A stretch of 64,000 nt of DNA from the NCBI GenBank assembly GCA_013239625.1, contig MU056898.1, positions 711,717 to 775,716 of the forward strand. The letters are read 5' to 3'. Position numbers and translations under genes: made by a program. Source of the DNA: Lama guanicoe. Lineage: Eukaryota. Position 1 is the first letter of the stretch. Each line of letters opens with the position of its first letter. The notes below the pieces were generated by a model that saw only the letters and a program-made list of their open reading frames with translations, was not told the origin of the DNA and did no database searches. Shown here piece after piece: positions 1-64,000 of the stretch.

Positions 1-6
1 TACCAG
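1..6 (+). CDS. IQCE: Probable last bases of an upstream IQCE exon (TAC CAG|gtgagc)
   Basis: Strong donor CAG|GTGAGC at 7, compatible with the phase-0 exon at 2401; only 6 exonic bases are visible. Confidence 0.45.
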
Positions 7-819
7 GTGAGCGAGCTGCCCGCGCCCACGCGACCCTGCTGGCTTTGCCAGCCGCGGCCGCGCCTTTGTAGTTCACGTGCTGATGTGCCCACACCTACTG
101 GGCCCCTTCCCTGGGCGGGCTCCGTGCCAGACGCGGTTGACATGTGGGGAAATGTAGGGGAGCAGAATGTTCGCAGAGAAGGGACCGGACCTAGGAAGGG
201 GGAGCCAAGGGGTCCCTTCCCCTCTCCTGGAGAAGCAGCCTGCTCCGTTTGCTGGATGGGACTAGGCAGTGGCTTGTCCGGAGGCCTCTGTCCCCTCCCT
301 GATGGGCACACACGTAGTGAGCTGAGTCCGGGGACACCGGCTCCGGGTGCAGCCCACTGGACCGTGGGACCGAGCTGAGGGGTTTTCCTGGCACTGCAGG
401 CCTCGGGGCTGCTCCTCAGAGGTCCATGGCGTGGGTGGCATGGATGACGTGGGTGACAGGACAGGAGGGCTGCGCTCGTGAGTCTTGGACCTTTGGGCAG
501 GGGGCAGCAGGGGCTGTGGGCTTGCACTGGGTTCCCTGTGTGCCTGGGGCGACGTCGGGCAATAGGCCAGGAGGGGGGCGGCCGGCGTCCTCTCATGGAG
601 GGAGGCGCGGTTTCCTTTCTCAGCTCCGGGGCGGCTCGCTGATGACCGTCCTGCTCTGCGATGACTGAGCGCTGTGGACGAGCTCCCCAGTTCTGTAAAG
701 CACAGCACAGCCCTGTTCCCCAGCTGATCAAACAGACAGGAAGTGGACTTCTCTGTTCGTCTGGATTTTATAAGATCTTAGCTCCAAAGGCTGCCGGTGG
801 AGGGTTTTAATCATTGTTT

Positions 820-1560
820 CCTCCTGACTTTTATTAAGCAAACTTACAAAATGTAGAAAAGTTTTGAAAGAGCTCAGTGTCTTCACACACACACACACCC
901 TCCCCCCGTGTACTAGTTCCTGTCTGCTACCTCCAGTCAGCAACAGTTCACTTAGCCGTGTTTCTTCTCGATACGTACTATTTTTTCCAGAACCATTCGA
1001 AAGTAAGTTTTAGGCATTATGAGGCCAGCGTGTATCTTCTGAGAATGAGGTGTGCTGCTTAACCACAGAGCCATGACTGCAGCTGAGAGGCTGAACAGTT
1101 TCACAGTACCATCTAACATCCTCTTTGTGGTCCCATTTCCCACCTGTCCAAAGGTGCCATTTGTAACTGTCATTTTCAAACCAGGATCCAACCAAGGTTG
1201 GACTCGGGTCCGAATCCACTGAAAGCACTACACTCAGTTGTTGAGGTCTCCTTAGTGTCGTTTGCCCTTACCCTTTTAAGGATGTCCTGGAGAGCGCAGG
1301 CGGGGTCCTGGAGCCTATCCCCCACCTGGGATCAGACGGCTTCTGGTGTCCTTTCAGTGCTTCCCTGTCCCCTGCCCTCCCTGTAAATGGGAAGTTAGGT
1401 CCACAGGCTTGACTCAATTCAGGTTGAAAACGATCTGGGGGAAGAACTCGTAGGTGATGCCTCGCTGTAAGACTCACGTGAAACCAGGGGTCCCCTGCTG
1501 TGTCTCTAACTTCGGTCTCTGGGTAGCGTCATGGCTGCCAGCTTTGCCTCCTTCACTGGT
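820..1560. mobile_element. Old L1 (L1MC/L1ME-like) 3' fragment
   Basis: AT-richer block with motifs such as aaccattcgaaagtaagtt and aaccaggatccaa recalled from old L1 3' ends; boundaries approximate. Confidence 0.4.
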
Positions 1561-2400
1561 CTTACCTCACTCGGTCATTTCAGACAACGTCGGGGGCCAG
1601 GGTGGGGGCGGGCAGGACGTGTGACCTCCGCAAATGCCATCCTTCTGCTCCGTGTAAGAGCCCTGCCCCAGCCCACGGCTCCCATCAGACCGCCAAGGCC
1701 TTTCCCCCCACTGGCCTCCAGGCTGGAGCCTGGTGACCTCCTGACTCCTGTGCTTGGGGCTTGCACGTCGGGAGGACTGGGCTCCACGCACATCCCTAAG
1801 AGCACACATCCTCGGAGCCCACCCTGGTGGTGCTGCTTCAGTGTGTCGTGGGTGCGGCTGGGTCTTTCTTCTCACATCCCCTGCCGGTCTTGATGGCTGC
1901 TCAGGCTTGGGAGCCGGCGACCCAGACCCCTGCCTGCGGATCCCCTGCGTAACATCACCAGCCGGCAGCGCCCAGCCGCTCTGTGAGCACCCAGAGAGGT
2001 CACCCCGGGTTAGGGCAGCTCAAGCTGAGGGAAGCGGCTTCCTCATCTGGAGCCCAGGACGCCCACATCATAGTTGGTCCCCGTGAGTCACTTGTTTGCC
2101 ACACAGCTGGCCGAGCAGCGCAGACGCCCCCAACACACCCTCGTCTTCGACTGTGACTCTCCTTCCTAATCACGGCCACTGCCTCCTCGCTGTCGCAGGC
2201 GTGTCTGGCTCCCTCAGCTCCGTCAGCTGCGGAACAGGCGTCAGGGAGGCACGGAGCCCCTCGGCTGTGGGAGGTGGGGAGGGGCCCCCGACTCTGCTTT
2301 TCCATCACTGTTGGCTGTGGCAGGGACAGAATCAAGAAATGAGCACTGTATTATAAAAAAAATTCATCGTGTTAATTCATAACTTATCTCTTTATTTCAG

Positions 2401-2424
2401 AAAAATAAGGCTGTTCTGAGTGAG
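2401..2424 (+). CDS. IQCE: IQCE 24-nt microexon (KNKAVLSE)
   Basis: Acceptor tctctttatttcag and donor GAG|gtaagc; resembles recalled KKKAVLDE. Confidence 0.85.
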
Positions 2425-5400
2425 GTAAGCAAGTTTTATTTCACCAATTTCAAAATGCGTATTTTTACTTTGTTTCAGGTGATCGTGGGGTGGCGGGGGC
2501 GGGCCTCAAGAAACATCCTTACGTGCTTGTTTTCACGAGGTCGGGGCAGACCCCAACATTGAGTTAAAACACATGAGTGACATTAACACCGAATAAATAC
2601 TTGGATAATTTCACACTTTCAGAATGCAGTCACTCATTCACTCTCTAAACACACTTTTACTGATCATCAGTTCTGTGTCCAGCAAGCCGGGGGCCCTCAG
2701 GACACAGAGAGACATTGAGACAAACAGGCAGCTCCAGTCCAGGGCAGAAGGTGGGCTCAGGGCCGCACCCACGGCCGAGGGGCTGCTTGCCCATGCTGGA
2801 CCGTCCCTGCAGGGGGCCCTGGAGACCAGCAGGGACTCACTGGACTGGGAAGTCAGAGGACGGGCCTCCTGGGTGGAAGAATTCGCTCCAGCAAAGCCCC
2901 AGTGAGCGTCAGGGTGTGTCTTGCTCAGGAAGAGAGAACAGGGGTGTGACTGGAACTCGAAGCGGACGGCGGGGTCTGCTGTGGGTGGCGCAGATATAAG
3001 CCCCGGGACCGTCTCACCACCCCCTCTCCGCCCTGCTTTTGCTTCTGCCCCACCTCCACGGCCCGTTCCCCATGCAGACACCAGGGCCGCGTTTGTAAGT
3101 GGTAAATCACATCACTCCACAGCAACTTCCTCTCACACCTGGAGCAGACCCGAGCTGTTCCCTGAAGTCCTACCTGCGACCCTCTCTGGCCAGCCCTCCA
3201 GCCCTGCTCGGTCCGGAGGCATCTCTGGCGTCCTTGAAAATACCCAGGCTATTCCTGCCACAGGGCCTTTGCGCTTGCTGCCCCCTCTGCCTAGAAGGCC
3301 CTTTCTCCCGATGTTCGCTGGCCCTGCTCCCTCACTGTGTCCAGGTCTCCTCTGAGATGTGGCCTTCTCTGGGCCCCGCACCCTGTCACTCTCCAGCCCC
3401 TCGCCCTGCCTTGTTTCTCTTCAGGGCGTTTACCCCCGCCTGATACTTGACCTTTTTTTTAAAATTGCTTGTCTCTCGCGTGAGAACATTAAGTTCCGTG
3501 GACTTGGGGACACTCTCTATCTTTCTGCCACCACTCTGTCCCTTTCCCAGCGTGGTACCTTCAGTGTTTGAATGCGGGAATGGTTGGGGGTTCCTCAGAG
3601 GGCTGTGTGGAGCATCTGTGACCCAGGTGGACACTCTGTCCCCTTTCTGTCTTGCTTGTTGGTCTCTGGTCAGTGAGCCTCGCCTGCCAGCGGACGCAGA
3701 AGCTGCCCTGGCAGCCAGGTGTTGTGCATTAGTTGCAGTACTCAGCTGCTTTTAGCGGGTTGCTTTGTCCTTAATGACCCACGTTCTTTCACCTCCCTTT
3801 GTTGTTTCCCACCCCCAAGGCTGTGGCGTTTCCGCCAACTTGCCTTCAAGAAAAACAAAGGTGTTTTCTTTGGGGGACTGTGATGGTGGAAGCGTCTGAG
3901 CCGCTGAACGCAAGCCCGAGTGCCGGGACTCAGCGTGCTGGTAGAGGGCCGTTCTCCCCAGTGGCCCCCGTCAGGGGTAGTTTTAACCGGGGCTGGAGGC
4001 AGGATCATTGAAAATCCAGAGCATTGATCTCGCTCAGCATCCATGTGTATTTCTAAAGAAAACATTCAAGATTAAGGTCGAAGGATGAGTAACCCCTTGG
4101 CGACAGTTTGCGATCGTGCTCCTCCCTGCTTGATCTAGAAGGTGTCCACCTTCTAAAGCAGAAGCAGGAGAGTCTGCTCCCACACGGAATAACCGTCTCT
4201 ACGTGGGAACCAAACTGAGTGCGAGATGCGGGTTAACGTTAGCAGCCGCCTAATCGCGTTTAATGGGTGATGCATTCACCCTCCAAGATCGTTTACGGTG
4301 GGCTCGGGCGTCTGGGCCTTTCTCTCCCCGGAGGGTTGGGTTTCTCGCTGTAGGAGATCCTGGGTGAGCAGAGGAGACGGGGGCTCCTTCGGATATGCCC
4401 GTGATCACGCAGGAGGAAGGGAAGGCGTCTTCCCTCTGGAACCTCCCGTGAGCTGCGCCTGCCGTCTTCCGGGGAAGCTGACTCCACCTCTCCCTCCTCT
4501 CCTGCCAGGCGGCTACCGTGCTGCAGGCGGCTTTCCGGGGGCACCTAGCGCGGGCGAAGCTGCTATCGAGCAGAGCGTGCGGCTCGCGTCCCCCCAGCGT
4601 GCCAAGCCCTCCCAGCCAGGTAACCCTCGGGGGCTGCACACAGACCCCGCCTTCTGAGCTCTGCCCCCGTTTCCCTTCACACATCCCCACGAGACAGGGC
4701 AGGCACCCTGCGGTCCTCGCGTCCCGCCTCGCCCCCCGCCCCAAGGCGCGTGCGGCCTGAGCTGCCCAAGGGGTCACAGCTGGCCTGGGCTTCAGGCTGC
4801 AGACCGCTCTGAGTGCAGGAGCAGCAGCAGCGCGTCCGCCTCGCAGTTGAGACAGAAGCTGAAAACACAGCAAAGACAGGAGCGTTCTGTAGCAGCCCCC
4901 CCCCCGTGAAAACACCCAGACATGCACTTTAAGAATCTCTGGAGTCTAAGAATTAACCTGCAATCGGGAAACTCCGCCGAAGTAGTTAGGAACGAGGGGA
5001 ACCACCTGACTCGGAGCCGTGCTCTCACCTGGCGCTGAGGGCCTGGAGGAGGAAGGTGGCAGAGGTCTCCAGCGGCGCCTTCCCCACTGTCACTGCCGCA
5101 GGACTCCCCCTCGCCCCACGTTCTGAGCCCCGTCGTCCAGGCCGAGGGTGACCTGGGGCAAGAGGAGGCCATCACCACCATCCAGTCCGTCTTCCGGGCA
5201 CATCTGGCACGGGCCAGGCACAGGTAAGTCCGCCCGGCAGGCCACCTCTGTCCTGAGGGCGGTGCTGGGCGCGCACAGGGGCTGTCCACCCGCCCAGGCA
5301 CATCGCGCCCAGGCACGGGGGTGGGGCCGGGCCTGGGACCTAGCTCACCTTGTGGAAGGCTCCTCCCGCAGCTCCCGGAGGGGTGGGCCGCCAATTCTGG

Positions 5401-8400
5401 GCCTCGGGAAGAGGCCTTTCTAGGAGCATTTCCTCCTGCTGGGAGAGACGGAGGGAAGGCGTGGGTACCTTGTGGTCCTGGTACCATCAGTTCGCAGCTG
5501 GGCGGCCCCCTGTCCCGATGCCCTGCCCCTTCCTGAAGGAAGTGTGGCGTGACCTGTGCTCAGGGAGACATGGGTGTTGTCAGGGGCCTTCCCGCCGCAT
5601 CCCGCACTCCTCGTCCACGGCACCGTGCCTGCTAGGCCACCAGGGTCCAGCCAGGACTGTCCAGCCGCAGCAGCTCGGACCCCCGTGTACGCCGACCCGG
5701 CCAAGGAGTGGGATTTACAGCGAGGCTGAGAGCACGCGGCCCGGGGCTCGGGCAGGGATGCTGGGCACCTCTGTGCGGCAGGGGCCTCCGGCGGGGGGTG
5801 CGCCTGGCAGCAGGCCGCAGACGAGGCCGGCCTGCTCTGACGTCAGATTCAGCTAGTTTCTCTGCTTTCCCCAGTGCCGCCGGTCAGAGAGCCACTGCTG
5901 CAGCATGCGCGGACAGATCTGCCTGGGCCCCGCACAGCGAACCCCTGTCCTCACCCCTCCCTGCAGCTTCTCCTGATGATTTCATTTCATTTCGGATTTC
6001 GTGTAAGGAGCTGCGGACCTTCTGAGGTTTAAGCCAAAAGTGCTGCCACCGTCCCTGAAGCTGGACGCGTGAAGGGGCATGCCTGCGCAGCCACCTGCAG
6101 GCCGAGTGATGTCTCCCCATCACAGCTTCGTCCCTGGTGCCTCGGGTTGTAGCGGGAAGGGACGGCCCCCACGGGACTCCCCGGAGCCTGACCTGGAGCC
6201 GGTTCCTGGTCGGTGACAGTGGTGCTCCCACCACCACGGGCCACGCGGGTGGAGCTTCGTGGCTTTGATTTTTATCTCAGTCTAACCGGAGCGAGGCAGC
6301 TCCTCCCTGGGCCAGTGTTTCTCCTGGTGGTTGTTTTAAGTGAGGCTCACTTGTGCTTCCTTTCCTGCTTCGCTGCAACCTGAAACCCATCAGCGCAGAA
6401 GTCCTGGCACTGACGGGGGCGCCGCCGCCCTCGGGGGCCTGGGCCCCGCTCCGTCACTCCCCGGACATGCGGGCCCCTCGGGGCCTCCACTCCTCGTGTG
6501 TGAGGCCGCTTGGAAGCCACTTTCAGGACCCACATCCTGCGAGTCTGACTGTCCCTCGGTGCTGCTGCCTCGCACTGTAACTGGGAAGCTCTGGGCCATC
6601 TCTGTAAGGCCAGAGACGGCACACAGGTGGCATTCTGAGGTCTGTCACAGACGGAGCAGCGTAGGCCCGAGTCTCCTCTGTGATTGGCGGCCAGTGGGCC
6701 GCCGTCACACGTGGCTCCCGTGGGAACCTTTCCATGAAGGGCTTCCAGGGCCGAGTCTGGGGTGGCAGAGATGAGATCGGAGGAGGACAGGTGCAGGGAG
6801 GGAACGGCGCTTCATGCCAACGACAGACTACAGAAGGAAGCAGTTTTTCTGGGCCAAAAATGTGAGGATAGGAAGGCGGGGGGTATGGTGAGTCTCCGTG
6901 CAGATGGGAGTTTCTTGTGTGTGTCATTTCAGGTCAGGAAGACAGTGAGGGGAGCAGCGGGGAGCCGGCGGAGGGGCCAGCTCCCGAGCACGAAGCACCC
7001 AGGGGCCCAGGAAAGCCGGCAGCCCCGCCACCCGGCCCCGGTGAGTGCAGGCGTCCCAAGGCATCACCCTTCCGTGTCTGGGAGAAGCCCCCGGCTCTTC
7101 ACCCCATTGCCCCAGCTCTGGGAGAGCTGGTAACTTTGAATCTGGACGGTCTCCCCAGAGCCTCTGTTTGCAGACAGATCGGCAGCAGAGGGTGTGCAGG
7201 GAAGATAAGGGAGTTCACAGAGCTAGGGGGCTGCCCCAGAACCTTCCAGCCCCCATAGCTGCACATTGTCCTCCAAAAGCCTGTTTCACACTGATGTCAC
7301 CAGAACCTACGTTTGATGACCTCTAGACTCTGATTGGGGCTAGAGTGTCGTTCATGCCACCTTTCTCTCCTCTTGTTAAATGTGTGTCATTTTAAAGCGG
7401 CCACTCGGCCTCTGCCCAGAAAGATCCACCTCAGACCAGGCTCCAGCCTCCAGCTCTCATTCACCCAAAGAAACCATCTCTGAAAAGTGGACACCAAGCC
7501 CTGGTGTGGCCTGACTGTGGAAGTGCTTTTAAGGAAAAAAGAAAATAACCTGGAAAACTGATGTTTTTAATTTCATAAGCTTCCACTTTAATAATTTTCG
7601 TGAAAGTTACAGAAGAAGAGCTGACCCAGAGCAGCCGCAGCACGGCTGAGTCCCAATTTCCTTCCCTTTTAATCGCAGATCAGTGGCTGGTTATTTTTTC
7701 ACTCTATGAAGCAGTAAGGGCAAGGCCCCCTCCTGGGGCTGGGAGCGATGGCCCGGCAGGGCCCTGCCCCTCCTCACATGCCGTCCAGGTGGCACTCAGG
7801 GTGGCGGTGATCTGCAGGCAGCCTCCCCGTCCAGCATCTGTCACGGGATTTGAAGGGTTTGGATGTGTGTGATGGCAGGAGTGGAAGTGGGGGTGTCACC
7901 GGGCGCTGGCTCGTCTGTCCCGCCTCCCCCACCTGGGGGGGCGTGCAGTGCACGAGCCCCCATGTCCTCCCAAGGAAGCTGGCGGCCACTGGCCGCATCT
8001 GCCCGCGAGTCACAGCCAGCCGCCCGGGGCCCCAGGCTCCTGGACGCTGCTGCCAGGGTGGCTCGTGGAAAATTCCTGCCAAAGACTTGAGCCGCCCCAG
8101 TCTTCACCTTTCGCAGGTGTTTTGCTTTTTGGAAATGACCAAAATGTTGCAGCTGAGCTTATCGGTGGAGGTGGTGTGGGTGCATACAGTGAGGGTGGCG
8201 TGGTGGCGTGGCGTGAAGTTGATCCGGGACGTCTGTGCCCGGGACTGGCGGCCCTGAGCGCTGGGGTGACCCCCTTCCTGTCTCTGCTTCCTTTCAGCGG
8301 AGCACTCTCCCTCGGGGCTGCAGCCCGCCATGCCTCCACCCGCGGAGGAAGTGAACTCGGACGACTCGGACGAGGTCGTCTTGGCACCAGCTCTGCCCAC

Positions 8401-8434
8401 GAGGAAAACGGCCTCCCCGCCCCTCACGTGGTGA
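2401..8434 (+). CDS. IQCE: IQ motif-containing protein E, 3' part: join(2401-2424,4509-4619,5102-5223,5875-5975 or 6002,6933-7040,8298-8434); 5' exons lie upstream of the window
   Basis: Spliced translation KNKAVLSE|AATVLQAAFRGHLARAK...|...EEAITTIQSVFRAHLARARHS|...|...VNSDDSDEVVLAPALPTRK has two IQ motifs and matches the recalled IQCE C-terminus. Exon phases are consistent and the gene lies next to TTYH3. Confidence 0.9.
2625..2900 (-). mobile_element. L2 3'-end fragment
   Basis: cactcattcact...ttactgatcatcagttctgtgtccag resembles the reverse L2 tail. Confidence 0.45.
3100..3575 (+). mobile_element. L2 fragment
   Basis: cctgccacagggcctttgcgcttgctgccccctctgcctagaa is a typical L2 3' motif. 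Confidence 0.65.
4509..4619 (+). CDS. IQCE: IQCE exon with IQ motif LQAAFRGHLAR
   Basis: cctgccag acceptor, CAG|gtaacc donor, 111 nt, phase 0-0. Confidence 0.92.
5102..5223 (+). CDS. IQCE: IQCE exon with IQ motif IQSVFRAHLAR
   Basis: gccgcag acceptor, AG|gtaagt donor, 122 nt, phase 0-2. Confidence 0.92.
5875..6002 (+). CDS. IQCE: IQCE exon (S)AAGQRATAAACADRSAWAPHSEPLSSPLPAASP..., 3' boundary uncertain (5975 or 6002)
   Basis: tttccccag acceptor in phase 2. The expected donor after 5975 reads AT; an in-phase GTAAGG donor lies at 6003. Confidence 0.7.
6933..7040 (+). CDS. IQCE: IQCE 108-nt symmetric exon (QEDSEGSSGEPAEGPAPEHEAPRGPGKPAAPPPGP)
   Basis: gtcatttcag acceptor, CCG|gtgagt donor, phase 1-1, open frame. 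Confidence 0.72.
8298..8434 (+). CDS. IQCE: IQCE last coding exon (EHSPSGLQPAMPPPAEEVNSDDSDEVVLAPALPTRKTASPPLTW*)
   Basis: ctgcttcctttcag acceptor, phase 1, VNSDDSD motif, TGA at 8432-8434. Confidence 0.88.
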
Positions 8435-11278
8435 TGCTCTGAGTGGAAGGTTAGGTTGAGAGGACCAGGCGTGTTCTACAGGACAGGATACCTAAAACTG
8501 GAAAGTAGTGTGTCTTGTTAGGAAAAGAACAGTGCCTGCTTGGCGCCTGCACGCCTTCCCGGTCTCTCTTGTTCTGCCTGTTGCCTCGCGGGTTTAAGGA
8601 TCCCAGGTGCCTTTATTGTGCCCTTGGGGGCGGTTGCCTCGTTCCCGCCTCCCCAGGGGCAGCTCACATGGTGGCCTTAAGTGCCAGACAGATGCACCTC
8701 CCCCTATCGATGGGCAGCCAGGGAGCCCCGGAAAGACGCCTTCCTGGCACCTCACTGGCCAGCTTTGGCCGCGACTGGGAAGAGCTGCTCCACGTGGAGC
8801 TGACGCTGACACCGCCCCCCTCATCCTCCTCGACGTCCCCGCCGGCCAGAATCTGCCCCGCCTTCATTGCAGCAGGTCAGGCTGGACACGCCATGCCGAA
8901 CCTTTTGGAGGAGTGTGCTAGGAGGCAGGCCCGCGGTAGGGGGTGGGTTCCCCTCATCCCTGTGACGAAACGCTGCCATGTCAGAAGTTTCTGAGACTTG
9001 GATGACATCAGGGTCCCCAAATGGGTTCTTGTTCCTCGGGCTCCCCACTCCCGCCCCTCACCACACGGACCTGTCTTCTGTCATCTTCGCTATCCCCTTG
9101 GGACCCCGTCCCCAAGAGCTGCTGTTCCTGGGAAGGAGTTGGGTGGTAGGTTTTGTCACTGGGTGGATTAAAAAACCACCAAATTATAATCACAGAAGTA
9201 GCATCACATCTGATTTTGAAACCTGCAGAGGGAAAGCTGTTCCCCAAGACCAGAGGCAGGTGTGGCAGCCTCCACGGGGCTGCCAGGGGAGAGGGAGGGA
9301 GGGAGGGAGGGCGGAGAAGTGTCCCGCCGGCACACACACACACTGCCCCCACCGCTGCCCCTCGCCATGTGCAGACCCTGGCTCGGCTCCCAGGGGCCAC
9401 AGCCCCAGGGGTGTGGCACACAGGTCTTTTCAGAAGCTGGGCTCTGGTTCTTTGTGAGATTAGGCTTTGCTGATGGACGAAGAGGAAAAGCCTCAGGCCT
9501 GGGTGCAAGCTTCAGGGCATCTAGACCACTGTACACCCCAGGTCTGGCGTCACTGCAGGGGCCTGGCCGTCAGCAGAGCTGAGAAAGGCAAGGTCTGCCC
9601 GTGGACCTGAGTTTTCTAAGAAAATGCCCCAGAGCGTTGTAAATACAGACTTGGGTCTGCCTCTGCTCCTCGGGTGTTGATCTAGAAAAAGTAAGCAGTC
9701 TTGAAGCCGTAGCTCAGGGCCGTGACCTCAGCGGATGTCCAGTGGTTGGCGCCCTTCACTGTGGCTCTGTGACCCTCAGACACTGCGCAGAGCTGTCCCC
9801 TGGAGAATGCCAGGTGCCCAGGGTGCTTACAGGGCCCGGGGCCTAGGGCTGGGGTTTTAGGGCTGTGGGAGCCGCACAGGGAGGGGCAGGAGACGGGCCT
9901 GGGGCCTAGAGGGCCCACCTGCCCCTGTGCTGGCCTCCGGTGCTGCCCCGCTGGACGGGCCCCACGGCCCTTCAGGAAGACCGTCCCAACAAGAAGACCA
10001 GTGGCACTAGGAGAAGCCTGGCCCCCGAGCTCAGCTCTCCTAGCATGGGTGCCACAGAGCTTTGCCTCAGTTTCAAGAAAGAAATACCCTCTGCCGAAAG
10101 CCTCATTCACCCGCAAGATCTGGATAAAATCTAAATTCCCTTAGACCCTGTCTCAGCCCATTCAGACCCCTTCTGTGGTTTTGGAAGCAGTGCCTGCTCC
10201 CGGGTGGCTCGGAAGTTCTGAGGAGAGGACGCTGCCACACAGACCTGCCACCTGCCTCTCCAGGCGGAGCCTTGCCAAGCCCCCCGGGTCTGCCAGCGCC
10301 CCCGAACTCGCATCTGGGAGCTGACGTGCGAGCGCGCCGGGTGGCCCCGGGTGGCGCTGGTGGACCCGCGGTCCCACATTTGTCCCGGGCAGCGTCCTGG
10401 CCTCGCGTGGTTTACCTGTGACTCTTCGGCAGGGCGAGCGTTTCTCTCCGTGCTGCTCGTCGCTGTCGGCTGCTTTGCAGGCCCTTGTCTTGGTCGCCCT
10501 GCAAACCTGAGACTTTCCGTTTCCTCCAGCTGCTGCAGCTCATGCTGCAGAAACCCCGTTTTTCTGGGCTTCCGGCTTTTGCTCTGGTCACAGCACCGGC
10601 TTGGGAGTGAAGAGGCAACTGGAGGGAGGGGACCCCGCAGCCTGCTCCCCTCCCCGCTTGGCCTCGTGCATCTGTCTGAAGCTTCTCTTCCTGGTTCACG
10701 CCCGAGGACTTAGACATCAATCAAGAAACGTGGTGGGGGGCATTTCCCGCAATTCTATTTAACTTTTTCTTTAGGAGCAGGGGTGGAATAGCTTACTTGG
10801 CATCAAATAGATGCCAGTGACCCCCCCCCCATAAAGCTGACTTGTGGGAAAGCACGGTTTGCCAGTATTTTGTTGCACAGCACGCGTGCACCTGTGGCTT
10901 TGTCTGAAGCCACCGGCTTTGAATTTGTCTAAAGCCACTGGCTGGTTGGCTCCAGCCCTTGCCCGAGGCCGTCTTTGCACCCGATCACCATGTGTCTTGT
11001 CGGCAAATGACTCATCTGGGGGACCTGGCGCTTTCAGAGGAGCTGGCCGGGCCTTGAGGAGGCTGGGACAGGGCAAGGCTGGGTTCATCAGACACTTGGC
11101 CCAGCCGCAAGCCTGCTGCCACTGCTCTGCCGTGAGGCTGGGGCTGCCGGCAGAGAGGCAGCCTTGAGGGGCAGGGGCGGAGGCTGGATCTCAGCTGGAG
11201 CTGGTGAGAGGATAACGCAGTAAGGTCCACCCCTGGGCCTCCCCACCACCGGTGAAGGAAAGCTGGCGGGAAGGTATA

Positions 11279-11284
11279 AATAAA
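11279..11284 (+). terminator. Probable IQCE polyadenylation signal AATAAA
   Basis: Canonical hexamer about 2.85 kb after the stop codon. Confidence 0.55.
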
Positions 11285-12632
11285 CGTGTGAACATAAACA
11301 CGTACACACACATCCACACGTGCGCAAACACAGAATCCCTCTCCCCTGTTCCTGCCACTGGCCTGGTGCTCTCGGCAAGTCTTCATGTTACAGGAAAGGC
11401 CTGTGAGCCTCCTAAAGGCTGGTAACTGAGTGTCCCCCAGGGCCCTGCCCAGATGGTTTTAAATACGAGATTCCTCAAAATCGCAGGGAACATAGGAAAA
11501 AAAGTCAGAATCCAGGTCCCCGGCTCCTTTCGCTGCGGCTGGATTGAGCACAGGAGAGCTGCGGGTGGGGATGGGCCTGGGCTGCTCGGCCGGACGCCGG
11601 CACCTTCCCTTCTCCCGGGAGCCCCCGCCCTGGCAGCTCAGGCCCAGAGGGCGGCCCCATCAGACAGCGCCTGCCTAGGGAATCTGGGGGACGTTTCCAT
11701 GGTGCCGTGTCCTTTCTGAATAGGGAGAGGGGGTGCCCCTGAGCTATTCGTTAATTAAGGCCAGAACTGCCGGGGATTCAAGGCAGAGGGTCCGATGTGT
11801 GCCAAGGCTCCCCGGGGCCACCATTCAGGCTGCCTCCCAGCCCCTCCCTTCCGCCCCACTCTGAAGGAATGGAAGCCAGGAAGCCCGGGGGTAGGTGGGC
11901 TGGGGGCACAGCTCACAGAGAGAGTCGCTGCCCCTGCTAGTCGCAGCCCCGTCCACTGCCATCCCATCTCAGAGGGCCTCCCCCAGGCTCAGGGCTGTGA
12001 TGGCCACGCTCTCTGCAGTTTGGGACGCAGTGGCCCCTTCCCCACCCCCCTCCCCACTGACACGTCTTCCCCCCCACCCCTCTGGCCTCTACCAGCCCTT
12101 CCTCTGATGCCTGTTAGACGTGGGTGTCCCCAGGGCTCTGACGCCAACACCCAGACCCTAAATGTTGGTGTCAGGGTCTGCACAGACACATCTCAGATGC
12201 CTCAGACTCGGCCGAGCCCAGCTTGGACTTACCTCTGCCCCTAACCTGCCCCCGGCCAGTGGTCCCATCTCAGTGCACCACAGCCTCCCTGTGTCCAGGC
12301 CTGAGCCAGGCACGGTCCTCCTCACCCACCACAGTCAGTCCCCGGGCCCTGGCACTCCTGCGCAGAGCGCTCAACATCTGCAGTGAGGCTGGGTGACCCC
12401 AACAGTGTCCCACGGACTCCAGGACAAAACCCAACCCCTGAACCGGGACCATATGTTGTAGGTATCTCACCCCACTTAAAAATTTTCAGATGACACGGTT
12501 CTCCCCTCCCAGGCAGGCTCGCCTTTAGGCCTCCTCACCCTACCATCATTATCACACAGGTCAGACGCCTGGGTCGGGGGTGACTCCCGTGACGCCCTCC
12601 TAGCCATCTCCAATCCTTTAACAAAAAATCCT

Positions 12633-12797
12633 TTTTTTTAAATTAATTATTCTATTATTTTTTAATTCTTTTTTGTTTTGGGAGGAGGAGGTAATTGCGT
12701 TTATTAATTTTTTTAGAGGAGGATACTGGGGATTGAACCCACAACCTCATCCGTGCTAAGCATGCGCTCTACTGCTTGAGCCATGCCCTCCACCCTT
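12633..12797 (-). mobile_element. Vic-1-like camelid tRNA-Ala-derived SINE with target-site duplication
   Basis: Reverse tRNA-like head (A and B boxes), aattacctcc 3' segment and A-rich tail; TAACAAAAAATCCT repeated at 12619-12632 and 12803-12816. Confidence 0.85.
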
Positions 12798-13199
12798 TCC
12801 TGTAACAAAAAATCCTATCGACTTCACCTGCTAAATACGGCCTAAGGCTGTCTTCTCCTCTCCATGTCCCTGCCTGCCCACAGCAGCCCAGCTCCCACCT
12901 CAGCCTCTCCTGAACAGCCCCCCTCCTGCACCAGTTGGCCCAGACTCACTCTGGCCAGGCCCCGTGAGCTGTCCACTGCTGCATGAGGTCAGGGGTCAGG
13001 AACACGTGAGAGATGGGTCGGGGACTTGCCTGTGGGAGCCCGCACCCCTTGCACCCGGGAGTCTCCCAACCACATGCAGCTGGTGCATCACACATCCCCT
13101 CGGAGCCTCCGTGGCCCCTCCCGTGGCCCTGGCATAATCACTCGTGGCAGGGGTTCACTCAGCAGTCATGTTTCCACTTAAAGCCACGATTATTTGGTG

Positions 13200-13331
13200 A
13201 TTGACTCCCCCATCAGACCCCCTAAGATAAGCTCCTCTCCGGGTAGGGGGTGCTCGTTGCTGTTCCCAAGCCCTCACACGGTGCCTGGTACATAGTAGGT
13301 GTTCAGGGCCTGTGCGGAGTGAATAAATGAA
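13200..13331 (+). mobile_element. L2 3' terminus
   Basis: gtgcctggtacatagtaggtgttca...gaataaatgaa. Confidence 0.6.
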
Positions 13332-13689
13332 GGGCCCAGCAGCTCCTGGGGGAGGGACTCCCCTCCCTCCGTCGGGGCTCTGCCGTCGTGCCGTCCGTGC
13401 CCCCTGGACCGAGAGCACCTTGCAGCAGGGGATGCTGTGAGTCGCCTGCATGCTCTTGTGGTACATGGCACACAAAAAGTGCTTAGCGCACGTGGAGTGA
13501 ACCGTTCTCCCGGCCTCCCAAGACGGGATCTCGGTGGGGAGCCTTGGCACTCCCTTCTCACTCCCTGGAGCCCGCCTCCAATTAGCAACCAAGTTCTGTC
13601 CATTGTGTCCCAGGCGAGTCCTCAGGATCTGAGCCCTCCTGTCCGTCCTCCCCTTTCCTAGACTTAGGTCTGACTGGAGTCTGAGAACA

Positions 13690-14005
13690 CCCCAAGTAAC
13701 AGTAACCCAAACAAGTCAGGAGTTTCCAAAGTCCGAGGAGAGCAGCGCAGGTGAGGTATGAAGGCTGCACAGTTTTCAAAGTCCTGTACTCTTCTGTGGC
13801 TTCCCTCTCCTAAGCACAAGGCTTCATGGTCCGAACTGGCTGCCTGAGCTCCAGCCACAACACAAGAATTCCAGGCAGCTGGAAGGAAGCAGGCGGTGTC
13901 CCCTCACTTGAGAACACTTCGCACTCATATCCCATAGGTCAGAACATTGTTGCACATCCAGCTACAAGGGAGCCTGGAAATGTCTTTTATTCTAGAAGGC
14001 CATAG
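13690..14005. mobile_element. MLT1-type (MaLR) LTR relic
   Basis: ggctgcctgagctccagcca and ccagctacaagggagcctggaaatgt motifs; boundaries approximate. Confidence 0.5.
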
Positions 14006-15981
14006 ACAACGAAAGTGGGAGGCACTGTTGCTACGGAGGAAGAGGATAGGTCCGGTGGGAAGGCCAGCGCTCTCCTCCCTGCTCCTCATCTCCCTCCACG
14101 GTCAGGCCCCTGGGCCCTTGGTTAAGAACCAGTGTGAACCCACACCAGCCCCTCACCCAGCAGACTCATTTAGATTCCGCGTGGCACCCTGCTTGGTCCA
14201 CCATCCCCTGTCTAGCCACACACAGCTGCCCTTTCCCCACGAGGCCCTTCCCCGCCTCCAGCTGGCCCCAGGATGAGCTGTTTCCCAGCCAGGAGCGTCC
14301 TTTCCCCCAAGCCTGCCCGCCTGCCACAACGGCTGCTGAGCAGCTCTTTGGAATCAGCCCCTCCTTTCTTTGTGTTCTCACAAAATGAGTTCATTCTGTA
14401 TGTTTTAAGATTTCCTGCACGTTCGCAGCATGCCACGCACTGAGGGAGGGAGGGACTCTGTGCGTGCCATCAAGGTGCGTCTCATCTGTTTGCAAGTCTG
14501 TCTCTCACCCAGGCTGAGCTTGGTGGGACTGGAGTAAATTCCTTCACCGCCCAACGTTCACCTGCACAGGTGCTGGGGACCAAGTGGGCAGAACTCAGCC
14601 AAGTTCTCCTCACCACGGCGGCGGTGAGGTCCCTGGCGGAGGGGCCCGGGGACATGGCCTGCAGGGGGGCAGCAGCCATGGGGTCAGGAACTCCCCCTGA
14701 CCCCCCACAGACACACGCAGAGGAGGGGATGAGGGGCTGGGGCTGACCGGGGAGGGGGGGGTCTTTCTGCAGAGGGAACCATCTGCCCCACCCCCATCCC
14801 AGACAAAAATGGCGCCAGGTCGCTGGGGCCTGGTGGGCCCGGGGCGGTGGGGGCCACGGAGCTCAGGAGGGAAGCAGAGGCCGAGGGGGTTGCACATTCT
14901 GCCCAAGGAGTCTGGCCCTCACGCTGGGAGCCGTGGGAACAGGGAAGGGCTGCTGGCAGGAGGATGACAGGAGCGACTTGCATTTCAGAAGGCGGAAGGC
15001 CCGCTGGCAGCTGGGAGGGCACACAGTGGCCCCAGGGCTGGTGAGGGACCCTCTGAACGCTGCCCCCACCCCAGTGCCCGTCAGAGCCCAGTGAAGCCGG
15101 CCCTCTCCCAGCCAGCCCTGCAGAAAGAGAGGGCTCAGGGCATCCCAGGGCCCCTGGAGGAGGGGCCGGCCAATGGAGGGGGAGCAGCCTCAGATGGGGG
15201 GCATATTTCCAGCCTCCCGTCCCTCCTCAGGCTCTCCATGCACTCCCAGGCCGTTAGTGCAGCAGGGCCCACGCAGCCAGGGCCTCAGCCCTGGGCATCA
15301 GGGAGGGGAGCCCGGTGGGACCTCTTGCTCCCTGACGTCTCCCGCCCACGCCGCAGATCCAGCTGGGATGTCTGGGGAGGAAAGGGTCCCTGTGCCCACA
15401 GGCAGAGGGAGCCAGGCGAAGGGCCCCAGCCATCCTGGCCGGGGACCTGGGTGAGCCTCAGTCTCCTCTCTGTAAACAAGGGAATGACAGGATCCGTCCG
15501 TGTCTCTGGGAGGCGGTGAGCCGGTGGTCGGGGCGGGCCTGTGCCAGCCAGGGGAGCTCTCTGAGAGCATGGTGATGATGTCCGTTCCAGAAACCCGTGT
15601 GAAGCACCGACCAAGGACCCGGCCGTGATATGTTGTCATCATGGCCTCACTTCCGGATGCCTCTACCTTGCCCCTCTCCTGACCCTGCCCACCCTGCACC
15701 CCCACGAGACGGAGGCGGGGTCAGCAGGAGCAGGTGCTGGTGACTTTGGACTTGATCCTGAGGCCCTGGGAACCAGGGAGGAGCCAGCAGGAGAGCAGCG
15801 TGGTCAGAGTCCTTCACAGAGACTGGGTGGTGAGGAGGAGCAGTTCTGGGCGACATGGGCCAGGGGCCTCCTCCTCTGAGCACAGGCTGGGCACACTTCC
15901 CTGGGCAGCAGGAGGTCCTCAAGGCTCCCCGGACGAGGCAGCCCACCCTGGGGACATGGGGGGGCCCTGGCCCACGCTGAC

Positions 15982-16024
15982 TCCCTGGCCCTGGCCCTGG
16001 CCCTGGCCCTGGCCCTGGCCCTGG
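15982..16024 (+). repeat. (CCTGGC)n hexamer microsatellite, about 7 units
   Basis: Directly visible tandem array. Confidence 0.95.
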
Positions 16025-16899
16025 GACAGGGCACCCTGTGTGTGAGGGAGCAAGGTCTGTCCAGCCCCGGCTTGAACCTGGGGACCCAGGGCCTCCCAGA
16101 TGGGAGCTGTGGCCCAGCCTCTCCCAGGCAAGGTGGAGACTTCCTGGCTGTGGGTGAGTGACAGACAACTTGAGCGGGTCACGTGGGGGACAGGTTACCA
16201 CCAATGAGGGAAGGAAGCCAGGCTACTGCTGTAGACACCCTCTTTCTTTCCAGTGTGGTCCTGGGACCACTGGGCCGGGGCTGGGGGTGGGCGGGGAGGG
16301 GAGACGGAGGATTGGGAAGCTGCCTGGTGGAGGGCCCCCGCCTTTGGAGGACACTGTCACCAGGGAGCCCAGGCTGGAGAGCGGCTGGTGGGGCTGCGGA
16401 GAGGGAAGTGCAGCCAGGGGTGGGGTGGGGGCTGGGGGAGGAGCTCCTCCCCGGGGCTGCTGGGCTGCTCCCTACGTCCCGGAAAGGCGTCTTCTCTCCC
16501 CAGGCGCAGGGTAGCACAAAGGCAGCCTGCCTTCCCAACGGCTGCCCAGTCAGCCTTCATCTCCAACTCAGATCCCAGCCCACAAAGGGCCGGAGACCCC
16601 CGCCCACTGCTCCTGGAGACAGCGTGGAGGTCCATGAGGCTGCCAGGAGGAGCCCAGAGGCCCCTTAGCCTCCCTGACCTGCCTCTCCCAGCTGCCCAGC
16701 CCGGCCCCTCTCCTGTGCCCACCAGGGTGGAACGGAACTGACTGGCTGCCCAGGGGGCATCCCGCAGTGCACTGCAGCGCAGGGAAGTCTCTCCCCATCT
16801 GGGGGGCCACTGAGTCAAGGCGGTCACAGTCCTGGCCCTGCGTCCACAGCCTCGGGTCCTGCCTTGCTCTGGCCCACCTGCCCCTTGCAGGAACTTGGC

Positions 16900-17264
16900 C
16901 TGGGGGCGGCTGTGATGGGCTTTGGCCAGAGGAGCATGAGTAAATGGGACCCGAGCAGACTAGCCCTCAGGCCTCCAGCTTGCACATTCCTGTCTCCCTG
17001 AGACACCAGGTCAAGAAGCCCAAGGCAGCCAGCTGGAGCCACGCGGTCTGTTGAGTCAGCACCAGCCACCAGCCATGAACGAGGCCATCAGAGACCATCC
17101 AGCCCCAGTGGATCTGCCACATGAGCAACTCCAGGTGACAGCGTAAGAACCCAGATGGGGCCAGGCTGCTGACCCCCCGGACTTGTGAACGAGCATCGTG
17201 GTGGTGGTTTTAAAACACTGAATTTTGAGGTGGTTCCTTCATGCAGCAGTAGACAACCAACACA
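16900..17264 (+). mobile_element. MLT1-type LTR relic
   Basis: 3' end ttttaaaacactgaattttgaggtggtt...gcagcagtagacaaccaacaca is typical of MaLR LTR ends. Confidence 0.6.
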
Positions 17265-18649
17265 TCGGCCTTTTAAAAATACAACACTCAGCGGGCTGCA
17301 CTGGAGAGGGAACTAAACCAGAAAAGAAGGGGCTTTCCATCTTCCCTCTGCACCCGCTTCTCAAAGCCTGTTTCCTTCTCTTAAAATGGGGGTGGCGGTC
17401 GTCTGCCTCGTGCAAGGACGAAGTGAGACTCTGGGCGTGAAAGGCGTTTGTGCAAGTGTGTGTGTGCACGCACAGTCACCCTCTCTCCCGGATACAGCCT
17501 CCTGATTTCTTCCTGGGCTGTGGTTTGGAGCCTCAGCTTCCTCTGCTATAACGTGGGGAGATGGGCTTGGTGAGCACTGAGGTCCCTGAAGGGGACGCAG
17601 GTTCCCACAGGGCTCACAGCTGGCAGGCACAGCCTGGCACGAGCCCAGGTCCCGTGACTCTCGGCACGGCGCTGACCACAGCTGCCAGGTGGGGCTGGGT
17701 AGGTGGGCAGGGACCAGGGACCCGCACGGGGAGGGTGCACCTTTTCATCCAGTGCCAGTCTCCCTCCATGATACCTGCCCCCGGGTGCTGCTGCTGCTCT
17801 GTGTTGGGCTTGGGACACGGAGACCAGTCTTGTCAGCACTGTGTGTGAAACAAGAGTAAGGAGGCTCCAAGCGAGAGATCAGTGGTGCGTGCTGGGGTTT
17901 GAGCATCCTTGGCAGCTTGGAGGCCATCCCTGCCGAGTTCCTGGTTCCCTGGAGCTCTGTGGGTAGGCAAGGCTGCTGGCTAGGTGACTCCAGGCAAGCC
18001 AGAGGTGTGCACATCACCATTCTGGCTGGGTCTGTTTGGCTGGCTCGTGTGGCCCACTTGGGGACCACACTGGCTGGCATCTCTCCCAGGCCCCAGAGCC
18101 ACGGGGCAATTCCATCACGGCCAACTTGAAAGCAGCACTCCTGTGGCTTTGTTATAGCCAGGTGTCCGTGGGGACTGGGCGCTGGGCTGGCTGTGCATCT
18201 CAGCGGGACCGGGGGAAACCCGGCCTCCAGCCCGCTCCTCTCCCTGACAGTTCTCACAAGCTCTGTCTCCACGGAAAATGTGAACCTCGCTGGACACGGT
18301 CCAAACGCAGGGGATTCCATTGTTCTGGCTTCCGCCCCAGCGACGGGGTACCCAGCCCCTGCCTGGCCTTTCTCGCGGCGCCTACAGGTCTTGGGACAAA
18401 CCATTCAGAAGCTTCAATCCAGCCACCTTCCTGGCTCAGGAGACAGACCCTGGGGAGCTCCTGGCCTGGCCTGCCTCCTCCTCCATTCCAGATGCTTCTA
18501 CCAGGTGCTTCCAAGCAGTTCAGCCCTCAGTTCACTCTCTGCAGATTTTCTCATCCCTGTCCTTCACTCACAAAATCTACTTCCAGGAAGGCAGTCAGGC
18601 AGGCAGACAGGGAGACGCTGAGTGAGCCCCTTTTACACAGAATCATTTG

Positions 18650-19120
18650 TGCATGTGATAAAATATATGAAACCGTTTTTTAAGGTAGATTCAGTGGCAT
18701 TAAGTTTGTTCATACTGTTGTGCAATTATCACTATTTCCAAAACGTTTTATCATCTGAAAAAGAACCCCACCTGACCCATTAAGCAGTCACTTCCCATCC
18801 CCCTCTCCCAGCCCCTGGCAACAGCTAATCCACTTTCTGTCTCCATGGATTCCTCTCTTCTGGGCATTTCCTATGAATGGAATCAGACAGTATGTGGCCT
18901 CTTGTGCCTGGCTTCTCTCACTGAGCATCATGTTTTCGAGGTTCATCCGTGTTGTACTGTGTTTCAGTGCCTCATCCCTTTTCATGGCTGAGTAATATTC
19001 CACCGTGTGGCGGTACTGCATTCTGTCTATTGGTTCATCGGCTGATGGACATTTGGGCTGTTGTGGCCTTTTGTCTGTCACGAATAGTGCCGCTGTGTCA
19101 TGTTGTCTTACATACATCTC
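18650..19120 (-). mobile_element. L1 (L1MB-like) 3' fragment with ORF2 C-terminal remnant
   Basis: Minus translation AALFVTDKRPQQPKCPSADEPIDRMQYRHTVEYYSAMKRDEALKHSTTRMNLENMMLSERSQ matches the L1 ORF2 tail, followed by an L1 3'UTR. Confidence 0.88.
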
Positions 19121-20495
19121 ACATTTAAGTAGGACTCTACCCATTTTAGACATCAAAAGGCTGGGGCCCAGAAGACCTGTGACTTGGAAAAGAAGGTAGT
19201 TAATTTGAAAAGAAAGGAAAGGGAAACTCCCGGGCTTTGGAGCCGAGAAGTCCTGGGTGAGAGCAAAGAAAGAATGATGCCCAAAGATGGAGCATTCCGG
19301 GAGCTGGGCACGCAGCCTGGCCTTCCACACACAGCCTGGACTGCACGGCCTCCACAGTGGGTGGGACCCACTGCAAATAAAGGAAGCTGAGACCCATCTG
19401 CTTTCCACATGAATGTGTGCATTAGGAGCAAGTTTCTTCATTTCTGAACCTCGAAAACCCCCTCGTCACTGGCTCTGTGACGTAGGAACCCGGCTGGGGG
19501 CCAGAGGAGATTGTGGAAGTAGGTGCTCAGGGCAGCTCAGCTGGTCCTTCCTGCCCCCGTGAGCCCAGCCCTGCTGGGTCCTTCCGGGCCCCCATGGTGG
19601 AGGGGATGGGAGGCTGCAGCTTCTTACTGCTGCCTGAATGGCTTCCTCAGTTGGGGGAAGACTAGCTGTTTCGCCATCAGCTGCCTTGTCCTGAGTCACT
19701 GCCAGGTCAATGAAGGTGTGTCCCTTGGCATCCTGCTTGGTGGCCAGCACTGCAGACCAAATCCTCTCTGACTTCTCCAGCCACTGGAGCCCTGTTTCAG
19801 GCCGTCTGGCCTGGATGAGGCTGGATCCTGGCTGCCTGCCCGGGCGCATGTGGATCTCGTGCCCCCTGAGCAACAGCAGGACCCAGGCTTCAGTTGCTCC
19901 ATCTGTCAAATGGGGCTCAAGTCAGCCTCCAGCCACAGAGGTCCCGGGACAGGCAGGAAGAACCATTGCAGCTCCAGCCAGGGAGCGCCGCAAGCAGGAG
20001 GGCGGTGGGGTTGGGGTGGGCCCTCCTTGAGTCCTGCCCCGTCACCTGGCATTCTCTAACCCTCACCCCCCTGGAGCCACAGGAACCGTGTTGTGCAGAT
20101 TAGGGACAGAAGTAAAGACCCTGAGATCACACAGCTGCAGGCGTGGGACACCAGAGCCCCTGGCCCCTACTTGTTCCCAGGAAACCACGATTTTTCAAGG
20201 GCTTTTCAGATCTATGGGGATTTTGTCCCCAGTACCCAGACCTCAGGTGGGAGCAGGTTCTGGGCTCACGCTCCCCAGTCGAGGCCCCGGAGGTGCTTTT
20301 CCAGAGCTGGATGTTGTGGGTCCTCCTTTTCTCCTTCCTGGACCTCCTTTGTCATTCTTCCTCTGTGGGTCCCATTAAGAAAAGGTTTCACCCACCAAAT
20401 ATATTGCAAGTGGCAATCAAAGACGAGCTCCTTTGCCATTTTGTGCCAATCAGAGACACAGAACGCCAGCCAAACGAAAGCTCGGGACAGCCTGC

Positions 20496-20921
20496 TGTAT
20501 GTTTCCTGTGGCAGCTTATAACAGGACCACACAGTGGGCAGCTTAATCAACAGAAACTTATTATCTCAGTTCTGAAGGCTGAAGTCCAAGGTCGCGGTGT
20601 CAGCAGGGTTGGTTTCTTCTGAGGCTGTGAGGATCCGGCCTCTCTCCCAGCTACCGGTGGCTCAGCAGTCCTTGGGGTTCCATCACCCCCGCTCTGCCTC
20701 TGTGCTCATATGGAGCTCTCTGCATGTCTCTGTATCTCTGCATCACTGTTTTCAGGCTTCCCTCGTACAAGGCCACTGTCTTTGGACTAGGGCCCTCCGT
20801 AATCTAGTGCGACTTCGACCACATCTGCAGGGACCCTGTTCCCAAACAAGATCACAGTCACAGGCACCACGAGTTTGGACTTGGACTCATCTTTTGGGAG
20901 GACAGAAGTCAACCTGGCACA
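20496..20921 (-). mobile_element. MLT1 (MaLR) solo LTR
   Basis: TG...CA ends; cttaatcaacagaaacttattatctcagttctgaaggctgaagtccaaggtc motif. Confidence 0.8.
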
Positions 20922-21794
20922 CCTGAGTTCTCATTTCACGTGATGTTTGGCTCTGGCTTTCTGCCCTGCCAGAGGAAAATGCACAACTCTGTGAGGTTTC
21001 TGGGAAGGTGGAAAGGAGCTCAGGGACCCCATGCCTCCACCTAGGGACCCTGGTAGACCTGCCATGCTGGTGCTGGGGGCATGCGAATCACAGCGAACAA
21101 AGCCAGAGTCTATGGCTGTGTGATCTGCGGCCAACATCAGGGACCAGAACCTCTCCCCTTTAGGGATGGAGAATGTGACCTCCCTTCGCCTGCCTGGCTG
21201 TTATTCCCCGCTGGGTGGTGTCTGTGAATTACCCGGAAAGTGGAAACCACAGCATCGCAAAGGCCTTTTTCCCCACATATCCCTTTCTCATCTGCTTGTG
21301 GGAGGGTCCACTGGGGCCCACTGGACTTATCACAGGAAAACAGGTGCGTCAGGGCAGTCAGATGAGCAGATGGACGGTCCTCTTGGGAAGCCACTGCCCA
21401 GAGCTGTCCCTGCCTGCAAGAGTCTAGCCCAGCCACAGAGCTGGCCGAGCCCACGCATGGCAGACAGCAGAGCCCCAGGTGTGGAAACCTGGTTCTCAGA
21501 ATGCAGGAAGTCCAGAGCACACACTTCTACCCCTGGGGTGCCCACAGCGCCTCCAGCTGCCCCTGTTTGTGCGGTCTCCATCTTGCGTAACAAGCACGAA
21601 GATGCCCCACTAGGAAGTGCAGCTGTGTGACTTCAAAGTCCATGCTCAGCCCTCCCCGGCAGCTGCCTGCATTTCCAGGCCCAGAGGAGCCAGGATAGGA
21701 CACTGTCTCTCTCTTAGGTCCTGACAAAAGACCCAACCTGCCGCAAAGGGAAGGCTGGGTAGGAACTGAATTTACCTCTCCGCCCCCCCAGGCC

Positions 21795-21935
21795 ACTTAC
21801 TTGTACTGAGTCACACTCTGATATTCTGAGTACTTTACAGTCGTATTTTCCTACTACACACGAGGACATTGATGCTCAGAGAGGTTAAGTGACTTGCCCA
21901 AGACCACACAGTTCTAGGTCACCAAGTCAGGCTCT
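21795..21935 (-). mobile_element. MIR SINE
   Basis: gctcagagaggttaagtgacttgcccaagaccacacag core. Confidence 0.75.
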
Positions 21936-22084
21936 GCCTCCAAATCATCCTTGTTTTACAGACAGTTCACTGAGTTCTTTGCGGGACAACACATGGGCTG
22001 TGTGTGAGCCGCGGCTGCATGCTGGGGTCCAGCCCAGCCCCTCCAGGCCGTCCCCGCAGAAGCTCGGTGAACGTGCAATAGGCT

Positions 22085-22800
22085 AACCAACGGGCGCGCC
22101 CAGGAGAAGCACATCTACACCTCCAGCCAGGGTTCGGGCCCCCAGGCCCATTTGCGGATGGAGAGACCGCTGCCAGGATTGCAGGCCCTCCCAGCCATCC
22201 CCCGCCAGCGGCCCTCGTCCGGGTAGGGAAGGGGTCCGGGTGGGCGGAGCCTCGACCGCGTGCCAATGGCGGCTCGGTACGGAGGCGGGGCGCTCGGGGC
22301 GGGGCCGGCGGGCGGCGGGCCAATGGCGGCGCGGGGGTGAAGCCGAGCCGGGCCGAGCCGGGCCGAGCCGGGCCGGGCTGGGCCCAGGAGCGCGCGGGCT
22401 ATGCGGGCGGCAAGGCCGGGGTCGGCGGGCCCCTGAACCCCGCGCCCCAGACCAGCCAGGGAGCCCCGCGGCCGCCGCGCGCCCCAGCGGCCGGCCCGCC
22501 ATGGCCGGGGTCAGCTACGCGGCGCCCTGGTGGGTGAGCCTCCTGCACCGGCTGCCCCATTTCAGCCTGCGCTGGGAGACCACCAGCAGCCAGTTCCGGC
22601 CCGAGGACACCGACTACCAGCAGGTGACGCGGGTCCCCTGGGTCGGGGGTCAGATTCCGGGTCACGGCCCCTCCATTCCGAGGGTCATGGCCGCCCTTCC
22701 TGCGAGTCACGATCCCCCTTCCCAGGGTGCTTCCCCCTCTTTCTTGAAGGTCTAAAGACTCCCCATCCCCCACCGAGGGTCGCGGCCCCCTCCTCCTCCG
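22085..22800 (+). promoter_or_regulatory. TTYH3 CpG-island promoter, 5'UTR and exon 1 (two CCAAT boxes, GC boxes, no TATA)
   Basis: Very dense CpG; GCCAATGGCGGC at 22262 and 22319; several GGGCGG; Kozak GCCATGG at 22501. Confidence 0.88.
22501..22623 (+). CDS. TTYH3: TTYH3 exon 1
   Basis: MAGVSYAAPWW...EDTDYQQ|gtgacg. Confidence 0.97.
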
Positions 22801-25800
22801 TGGGTCCTGAGCCCCCTCCCCGAGGGTCCTGGCCCTCTCTTCCTGGAGGGGCTAAAGACTCCCCACCCTCCATCGAGGATTATGGCCCACTTCTCCTCGT
22901 GGGTCACAACCCCTGTGATTCCGGAGAGTCTCCCCCTCAATCACGGATCTCCCCTGCTGGAGAGTCAGGGCTCCTCATCCCCCGTGGAGGGTCCACAGCT
23001 TCTGCAAATTCTAGCCTTCCCCTCTGGAGTCACTGAGACCCTCCTTTCTGGGGTTGCATGGAGCCAACTCCTTCCCTTCCATGGAGCCCTCTTTGCCAGC
23101 TGTCAGTGCCTGCCCGGGCAGCTGACCAGCGGCACCCTGGGGGTGTTGCCAGGCAGAGCCCCTTACCCAGAGGACCCCAGGGCTCTGAGACCACAGCTGT
23201 TGCCTGAGAGCATTGGGTGCAGCCCCCTCACCCGCAGCCCGGGAATCCCACTCCCTGCCAGACTCTTGGTGGGCGAGTGGTCTGTGTAGTTGCCAACCCT
23301 CCCTGGCTGGTAATGGCCCCCTGCTGGACAGCCAGGTTGTGGGGTGGACACACAGTGCCTGCCCAGAGACCCGGCTGCCTATAGCACCTGAGGGAGGGAG
23401 GGAGGGCTGGCCATAGGGATGCAGATGAGCCTCCGTTTGGAAGGCTGGAAAGGAGCTAAGCCTGGGCAGAGCTCGGGGACAGCATGGACCCTTTGCAGCC
23501 CTCTCCCCATGTGACCAGACTCTCCCCTTGGAGCCCCAGGTCCGGGGTCCTGCCAAGCCCCAGTGTCACCCCCATCACTGAGCCACTGCCGTTTGGGCGC
23601 AGGGCAGGAGACCAGGCTGTGGCATTTCCTTCCTGTCTGGGGATCCAGCTTCCAGAACCCCCATGACTGGGACTCCTGGTCACCTGGCACATGTCTAGGT
23701 TTCTCTTCAGGGATGAATGCAGAGCCCCCAGGGTGGGGTTGAAACGGCTTTGCTCGTCCAGATGGCCTGGAGGTCCAGTATTGCGTGGACCGTGTCACAC
23801 CTGGACAATTCAGAACTCTGTCCTCTGCTGTGGCCTCCCTTATCCAGAGGAGGAGAACCAGAACCCCAGCTCTGCAGGGGAGCCCGCCGCTCAGCCCTCA
23901 CCTGGCGGCCGGTCCCCTAGTCCTGCTGATCTGTTTCTAAGCAGATTAGGAAGGGGGCAAGGGATTGGCCCAAGCACACGCGGGGACAGCAGGGTTCTTA
24001 TAAAGCCATGTGCCCAGGTTCTGGAAGCCCGGGCTGGAGGCCACGCTGTTCCTGTTTGTCCCAGGAGCTTCACCTGTGATGGCTCTGTCACATCTGTCCC
24101 CAGGGCTCTGCTTCCACAGAACAGGACAATGTCTCTTACTTAAGGAAGTTTTCTGCTACTTGCCAGTTCTAAAGCTCCAGGGGTACCGGGGGTGCCCGCA
24201 CAGCTTTCCTGCTGGCCCATGGGCTGCCACCTGCACATGCTGCCAACCACGAGTGATCTGGCTGCCATCCCTCCTGACCTCCTGGGCGCCCTGGCATGTG
24301 GTGGGTAGTGAGTGAGGGGCCGAGGCCTGCGGCTAGTGGAGGCATCAAGCATGGTGGCCAAGCCCCCCACCGCCGCTCAGCCTGGCCTCCTGCAGGGCCC
24401 TTTGCCCCCGAGAGGACCCTGGCTTCTGCCCCCGGCCTCCTCCGAGAGCACCGTTCGCCTCCGCTGTGGAGGGGCTCTGACTCACCCTCTCTCCTGCCTC
24501 CTCTCCGAGGAGCAGAATTAGCCACTGAATAATTCACGGTGTGGAAACCAGCCTGTCTCCATCCCCCGCCACCTCCACTGCTGGCACAGAGCTGTGGAGC
24601 GAGCCAGACCTGGGCGTGCGTCCTGCCCCTGCCCTCCTGTGCTGGTGCTTTGGGCAAGCGCTTGACCTCTCTGAGCCTTCGATGACTCATCCTGAAGTTC
24701 AGGCTGGCGCGCCTTCTTTGCAGGGTCGGTGGGGAAGTGGGAGCCCTGTGCGCCTGCTCTGTGCTGGGCGTGCAGCCCACGGGCTCCCTTTCTGAGTGAG
24801 TGGGCCGTGGGTCAGCCTGGCCGTCGTCTGGGGCCGCTTCCTGCCTCCCCTGGTGGAGCATTCGTAGCTGTTGGGGGACAACTACCGTCGCCCCACTGGT
24901 GGATGGTAGACCCCTTATCCTCCTGGCCTGGGGGCCTATCTGTGGCCGGCACCCACCTGGGCTGCTGGGGCCTGGCAGTCCTCTCCTGCCACGTGGCTGT
25001 GCCCAGCTGGGGAGGAGGCTTCTGCTTCCTAGGCCATCCAGGAGAAAGGCGGGGCCTGGTGCAGGAGTGGGGGGTGGTGTGGCTTGGGAAGTCCAGCGTT
25101 TGTCCTTCTTTGCTGTTTGCTGCCCCCCCCACCCACTGGAACCGCCATGGGCCAGGCCCTGTTTGAAGGCACTGTTTGGGGCTGTCGGTAGCCTTTTCTC
25201 ACACAGGGAGCCAGCATCAGCCTTGGGAGGCAGTTTCTTGGGTCCCCCGCGGCTGGCCCCCTGTGGGGGATGTGACTGCAGGGATCAGGAGCTAATGGGG
25301 GCTGTTCTGAGAGCTCTCAGAGGCCTGGCTGGCCCTGCACGGGGGGCTTGGGGCCTCCGCAAGGCTAGGCTGGGATTTTGCATCCCGAGGCTGGTGGTTT
25401 CTCGTGGGACCAAGCGTCTCAGGCTCCCACATTCTCATGGCCTCCGTTCTGGAGCGGAGGGGCCCCTGGCCATTACAGCTGTCTCCCAGGGGCTCATGGT
25501 GTTTGCTGGAAGGACAGCCTGCAGCGGGGAGCTGCCGTGGGCAAGGGGCTGGTGGGATTTGTGAGCTGGCAGGTGCTGGAAGACAGAGGGGCTTCTGGGG
25601 TCTGCTCTGTGCCGCTCCATCCCCCACCTGCCCTCCTGGCTGCTGGCCTGGCTCCCCTGGGGCTGGGCCATTTCCAGGAGCTCCCCAAACCTGGGCAGCT
25701 GATGGGTGGAGCACTCCTTTTACAGGGGAGGGCTCAGGCCCAGAGGAGGGAGGAGACTCCCTGGTGGTGGCATAGCCGGTGACCTGATGCAGCCTGAGAT

Positions 25801-28800
25801 GAACCTCTGCTCCATGGCGATGGTCAAGGCTGTCCTGGCTGCAGGCAGGAGTCTCAGAGTGTTCTCTGCAGGCTGGAGTGTGGATGCCTGGCTGGCGGGG
25901 TGCCAGGTCTGGGCCCCAGCTGTGTAGCTTCCCATCTGTGTGACCTTGGGTGGGTCCATCCACCTCTTTGGGCTTCACTTAGTTAGGGGGTTCTGCCCCT
26001 TAACTCCTACGACTCTTCCCGACTCCCCCCCCATAACCCTGTCCCAAGCCTCCCACAGCCCCGGTGTCCTGAGGCAGAGGTCAAACTCGCTGTCTCTGCC
26101 CTCAGTCTCTCATTCTTGCTCACTATCTCCGCCAGTTCAGGGGAAGCTGGAAGAGGCAGAGGAGAACTTGGTGTGGTTGTGGCCTGGTGTGGTAGTGCTG
26201 TGCTCAGGTCAGGACAAGGCCTACAGGAGCCCAACAGTCAGTCAAGGAAGGCTTCTTGTAGGAGGTGCTACCTCGGCTGCTGTGGAGGCTGTGAGCCAGG
26301 CTGTGAACACGCAGAGGGTGAGGACTCACCTGGAGCTTGGCGGGTGGTGAACCCATTTCCCGTTAGAGCCCTGAATGCTCAGGTGTTTCCTTTGAGACTC
26401 TAAAGATATGAGGTAGCTATGTGGAGACCTTGGGAAAGAGGGTTCTAGGCAGTGGCAACTGCACATGCAAAGGCCCTGAGGCAGAGAGAAGCCTGGGCCT
26501 CAGCCCTCAATAAGGGAGTCTCTCTGGTCTGAACGTGCTGCCTTGGAGGTGGTGTGTGCTCTGTGCTGGAGGTGCGTGAGTGCAGCCTGGAGGGCCACTT
26601 ACGGGGGATTGGAACTCTGGGTCTCAGGACCCTCAGGGGCCAGGAGTCTCCCAGCAGGGACCACAGCACGTTGGTTTGACGCTGTGACTCAAGCATTGTC
26701 GGCATGTGCCTGTGGGTGCGGCTGGCCCTGTTGTCATCTTCCCCACAATCAGAAGGAAATTCGCTCTGGTTGAAAACAGCATTTATTGCCTCTCTGCTAG
26801 TTACGAAGGTGATACACATTCATGGAACATTTGGAAAATGGAGACAAGAAAGCAGCCCCTCAGCTGGAGTCGGCCTCTGTGCTTGTACCTGGAGGGCGGG
26901 GGGCGGGGGCTGCCACCTAAGACTAGAACTTGTCACCTGCTTTTAAACATCAGGTCTTTGGACCACGTCCTTGGTCCTTAGCTCTCGATGCTTACCCAGC
27001 ATCCCACGGCACCAGGGTTAGGATTCTGGGGCTGCAAGTGACAGACGTGCCAAATGGGACAGAGCGCTTTGAGGGGCAGCGTGGCAGCTCCTAGCGCAGC
27101 CCTGCTTGGACAGCAGCTGTGAGCTGGGCATCAGGGGTGCAGGGCCCATGCACTGGAGGGAGGCGGGGGAGCCCCTGCCTTGGCTCTGGCCCAGGGTGCT
27201 CTGTGGCTCCTGTCCCTGAGCTACAGCTGTTCTGCCGAAGAGACGCGTGCTGTTTGTTTTAGAAGTATTTCTCTGGGAAGCCACACGGTGACCCTGGGAG
27301 GTGGGCACTGTTGCCTCTACAGAAGTGAACCGGAGGCCACTGGCCAGCTAGCGTCGGTGGGCCAGGAGACACGGGAGGCCCGGCTCCAGTCAGCATGCCC
27401 AGCCCGTGGACACAGCCCCTGTGGTTTCCAGGTCTGGTCAGGAGGCTCCCTGAGCCCTGCCAGCAGGTGCAGTTCAGGAAGCCTCAGCGGGGGTCAGGAC
27501 CAGACCCCCTACCCGCCAAGGCGGCTCTGCTGAGTCTTTGGCTGGAGAAGAGGAAGCAAATCTGCAGCCCAGGGACGGGATCACGGATACGGAAGGGGCC
27601 TCACGTGGCCCCCCGAGGGACTGGGGCACGAGACAGGGCGGTGTGGGTGCAGCAGGGCCCGAGGAGTGCTTGGCTGTGCCTGTGCTGCCTGCTGGGGTCT
27701 GCAGGGAGCCTGCCTGAGCCCTGTGCTGGCCAGGACACACACTGGCCCCTAGGTGGCTCTCTGGGACCTCCCGTGGTCTTGGGGAGGACTCAGACCCACA
27801 GTCGGGCTTTTGCAGCTCAGCGTGACGAGGCCCTGTGGGGCCGAGACATGCTGGGGTCGGCAGGTGGGCCAGGTGGGGTGTGGGAGAAGGGCCTCGGGAG
27901 CCTCCCTCCCCACTGCCCCTGCCCATGGCCTGGGCTTGTTACGTGCCGGATGGGCTCATGCACACACACAGGCCTGCACGCGTGTGTCACCCGCAGCCCC
28001 CATTGGTGTGCCCCTCCCCCTCCCCCTCCCCAGAGGAGACTGGCTGAGGCCTGGTCCCCACAGGAGGCAGGTGGGCTCTGAGGGACAGGTGTGCCAAAGC
28101 GAGGCTTGGTTTCGTCCACAGGCACCCTCTATGGCTGGACTGTCCTGTGTTGGCCGAGGGCACAGGGTGAGGCCTGCCTGCCCAAAACCTGAGTGACCAC
28201 TTCCTTCTGCCTCTGAGAAGAGTGGCAGGCCCAGTGTCCCCCTACCTGGCACTCCTCCTCTGGCCCCGTGCGCTCTGGGCGGGGTTCCTGGCCACTGGGA
28301 GGGGCACTCCAGAAGTTTGAGTCTGGAGTCGGGGGTTGGGCTGAGTTCCCGGGGCGCATCTGCCTGGTGGAGGCGAGCCCTGGTGCTGGACTCTGGTCTA
28401 GCCTGATGATGTGACTAGGCCTGTCTGGTGGCTCCTGCCTGCATCTGAGGCCTGTCACCTGGGCTCCCAGTGGTGGCCGGTGGAGAAGCTCTTGCAGACA
28501 GGCTTTCTGAGTGTCGTGCTGGGAGATGAGTTAGGGCACTGGGACCAAAATAGACATGCTCTTTGCTTCGAGGGCAGCTCCGGTGCTGGGCTCTTTGGTG
28601 TCTGCTCCCTCTGTGAGCCGGTGTGGGCAGCAGTGCGGGGCCTTAGCCTTCCTCCACCCGGCCCATGGTCCGGGAGGGCAGCAGAGGGGGTGCTGGGCCT
28701 GGGGGGTGACCGACCAGAGCTGCTCTCTGAGGCTTCAGCCCGATCCTGCCTCACTGGGTGTCTGTCCTGTTGGTTCCTGGGGGGCAGCGTGGCATGTGCC

Positions 28801-31800
28801 CCTGAGGAGGTGACCTGCAGCTGGTGCATGTGTGTGCAGCCTGGTGCCGGGAACTAGGTCTCAGCGTGGGGGGCTTGGACAAAAGGCTGGGCCCCTCCTG
28901 GGCCCCGGCACGCTGGCTGCTGGCTGTGCTTTCTCCAGGCATGGCCACGAGCTCACCAGCATGGAATTTGTGAAACCTAAGCCCAGCTTGGTGGAAAAGC
29001 TGTTTTTAATTTCTGGCCGACATCTGGGAGCCACGGCCAAGTGCGCTGGGGGTGGGGGTGGGGGCGGCTGCGGGCCGCACAGCCAGCTCAGCACCGCGGC
29101 CCCAGCCCTTGCACCCGCCCAGCCCAACCCAGCCCAGCCCAGGAGGTGGGGGCTCTGGTGGGGGCTCCAGAACTTCCCTTAGGAGGCCCGTGCTGGCTCA
29201 GACCCTGCCTCCATGCTTCAATGTGGGGGCCCCAGACTCCTCCTCTGGATGGTGGACGCCCCCCTGCCCCAGGGGTTCTGGGGACCAACAAGGCTGTGTG
29301 GAGCTGGGCCGCAGAGGGTGCTGGGGCAGATGGCCAGCCCGAGGGGAGTGGGCAGCGCCTGTGGTGCGTGTCCCCCAGACACAGGAGCTGCGGCAGCCTC
29401 TCCCCTTCCTCTCCCAGGCCCAGGGCTCCAGCCAGGACATGTATGGGTTCCTAGATAGTGCCTCAGGATGTGGGACCCCGCCAGCCTCCTGGACGCCCCT
29501 CCCTGGCTTCCTCCTCTGGAGAAGGGCCCGTGGCAGTCCCAGGGCTGGGGTGGGTGTCCCCTGGAGGCACTGAGGGGCCCCTGGTTCCCCTCTCCCACCT
29601 CGCTGTGTGCCCCAGCCCTATCCCCCAGGGCCCTGCTCTGCTGTCAGGAGCTGTGGGCTCAGGGCTGACCCTCGCCAGGCCACAGCTGCCAGGGCCCCTC
29701 AGGATGCAGGCTGCAGCCTGCGCCTTGTGCCGGGCGCTTGCTCTCACCGTCCCTCTCTGGGAGTGCTCCCCCATGCCTCACAGTGCCCTGCTGACCCCGT
29801 GATGGCAGTTAGGGGACACCTCTGAAGTCTCTGCACCCCTCCCCCAGCCTGCCTGGCCCCCACAGCCTCTGAGCTTCCAGGCCCACACTCTGGGGTCTTG
29901 AGAGTTGCCAGCCCGGCCCCGCAGGGGCTGTGCCGGTTGGGTCCCATGTCCCCAGGGCCCAGTGCCAGGGCTGGTGTGAGTACAGGCACATGCTTGCTGA
30001 AGTTCCACAGCCTAGAGGCCAGCTCTGGGCTGAGGGCCCTGTGTGTGGAGTCCGGCCCCCCCATTCCAGGGAGGCAGGTGCGACCCACACATGGGCATGT
30101 GAGTACAGGATGGTGAGGTCCCGGATCCCTGGTGGAATTTGGACTTGTCTCCTCTTTGGAGCCTTGCCCTTTACCACTTGGCCAGGCTGCCTCCCAGGGA
30201 GGGTTGGCACAGGGCGGGGCAGAGGCCGCTCTGTAGCAGGGCAGGCTCGCAGGCCTCGCTAGTTCCTCATGCCACGGCAGCGGTGGGACCTCAGGCTGTG
30301 GTCACATCCCTGGATCCTGGCTCCAGCACGCTAGCCATGTGATCTTGAGGGAGTCCCCAACTCCCTGGAGCCTTCCCGAGTCACCCCTGGGCTGCTAGTC
30401 CCCGGTCTCCCCTGCCTGTGGCACCGGTGCCGGGTGCACGTGATCTCCCACAAGCAGGCTAGCCAGGGACACACGCCACTGAGGCTGGGGCAGCAGGGTG
30501 GCTGGGATGTGGCTTTGGGTTGTGGCTGGGGACAGCCGTAGCCCCACACTCCCCATCAGAAGCTCTGTGAGGGTCTCCCAGAGGGGCAAGGGCTCTCCAG
30601 CCTGGCTGTGGGCTGTGGTGTCCTGCAGAGGGGCTGAGTGGACAGGCCAGCCCCCATGTCGGTTGCTGCTGGCACGGTGGTTGCTCTCCCAGGAGGGGTG
30701 TGAGGGGTGGGGTGCATGTCTGTGGTTCTGGTGTGCTCACCATGTGTGGCACACTCCCCTGCGGGCTTCCATGCCAGGTACTGCCAGGACACCTAGCTGG
30801 AGCTGCCTGTGCAGGTGGCACACGGCTGTGCTGCCCAGGGTCACGCAGGGCCCTCCCCGCCTGGTGGCCTGGAGCATCGCAGGGCAGCCTGAGCCGGCAC
30901 TGTGTGCGGTGCGCAGTCCCATGGAAGGGAGCTGGCGGGAACAAGCCGTGAGTGGGTCCGAGAAGGGGCAGACTTGCAGCCCCACACCGCCTTTTGCCAT
31001 GCCCTCCCATCTGCAGTGGAGCCAAGCCCCCCCGCACGGCTTTGTTAGTAAGATTTAATGGCGCGCTGTGGCCCTCTCCAGTCTGACCTGGGTCTCTCTT
31101 TGCACCCAGACTGCCAGCAAGTCCAAGGCTGCGCTGGGGCTCCCTCTGCTCGCACAGGGACCCAGCCGAGGCTCACACGGGGACACTGCTGCCCCGGCGT
31201 CCCGCGCCCCTTGTGCCCTTGCCGGGCTTGGAGGACTTGCTTGGGGCGGGGGCTTGTTAGGCCCCCCGAAGGGCCTCAGATGTGGGCCTGGGCCTGACCT
31301 AGGAAGCGGTGAGGCTTCAGACCCTGAGCTCTGGCCCGGTGGGTGCTTCCAGAGCAGGTGGGGGCTTTGGGGGAGTGTATGGACCCAGAGGTGGATGGGG
31401 GCCTCCTCGGTGGATACACCCTGTGGCAGAGGCTGCAGGGCCTTGGGGAGGATGGGGTGGTCCAGGCTGAGAAGCGGCAGGAGGGGTGGGTGGACCGAGC
31501 GCCCCCAGCCCCCGCCCTGGGCACGTGTGTCGGTGCCGAGTCCTCACAGCATGGGCGCTACAGGAGCGCCTTAGGTGGCTGGAGGCCAGCGCCGTGGCCA
31601 GCGGTCAGGATGTGGGCCCCAGTGTCTCGCCTCGCCTGACCGATTGCTGACATCACTTCCATCGCAGACGGAAAGTTCCATTTGGTCAGAGCCCCGATGC
31701 TGATCAGACATTTCCCATTCAGAGGGGAAGCCAGGCCGTGGAAAGGGGAGGTGGGGCCACCACGGGAGTGCCAGCAGAAGGCTGCTCTCTGGGAATCTGG

Positions 31801-34800
31801 CCACGGGGACAAGGGCAGAGGTCAGGGCAGGCACCCGGGACCCTGGGCAGGAGGATACAGCTGCCCAGTGCCGGGCACCCCATGGGCACGGGCTCTGCTC
31901 GCCGGCAGCAGTGGGCGGGGCCCCGTGCTCCCAGTGCCAGCCTCCCCTGTGTAAACTAGGAGGGTGCTGTCGCCTCTCAGTCGGGGCTGTGTGTGGCTGT
32001 CCTGGTTTAGGCCCCGCAGCCACCCGCTGGGGTCACTGTTTAAGGCTAAGCCTGTCCAGGAGGAGAGCATCCTGCCAGAGAGGAAGCTGCCCCGGCCTGT
32101 CAGCTGGGGGTGGGTGGCAGGGGCCTGTGTTTCTGAGCACCCACTGTGGGCCAGGCCTCCGGGGCCACCACCCTTGGTAAGTTGATGAGCTTAGCGAGGC
32201 CTTTCCAGGACCCACTGGCGGAGGTGTGGGCAGACAGACCCAGCACGTAGACGGTGGACGTCGGTCCCTGTCCTCACTGTCAGAAGGGCTCTCTGGAGCT
32301 GTGTAGACAGAACTGCAGCTGCCCAGATCCCTGGCTTTTCATGCAGCACCCAGGCCTGTGCCTGTCACTGCCCCCAGGAGAGCCTCTGGGAGCAACCCCT
32401 CTGCCCTCGGTGCCTGTCTGAGCCCCTGGCCACGCTCGCCGGTTACTCGGCTCAGCTCTGTGAGGCTGGAGGGGGGCGGGGTGGGGTGGGAGACTTCTCC
32501 CCCAGGGCTGTGACTTCCGGACCCCAAGGCAGGTGCCTGTGAGTGAGGCTGCGCCTGGCTGGCCGAAGCCTTTCCCCCTCCCCGTCGCTGGCAGGTGTCC
32601 GGTGCCCAGGCGCGTGGGACCCCCTCCCCACCTGCCCGCCCACAGCCACAGAGCTTCCAGCCACAGGCTGCTGCTACCACACCGCTGGGAGCTCAGCGGT
32701 GACACGTGCACATGGACGGGTGTGGGTGCACGTGTGAGTGTACGGGCGTAGAGATGCGTGTGTGGGCGTGGACACTCTCACCTCGTCTTTGAGCAGCCAG
32801 GACACCGACTCCCTGTCCCCAGCCCACCAGGCTGCGGCGGGGCAGAGCTGGTCTGGGAGCAGCGCCCCCTCCCCGCTCCCCACGGAGGCGCTGTTTGAAG
32901 TCTTTATAGGTATTAGCTTGTTCCATTCTCACAGTAACCCTTCTAGGTAGGACAGTGATATTACTGTCTGTTTTATATGTGGGGAAACTGAGGCACAGAG
33001 GCTAAAGTCACTGACTCGTGGTCACATTCTAAACCAGGCCAAGCAGCACTGACCTGCAGTACTTTGGTTCCCCCATGAGCCGGGCCGCCCTCCCGCACAC
33101 CGCTGGCCAGCAGCAGGCAGCTCGCAGCAGCCTCCGGCGGCAAGACCCGGGGTGTCCGTCCCCTCGGTCTCTGCTCCTGGAGGACTGGCACCAGCAGGGA
33201 CGGTACAGCATCCCCACAGACAAGAGGGGCTCAACTTCTCGCCTTCGTGGCTGCCAGGGCCCTTCTCCCATGTGACACCGGGAGGGGCCGTGGAATGTCA
33301 CGTCCCACGGCGGAGTTGCTGGGGCTGCCGGGCCGCACGGGCTCCCACGTGGCAGAGCTGGGCACAGGCCAGGGGCCTCCCACACACAACTGAAAAGAGC
33401 TACTACCAGGTTTCTGGTTTTGTTTTAATTATAAAGGTAGTATGGTTTGTGGTTTGAAAAAAAAAGAAAACCAAAAAAAGATTTTAAAAAAAACTCCAAC
33501 AACAAAAAACAAATCAAAGCTGCAGGAGACCCAGGCGTGCCTCCCGCCTGCCCGCCCCGCAGGTGCCCAGGCCCGGCGCCTTCCGGGTGCCGTCGGCCGC
33601 GGTGACTCTGACCCCTGGACCAGCCCGTGCCCTCCCTGACTTGCTCGGGTCGCTGCCTGTTGCGCTTTTTCTGTTCTTCATGGCCTGGCTCCCGTCTAGA
33701 AGGCCTCACCCCTCTTCCTCCACCGGCCCAGCAGCCCCAAGGACGGGAGCCGCCTCTGCTGGGCGCCTGCCGGGCCAGGCGCTGGCGTGTCCCCCCAGGT
33801 GCTGGGGTCTTGCTTGGCCAGTGATGCTTATCTTACCTCGCTTTTCTTACCTGGGAAACAGGAGTGGGTGGTCCTGGCGCCACCTGGGCTGTGGTCTGGG
33901 TCTTTGATGAGTCCTGACTGCGTGAGCGCTGGCCTCGCTGCCAGGCTGGTCGGCTCAGGGCCCCAGCTTGGGTGCCGCCTGCCCTGTGCCCCCACCCTGG
34001 CTTCCTCGCCCCAGGGGCTATTTCCTCGCTAGAGGTGTGTAGGTGTGCTCATTTAAGGATCAGCTCGGAGCCAGCTGTGTTCTGGGTTTGAGGGTAGAGC
34101 CTGCTCTCCCAGACCGGCCCACAGTGATGGGGGGGACCAGATGGGAGAAGGGGTGGCACGAGGTGGGGTAGGGTGGCAGTGCTGGCCTGAGGGCTGCTGG
34201 AGGCCGTGGGGCGGGGATGCTGCCAGCCTGGGGCCCAGATGGGCCTGGTGGACAGGGTCTGTGGGACCCTGGGAGCCGGGGTGCCTGTGGCATCGAAGGG
34301 GGCTCAGTCCCATTGGAGACGTGGCGCATGTTGTGGTCTGACTGAGGTTGTGGGAGGCGGCGGTTTATTCTGCCCTTTGCCTCTGACCTGTGAGAAAGGG
34401 ACCGGCAGGGCCTGCAGCATCTATGCCTGGTGTCCCGCTTTGTGTGTGTGTCTGTGTGAGGGCACGACCCACAAGACAGTGCTATTCCCAGCCCCCGGAT
34501 GTTAACGCCTCGTGCCGGGCTGTGTTGGGTGGGATGGAGGTTGTGCCTGATACTAGGCTCCTTAAGGTGAGCATCCTCCCCTGTGACTGGCGCCTGGCCC
34601 TCCGGCAGGCCCTTGATTCCCTTCTGCTGTGGCCTGGCCCACCTCCCTGTGTGACCTTGGACAAGCTCCCCCATCCGCCGCCTCAGAGTCCCCTTTGATG
34701 TGAGCACCCTGGGACCTTTAGGGAGCCTTGAGCTGACGAAGTGGCTTTGGAGCCAGCCCCACTGGGCTTGCTCCCTCCCCTACCCAGTCGGTGAGCAGGG

Positions 34801-37800
34801 GTGGTCAGGGCCTGTCAGGCCCTCTGGCCTGTGCTGCAGCCTCGTGGTGGTGACCTGGCCTTCCCCAAGAGGGTGTCCCCACCCTGTGCCTTTGGAGGGG
34901 GGCAAGGCCCAGTCTCCAGACAGCAAGTCAGCCCCCAGTTTGGCTTGGACCATGGCTGTAGGTGCATGCCCTGGTCAGCACCACCCTGGTCAGGTGAGAG
35001 AGCCCTGCCTCGGGTGCAGGGGTCAGCCAGGGATGGTGGGCCTGGCAGGAGGCCTTTGGGGCCAGCTGGCTCCTGGGAAGGCAGGGGGTGCCATCCTATG
35101 TCTGCTGCCTGGCAACTGTCTCCTAGGAGACAGCTGCTGGGCACCCGGGCTATGATCCAGCGGTCCTAGTGCCTCTGTGGCTGAGCCTCTGGTCCCAAGG
35201 GGGCCCTGCAGTGGGCAGGTGGACCTGGGGCATTCTGCACCCCAGTGACTCCCCAGGCTCACGGCCACACTGCTGACTGTTTGGATGTGGGGTGAGGGTG
35301 TTTCCAGGTCCCCGAGGTCTGGCTGTCTCTGCAGCAGTGCCAGCATGGCAGCTGAGGGGTGTCCAGTGGGTGGGCACCTCTGTGGTACTTCCTCGGCTCC
35401 CCCTCATGAGCTGTACAGGGTCGGGGCCAGCCTGCTGCCCTGCAGTCCTGTGCCAGCCACCACTCCCACCCTGACAAAGCATGGGTGCTGAGACTCCCCG
35501 AAGGGCTGTGATGTGGACACGCGGGTCCCTCCTCCATACTTTCTCTGAAGCCAGTTTCTTTATCAGTTGAATGGGGGTGAGCACCGGACCAGGCACACTG
35601 AAGGGCGAGGTTCCCCGGGGGCGGGGCAGGGCTGGTGCCTGTCCCAGCAGGTGAAGGCTCTGGGCTGTGTCCCTGCCCCAGGAGGCCCAGCCCACAGCTG
35701 AGCCCACAGTGGGCATCGCTGCTGGATCGAGTCAGTTGCTTCCCATGGGGGACGCTGGCCTTAGTGACAGGAGGGTGCTGGGGGGTTCTCCTTCCTCCCC
35801 TGATGCTTCCTGGTGCCAGGTTGGAGAATTCTGGGTCCTTCAGGCTGCGTGGGGCTGAAGCTCACGAAGGCGCTCAGATCCAGAGCAGTCTCAGCCCTGC
35901 GGGTGAGGATGAGGGTGGGGGCGTGGTGCTGACAGCCCCTTCCTGGGGCCCTGCTGTGTGCCCAGCCCCACAGCAGGCGTGGGTGGCCTTCAGTAAGACT
36001 GTGCCTGCCTCTTCTGGGGAGGCAGCATCACCCTCTTTTTACAGACAAGGAAACTGAGGCTCGGGGAGAGTAAGGGCCTTCCTTGGCCATGTGGCCAGTT
36101 AGTGGCCACTGGTTAGCAACTGGGCTGGCCCTGCCTTGGGGCCCCCACCCACCCAACACCTCCTCATAGGGCCTGGTCCAGGACCCCTGTCTGCCTCGGG
36201 CTCTGGGGCCCAGGAGGTGGTGGGCTCCCAAGGGGAGGACACAGGGCTTGGGAGGGGTTAGGAGAGGGCACCTCATGGTCTTGCCCACTAGGTGGCGTTT
36301 GGGTTGAATCCTGAGTCTAGGCCTGAAGACGGTGAGCCTGGGGTCACAGGTCTGGGTGACCACAGGCATGTCACTCAGGTGCTGGGGGAGGGCTCAGTGG
36401 GAGTGTGTGCCCATCCCTTGACCGCGGGCGCCGGTGGGCTTTGCTGGTACCGGAGTTGGGTGCAGAGCCAGAGCGGGGCCCACACCTCCAGCACCACTTC
36501 CCAACCGCCCTCAGGCGCTGCTGCTGCTTGGGGCCGCCGCGCTGGCGTGCCTCGCCCTGGACCTCCTCTTCCTGCTCTTCTACTCCTTCTGGCTGTGCTG
36601 CCGGCGACGCAAGAGCGACGAGCACCTGGACGCCGACTGCTGCTGCACCGCTTGGTGCGTCATCATCGCCACTCTGGTCTGCAGGTGAGCGCGCGTTTGG
36701 GTCAGGCTGGGTGGAGGCGTGGCCCGCGGGGGGCGGGGACCCAGGCGGGAAGGGGCGGGCCAGGTGGCCGCGGGGGCGCCCCCGCCCTGAGGCCCGCCCT
36801 TCACGCGGCCCCGCCCTGTCCCAGCGCCGGCATCGCCGTGGGGTTCTACGGCAACGGGGAGACCAGCGACGGCATCCACCGGGCCACCTACTCGCTCCGC
36901 CACGCCAACCGCACGGTGGCAGGGGTCCAGGACCGCGTGAGTGGCCGTATGGGAGGGGGTCCTCTTCCTGCTTCTAAGCCGCGTGTGTGCGTGTGTGCCC
37001 CAGCGTGCGGGCGCGTGCGAGAACGGCGCCGTGCCCTCCCGGGTGACGCTGCCCCCAACCTGGCACAGGTGTGGGACACTGCAGCCGCCCTGAACCGCAC
37101 GGCGGAGCCCAGCCTGCAGAGCCTGGAGCGGCAGCTGGCCTCCCGGCCAGAGCCCCTGCGGGCGGTCCAGCGGCTGCAGGGCCTGCTGGAGACACTGCTC
37201 GGCCACACAGCTGCCCTCCCGTTTTGGAGGAACCCGGCTGTGTCGCTGGAGGCGCTGGCCGAGTGGGTGGACCTCTACGACTGGTACAGGTGCGGCCCAC
37301 CCCTCTCCTGCCCTCCCCACCTGGTCACTGCTGTCTGTGGGCCGGTTGACTCCCAGCTCCCCGGGCCTGAGGTCTTATGGATGGGAAGGGTCGGGGCCAC
37401 TGGTGGCCACTGTGGAAGGAGTTCCCGTGGGGACATCTTTTGTAAGAACTGAAGCCAGTCTCCACATCCCAGAACTGCCTGTGCTTGGCCCGCTGCGTCC
37501 TGGGCTGTCTGCCTGGCCCTGCCCCCCCTGGGCCCAGGTGCCTGCCCTGCCCCAGCCCGCCCTTGCTGCCGGCCCCCGGGGCCGCGGGCCCGGCCCATCT
37601 GTGCGGTGCGCCTGCAGGTGGCTGGGCTACCTGGGCTTCCTGCTGCTCGACGTTGCCATCTGCCTTCTGGTGCTCGTTGGCCTCATCCGCAGCTCCAAGG
37701 GCATCCTGGTGGGGTGAGTCTGTGGGCCCCTGGGGCAGTGGGAGGGGTGAGTCACCTGCAGCACATGTCCCCTGAGTCAGTCCTGTCCCACCCTCCGCAT

Positions 37801-40800
37801 CCTCACGTCCAGCCACAGGGTCTGCCTGACGGTGGGGCTCCCCACGGTGCGGCCCTGCTCCGACACTCCTCCCCTGCCCTGTGGCCAGCGTCTGGGCACG
37901 CCTGCCCCAGCAGTTCCTGGTTCCTGCCGTGCCCCCTCCCCCACAGAGGCTCCTGAAGACCTGCCCAGGTCACAGAGTGCATGGGGCCTCCCGGAGGTCA
38001 GGCTGGGGGCCTCCTTTCTCCACCCCGTCTCTTTGGCTAGAGGTAGTATGAGCTTGAACCCCAGTTCTGTGGCTCCCTGAGCTGCCTGCCGTGGTTGTTG
38101 GCACTGAGCCTCTGACTTCTTGTCTGCGAGAAAGAGAACGACAGCTCATCTGTAGGACAGTTCTGAGGGGACATCACCACTCGTTGCTGAACAAGCCAGC
38201 AGCCACGTCCTGGCTCCTCCCTGGGCCAGGCCCACACTCAAGGGCTCCCACAGAGTGTGCATGCCGCTGTTGGAGGTGATGGCCCCAGGGAGGAAAGTGC
38301 AGCAGGTGGAGGGCAGGGTGTACAGGTGGGCAGGGGGTTGGCAGCACGCACACTCGGAGAGACCTGGCCAGGAGGGGCTGCTGGAGCCGACACCCACGGG
38401 AGCCAGGGACCCCTGAACACCTGGGAGAGGGCAGCTGACCGCCAGTGCACGGGCCTGTGGTGGGTGTGCAAGGAGCAGCAGAGGGGCCTGAGTGGCTGGA
38501 GTGGGTGGGGGACAGGCAAGCTGAGGCCTCAGGGGAGGAGGGGGCCAGTGCCACAGGGGAGAACTCTGCCTGGAGGTCTGAGGCGGTGCCGGGTGGGGTG
38601 TGAGCACAGGAAGGCTTGGTCCGCGCCAGGCTGACGGGCCCCACGGGCCACGCTGTGGGCTGCAGGCCTTGGGCCAGGGTGAGAGCTGGGACCCCAGTCT
38701 GCTGAGGAGAGCGGCCTGGGGGTACGGGAGTGGGGCTCAGAAGTCCCCTGGCCTTCCAGCCGAGCCAAGCCCTGCCTCTCCCGTCCCCACTCGGACTTCT
38801 CTCAGCCCCACTCTAGCCGCTCCAGTTCAGAGGGAATCCATATGTGCCCGGCCTTCAGGCAGCTCTAGTGAAGGCCGGGCCATGGCGGGAGCCACAGCCC
38901 CTGTGTGGCGGACCCCTAGATGTGCCCTGGGACCTGGGCCTCTGGCGTGCAGCCTGGCAGGGGGCACAGCCCTCACCCCCACCAGAAGAGTGCTGATTGG
39001 CTCTCTTTGCCCCAAGGGTCTGCCTGCTGGGTGTCCTGGCCCTGGTCATCAGCTGGGGCACACTGGGCTTGGAGCTGGCTGTGTCTGTGGTAAGTGCTGG
39101 CGAGGACTGGGGGGAGTGGTCCCCATCTGCTAGGCCAAGGCATGGGGAACGGGGGTGAGGAGGCACCACACTCATCTCCACTCCCATGATGACACCGAGA
39201 GAGCTGGGGACCTGTTCTGGGGACACAGCAATAATGCCCCCACAGGTTCACACTCCATTTTCCTGAGACAAAAGCAGGCCATGAGGGCCCAGGCTCTAGC
39301 CCTGAGAGCTGAGGGGTCGGCAGGGGGCCCAGCATGGTCATCTCATCCGCCTTGCCCACACCCCCCAGGGCTCCAGTGACTTCTGTGTGGACCCCGACAC
39401 CTATGTGACCAGGATGGTGGAGGAGCACTCGGTGCTGAGCGGGGGTGAGTCTGCGGTTGGGTACCCGTGGGTGCCCTGGGGCCGGACTTGGGAGACCTCA
39501 GTGAGCAAGCCTGCCCCCGTGAGTCCTCCTTGGGGGAGGCAGGAGCAGACCAGGAAGCTGGTGAGGAGGCAGGAGCACCTGTGAGACTCTGGGGAGGAGG
39601 AGGACAGGAGGTGAGGCTCATGGGGGTGAGGGTGGGGGCAGGGAAGAGGGACCAGCAGTGGGGGTGGGTAGCAGGTGACAAGGGCTGCTTCAGAACTAGT
39701 GGTCAGGGTGGCCTGCCCAAGAAGTGGCATGAAAATTGAGCCAGGGAAGGCTGTGCAAAGGTCCTGAGACAGAGACAAACTTGATGTGCTCGTGAGGCAG
39801 AAAATAGACCAGTTGGGAGGGGAGACAGTGGGGAGGCCCGCAGGGCCAGGTGGCAGTCAAGAATTTGGGCTTTATTCTAGGGGGGCTGTTGGAGGGTGGA
39901 AAACAGGAGGTAGATGTGATCCATGGTTAAACTTCCTTTCCAAAGCCTCAGGCGCTGGAGCAGCAGTGGGGTGAGGGAGGGAGGCAGGGAGGCTGTTGCA
40001 TTCCTGCAGGCAGGAGACAGCTGGGTGAGGATACCAGGATGTGCTGTGAGGGCAGAGCTGATGGAACTTCCTAGGAAGGTGGCCGTGGAGGAGGGACGAG
40101 TTGAGGGCTCCGTCCTCGGGTCGGAGCAGCTGCCATCACAGGGGCCCTGGACTGAGCTGGTGGCCGAGCAGGGCTGGGGCTGGGGACCGGGTGTGAGACA
40201 CCCGGGAGGCAGGCACACGGGGAGGGGACTCTGGGGCTCAGGCTGCGTGCTCCCCAGGTGGAAAGCAGGGGTGCGCTCCCTGAGGGGTGGGCGTGCGGAG
40301 TGGCCTTGAAATGCTGGCCCTTATGGGACTGTGCTCCTCTCCTTGCCCAAGAAAGCCACACAAGTGGCGTGTGGGCTGGTTTTAGTTCATTTTGTTGAAG
40401 GAACCATTGGCGCATAAGCCCGAGGAGCCTGCAGGAGGGAGGGCTGTCTGCCTGCTGTGGGGGGACGGTGGGCCTATTCGGCTGGGGCTGGCAGGGCTAG
40501 TGACACCTGTCCCCACCACTGTCCTTGGCCCTGGTGCCAGCAGCCGGGCCTCTCTAGGTCCTATTGCTCGGGGCCTCAGCAAGCATGAGCAGTTCCAGCC
40601 ATACGAGAGTGCTTGCTGCTGCCTGCAGGCCACGGCCATCTGGGTCAGGCAGTGTGCTGGCTCCACTTACAGGTGGCTGAAGTCAAATGCCGTGCTTTCT
40701 CACGTTTTCCGACTTAAGCCTGATGGGAGCCCAGGCCTCAGGAGCTGAGCCTCAGGGCTGAGTCTGGGTGCCGAAGGGACCAGAGGGCACAGGGTGGGTG

Positions 40801-43800
40801 GCGGTAGGGGTAGTCAGGGTCCAAGGCTTGTTCCTCAACTCTGTCTGGGCTTGGGTCTCCTGGGTTTTCAAAGTCAGAATTGTGTGTGAGTCCCCCCACC
40901 TTTGAGCATTAGACACAGAATCAACACCTGCTTTTTAGGGGGGAGCAGGCCACCTGCTCCCTCTGAGCCCCACCCCCCTCTTTGGGGTGACGCTCTGGTC
41001 AAAGAACTCTTCTGCCCAGCTGGCCCATGAGGGGACGCCTGCCCGGCCGATGTCGGACCCCTTTCCCACTCTCAGTGCTCTGTCTGCTGCTCCAGAGGGG
41101 AAGGAGGTGGGAGGCTGCCCCCAGGAGAGAGCTGTGCCCGTTTAAGGCACAGAGCAAAAGACTCAGAGCAAAGGGTCTGGGCCCTGGGCTCCCTGGAGGC
41201 CACGCCCCCTCACAGGTGCACATGCACACGCCACTGTGTGCAGACACATATGTGCGCACACACACGTGCACACGTGAAACGCATATACAAGCCAGCAGGC
41301 ATACATGCGACATACGTGATGGGGACACATGGACACAGACGTGTGGGTGCACACAGCACACACGGCCAGCGTGTGTCGCTCAGCCGCCCTGCCTTCTCTC
41401 TGCAGAAGTCCTGCAGTACTACCTGGCCTGCTCGCCGCGTGCCGCCAACCCCTTCCAGCAGGTGAGCGCGGCTGCTGCTGGCTCTGCAGAGCCTCTGGTC
41501 CCTGGCCGCCCCCCACCGACACCTGCAGGCTGCCAGGCCCCTCCTCACACCTTGTCATACCCCTGGGGCTCCCGTCCTGATACCCTCAACAGAAGCGTTC
41601 TGGGTGGATGCTTAATGGCCCCACATCCCTGGGACTTCTTTCTTGAGCTGTCCTTGGCCATGCCTGCAGGGCCAAGTCAGCTGTCTGGCGGGCGTGGGAG
41701 GAGCCCAGGGATGCCCCACAGTGGGGGCGTCCTGTGCCTGCTGTGTGGAATGATTGGACGGGTGTTGTCAGGTGGAATTTGAAGGGAAACCTGTCACTCC
41801 ACGTGACTGTCGCCCTCTGGGGTCCTGAGGACTGTTTATCTGCTTTAGAGATGCTGTACTTCCGGTGATCTGTGTTGTCTCTGGGGTGCATGGGCAGCCG
41901 GGGGCGGTGGGCCGGGGAGGGGTGTCCCACAGGCCTGCAGAACAGAGTGCCAGGCCCCACCTCTGGGGCTGGCAGGAGCCTGGGGCACCGGGACTCGCCT
42001 GCCTTGTGTGTGGGTGGAGGCCTCAGGGAGCGGGGGAGAGGCTGCCCCAGCCCCTGCTGGCATCAGCTGGCCTCTCTGTGGAGCAGAAGCTGTCAGGCAG
42101 CCACAAGGCACTGGTGGAGATGCAGGACGTTGTGGCCGAGCTCCTGAAGACCGTCCCGCGGGAGCTCCCGGCCACCAAGGTGAGGGGCTGAGGGGGCGGC
42201 GGTGGGGCCCCCTTTGCTCATCGTGAAAGGGAGGCGTGGTGCAGACGCTGCTCCTGGGGAGCCCTGCTGGGGGTCTGGCCCTTTTCATCCCTCCCTCCTT
42301 CCCGTCATATCCCAAGGATTTGGGGTGGGTTTTACGCCACATGCACACACACACACACACATTCCAGGACCAGGTTCACTCCACACAGAGTATTTTGCAT
42401 GATGTTTTGTCATTTAAAATAGCATGAAAATCTCCTTTGTCTTAAATTGCTCCTTAAAACGTGGTATTTAAAAGAAGCAGGTCCATGTCGGGGGGAGACA
42501 GGGGTGTTGGTGGTTTTCCCGTCGTAACAAAGGACCCTTATGTTGGCTGCATCGCTTGGGCGCTATGGGCCCGCCCTCCTTGCTGTCCTCACATCCTGGC
42601 AGCCTCCTGAGACCAGGCCACAGACTCAGGGCCCGTCCTTCCTCAAAGCCCAGGGTCCTCTGGCTCTGTGCCGAGACCACTGGGGGTCGAAGGGGTCTCG
42701 ATGGCAGGGAGTGGGGCAGAGGAGGCCTGTGGCTGGCTGGGGCCCCCTCCCGAGTGTGGTGCATGCCCCCAGGACCCCCTGCTCCGTGTCCAGGAGGTGC
42801 TGAACGGCACGGAGGTGAACCTGCAGCACCTCACTGCCCTGGTGGACTGCCGGAGCCTGCACCTGGTGAGACCGGGCCGTGGGGCGGGCTGTGCAGTGAG
42901 GGGCGGGGCGGGGTGCTCCAGGCTGCCGTGGGCACCTGCTGCATCTTGCCCTGCGCTTCCCCTCTCTCCTGCCGTCTCTCCGGCTCTAGGACTACGTGCA
43001 GGCCCTCACAGGCTTCTGCTATGACGGTGTCGAGGGCCTCATCTACCTGGCCCTCTTTTCCTTCGTCACAGCCCTCATGTTCAGCTCCATCGTCTGCAGC
43101 GTCCCGCACACCTGGCAGCAGAAGAGGTGAGGGGCTCTGGCAGGTCCTGGGACCTGCCCCAAGTCACATGGGGCTGTGCCTTCTGGACACCTCATGTCCT
43201 AGTCCAGGGACAGGGACAGAGGCTTCCTCACCTCCTGACATCCATAGTCTCCGCGGCATCTCTGAGGGTGGTGTGCCCCAGACGAGCAGCCGTTCCTGGC
43301 ATGCCCCGGGAAAGCAGCCTAGAGGAGGAGCTCCCAGCACAGGCGGACTGCCTCTGGGTACTGACTTTGTGCCCCACACCCTTCCACGCTTCTGCCTGGC
43401 TGAGCTCAGAGTGTCTTTTCTGAGCCCCTACCCCTCGTGCAGTGTGCAGGGATGCTGGGAGAAAGACCAGCCGACCGGGGGGCTCTGAGCTTCGGCAGGA
43501 GCGCCCCACATGGCCCTGGCCTCCAAGGTTTACTCAGCTGGGTAACCGGGACGGCAGCTGCCTCCCACGGGCCACAGTGTCTTTATCTTTGAAGTAGGGG
43601 TGCTGGTGAGCCCTGCCTCAGTCTCGCAGTCAGTACTGGATTGAGTGATGTATGGGGATACCAGGCCCGCCATGCTTGGGCCACATGGGGCAGTCCCCAG
43701 ACCCACCACCATCCCTCCCATTTGGGCTGTGGCTGCTTCTTGGTGGCCCAGCTTGGATGACAAGTAGCCCAGCTCAGATCTCTTCTCTTTGTCTGGATTT

Positions 43801-46800
43801 CTGCTGTTATTTTCTCTGGTGATGGTGGTGATGGTGGTGATGATAATGGTGGATGGTCATGATGATGGTGGTGATTGTGGTCATGATGGTCATGATGGTG
43901 GTGGTAGTCATGATGGTGGTGGTGGTCACAATGGTGGNNNNNNNNNNNNNNNNNNNNNNNNNNNNNNNNNNNNNNNNNNNNNNNNNNNNNNNNNNNNNNN
44001 NNNNNNNNNNNNNNNNNNNNNNNNNNNNNNNNNNNNNNNNNNNNNNNNNNNNNNNNNNNNNNNNNNNNNNNNNNNNNNNNNNNNNNNNNNNNNNNNNNNN
44101 NNNNNNNNNNNNNNNNNATCACGGTGGTGGTCACAGTGGTGGTGGTGGTCACGATGGTGGTGGTCACAGTGGTGATGGTGGTCACAATGGTGGTGGTGGT
44201 CGTGGTGGTGGTGGTCATGGTGGTGGTGGTGGTCACGATGGTGGTGGTGGTCACGATGGTGATGGTGGTGGTGGTGGTAGTAATGAAGATGGTATCTATA
44301 AGGGGAGTGGCTAAGAGCAAGCCCTGCAACCACGTGGCCTGGATTCTGATTCCACCTCTGCCTTTGCTCATTGGGTGACCTTGGGCAAGTGACTTAACCA
44401 CTCTGGGCCTCAGTTTTTTCCTGCTTGTAGGATGGGGATTGAGAGAGCACGTCCTCCTAGGACCCCGTGAACGCTAGGGTAACCACGGCATGCAGCGGCT
44501 CAGTCCTGGGCGTGGCTGGTACTGGCTGCTTCTGCCCCCCTTTTCTCACTACGGGACCCAGCTGGTGGGGGGAGGTGGGATGTGAGCCCAGGCCTGTGCC
44601 CCCACCACCAGGCAGCCCAGGCAGAGTGTGACGAGCCCCAGAGGCCTGGCCCCTGGCTCCCTGGCCTCGTGCTGCAGCAGCCTGGGCTGAGTGGAGGGCA
44701 GAGGGCCAGAGGCAAGCAGTGGGGAGGGCTGGGCTCAGGCTCTCAGGGGCAGGCCAGACTGCGGAGCCAAAAGAGGGCCTCCTGCTTCCGGCACCTGGCT
44801 TCCCCAGGAGGGGCCCTGACCCCTCCTCTTAATAGGCAGGCAGCGTGCCTGTGTGTAGACTGAGGTACATGTTTCTTGCCCTCCCCGGGTGACTCGCCCG
44901 CCATCCCACAGCGAGAAGGTTTGGGACCAGGTGTGTCTGCCCCAGGGCTGACCCTCTGCAGGCCTTGTGGCTGGCTGCCTCACGTCAGGGCCGGAACCTC
45001 TGGCTGTTCCCTCCCTGCAGAGGCCCGGACGAGGATGGGGAGGAGGAGGCCGGCCCAGGGCCACGGCAGGCGCACGACAGCCTCTACCGCGTGCACATGC
45101 CCAGCCTGTACAGCTGCGGGAGCAGCTACGGCAGCGAGGCCAGCATCCCGGCTGCCGCGCACACTGTCAGCAACGCCCCGGTCACCGAGTACATGTGAGC
45201 CCCGGGCCGGGCGGGGCGCGGGCCTCCCTTGGGGGGGGGCTGCCCCAGCTGTGGGGGTGCTGGGCTGGCCTTGAGTGCCTGCTGCCCCTACACGCCAAGG
45301 AGACCCCTGCGTCAGACGGAGGGTATATGTCTGGGGTCGCCGAGGGCTGGACCGACCACGTAATGGAGCCGAGGCCCTGGCAGGGCTGAGGCGGGCAGGT
45401 GGCGGCTGTGGGCTAGCTCTGAGCCCTTTATGGCCGTGCCAGGTTCCTGGGACCCCCAGGCCCTTGCTAGCGGCCGGTATGCAGGGTGGTGGAGAGAACA
45501 CGTGGGTCTGCCTGGCTCCAGATCGGCCCCTGGCCCAGGGCTGGGACTGCCGTGGCCACTGGTCACTCACAGCCCCTCTCTCCTCACGTCTCAGGAGCCA
45601 GAATGCCAATTTCCAGAACCCCCGCTGTGAGAACACCCCCCTCATCGGGCGTGAGTCCCCGCCGCCTTCGGTAAGTCTCAGGGCAGGAGGTGGGTGGGGG
45701 ACCCGAGGCCTGGGGTGGGGGGCACCTGTTCCCTCATGGTCTGATGTGGCCCTCGTTGACAGTGCAGCCATGGGGGCTGCCCTGAGCCTTCAGCGCCAGG
45801 GCCAGCTGGGGCTCCCTGGGGGGGCTCCCAGGCGGGTATCCGGCCTGTTGAGACTGGGCTGGGTGAGCTCTCATGCTCCTCGAGGGCCCCGGCATCTCTT
45901 CCCACCCTAGCCCTGCTTCCTCTTCTCCCTACTCCACTTTCTGAACTCAGCCCTGGTCTTGGCTCCTGGCTCCTCCGGCAGGACCTAGTGTCCCCTCTTG
46001 TCTTTGGAGTGAGACATGGAAGAGGGGACAGGGTGATTTAGTACCAAATAAAGGAGCTCGTAGAGAGGCCAGGGGCCCTGGCGGGCTTCCTAGAGGCGGT
46101 GGGCCTCAAAGAGCACGGCTAGAGAGGCCGAAGGCCACCTTGCTTCAGAAATAACGGCCCGCGCGTGCAGTGGTCCCGTCGTGCCCTGTGGCACAGAGCT
46201 GGCCTGGGTGTGTGCCCCCAGGCCATGTGGGCCCCAGGCCTCAGGCTGCCCTCCTACCTGTCAGCCTTGGTCTGACCCTGGCGTTGAGGCCGCCCTCTCT
46301 CTCTCTCTCTCCCTGCACTCCTCCCACCCTGGGCCCTCCTAGCGCTATCTGGCTGCCCTGGACTCTGGCAGCCACACGGGCTGGCAGTTTAAGCCCATGG
46401 ACAGTGCCTGAACGTTGTGGTGGCCGTGTCCTCAGAGTGACAGGTACTGACCCGCCTGGGTCCCCTGCCCTGCACCGCCTGCCCGCCCGCCTCTCCTTCG
46501 CTCACTGCTACCCCTTTGGGCCCATCTGCCAGGTCCTGGGGCTGCCTCAGCTCGGCGCCCGTGGGGCCAGCCTGCAGCCGGTGCAGGCGCAGGGACTTTG
46601 TGGCCCCCAGCCCAGACACGGAGACCCTGGCCCTGGGCCCATCATCCTCATGTCAGAGGCCACGAGCCCCTCCACAGAGCCCCCTCCTCACCCCAGGGCC
46701 AGCTGCAGGTGGCCCCTGCCCCTCATGTCACCTCCCAGCAAGGAGACCGCCCACCCAGACCCCTGTGCGCTGGCACACCTGCACCGGCGCCTGAGCTCAG

Positions 46801-48120
46801 GGAGGCAGAGCGCGGGTGAGCGAAGGCGCTGGGCTGCGGCCAGCAGGCCAGGCCCTCGAGGTGCCGCCCCGTGTGTCTGAAAGTGCACACAGGTGTGTGC
46901 AGATGGACGTGCAAGCTGCTGCAGCTGCCCCCACACAGCGCTGTGCACCTGCTTGGGCTCCTTCAGGGGTCTGGGCTGCTGCCCACCGCCCCCCTCCACC
47001 GCATGTCCCTGGAATGACACGGCTCCCAGTGCCCGCTGTTACCCCCTCCAGCTTGCCTTTGTGGCCTCTGATGGGTGCTTGCAAACTTCTCCCCCACCAG
47101 GAGTTCTGGGAGAGCTCTCAAGGACTGGGAGATTGCCCCTCCTGGCCTGGGCACTGTGGTGTGGGGACTTGGTTGCTGGAGCCCCCAGGGATTGGTAGGG
47201 GCGTGTGGCTGTGGAGTCAGCCTGCCAGGCTCCTTCCCACTGGCAACCCTTGGCACATGCCTTGGCTTTCATCCCCTAGATGGGTGTATGGCCCACTTCA
47301 CACTGCCCGGCCTTAACACATGTCTCCACGGGTGTTACATGAGCACACGGGCACACCGCAGGGCCTCTGTGCTTCAGGTGGGGTGAGCGTGGCCCTCCCC
47401 AGCTGCCCGTTCCTGCACCTGTGACCCGTAAGGAGCCCACAGTGTGGTTCCCACCCAGTGGGTGGCAGCAGCACCCCAGCCTGGTGCTGGGTGGCTTTGG
47501 GGCCCCCTTTCCCCGAGGTGATGGGGCAGAGTGGCCCCGGAGCCTCCTCACTCCTGTGGCCCACGGCTCTGGTCTGACCCTTTCTCAGATACAGCCTGGC
47601 CCCACCTTTGCCTGACACTGTCCTCCTGGGTGCCCAGCCAGGGCCCCACAGAGAGAGGCTGAGCATGGCTTTCAGGTCCTAGGTGTGAGGGGTGCAGGTG
47701 GGGGGCCTCCAGGCCCCAGGTCTTGCAGGGAGCAGAGCTCTGCCTGGCCTGAGACAGGAGATTGGGGGCTGATGTGTTTATCTTCCTGGGAGAGGAGGCT
47801 GGTCCCCAGTGTCCCCATCCTGAGCCTCGGAAGTAGGGGCCAGACCTCTGCTCCCTTGGGCTGTCACTGAGGCAGGGCTCAGGAGTCCAGGCCCTGGACC
47901 AGCCAGCGCTTCCCAGAGCCCCTCCTCCCAGGGTCTGTCAGCTGTACCTATCCCGCCCCAGGGGTGCTCCTGGCTCACCCCCCGAGGCCCATGTCCAGCC
48001 ATGCCCAGCGCCCCACTGACCGCCTGCCCCTCTGTCTCCTTCCAGTACACCTCCAGCATGAGAGCCAAGTACCTCGCCACAAGCCAGCCTCGCCCGGACC
48101 CCAGCAGCAGCGGGCACTAG
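22501..48120 (+). CDS. TTYH3: Protein tweety homolog 3, complete, 14 coding exons, 1575 nt / 524 aa
   Basis: Exon lengths 123,170,112,221,96,73,76,56,93,93,137,174,76,75 join in one frame with GT-AG introns. Translation runs MAGVSYAAPWWVSLLHRLPH... to ...RESPPPSYTSSMRAKYLATSQPRPDPSSSGH*. Confidence 0.98.
26150..26700 (-). mobile_element. L2 fragment
   Basis: ttctaggcagtggcaactgcacatgcaaaggccctgaggcagaga motif; boundaries approximate. Confidence 0.5.
32890..33070 (-). mobile_element. MIR SINE
   Basis: ttttatatgtggggaaactgaggcacagaggctaaag core. Confidence 0.7.
36282..36300 (+). promoter_or_regulatory. CTCF motif candidate (TGCCCACTAGGTGGCGTTT)
   Basis: Matches the CCACYAGRKGGCR core. Confidence 0.5.
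36515..36684 (+). CDS. TTYH3: TTYH3 exon 2
   Basis: ALLLLGAAALACLALDLLFLLFYSFWLCC...IIATLVC; cag/gtgagc. Confidence 0.97.
36825..36936 (+). CDS. TTYH3: TTYH3 exon 3
   Basis: AGIAVGFYGNGETSDG...GVQDR; cag/gtgagt. Confidence 0.97.
37069..37289 (+). CDS. TTYH3: TTYH3 exon 4
   Basis: VWDTAAALNRT...DLYDWYR; cag/gtgcgg. Confidence 0.97.
37618..37713 (+). CDS. TTYH3: TTYH3 exon 5
   Basis: WLGYLGFLLLDV...SKGILVG; cag/gtgagt. Confidence 0.97.
39017..39089 (+). CDS. TTYH3: TTYH3 exon 6
   Basis: VCLLGVLALVISWGTLGLELAVSV; aag/gtaagt. Confidence 0.96.
39369..39444 (+). CDS. TTYH3: TTYH3 exon 7
   Basis: GSSDFCVDPDTYVTRMVEEHSVLSG; cag/gtgagt. Confidence 0.96.
39690..40150 (-). mobile_element. L2 fragment
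   Basis: gtgcaaaggtcctgagacagaga...gaatttgggctttattctag motifs. Confidence 0.55.
41406..41461 (+). CDS. TTYH3: TTYH3 exon 8
   Basis: EVLQYYLACSPRAANPFQQ; cag/gtgagc. Confidence 0.96.
42087..42179 (+). CDS. TTYH3: TTYH3 exon 9
   Basis: KLSGSHKALVEMQDVV...PATK; cag/gtgagg. Confidence 0.96.
42773..42865 (+). CDS. TTYH3: TTYH3 exon 10
   Basis: DPLLRVQEVLNGTEVNLQHLTALVDCRSLHL; cag/gtgaga. Confidence 0.96.
42990..43126 (+). CDS. TTYH3: TTYH3 exon 11
   Basis: DYVQALTGFCYDGVEGLIYL...HTWQQK; tag/gtgagg. Confidence 0.96.
43815..44290 (+). repeat. Degenerate (GGT/GAT)n triplet repeat with ggtcac variants, broken by a gap
   Basis: Directly visible on both sides of the N run. Confidence 0.95.
43938..44117. 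other. Assembly gap (180 N)
   Basis: N run. Confidence 1.
44305..44480 (+). mobile_element. MIR SINE
   Basis: gtgaccttgggcaagtgacttaaccactctgggcctcagttt core. Confidence 0.8.
45021..45194 (+). CDS. TTYH3: TTYH3 exon 12
   Basis: GPDEDGEEE...HMPSLYSCGSSYGS...VTEYM; cag/gtgagc. Confidence 0.96.
45595..45670 (+). CDS. TTYH3: TTYH3 exon 13
   Basis: SQNANFQNPRCENTPLIGRESPPPS; cag/gtaagt. Confidence 0.96.
46343..46411 (+). CDS. TTYH3: Candidate alternative TTYH3 exon 13b (RYLAALDSGSHTGWQFKPMDSA*); donor after 46443
   Basis: Long CT-rich tract then tag acceptor, phase-0 open frame to TGA, CAG|gtactg donor; no transcript evidence available. Confidence 0.5.
   Translation, partial: RYLAALDSGSHTGWQFKPMDSA
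48046..48120 (+). CDS. TTYH3: TTYH3 exon 14, coding part
   Basis: tctccttccag acceptor; YTSSMRAKYLATSQPRPDPSSSGH, TAG at 48118-48120. Confidence 0.96.
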   Translation, partial: YTSSMRAKYLATSQPRPDPSSSGH

Positions 48121-51100
48121 ACCGCCCGGCCGCCGCCCGCCCCACGTGCCAATCGCCCTGCTCCTCCCTGTGCCAGCCTTGCTGCTTACTCCCTGGTCCC
48201 CTGCCGGACCCTCCGCATGTACGCCAGGCCCGCTGCAGGCACCTCTGTGGCCACTCGACCCCTCCTCCCCTTCCTGCAGGGCCGTGGAGATGCCTGGCGC
48301 AGTCCTGCCGGTGGAGACGGGGCCAGGGGCCCAAACCTTCTCCTCCAGGGTCACGCACCTGGACACGGAGGGGTGCTGCTCCAATACCTGGGCCCTCCAG
48401 CCCCTGCCGCCATGCCCCTCAGCCCCCTGGAGTTGGGGATTTGCAGAGCTCTGCTCTGGGCCAGGTGTGTGGTGCTGGTGCTGTCCCTGCCGCTCCGTCT
48501 GCAGCACGCCGTCCCCACGGAGCCCTGCAGTCTCCTGGGCTGGCGCCCGCCTGCCCCTGCCCTCCCACAGCTCTGCTGCTTTTCCTGCCCCCACCACGTC
48601 TCTGCACCTCACCTCTTGGTTCACAGGCAGCGCAGCGTCAGTCTCTGCTGGGCGTCGAGGGAGGCCACGGGCGCCTGCCTGCTTGGCTCCCACGTGTGTG
48701 GGGACCACTTGCCTCTCTGCGGATCCGTAGCCCTTCCTTCTCTTGCCCACCCCGCCCTGCCCCAGGCTCCTCTTTGGTCAGTTGCCTGAAGCCTCCTGGG
48801 AGGGCCCCACTTTTTCGCCTTCTCTCCCAGCCTTGCTCTCCCCCTCAGCGCCTGCCCTGCCCATGGCACCCAGCCCTCCGTGGCGGCAGGAGACAGCAGG
48901 TGCCGTGCTGAGCCCAGGCTGCTCGCCCAGTGCTGGCCGCCTTCTTGGTGCCAAAACCCCTCCCCCACCCCAGAGACTTGGCGGCGTCTTCTGGTTCGTT
49001 TTTTGCACTAACCACACTTGTCATCTCTAGGGCAGGCGAGGCTGCGGGCCGAGCGGCGCCCCATTCTCTGTTCCCTTTCCAGGACAGGCACAGTGTCCCA
49101 GAGCTGGCCTGGGGGTGGACCCAAGCTGGCTGTGAATGTGCCCTCGGCCCCTGCCACCCCTCTTGGGACTAACCACTAACCTCACTCCAGTCTCTGGGGC
49201 CCCAGCCAACCCAGAATTGGAGAGTGTGACTCCAGGTCCAGGCTGGAGATGAGGCCCCTGGTAGCCCAATGGGAATCAGGCTGGAGACTTGGGGTGCTGC
49301 TGGGAGGTGTCATAGACCGAGAGGCAGCCCGAGGGCCTGGAGACCACTCTCTGGGCAGGCACTGCCCTGAGGGGGACCGTGTCCTCAGGAATGAATGTCC
49401 CTTGGGCTGTAGGACCGAGGTTCCTGTGGCCTCGGTCTTCCTACCTGTGAAGTGGGAACAAGGCTTCCCCAAGGTGCTTTTGGCTTAGTGTACAATGTTT
49501 GCTGTGTTTCCTGTGGGAAGGTGGGGACACCCTCAAATCAAGACGGGAAGTCCCCTGCCACTCCCAGCCCTGCCCAGCCAGCCTGAAATGGAGGGGCCAA
49601 ATGTGGGCTCTGGCATCTGTCACGCCAGAGGCAGGAGGGGGCCACTTGGCAGCCACACGAGGGCCTAGGCTGGGGTCGCACAGGGGCAGGTGGGAACTGG
49701 CCCAGCAGTTTACAGACACGGGGGCTCTTTCTCCCAGAGCAGCAGGGCCGTGCCCCTCTCCTGGGGTGGCCTGGGAGAGGCCACCGTCCTTTCCTCTGTC
49801 ATCCCTTCTTTGTGCTGGTGTCTGGGACCAAAAGGGTGGGTGGGCTTGGGCCCGGCCATATCTACCCCCATCCTGGGGCCTCCACCCTGGGAGGGGAGAG
49901 GAGTGAGTGGGCAAACATGGGGGTGTCCCAGGTGGGCCTGTGGCCCTCAGCCTCCCGTCTGAGCCCTTGCACGTGGCCAAACCTCATTGACGGGCTCCAG
50001 GCCCTCACTGTTCTGGGTCACCCACAGTGCGGGGCGGAAACCCACCTGCCCGGTTTTCCTCTGGGCTCCACCCCAGCGGGGCATTCCTGCCTGGGCCTCG
50101 AGGTGGGAGTTGCCGGCGGTGGTTGTCGGGGCGCCCTGCGCTCTGCCATCGCTCAGAAGCACAAACGGCCGCCCGGCCCGCGAGGCCTCGTAAATGTGAA
50201 ACGCCCGCAGCTCAGGAGCCGGGCGCTGCGGACCTGAGCCGCTCGGGCCCCCGTGCGTCCCGCGCGTGTGCCCGCCCGCCTGCGACTCCACCGGGTTCCT
50301 CCTCACCGCGGCTGAATAAAGGAAAAGGGGGGCAATCAAAAGGTGCAAGGCCAACCTCAGCCCCGGAGGGGAACTGCTTCCGCCGTTGGTTTTGTTTAGG
50401 CTCTTAAGTTTTCGGGCCCCCTTTCCTAACGAGCCCTGTTCGGGTGACCTCCCCACGTCAGCTCCCACCCTTCACCTGTGCGCCTTGCTCCCCGCGGGGC
50501 CCGCAGCCTCTGGGGGGTGGTGTCCTTGACCACGTGGGTGGGGGGAGCGGCCCGGGGCCCCTGCTGGGCTAGATGGGCCGAAGGGGCTCCAGCTGGCCGC
50601 TGGCGATGGGCTTCCCTGTGCAGGGGCCCGCCCCCACCCTCCCTTCGCCTGGTGCGGCGGGGTCGTCAGAAGACTTGACCCTTACCCCCCAGCAAGCCAC
50701 ACCCACCCCATCTCACTATGCAATTCTAGTCCCAGCTCCATCCCCACCCGCACCCCAGGGCCCCAGCACCGCCGAGAGGTGGGTGTGGTCGGCAGCCCGG
50801 CTCAGCTCCGGACGAGTGGGAAGCAGGGCCTCTTGTGTGGGACATTTTCGTTTAACCATAATGGTTGAGTGCCACTCCACTTTATATTTGTTATGTATAG
50901 TATCTCTCTCGAAGTAATTCTGTTAAGACTCCCCTCCCGGCCCTCGCGCCCGCCCCACCCCAAGGTGAGCTGGCACCCGGGGCGGGGAGCGGAGCCTGAG
51001 GTTCGGCGTCCTCCCACCTCCGTGGGGCCACGGCTGTGTGTGCTGTCGCTGTGTCTTTTTTTTTTTTTTTAACGGGGTTTGGGGTTTGATTTTTATTTCT

Positions 51101-51188
51101 CTGGGGGCTTTACTTTTCTTGGCAAATACTAAAAATCTCGCCAATGTAATTTCTGTGGTTTCTATTCAGCTTGGGTTTCATGTTTTAA

Positions 51189-51194
51189 AGTAAA
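51189..51194 (+). terminator. Probable distal TTYH3 poly(A) signal, variant AGTAAA
   Basis: Ends a U-rich, AT-rich terminal 3'UTR-like segment (50840-51210). Confidence 0.5.
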
Positions 51195-51229
51195 CAAATT
51201 TTAAAAAACAGGCCTCTCTTCCTCCGCTG

Positions 51230-51620
51230 TTTTGGCTCGCGCCCAACCCTGTGGGCCGGGCGGCCACGCGCCGGGCGCGGGGGGCGGTGCTCCCCCGCCG
51301 CGCACGCCTCCCTGCGGCCTGGGCCTGCGCTGGAGCCGCCGCGCCGCGCCGCGTGCCCCGCCTCCCGCCGCCGGGAGAGGTGGCCGCCGGCCCGGGCGGC
51401 GGGTGGAGGGCAGAGGCCGTGGGGGAGAGGTGTGTCCCCAGAAGGAGCACCTCCTGAGCGCCCCCGGGGCAACTCCTCGTCCTTCCGGCCGCCCCGCCCG
51501 GGCGGGCTCCCCGGCGGTCCACGGGCGCCCCTCGCCCCGCGCCGGCCTTCCTGGAGTCCTCGCTAGTGGGCTGCGCCCAGGTGGGACGGGCCGGGATCAC
51601 GCTCGTCATCTGAGAAGCGG
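51230..51620. promoter_or_regulatory. Orphan CpG island just downstream of TTYH3
   Basis: Very high GC and CpG density with no recognisable coding exon. Confidence 0.65.
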
Positions 51621-52179
51621 GCCCAGGAAGGTGCCCTGTTGTCCGAGGCCGCAAAGCCCAGCTCATAACCCTAAGGAGACGGGAGGGATACCACCCCCCT
51701 CACAGGGAGACCCTTGGGACCTGTGGGGTCGGAGGAGGCACACGTTCCCTGAGAGCGTTTGTCGCCGGTGCCCTGAGCACAGGCGGGCTAGGGAGCTGTA
51801 AGACACGGGGCTGCGGTGGCATTGCTAGCACCTGGGCTCCTTGCTCTCAGCACGGTGGGCACCTGGGCTGGTGCGGGGGAGCCGGGCGGAGCCGCTGCCT
51901 CCTGCACACGCCTGCAGCCCGGTCCAGGGCGTTGATTTGACTGGCTTCTAGGGAAGGAAGCCCAGGATGCATGTGCACTGAAGGGGGCACCGCTGAGCAC
52001 CCAGCATGTTGCCATGTGGTGAGGAGAATGAACTGGGGACCTTTGCACCAAAAAGGTGAGAGAGCCTCAGGCTTGGAGTGAGTGCCCAGGACCATGAGGG
52101 AAAGGCTCCGGGCACGCCCTGCTCCTCTCAGACCTCAGTTTCCTGTCTGCGTAGCAGGGCAGGTACAGTGACATGCTGG

Positions 52180-52458
52180 GTCTGGAGGCTGCACATTCCT
52201 TAGCTCGAAGCCCCTGCTCTGACTTCAGAGCCAGCAGTGCAGCACCTTCAGACCTCTGTTCGGACCCTGGCCCCTCCTGCCTCCTCCCTATGAGGACCTT
52301 TGTGATTGCATCAGGCCTTCCTGGGTAATCCAGGGTGATCTCAAGTTCCTTAATTTACTCACATCTACAAAATCCCTTTTGCCATGTAAGGTGATCTATT
52401 CACAGGTTCCAGGGAGTAGGACTTGGACATCTTTGGGAGCCATTTTTCTGTCACCCAT
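52180..52458 (-). mobile_element. MLT1D-like LTR fragment
   Basis: cacatctacaaaatcccttttgccatgtaaggtga...ggacatctttgggagccat motif. Confidence 0.8.
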
Positions 52459-53510
52459 GGGAAGATAGTCTTGAGGATATCTGAGGAAAGAGAGCTCCAG
52501 GCAGGAGAGCAGCCAGCGCAAAGGCCCTGAGGCAGATACATGCCTCTTGTAGTCAAGCTAGGAGGGGCAGGTGACCAGAGTAGAGGGAGGAGGGGGAGAG
52601 TGGCTGGAGATGAAGTAAAGGTTGGGGGGATTGCCAAGGGCTCATAGGCCTTGTAAGGACTTTGACATCGACTCTGAGGGAGATGGGAGCCATGGAGGGT
52701 CTGAGCAGACTGGCATGACTTGACAGTCATTTTAAAGGATCGCCCTGGCTGCTGAGTTGGGAAGAGGACGAGGTCCGAAGTGGCAGACTACTAGGAGGCT
52801 ACTTCTGTGATGCAGATGAGAGTCGAGGGCGGCGCAGGCCAGGGTGGTGGCCAGCCGTGGAGCGGTGAGAGGGATCGGGCCCTGGAAGGTAATGCCAGGA
52901 GCACTTCCTGGAACACTGTGTGGAGGTGTGCAGTCTGGATCTAGTTGTGTTGTCATAGAGGTGGGATCTAGGGGCGCTCAGAGGTCCAGTCTGGGACATG
53001 TTGAGCCCCAGGTGTTCACTGGATACCCCAGGGGAGGTTTGGAGCATGGCGGGATTCTGGGGAGAGCACTGGGTGGGGATGGTCTGCTGGAGTCTTGGGC
53101 ATTGTACTGTTTAAAGCCATGAGCCTGGGTGATGTCCCCCAGGGAGTGGGGCGGAAGAGGAGATAGCAGGGCCAAGGGTCAGGTTGGGGGCTTCCGGTCT
53201 GGGGTCTGAGGGGTGCAAGGGGGACCAGTGAGGCAAGAGAAAGCCAAGACAGTGGGTATCCTGGGAGATGCATGAAGACAGTCTCGGGGAGGGGTGAGGG
53301 ACCATGTCAAATGCTGCTGGTGGCCAGGTCCACGAGGACTAGGCAGTGACCAGTGGATCTGGGAACCTGGATGACACTGGACAGGGGCAGGTCCGGTGAA
53401 GCCCTCCAGTTGGCACGGGGACAGCTCCTTTTTCGAGTTTAGCTGCAAAGTAGAAAAATGGTGCAGCAGCTGGTGGGTGGGAGTGACCCAGAGAAGTCTA
53501 TGTGTGTTTC

Positions 53511-53614
53511 CTTTTTTGGGGATGAGGGGAGGTAATTAGGTTTTTATGTATTTATTTATTTAACGGAGGTGCTGGGGATTGAACCCAGGTCTACCGCTAA
53601 GCTAGACTCCCCCA
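53511..53614 (-). mobile_element. Vic-1-like SINE with internal deletion
   Basis: ggggaggtaattagg...tttatttattt...gctggggattgaacccagg; short gtgtgttt flanking repeat. Confidence 0.78.
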
Positions 53615-53799
53615 CGAGCCCGTGTGTTTTAACATGGGGAAATAACAGCGTGTTGAAAAGGCTGGCAGGAATGGTCTCGGGGACAGAAGTGGCTGCGGCA
53701 GGGAAGAGGGGACAGTCCATTGGTGGAGTGATGTTGCTGAGTTGCCAAGTGGGGCTGAGACGTAGGTCACAGGGCAGGGGATGGCCACAGACAGGAGCT

Positions 53800-53818
53800 C
53801 AGCGCCCCCTGCCGGCCC
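53800..53818 (-). promoter_or_regulatory. CTCF motif candidate (GGGCCGGCAGGGGGCGCTG on minus)
   Basis: Close match to the CTCF consensus TGGCCACCAGGGGGCGCTA. Confidence 0.55.
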
Positions 53819-54659
53819 AGTGCTCAGAGCACATGGGTAGCCTGGGGCTGGGGTGCCAGATGGTCTCATGGAGTCGTGAGAAGGCTGAAGAGGAGGTGGG
53901 GGGCTGTGGGAGAGCCAGGGGACCAGGGACAGTGGAACCCCCAAGGGCCCCTTACACGCATGGTCTGGAACTCAGGTGAGACTCCCCAGGTGGGGAAGCA
54001 GCCCCTCTGGCCGCTCAGGTATGGGAGGGTGGTGAGCAGGCGGAGGGCCGGACGCAGCAGGTCAGAGACTACAGGCTTGGCCAAGAGAAGATGTGGAAGT
54101 GAGAGAGGCCAAGGGAGGTGAAGGTGACTTCAAGGCTGTGACTAGACCCTGGGATTTCAGCCAGGGGAGGACAGGTCCTTGAGGGGTGCGGGATCTGGGG
54201 GTCCAGTGGAGTCCGGAAACCAGAGGGAGTGAGCTGGACAGACAGGAGGTGGAGGCAGAGTGGGACACTGCTGCTATGGGGTGGGCAAGGTCTGGGAAAT
54301 GGCCATGGGTGGGGATCAAGGAGGGGGCAGGGTATTGGGGGAGGGGCCACCAATGGTGTAGGAAGGGTCTCAGAGGCCAAGTCACCAGGAACAGACTCAG
54401 GACACTCAGTGTGGGACAGAGTGGTTGTCAGCCAGGAGGCAAAGTCTCCCTGGGACCAGGGGGCCTGTGGACACCCACAGGGTGGGGGCAGCAGAGGCTG
54501 ACTTGGTGGGAGGGGGCAGAGGAGGAGGGTCTGCACCAGGTCACAGGAGAATCTCCAGGAGGAGTGAGGTGTGAGGACAGCAGATTCCCGGCAGGGGGTG
54601 CTGGGTCCTCAGAGGCCGAGACTTGGCAGGGTCAAATGGACACTGTTGGAGGAGCCACC

Positions 54660-54750
54660 TGGAGTTCCCAGTGGGCTGGGCAGGCCCGGGAATCTGCATT
54701 CCCAGCAAGTTCCCAGTGACCGCAGGCTGCTGGTCTGGGGCTTAGCTGTG
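54660..54750. mobile_element. MER5A-like DNA transposon fragment
   Basis: ggcccgggaatctgcattcccagcaagttcccagtga...gctgctggtc motif. Confidence 0.6.
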
Positions 54751-55142
54751 ACCACCGCGATCAAGCAGGAATGAGCGGTCACTTGGCTGAGGTGGAGGAT
54801 CTGGGGATTCCACCAGGATGGGCTGCGAGGAGATGCAGCAGCCAGCCCCACGCCAGAGCGAGGGGGCAGGATGGCGGCAGGGGTGGCCTGCAGCAGCTGG
54901 CTCAAGCTTGCCTCTTGACATCGCATGTGCTGCATGAACCAAGTATTGGTCATAACCAGTAGATTCCAAACATTGGTAATACAGCAAATATGGGTAATAA
55001 CAAAAGATTCGTGATGTGAACTTTTAAAAGCAAGCAAGGAGCTGCAGAGATGGGGTCTCCTGCTTGCCACTCGGGGGCTCCACCCTAGATCAGGGTGGGG
55101 TCCTGGGAAAGGTGGATTCGGCGTGGGAGAAACTACCGGCTC

Positions 55143-55161
55143 TGGCCACCAGGTGGCGCCC
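55143..55161 (+). promoter_or_regulatory. CTCF motif candidate (TGGCCACCAGGTGGCGCCC)
   Basis: Near-perfect match to the CTCF consensus. Confidence 0.68.
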
Positions 55162-56305
55162 AAGGACTATGGTGGGTTATACATGGTGAGGGGGTTGTCC
55201 CTGAGGCCTGGGCAGGCATGGGGGAAAGCAGCCACAGCTCCGAGACCCCGCATTCAGCATGGCTGCATAATGTGGGCAGCCTCCAGGGGCCAGGACGAGG
55301 AGCTCCTCCGTCCCTGGGTCCACGCCTAGCCATGGGCCAAGTGCCTTCTGTGTGTCCAGCCCTGGGCTCAGAAAGGACCTGGGGAAGGGGTCACATCCAG
55401 GAACACGTGGTGAGGCCGGGCCTGGGCACCTGGGCCTGGGGTGGCAGCAGGACTGGTCAACTGGTCTGACAGACAAAAAGATGGGGCTGGCTCTGGTCCC
55501 CCGCCTCCCGTGCCCTCTGATCCCAGGCCCAGAGAAGGCAGGACTGGCTGAAGCCACCAGCAGGGTCGGGCCTCTCAAACCTCGAACCTTGGATGGAGCT
55601 TTATGAAAAGCCCTGGTTGCCTGCTGGTGGTTGGGCTGGGTGGAGGAGGGTCCTGGAGACCCGACCACATCCCACCCTCCCTCCCAGCCCTCCAGGCATC
55701 CTGGCTGGTCCCCTCTCTGCCCTTCACCCAGGCTGTGGTGAGACTGGGAACACCTTCCTCTCCCCACTCTGCTGCTGCAGGGTGTCCCTGTTCCAGCCCA
55801 GGTAAAGGGAAGCTGGTTTAAACTGAGCAGGAAGGGGCCCACCCTGGCACCTCTCAGCCCCTCCAAGACCTGGCTCAGCCTCTGCTCTGGCTGCACGGAA
55901 GCCAGGGGTTGGGGGAGCACCCAGCAGCCCCAGTGGTTGCGGTTTTACTCTTTATTTTTGGAAGCCTGCAAGTGACCAGCCGTTTGGGAGGGCCAGGCTG
56001 GGCTGGGCTGCGGGGTGTGGAGCCGCCTGAGCCAGCCAGGACCTCTCCAACTGACCACTGGCCGAGTGCGTGGGTGAGGGGCAACGATGCCACCTGGGGG
56101 TGGGACACTGCTGCCCCCAGTTGTGCCTCGGGGAAGGGGGCATCTGTGACTCGTCTCCTGGGAGAAGGGGGAGCCCGCCTCACACCCTGAGGGCAGCAGA
56201 TGGGAGAAGTCAGGCTGCCCGGTTCCTGGAAGGCCTCATGGACCTGCTTCCCCTTCTGAGGAAGGGGAACTTCCCTCCTCCCTCAGCTTCTCATTTAAGA
56301 GGAAA

Positions 56306-56395
56306 GGGGAGGCGGGTACAGCTCAGTGGTAGAGCATGTGCTTAGCATGCACAAGGTCCTGGGTTCAGTCCCCAGCACCTTGATTTAAAAAAAAA
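56306..56395 (+). mobile_element. Short tRNA-Ala(AGC)-derived SINE (Vic-1 head plus A tail)
   Basis: gctcagtggtagagcatgtgcttagcatgcacaaggtcctgggttcagtccccagcacc plus poly(A); aaagggg on both flanks. Confidence 0.8.
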
Positions 56396-57828
56396 GGGGC
56401 CAGGATGCTGCTGGCCTGTGCCCCTCTGTGACCCCTCCCAGGCCCAGAGCACCAGGGTGTCCCCCTTTCTCGGACTGAAGTCAAGGCTCCCCCCACCAAC
56501 CTGGTCTCCTCTGCCCTCCCTGCTCAGCGCCCCACCCCATGGGGCAGCTCAGACCAGCTATGACCTGCCAGTGGAGTCTCCCCGCCCCGGCAGGGGCCTC
56601 CGGGCCCCGCCAGCTCTGTGGGGAGGTGATGCCAGCGCAGCTGGGGCCCTGGGTCTACACTCGGCCGGGTCAGAGGCTCCTCTGACTCACACAGCAGGAA
56701 GGGGGCCCAGGGCCTCTGCCCGCAGGAGGCAGCAGTTCCGCTGACACCCCCTACCCCCCCATGTGTCCCTACCCAGCTGGCACACAGTGGATGCTGAGGT
56801 GAGGCTGGGGGTGTCTCCCAGATAGGGGTGAGGCTGTGTAATGGTGAGGGGCCCTCCTTCCCTCCCACTGGCGCAGTCACTGTCCAAACCACACTGCTGA
56901 TTCAGTCAGGCCCCAGCCAGTCCCCCCCAGGCCAGGGCAGGCCCCAGGGATGAGGAAGGGGCTCTCCCTGGGGGTGGTGCATGTGTGAGCCTGGGTCCTG
57001 TGGGGGTGGGGCTGGCATTTGGCCTCCAGATCAGGGACCGGAAGGGAGGCACCCTTCCAACCACTGTGTCTGCTTTCTGATGTGCTGATAGGGCCAAGCT
57101 TGGGGCAGTGGGGGGTGAGGTCACAGGGACTGTGCAGCCGCAGGGGCAGCTGGGCTCAGTCTGAGGAAGAGGAAGTGAGGGCTGCCCCAGACCAGGGAGG
57201 GGTGCAGAGGGGGACTCCCCAGCTGAGGCCAGAGCAGCCCCTCCCCACTCCTGCCATCACACAGGCTTGATCTGAGGAAGAGCCGAGGAGCTGCTTTCTG
57301 CAGAAAAGCAGTGCAGGGCGAGTCCTGGCCCAGAATCCTGGGGCCAGTCCAGGGCCAGCAGCATGGGCAGTGGGGGACAGCTGGCCTCAGAGTGTGAGCT
57401 CTTTACCAGCCCAGCTACCTGACCTTGGGCATCACTTGCTCTGAGCCTGTTTCCCCATCTGCACAGGGGGGCAACAATGTGCCGTCTGCGTGCCCGTGAC
57501 AGGGATGAAGCCGGGTAAGGAGGTCCCTGGCCAGGCCACAGCCAGCCCCCGTCCTCCCGCAGAGAGAGCTGGACTCCCTGGCAGCTGTCCAGGGCCAGGC
57601 TGGCCCAGGCCAGGGCTGCAGAGCCTCAGGGCTGCCCGTTGACTAAGACCTGCAGGCTCAGAACGCCTCCCACTCCTAGGCAGGAGCCCTGGCCTGGCCA
57701 CAAGAGACCTTCCTGCAATAGCCGGCCTGGGGGTCTCCACCCAGCAAGCCCCCAGCCCAGCTGGGTCCACCTCCCACCGACCTGCAGCTCAGGGCAACTT
57801 CCAGCCAAGGGGTGCCCCAAAGAGCATC

Positions 57829-57834
57829 TTTATT
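57829..57834 (-). terminator. LFNG polyadenylation signal AATAAA
   Basis: TTTATT on plus about 1.05 kb past the LFNG stop, at the end of an AT-richer UTR segment. Confidence 0.8.
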
Positions 57835-58878
57835 CACAGCAAAGGACGTCACCATAGCAACACACTTCAATTCCCTGAGAACTTTTCCCTTATCATTCAC
57901 TTTCCTAGCTATGTCTTTGCAGAAAGAAAAACAGAAGACAAAACATGCCCCACTGGCCAGGTGCGCAGAGCTAGGCTGGTGGGAGACAGGTTCTGTGCGG
58001 GAGGTGGGCGGGGAGAGGCCAGATCCCACGACATATAAATACACAGAGTGTCAGACATTTCCATCAGCTTTAACAGCAAAGATGTCCCAAGTTTGGCTTC
58101 TGCTTTTTCTGATCCACAGAAAAGATAAAAATAACAGCCTTCCCCACCTCCCCCCAGAAGAAAGGTCAAAAACACCCTACCTTTTACCCCCCACTTTGAA
58201 AAACAAGCACAGTGAAAAATACTGTCACAATATTTACAGACACACCCAGTATGGGCGACTTTCTCTCTACTTCAGAGAGGAGATAAAATGCTCAGCTGGC
58301 TCCCCATCACAAAGGGAAGACGGCTGAGAGGGCTGGGTCGCCCCCTTCCCCGGGGGCGCTACACCTCCCCCGCCGCTAGGCCACTGGGGCTGCCATTACG
58401 ATGAAGATGAACCGCAGGGCCCAGGCCAGAGCTCAGCAGGGGGACCCAGCGTGAGCTGTCCTGGGGGCTCCGAGGCAGGAGCGGGATCCCAGGGTGCAGG
58501 TGTCCCCCGCTCAGGGCCTGCCTAGGAGGGAAGGGCCCTGCACAGCGCTGCAGAGTGGCCTCCGGTCCCCACGCTGCCCAAAGACCTCAGAGTAATAATA
58601 AAACCACCCTCAGAGTGACCCCTGACGTAAAAGTCCTTCTGGGACATGGGCCCGGAGCCGCTACCCGGCAGAGCAGGGGAAAACGGACAGGTGGCACTTT
58701 GCCTGCTCCTCGGCGGCGCAGAGCCGCCCAGCAGTCTGCTACACGGATGGGCACACAGTACACACACAGGCACGGCCCTGGGGGAGCCTCAAATGCCGAG
58801 GACAGGGCAGCACAACAGGGTTCCCCAGGCCCTTTGGATACCAGGGGTGCCCGGGGACAGGGTTTCGGCCACAAGCTG

Positions 58879-58945
58879 CTAGAAGGTGGCAGTGCGGGGA
58901 CACCAGGGTGTGTCCGGGTACAGGTGGCAGTGGATGGAGCGGAAC
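58879..58945 (-). CDS. LFNG: LFNG exon 8, coding part
   Basis: [24 protein letters not shown] at 58881-58879. Confidence 0.95.
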
Positions 58946-61334
58946 CTGTGGGGACAGAGTCGGGGGCTGAGCTCACAGCACCAGGCCCTCCTAGCCGTGC
59001 TGCTTAACCGCAGGAGACCCCAGGGGACCCGATGTAAGCCAGCCCCCATCTGGGCCTCCCCTTCCTCACCTGGATGGGTCAGCCTCCACAGAGAAGGGCC
59101 CCTTAATGTGGACAGCGTTCCGCTTGCTTTCAAACATGCCGTAGCTCAGGGTCACCTGCGGAGAGAGGGACAGAGTGATGCCGGGAGGGGTCCTGATGCC
59201 CCCCACCCCAGCTCTGCCCAAGGCTGGCGTGTGGCTCTGAATGAGGGAACAGGAACAGGCTTGCGTTCTGCACACCCTCAGACCAAGAAGGAAGGTCTGT
59301 GAGCCGTGCGGCACCACCCCCCCTGCTCTGCACACTCCAGGGATCATGTCCAAGGTGGACTCAGCTAGTCCTTGCCAGAGAGCAGCTACTGACCCGGGGG
59401 ACCCAACAGGCACTGACCAGCTGTCCCACTGAGACAGAAGGCGGGAAGGATGCACTACAGGACCTGCGTGGAGGACGTGGGTGCCTGGCTGGCAGCCGAC
59501 AGCAGGGCCTCTCCTGACCCATTTAGAACAGTGACCCCACCTCCTCCCTACCTCCCCCTTCTCCTCCCTTCCTCCCTCCCATCGGCCCCTCCCCTCCTCT
59601 CTCAGCCCCTTCTCAGTCCCAAGTCCCTTCCTGAGCCCCTGGGGAGGCACACCTGCTCATGGAGCTCGGAGGTGGGCACCTGCTGCAGGTTCTCCAGGTG
59701 GGAGTGGAAGAGCCCGCTGCGGACGAGAGGCACGCCCAGCAAGGCCTCCACGATGTAGCCGATGGTGCAGTCGTCCGGCAGCCGGATCCGCTCGGCCGTG
59801 CTCATGAAGTGGCCTCCACTGTGGGAGGGAAGTGCCATAGTGAGCAGAGGCAGGAGCTGGGCAGGACCCCGTTGGGCAGAGTGTCGTACGGAGTGCTTGG
59901 CCAGGCTCAGAGAGGAGGTGGATGCGCCTGGCGGGGCGGCCTGCAGACCAGTCTGTGTCCCTAACGGGCTCTCACGCTGGCAGCTCCCCACCTCCGTGAG
60001 CCCCAGGACGGTCCCCTCCTCCGTACCAGCCTGATGATTCTCTGTGAGTCGGGGGTTACCAGGTGTAGGAAGGCGTCCCGCCCAACCTGGGTGCTGACCC
60101 CCCAGAACAGAGGCTGGTGGGCAGTGGTAGGGACGACTCCCCCTGCCAGTGCACGTGAAGCTGGGCACACTGCTGCAGGGAGGACGAACCAAGCCAGGCC
60201 CCGCCACGGGAACCCTGGGACCTGGCGCAGCTTCACTGGGGCCCCAGGGCACTCACCTGGCCCATGGGCTCATCTTCAGGGCCAGCCCTCGGCTGATACA
60301 GAAGCCAGCCCCGCCCGTGGCAAACCAGAAGTGGACAGGACGCTGCGGGAGGGAGAACGTGGTGAGACCCCCAGACCCTCTCTCCCTGCGCCTGTAAACT
60401 GCAGGGACACCTCCAGCCTCCTCCCCTGGACAGGCGTANNNNNNNNNNNNNNNNNNNNNNNNNNNNNNNNNNNNNNNNNNNNNNNNNNNNNNNNNNNNNN
60501 NNNNNNNNNNNNNNNNNNNNNNNNNNNNNNNNNNNNNNNNNNNNNNNNNNNNNNNNNNNNNNNNNNNNNNCACGTTTACGTAGTTATCATCATCCACGTG
60601 GCAGAACCACCTGGGCGAGGCAGGGCCGTCAGGGAGGGCATGGGGGGGGGACTGCCAGGACAGGAGCCCGAGGAGGGGACGCTCCCTGGGCCCCAGCCAA
60701 AGGCCAGCACTCACTTCCTCCCCGACTCGATGAAGCGGTCGTACTCCACGGCCATCTTGCAGGACAGCGCCTGTCGGCTGTGGGCAGCTGAGCAGTTGGT
60801 GTTGACCACATTGCCTGCGGACAAGGGGAGGGGCTGTGAGTGGGTCCGAGACAGTTCAGAGAGGGCAGCCTAGCCTGGGGTGACACGGCAGGCAGGCCGA
60901 GAGCAGAGCAGGCCAGGGCGGGTGGCAGTCTGTCCCCGGGCGCCCTGGGTCCACACTGTGCCTGCAGCGGCACCCCGCCCTGCCCTACTGGAGAGGACCC
61001 AGGCCTGGTGATCCCCGCCGGCGCGCCCCGCCCGCCCCTGTCCATTCAGGCCGCTTTTTCCCAGCACCAGCCACCTGTTGCCGCCAGAGCAGCTCAAAGA
61101 GCTGCGGGAGCTGAAAGGGCCTCATTTGCATGAGAATTGGGGGTGGGGGCGAGTGGCGGGGCGGGGCAGAGAGCAAACCCGCTGAGTAAACTGCCCTCCC
61201 AGGCCCGTGGACTCCGTGACCTCTCCCGAGGGGAGGGTTTCCTCTGGGGTGGAGCCCCCCTTGCCTCCCCACGTCCAGGGCTCACCCGTGCGCCTGGCCA
61301 GGGCTTCATCTTCCCCGTCCGTGAAAATGAACGT
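58879..61334 (-). CDS. LFNG: Lunatic fringe (O-fucosylpeptide 3-beta-N-acetylglucosaminyltransferase), exons 2-8; exon 1 beyond the window
   Basis: [17 protein letters not shown]|[33 protein letters not shown]|[12 protein letters not shown]...|[29 protein letters not shown]|GGHFM...|VTLSYG...|[21 protein letters not shown]; Fringe DDD motif; GT-AG introns. Confidence 0.97.
59070..59155 (-). CDS. LFNG: LFNG exon 7 (86 nt)
   Basis: [28 protein letters not shown]; cag/gtgagg. Confidence 0.95.
59653..59818 (-). CDS. LFNG: LFNG exon 6 (166 nt)
   Basis: [21 protein letters not shown]...ELHEQ; cag/gtgtgc. Confidence 0.95.
60257..60342 (-). CDS. LFNG: LFNG exon 5 (86 nt)
   Basis: [28 protein letters not shown]; cag/gtgagt. 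Confidence 0.95.
60439..60570. other. Assembly gap (132 N) within LFNG exon 4
   Basis: N run. Confidence 1.
60440..60610 (-). CDS. LFNG: LFNG exon 4, partly in an assembly gap (only 60571-60610 is sequenced)
   Basis: [13 protein letters not shown] then N run; lower boundary inferred from a partial donor [g]tacgcc at the gap edge. Confidence 0.85.
60715..60814 (-). CDS. LFNG: LFNG exon 3 (100 nt)
   Basis: [32 protein letters not shown]; cag/gtgagt. Confidence 0.95.
61286..61334 (-). CDS. LFNG: LFNG exon 2 (49 nt)
   Basis: [16 protein letters not shown]; cag/gtgagc. Confidence 0.95.
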
Positions 61335-64000
61335 CTGCAGGGAGAAATACGGCCTTGAACAGGCAGCTCTGTGCCCCCACCCCTGTCCACTGCAGGGTCC
61401 AGGGCTGGGCACCCCAAGGCTTCACGGGACCCCTCTGTCATGCCACTGCCCCACCCTTCTCTGGGCCTCAATTTCCCCCTGTGCAGAGTGGGGCTCAATG
61501 CTTAGCCTGAGTGGAAGTGGGTCAGGGGCTCAGGCAGACCCCACCCCCGACCTCGACAGCTGGGCCCAAGGTCACCCGGCAGCTGTGCAGGCACGAGCCA
61601 GGTGGGGTGCCCCGCCCACGCGCCAGGTAACAGGCTCCTGGCCCGCCCTGCGCACCTGGTGGGGCACACACCCTTATTGACACAGTGCCCGGCCTGTGGG
61701 AGGGGGCAGAGGGTGGTGGGGGGACAGGCAGAGGAGGTCGGCTTTGGGAAGCCAAGTCTCAATCAGTCAGGGACAAAGGCCTCTGCTGGGCGTCTGCCAA
61801 GCACTGTTGGACAAAGGGCCCGGAGGGAGGATGAATCACCAGGCATTGTCCGCCAGCTTTGTCCTGGGCCGCGCGGCAAGGGGAACTCGGCCGCGTTAAG
61901 CGGGAGTGGCCTAGCGGCCCATTACCATACAGCTGGCCTGGTTAACTGGGCCGGGCTGGGCGCAAGGTCCAGCGGGCAGGGGTGCGGCCACAGCCCTGCA
62001 GTCCTCCGGGCTGGGCCCTCAAGCTGGGCCCCTCGCACCCCTAACTGTGTGACCAGCCAGCTGAGCTGGTCACCTTCTCTGAGCCAAAGCAGCCTCCGGG
62101 TTCTAAGGGGGTGCCGTCCGTCAGTGAGCTTGAGGCAGGAAACCGCACATGCCCCAGCGCAGGGATCAGTGTCCCCAGCACCCGGACAGCCGGGCACCCC
62201 CGCCGGCTGCTCAGACAAGGAAACCCAGGCTCACAGACAGGCCTCACTCAAGGCCACAGCAAGGCTCCACCTGTGCCGGCACAGGGCCATCCCTGCCAGG
62301 ATTGCTCCGCGGAAGAGGGGGGCCGACAGGGAGGGACCAGGAGCTGCCGGCGCCCGCCTGGGCCGGTCGGCACACGGGGAGGAATGTTCCTTCCTCTGGC
62401 TGGCCCGCCCAGCGCGTGCCGCCCAGAGCACCCAGGCGGGGCTGAGTGCAAAGCTGGGGGCCCAGTGGCGGGTCCTCTGAGCACAGGCAGCAGGAGAAAT
62501 CCCCACATCCATGCCCGCCAGGCCTCGGTTTCCTTCTGTGCACAGATGGGTCCAAGGGAGGAGCCAGCATGCGTAGAGAGCAGTACACCCCCAGGGACCT
62601 GGGGGACCCACCCCAACCGGCAGCCCCGGCTCCTTGCCCAGCCTGACCCCAGACGGTGGCCCACGCTGGGGCAAGGCCACCGGCTGGGTGGGCCTAGAGC
62701 TAAGAGGGGTGGCGGGCTCATTCTGCACCCTCTCCACACATGAGCAGACACCCCAGGGCAGCCCGCACGCACAGACTCGCATCCAGCCCCCCGCCCGCTC
62801 CCCAGCACCTCAGCCCAGGAATGCCGTGGGAGGCTGAGGCCGGCCCGTGCAGACGCGCCGTTGCCGCCACTGGATTAAAAGGAAAATGCTTTCTTAATGA
62901 GATCAAGCAAGGCCTGTTCTCCCGCGCTTTGGTGGTGCCCTAAAAACCCAGCCCAAGGCTATGGAGATTAAAGTCACCTTTGTTCAGTGAGGAGTACTTG
63001 GAGGGGTGGGGCTGTGGGGCTGTGAGGGTGCTGGGCCTCCTGTCTCCCCACAACAGAGCAACCAGGAGGGAAGGTTTGGGCTGCCTGGCCACAGGCCTCA
63101 CCCACTGCTCAGAGCCTCAGTTTCCCCCTCTGTGCAATGGGCGTAACCAGAGCTCACATAAGCCCCAAGCAAAATGCCAAGAACAGTTCTCTTCCTGCTT
63201 CTCCCTAACGGCCCTGGGAGGAAGGCACCGTTACTAACTGCGGGCACAAATGGGGAAACTGAGGCCCAGAGGGGCAGCCCCCAGCCTGCGGTTGTACCGA
63301 GGACAGAGGTGGTGCTAGTCCATCCCAGCTGCGCCTTTCTAGGAGTGAGAACCCCTCAGACCCCTCCCCACTTCCCTGACAACAGCAGGGCTGGCGGAGG
63401 GCGGGTGGGGGGCACCCACAGGAAGCAGCATTGTTCCTGGAGCCGCGATTCAAAGAAACACAGGATGCCAAGCTCTCCCCCCAACAATTGTGGCTGCTGT
63501 GGTGGCAGCCACAGCAGCCTGGCCCACTCCTGGGAGGGATGGGGGAGGAACGTGTCGGCCAAAGGCCCGGCCGCTCATCCTGGACTTCAAGGCCTGTCGT
63601 GGTGTGGCCCCTGCTGACTACCCCCGCCCAGGTCACTCCAGTAGCTAGAAGTTTCTGGCACATCCCCCAGGCCCGTGCTCATGATGCCCAACTGCCCTTT
63701 CAGGGCATTTTCTACTCCCAGTCTAGCTCAAATGGCACCTCCTCCAGGAAGCCCCTCCCTCCCCAGCATGGGTCAGATGCCCACTTCCAGCTCACACAGC
63801 CTCTCTGGGTTTCCCCCTAGTGCAGCCCTGACTTCCTTGAGTCTCCCCGGTCAGACAGGGTCTGAATCACCCTGCACAGGGCTGGGAAAGGAGGATCCTC
63901 TGTTTTGAAAGAGATTCAAGGACCCCTCCCCCACAGTACATGGTAAGAGGGGCTCTTGCTTGCTGTGACACATGAACTGATTGTTGGGGCAGCTTCAGCC

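Follow-up and report, generated by a model that had tools for sequence, protein, structure and literature searches.

A conserved cassette exon in the last intron of camelid TTYH3, predicted to exchange the C-terminal tail and to break the PPxY motif

Results

The TTYH3 locus and a cassette exon in intron 13

The window analysed here, a stretch of 64,000 nucleotides of genomic DNA from Lama guanicoe, carries TTYH3 on its forward strand. Local exon mapping placed 12 TTYH3 coding blocks upstream of exon 13, from 22501 to 45194 (three with approximate borders), and the peptide of exon 13 corresponds exactly to residues 476-500 of human TTYH3 (PDB 7p5c); the intron that follows is therefore TTYH3 intron 13. 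Together, the exons encode the Tweety domain (PF04906) and a TTYH3-specific tail. Among the proteins compared, only alpaca XP_015099985.1 has an end identical to the peptide of exon 14. As listed in Table 1, a cassette exon lies between these two exons. When it is skipped, the junction of exons 13 and 14 creates PPSY; when it is included, the junction reads PPSR and the coding part of exon 14 turns into 3' UTR. Both the PPPS/Y split and the PPPSR outcome had been proposed in the first-pass annotation, and the exon borders bear them out. A DNA search of the genome with the exon stretch returned a single match and no second copy. In the neighbouring exon 12-13 region (window 45021-45670), exon 13, or exons 12-13 together, are skipped in several database models; their proteins finish in a short shifted tail and would likewise lose the PY motif, and an exon-13 skipping event is also catalogued in mouse Ttyh3 (Dataset S9, PMC5989265).

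Table 1. Features of the TTYH3 3' region in the window, and the corresponding site in TTYH2
Feature	Position	Strand	Remarks
TTYH3 exon 13	45595..45670	+	76 nt; acidic dileucine-like motif, present in both isoforms; first part of the PY motif, PPPS
Candidate branch point CTGAC	46272..46276	+	67 nt 5' of the acceptor; sequence only
Pyrimidine tract and acceptor	46290..46342	+	(CT)n run; 53-nt AG-free zone; acceptor AG 46341-46342
Alternative cassette exon	46343..46443	+	101 nt, phase 0; 22 codons giving a 22-residue alternative C-terminus
TGA stop	46409..46411	+	at the site of Arg in most vertebrates
Exon remainder, untranslated	46412..46443	+	10 codons agree with the read-on tail of the horse and star-nosed mole models (10/10 residues)
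Weak 5' splice site	46444..46449	+	GT 46444-46445
YGCY cluster (MBNL-like)	46450..46549	+	10 motifs, 3' of the exon
TTYH3 exon 14, coding part	48046..48120	+	first codon Tyr completes PPSY when the cassette is skipped
TTYH2 PPPT/Y split	G000:C3168:5483900-5493800, positions 1557 and 6628	reverse	acidic dileucine-like motif just before

The splice elements, the phase-0 frame and the stop codon described for intron 13 in the first-pass annotation were all found where it had put them. Its ctgac near 46272 is likewise present, as a candidate for the branch point, with one GAG between it and the acceptor. AG/GT borders, a pyrimidine tract and a frame continuous with the upstream exon are thus all in place, and the donor is weak: with a home-made matrix, it scored 5.0, compared with 8.9 for the donor of exon 13. 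Within intron 13, 9 other acceptor-donor pairs spaced 50-250 nt apart passed the same thresholds, and the strength of the splice signals was consequently rejected as proof of the exon. What places the exon beyond chance is the conservation of its tail peptide (111 of 325 proteins) and the occurrence of 101-nt exons in mouse and human splicing tables, both described below.

Conservation of the alternative tail

Proteins were collected with an exon-12 query, which matched 444 sequences, of which the best 120 were taken. The set was enlarged by two cluster look-ups, with at most 15 members taken per cluster, and by a query with the opossum tail region that gave 52 matches out of 55 candidates. 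The final 325 proteins, a set without lamprey, were sorted by the sequence that follows PPPS. By this sorting, 136 continued with exon 14, 111 continued with the alternative tail, 21 continued otherwise (mainly intron read-through models, plus two shortened opossum tails), and 57 had no such junction; these entries are gene models, some of them redundant and some propagated by homology, and not all of them are independent transcript evidence. The 90% cluster of a bird TTYH3 model also contained IQCE proteins, probably because models of adjacent genes had been fused.

The alternative tail was found in human (XP_016868144.1), baboon, owl monkey, rodents, cattle, goat, pig, peccary, dolphin, horse, cats, bats, moles, elephant, tenrec, armadillo, tamandua, marsupials and platypus and, beyond mammals, in birds, lizards, a turtle, frogs, teleosts, bowfin, sharks and rays. 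Both isoforms are modelled in opossum, armadillo, baboon, sawfish, frog and loach. The camelid tail equals the human tail at 21 of 22 residues. In the annotated isoforms of human (XP_016868144.1), cattle (XP_005225372.1), horse (XP_023510926.2) and opossum (XP_056662459.1), the same peptide follows the same junction after PPPS. The models of horse, mole, cheetah and phyllostomid bats that read into exon 14 share the donor border of the camelid exon. In the puma and cheetah models, 8 residues are absent, in frame, from inside the alternative tail. Among the matches listed, no camelid model carried the tail, and the alpaca and dromedary models there lack it. A PDB search with the 22-residue tail gave chance matches only (best E 0.66), and the solved TTYH3 constructs showed no match to the tail. 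A search among short proteins for junction-spanning read assemblies gave 2 matches (3 candidates), neither from a read assembly.

Judged from these protein models, the exon is real, ancient and conserved across jawed vertebrates, which rules out a camelid-specific exon. The comparison with annotated isoforms, which the first-pass annotation had called for in mammals, recovered the tail from human to sharks. It also showed that the exon is already known, being annotated in many species and catalogued in splicing tables.

Loss of the PPxY motif and position of the stop codon

All 136 exon-14-type proteins contained PPxY, and none had a second L/PPxY. Conversely, 110 of the 111 alternative-tail proteins were without any L/PPxY; the single exception carried LPxY at residue 19, a long way from its tail. 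The tail began with Arg, Leu, Ser or Cys and never with Tyr, so the motif is broken in every lineage. The loss of the PY motif foreseen in the first-pass annotation is hence what the protein set displays, and the motif removed is the only one. Each of the two tails keeps one lysine, and the exon-13 motif, which we take to be of the acidic dileucine-like type, is retained in both isoforms; given these shared features, sorting may not change.

A stop codon located more than 50-55 nt upstream of the last exon junction triggers nonsense-mediated decay (NMD). In the camelid exon, the stop lies 32 nt before the donor, as had been claimed, and across species it was found 32 or 20 nt ahead of the junction, or within exon 14. 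By the 50-nt rule, transcripts that include the exon can be expected with considerable confidence to escape NMD, which argues for a protein product. A poison exon was rejected on the basis of the 32-nt distance and the conserved peptide.

The same data bear on the idea that the exon serves as an alternative last exon, by read-through of the donor, intronic polyadenylation and a changed 3' UTR, or that it controls expression through NMD. Three models (puma, Pteropus and Galemys) do read through the donor. In addition, the available text of a study of myotonic dystrophy (10.1101/728881) lists TTYH3 among genes with altered polyadenylation, and that of a study of SMA mice (PMC5794986) gives a change in the TTYH3 5'/3' ratio, the exon being named in neither. 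Yet 6 models join the exon to exon 14, and the mouse table classes the event as a cassette followed by the last exon. As for control through NMD, the stop positions predict escape, and a conserved peptide would be unexpected in a poison exon. We therefore give this alternative hardly any weight, and continue to regard the exon as a cassette that encodes a different tail.

The end of the tail and its absence in laurasiatherians

The camelid tail is 4 residues shorter than the human, rodent and non-mammalian forms, and in this it resembles those of cattle, pig and dolphin. Among 65 distinct tails, 49 end in Trp (this last Trp, together with Tyr2 and Trp14, served as a sorting criterion, and the invariance of these residues is partly built in), and 47 of the 49 have Ser or Thr two residues before the end. 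In sharks and rays, the Ser/Thr-x-Trp end persists despite a 2-residue insertion, and Arg23 was found in 43 of 43 tails of 26 residues. The ancestral tail ends in R-[ST]-x-W, which is conserved and may serve in binding. A free C-terminus of the form [ST]-x-hydrophobic is typical of PDZ class I-like ligands, in which Trp would be an unusual last residue; such an end is absent in the camelid, where the stop comes early.

The 41 placental rows were divided among 17 that end in Trp (primates, rodents, afrotherians and tamandua), 14 that stop 4 residues early (cattle, goat, pig, peccary, dolphin, two bats and armadillo), 9 that read on (horse, donkey, moles, cats and three bats), and 1 odd row. None of the 22 laurasiatherian rows had the ancestral end; 13 stop 4 residues early and 9 read on. 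We infer that the TGA at 46409-46411 is a lineage-specific truncation that would have removed the last 4 residues of the ancestral tail. When the protein models are set against textbook phylogeny, the simplest order would be that the ancestral stop was lost in laurasiatherians and that the Arg codon then became TGA; on the same phylogeny, this change would have taken place in cetartiodactyls and some bats, and separately in armadillo.

Since the tail is conserved over jawed vertebrates and is normally 4 residues longer, it may do more than delete a motif. It could be argued that the exon serves chiefly to acquire a new partner, with the R-[ST]-x-W end of the 26-residue tail binding a scaffold or trafficking factor (presumably of the PDZ-like, 14-3-3 mode III or ER-export type) and the PY loss being a side effect. 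The constancy of [ST]-x-W and Arg23 speaks for this, as such conservation is unneeded for mere motif deletion. However, the end is gone from every laurasiatherian row and from armadillo, the first 22 residues persist in lineages without it, and the invariance of the sorting residues is partly built in. On balance, we regard a new partner as an unlikely main function.

The early stop could instead mean that, in camelids, an isoform that is ancient elsewhere is decaying or near-neutral, being truncated and rarely included. The weak donor, the want of a camelid model with the tail among the matches listed and the 8-residue loss in the two cat models would fit such decay. Against it, the camelid tail is nearly identical to the human one, the same 22-residue form is found in the cattle, goat, pig, peccary and dolphin models, and the exon retains its two splice sites and its length; such a decaying or near-neutral state seems highly improbable. 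The reading that we prefer is still that of a minor cassette that breaks the PPxY motif.

Transcript evidence and tissue bias

In mouse, Dataset S9 of PMC5989265 contains the Ttyh3 cassette event CA-78339-25581-26840-26941-28500, a 101-nt exon between a 76-nt exon and the last exon. The event carries the tag 1/34, which we tentatively read as inclusion/skipping transcripts and which counts against strong use. It is in no developmental module of Dataset S9 and is absent from Dataset S5 of the same study. The exon thus falls outside the set regulated during development in mouse cortex, and this counts against a functional switch. In human, a 101-nt TTYH3 exon at chr7:2659940-2660040 is included in Supplementary Data 2 of ASCOT, a table of tissue-specific alternative exons (PMC6952364). 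Its length is that of both the camelid exon and the mouse event and, from the gene, the length and the human protein model, it is the likely counterpart of the camelid exon. Across the 51 GTEx tissues in that table, the PSI reached 39.0 in cerebellar hemisphere and 36.5 in cerebellum; the remaining 49 tissues lay at 2.6-13.7, and among these the non-cerebellar brain regions at 5.8-12.0. The cerebellar values fit the first-pass suggestion to look in brain first, and the low inclusion in most human tissues counts against a broad effect. The mouse and human table exons, together with the conserved tail, support the alternative exon that had been claimed, and we are confident that it would also be included in camelid transcripts. 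RNA sequencing runs containing part of the region exist for the camelid, with 0.28-0.36 of its sequence words; these figures do not count as evidence of inclusion.

With regard to regulation, 10 YGCY motifs occur in the 100 nt downstream of the exon, a density matched in 0 of 500 shuffles and 2 of 552 genic windows, and 6 UCUCU-type motifs occur upstream in a simple repeat (6 of 500 shuffles); these figures come from a set of 20 uncorrected motif-region tests. No GCAUG was found beside the exon. In Dataset S9, the mouse event is marked as a target of none of Mbnl, Rbfox, Nova or Ptbp (0 for all four; PMC5989265). Among the rows listed from the supplements on DM1 cortex, those for TTYH3 were gene-level and none was for the exon, a weak blank given that the hg19 coordinates depended on an assumed offset. 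Control by MBNL or PTBP was accordingly set aside: the motif clusters are present, yet neither the mouse network table nor the DM1 cortex supplements support it.

Discussion

WW domains of the Nedd4 family are reported to bind L/PPxY, and some Nedd4 substrates are reported to lack PY motifs, which counts against dependence on PY. The first-pass annotation had invoked Nedd4-2 binding by TTYH2 and TTYH3. Reviews that cite He et al. 2008 do state that Nedd4-2 regulates both proteins; the motif reported as necessary in the citing passages is the PPTY of TTYH2. In the passages available to us, TTYH3 is called a lysosomal membrane protein and is described as forming dimers, and the cytosolic tail of TTYH2 is reported to be unstructured.

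Against this background, we propose that inclusion of the exon would replace the TTYH3 tail and destroy its only PPxY motif. A subunit without PY could not directly recruit a NEDD4-family ligase and would be less ubiquitinated. The alternative isoform would then be shifted away from ubiquitin-driven endocytosis and lysosomal sorting, and might be more stable or more abundant at the surface. Taken as a whole, a minor camelid cassette that swaps the tail, breaks PPxY, likely ends NEDD4-family docking and shifts trafficking is a reading that we favour with moderate confidence. Its parts differ in strength: loss of direct WW binding in the alternative isoform is quite likely, and we lean only slightly towards a measurable change in location or half-life. 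As TTYH3 is dimeric, mixed dimers would still carry one PY motif, and any effect would matter mainly in cells with high inclusion; under random pairing, PY-free dimers would make up about 15% at 39% inclusion and <1% at 5%. In the full-text literature that was covered, which takes in few subscription papers or bioRxiv supplements, no effect of the exon on the PY motif or on ubiquitination was described. In PMC9732526, TTYH3 is discussed in connection with fusions, which have no bearing on the exon.

Two known systems invite comparison. In ERBB4, an included exon supplies the PPxY motif, and CYT-2 lacks it through exon skipping. The CYT-1/CYT-2 pair thus resembles the TTYH3 pair in that one isoform has L/PPxY and the other does not, and the CYT-1 isoform is reported to be targeted via PPxY by WWP1, a member of the NEDD4 family. 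In TTYH3, however, it is the skipping junction that creates the motif, and inclusion both breaks it and replaces the whole tail; moreover, isoform-specific targeting of ERBB4 was tested experimentally, whereas its TTYH3 counterpart is a prediction from sequence. The LAPTM4/5 proteins are, like TTYH3, multi-pass endolysosomal membrane proteins in which PY motifs steer Nedd4 sorting, and loss of PY is reported to missort LAPTM4b to the plasma membrane. They differ from TTYH3 in belonging to an unrelated family, in having several PY motifs and in that no splice switch is described in the passages available.

Within the family, the PY motif of TTYH2 in this genome is divided in the same manner, the last intron interrupting PPPT in phase 0 before Tyr (Table 1). 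The split predates the duplication. A tblastn search of the last TTYH2 intron (5 kb) with five tails as queries found nothing homologous to the alternative tail, and no paralogous cassette exon was found in the TTYH2 or TTYH1 stretches, so the cassette seems to be TTYH3-specific.

A wider proposal is that, over about 450 million years, one exon has exchanged the NEDD4 docking site of TTYH3 for an R-[ST]-x-W ligand, mainly in cerebellar neurons, directing the protein from the lysosomal route to the surface, and that laurasiatherians lost the ligand (the stop being lost and earlier stops then arising more than once) and kept the PY-off switch. We put this forward tentatively, as a doubtful possibility. 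If it were true, the laurasiatherian loss would be a natural experiment separating the function of the ligand from that of the PY-off switch.

To the earlier reading, the analysis adds the prior annotation of the exon, the conserved longer tail with its R-[ST]-x-W end lost in laurasiatherians, the cerebellar enrichment, the dimers and the split motif in TTYH2. In the passages available, TTYH proteins are described as probably not channels, TTYH2 is reported to move lipids in endosomes with the role of the cytosolic tail named as an open question (PMC12328215), and a 2021 review states that it is not known whether tweety splice variants differ in expression or function. The loss of the PY motif follows from the sequence, and a cellular effect would be a plausible consequence. 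This is a modest advance on a little-studied gene and not a new kind of system. It does identify two natural TTYH3 isoforms that differ in the presence of the only PY motif, the form lacking it being enriched in human cerebellum, and this pair would allow a cheap and specific test.
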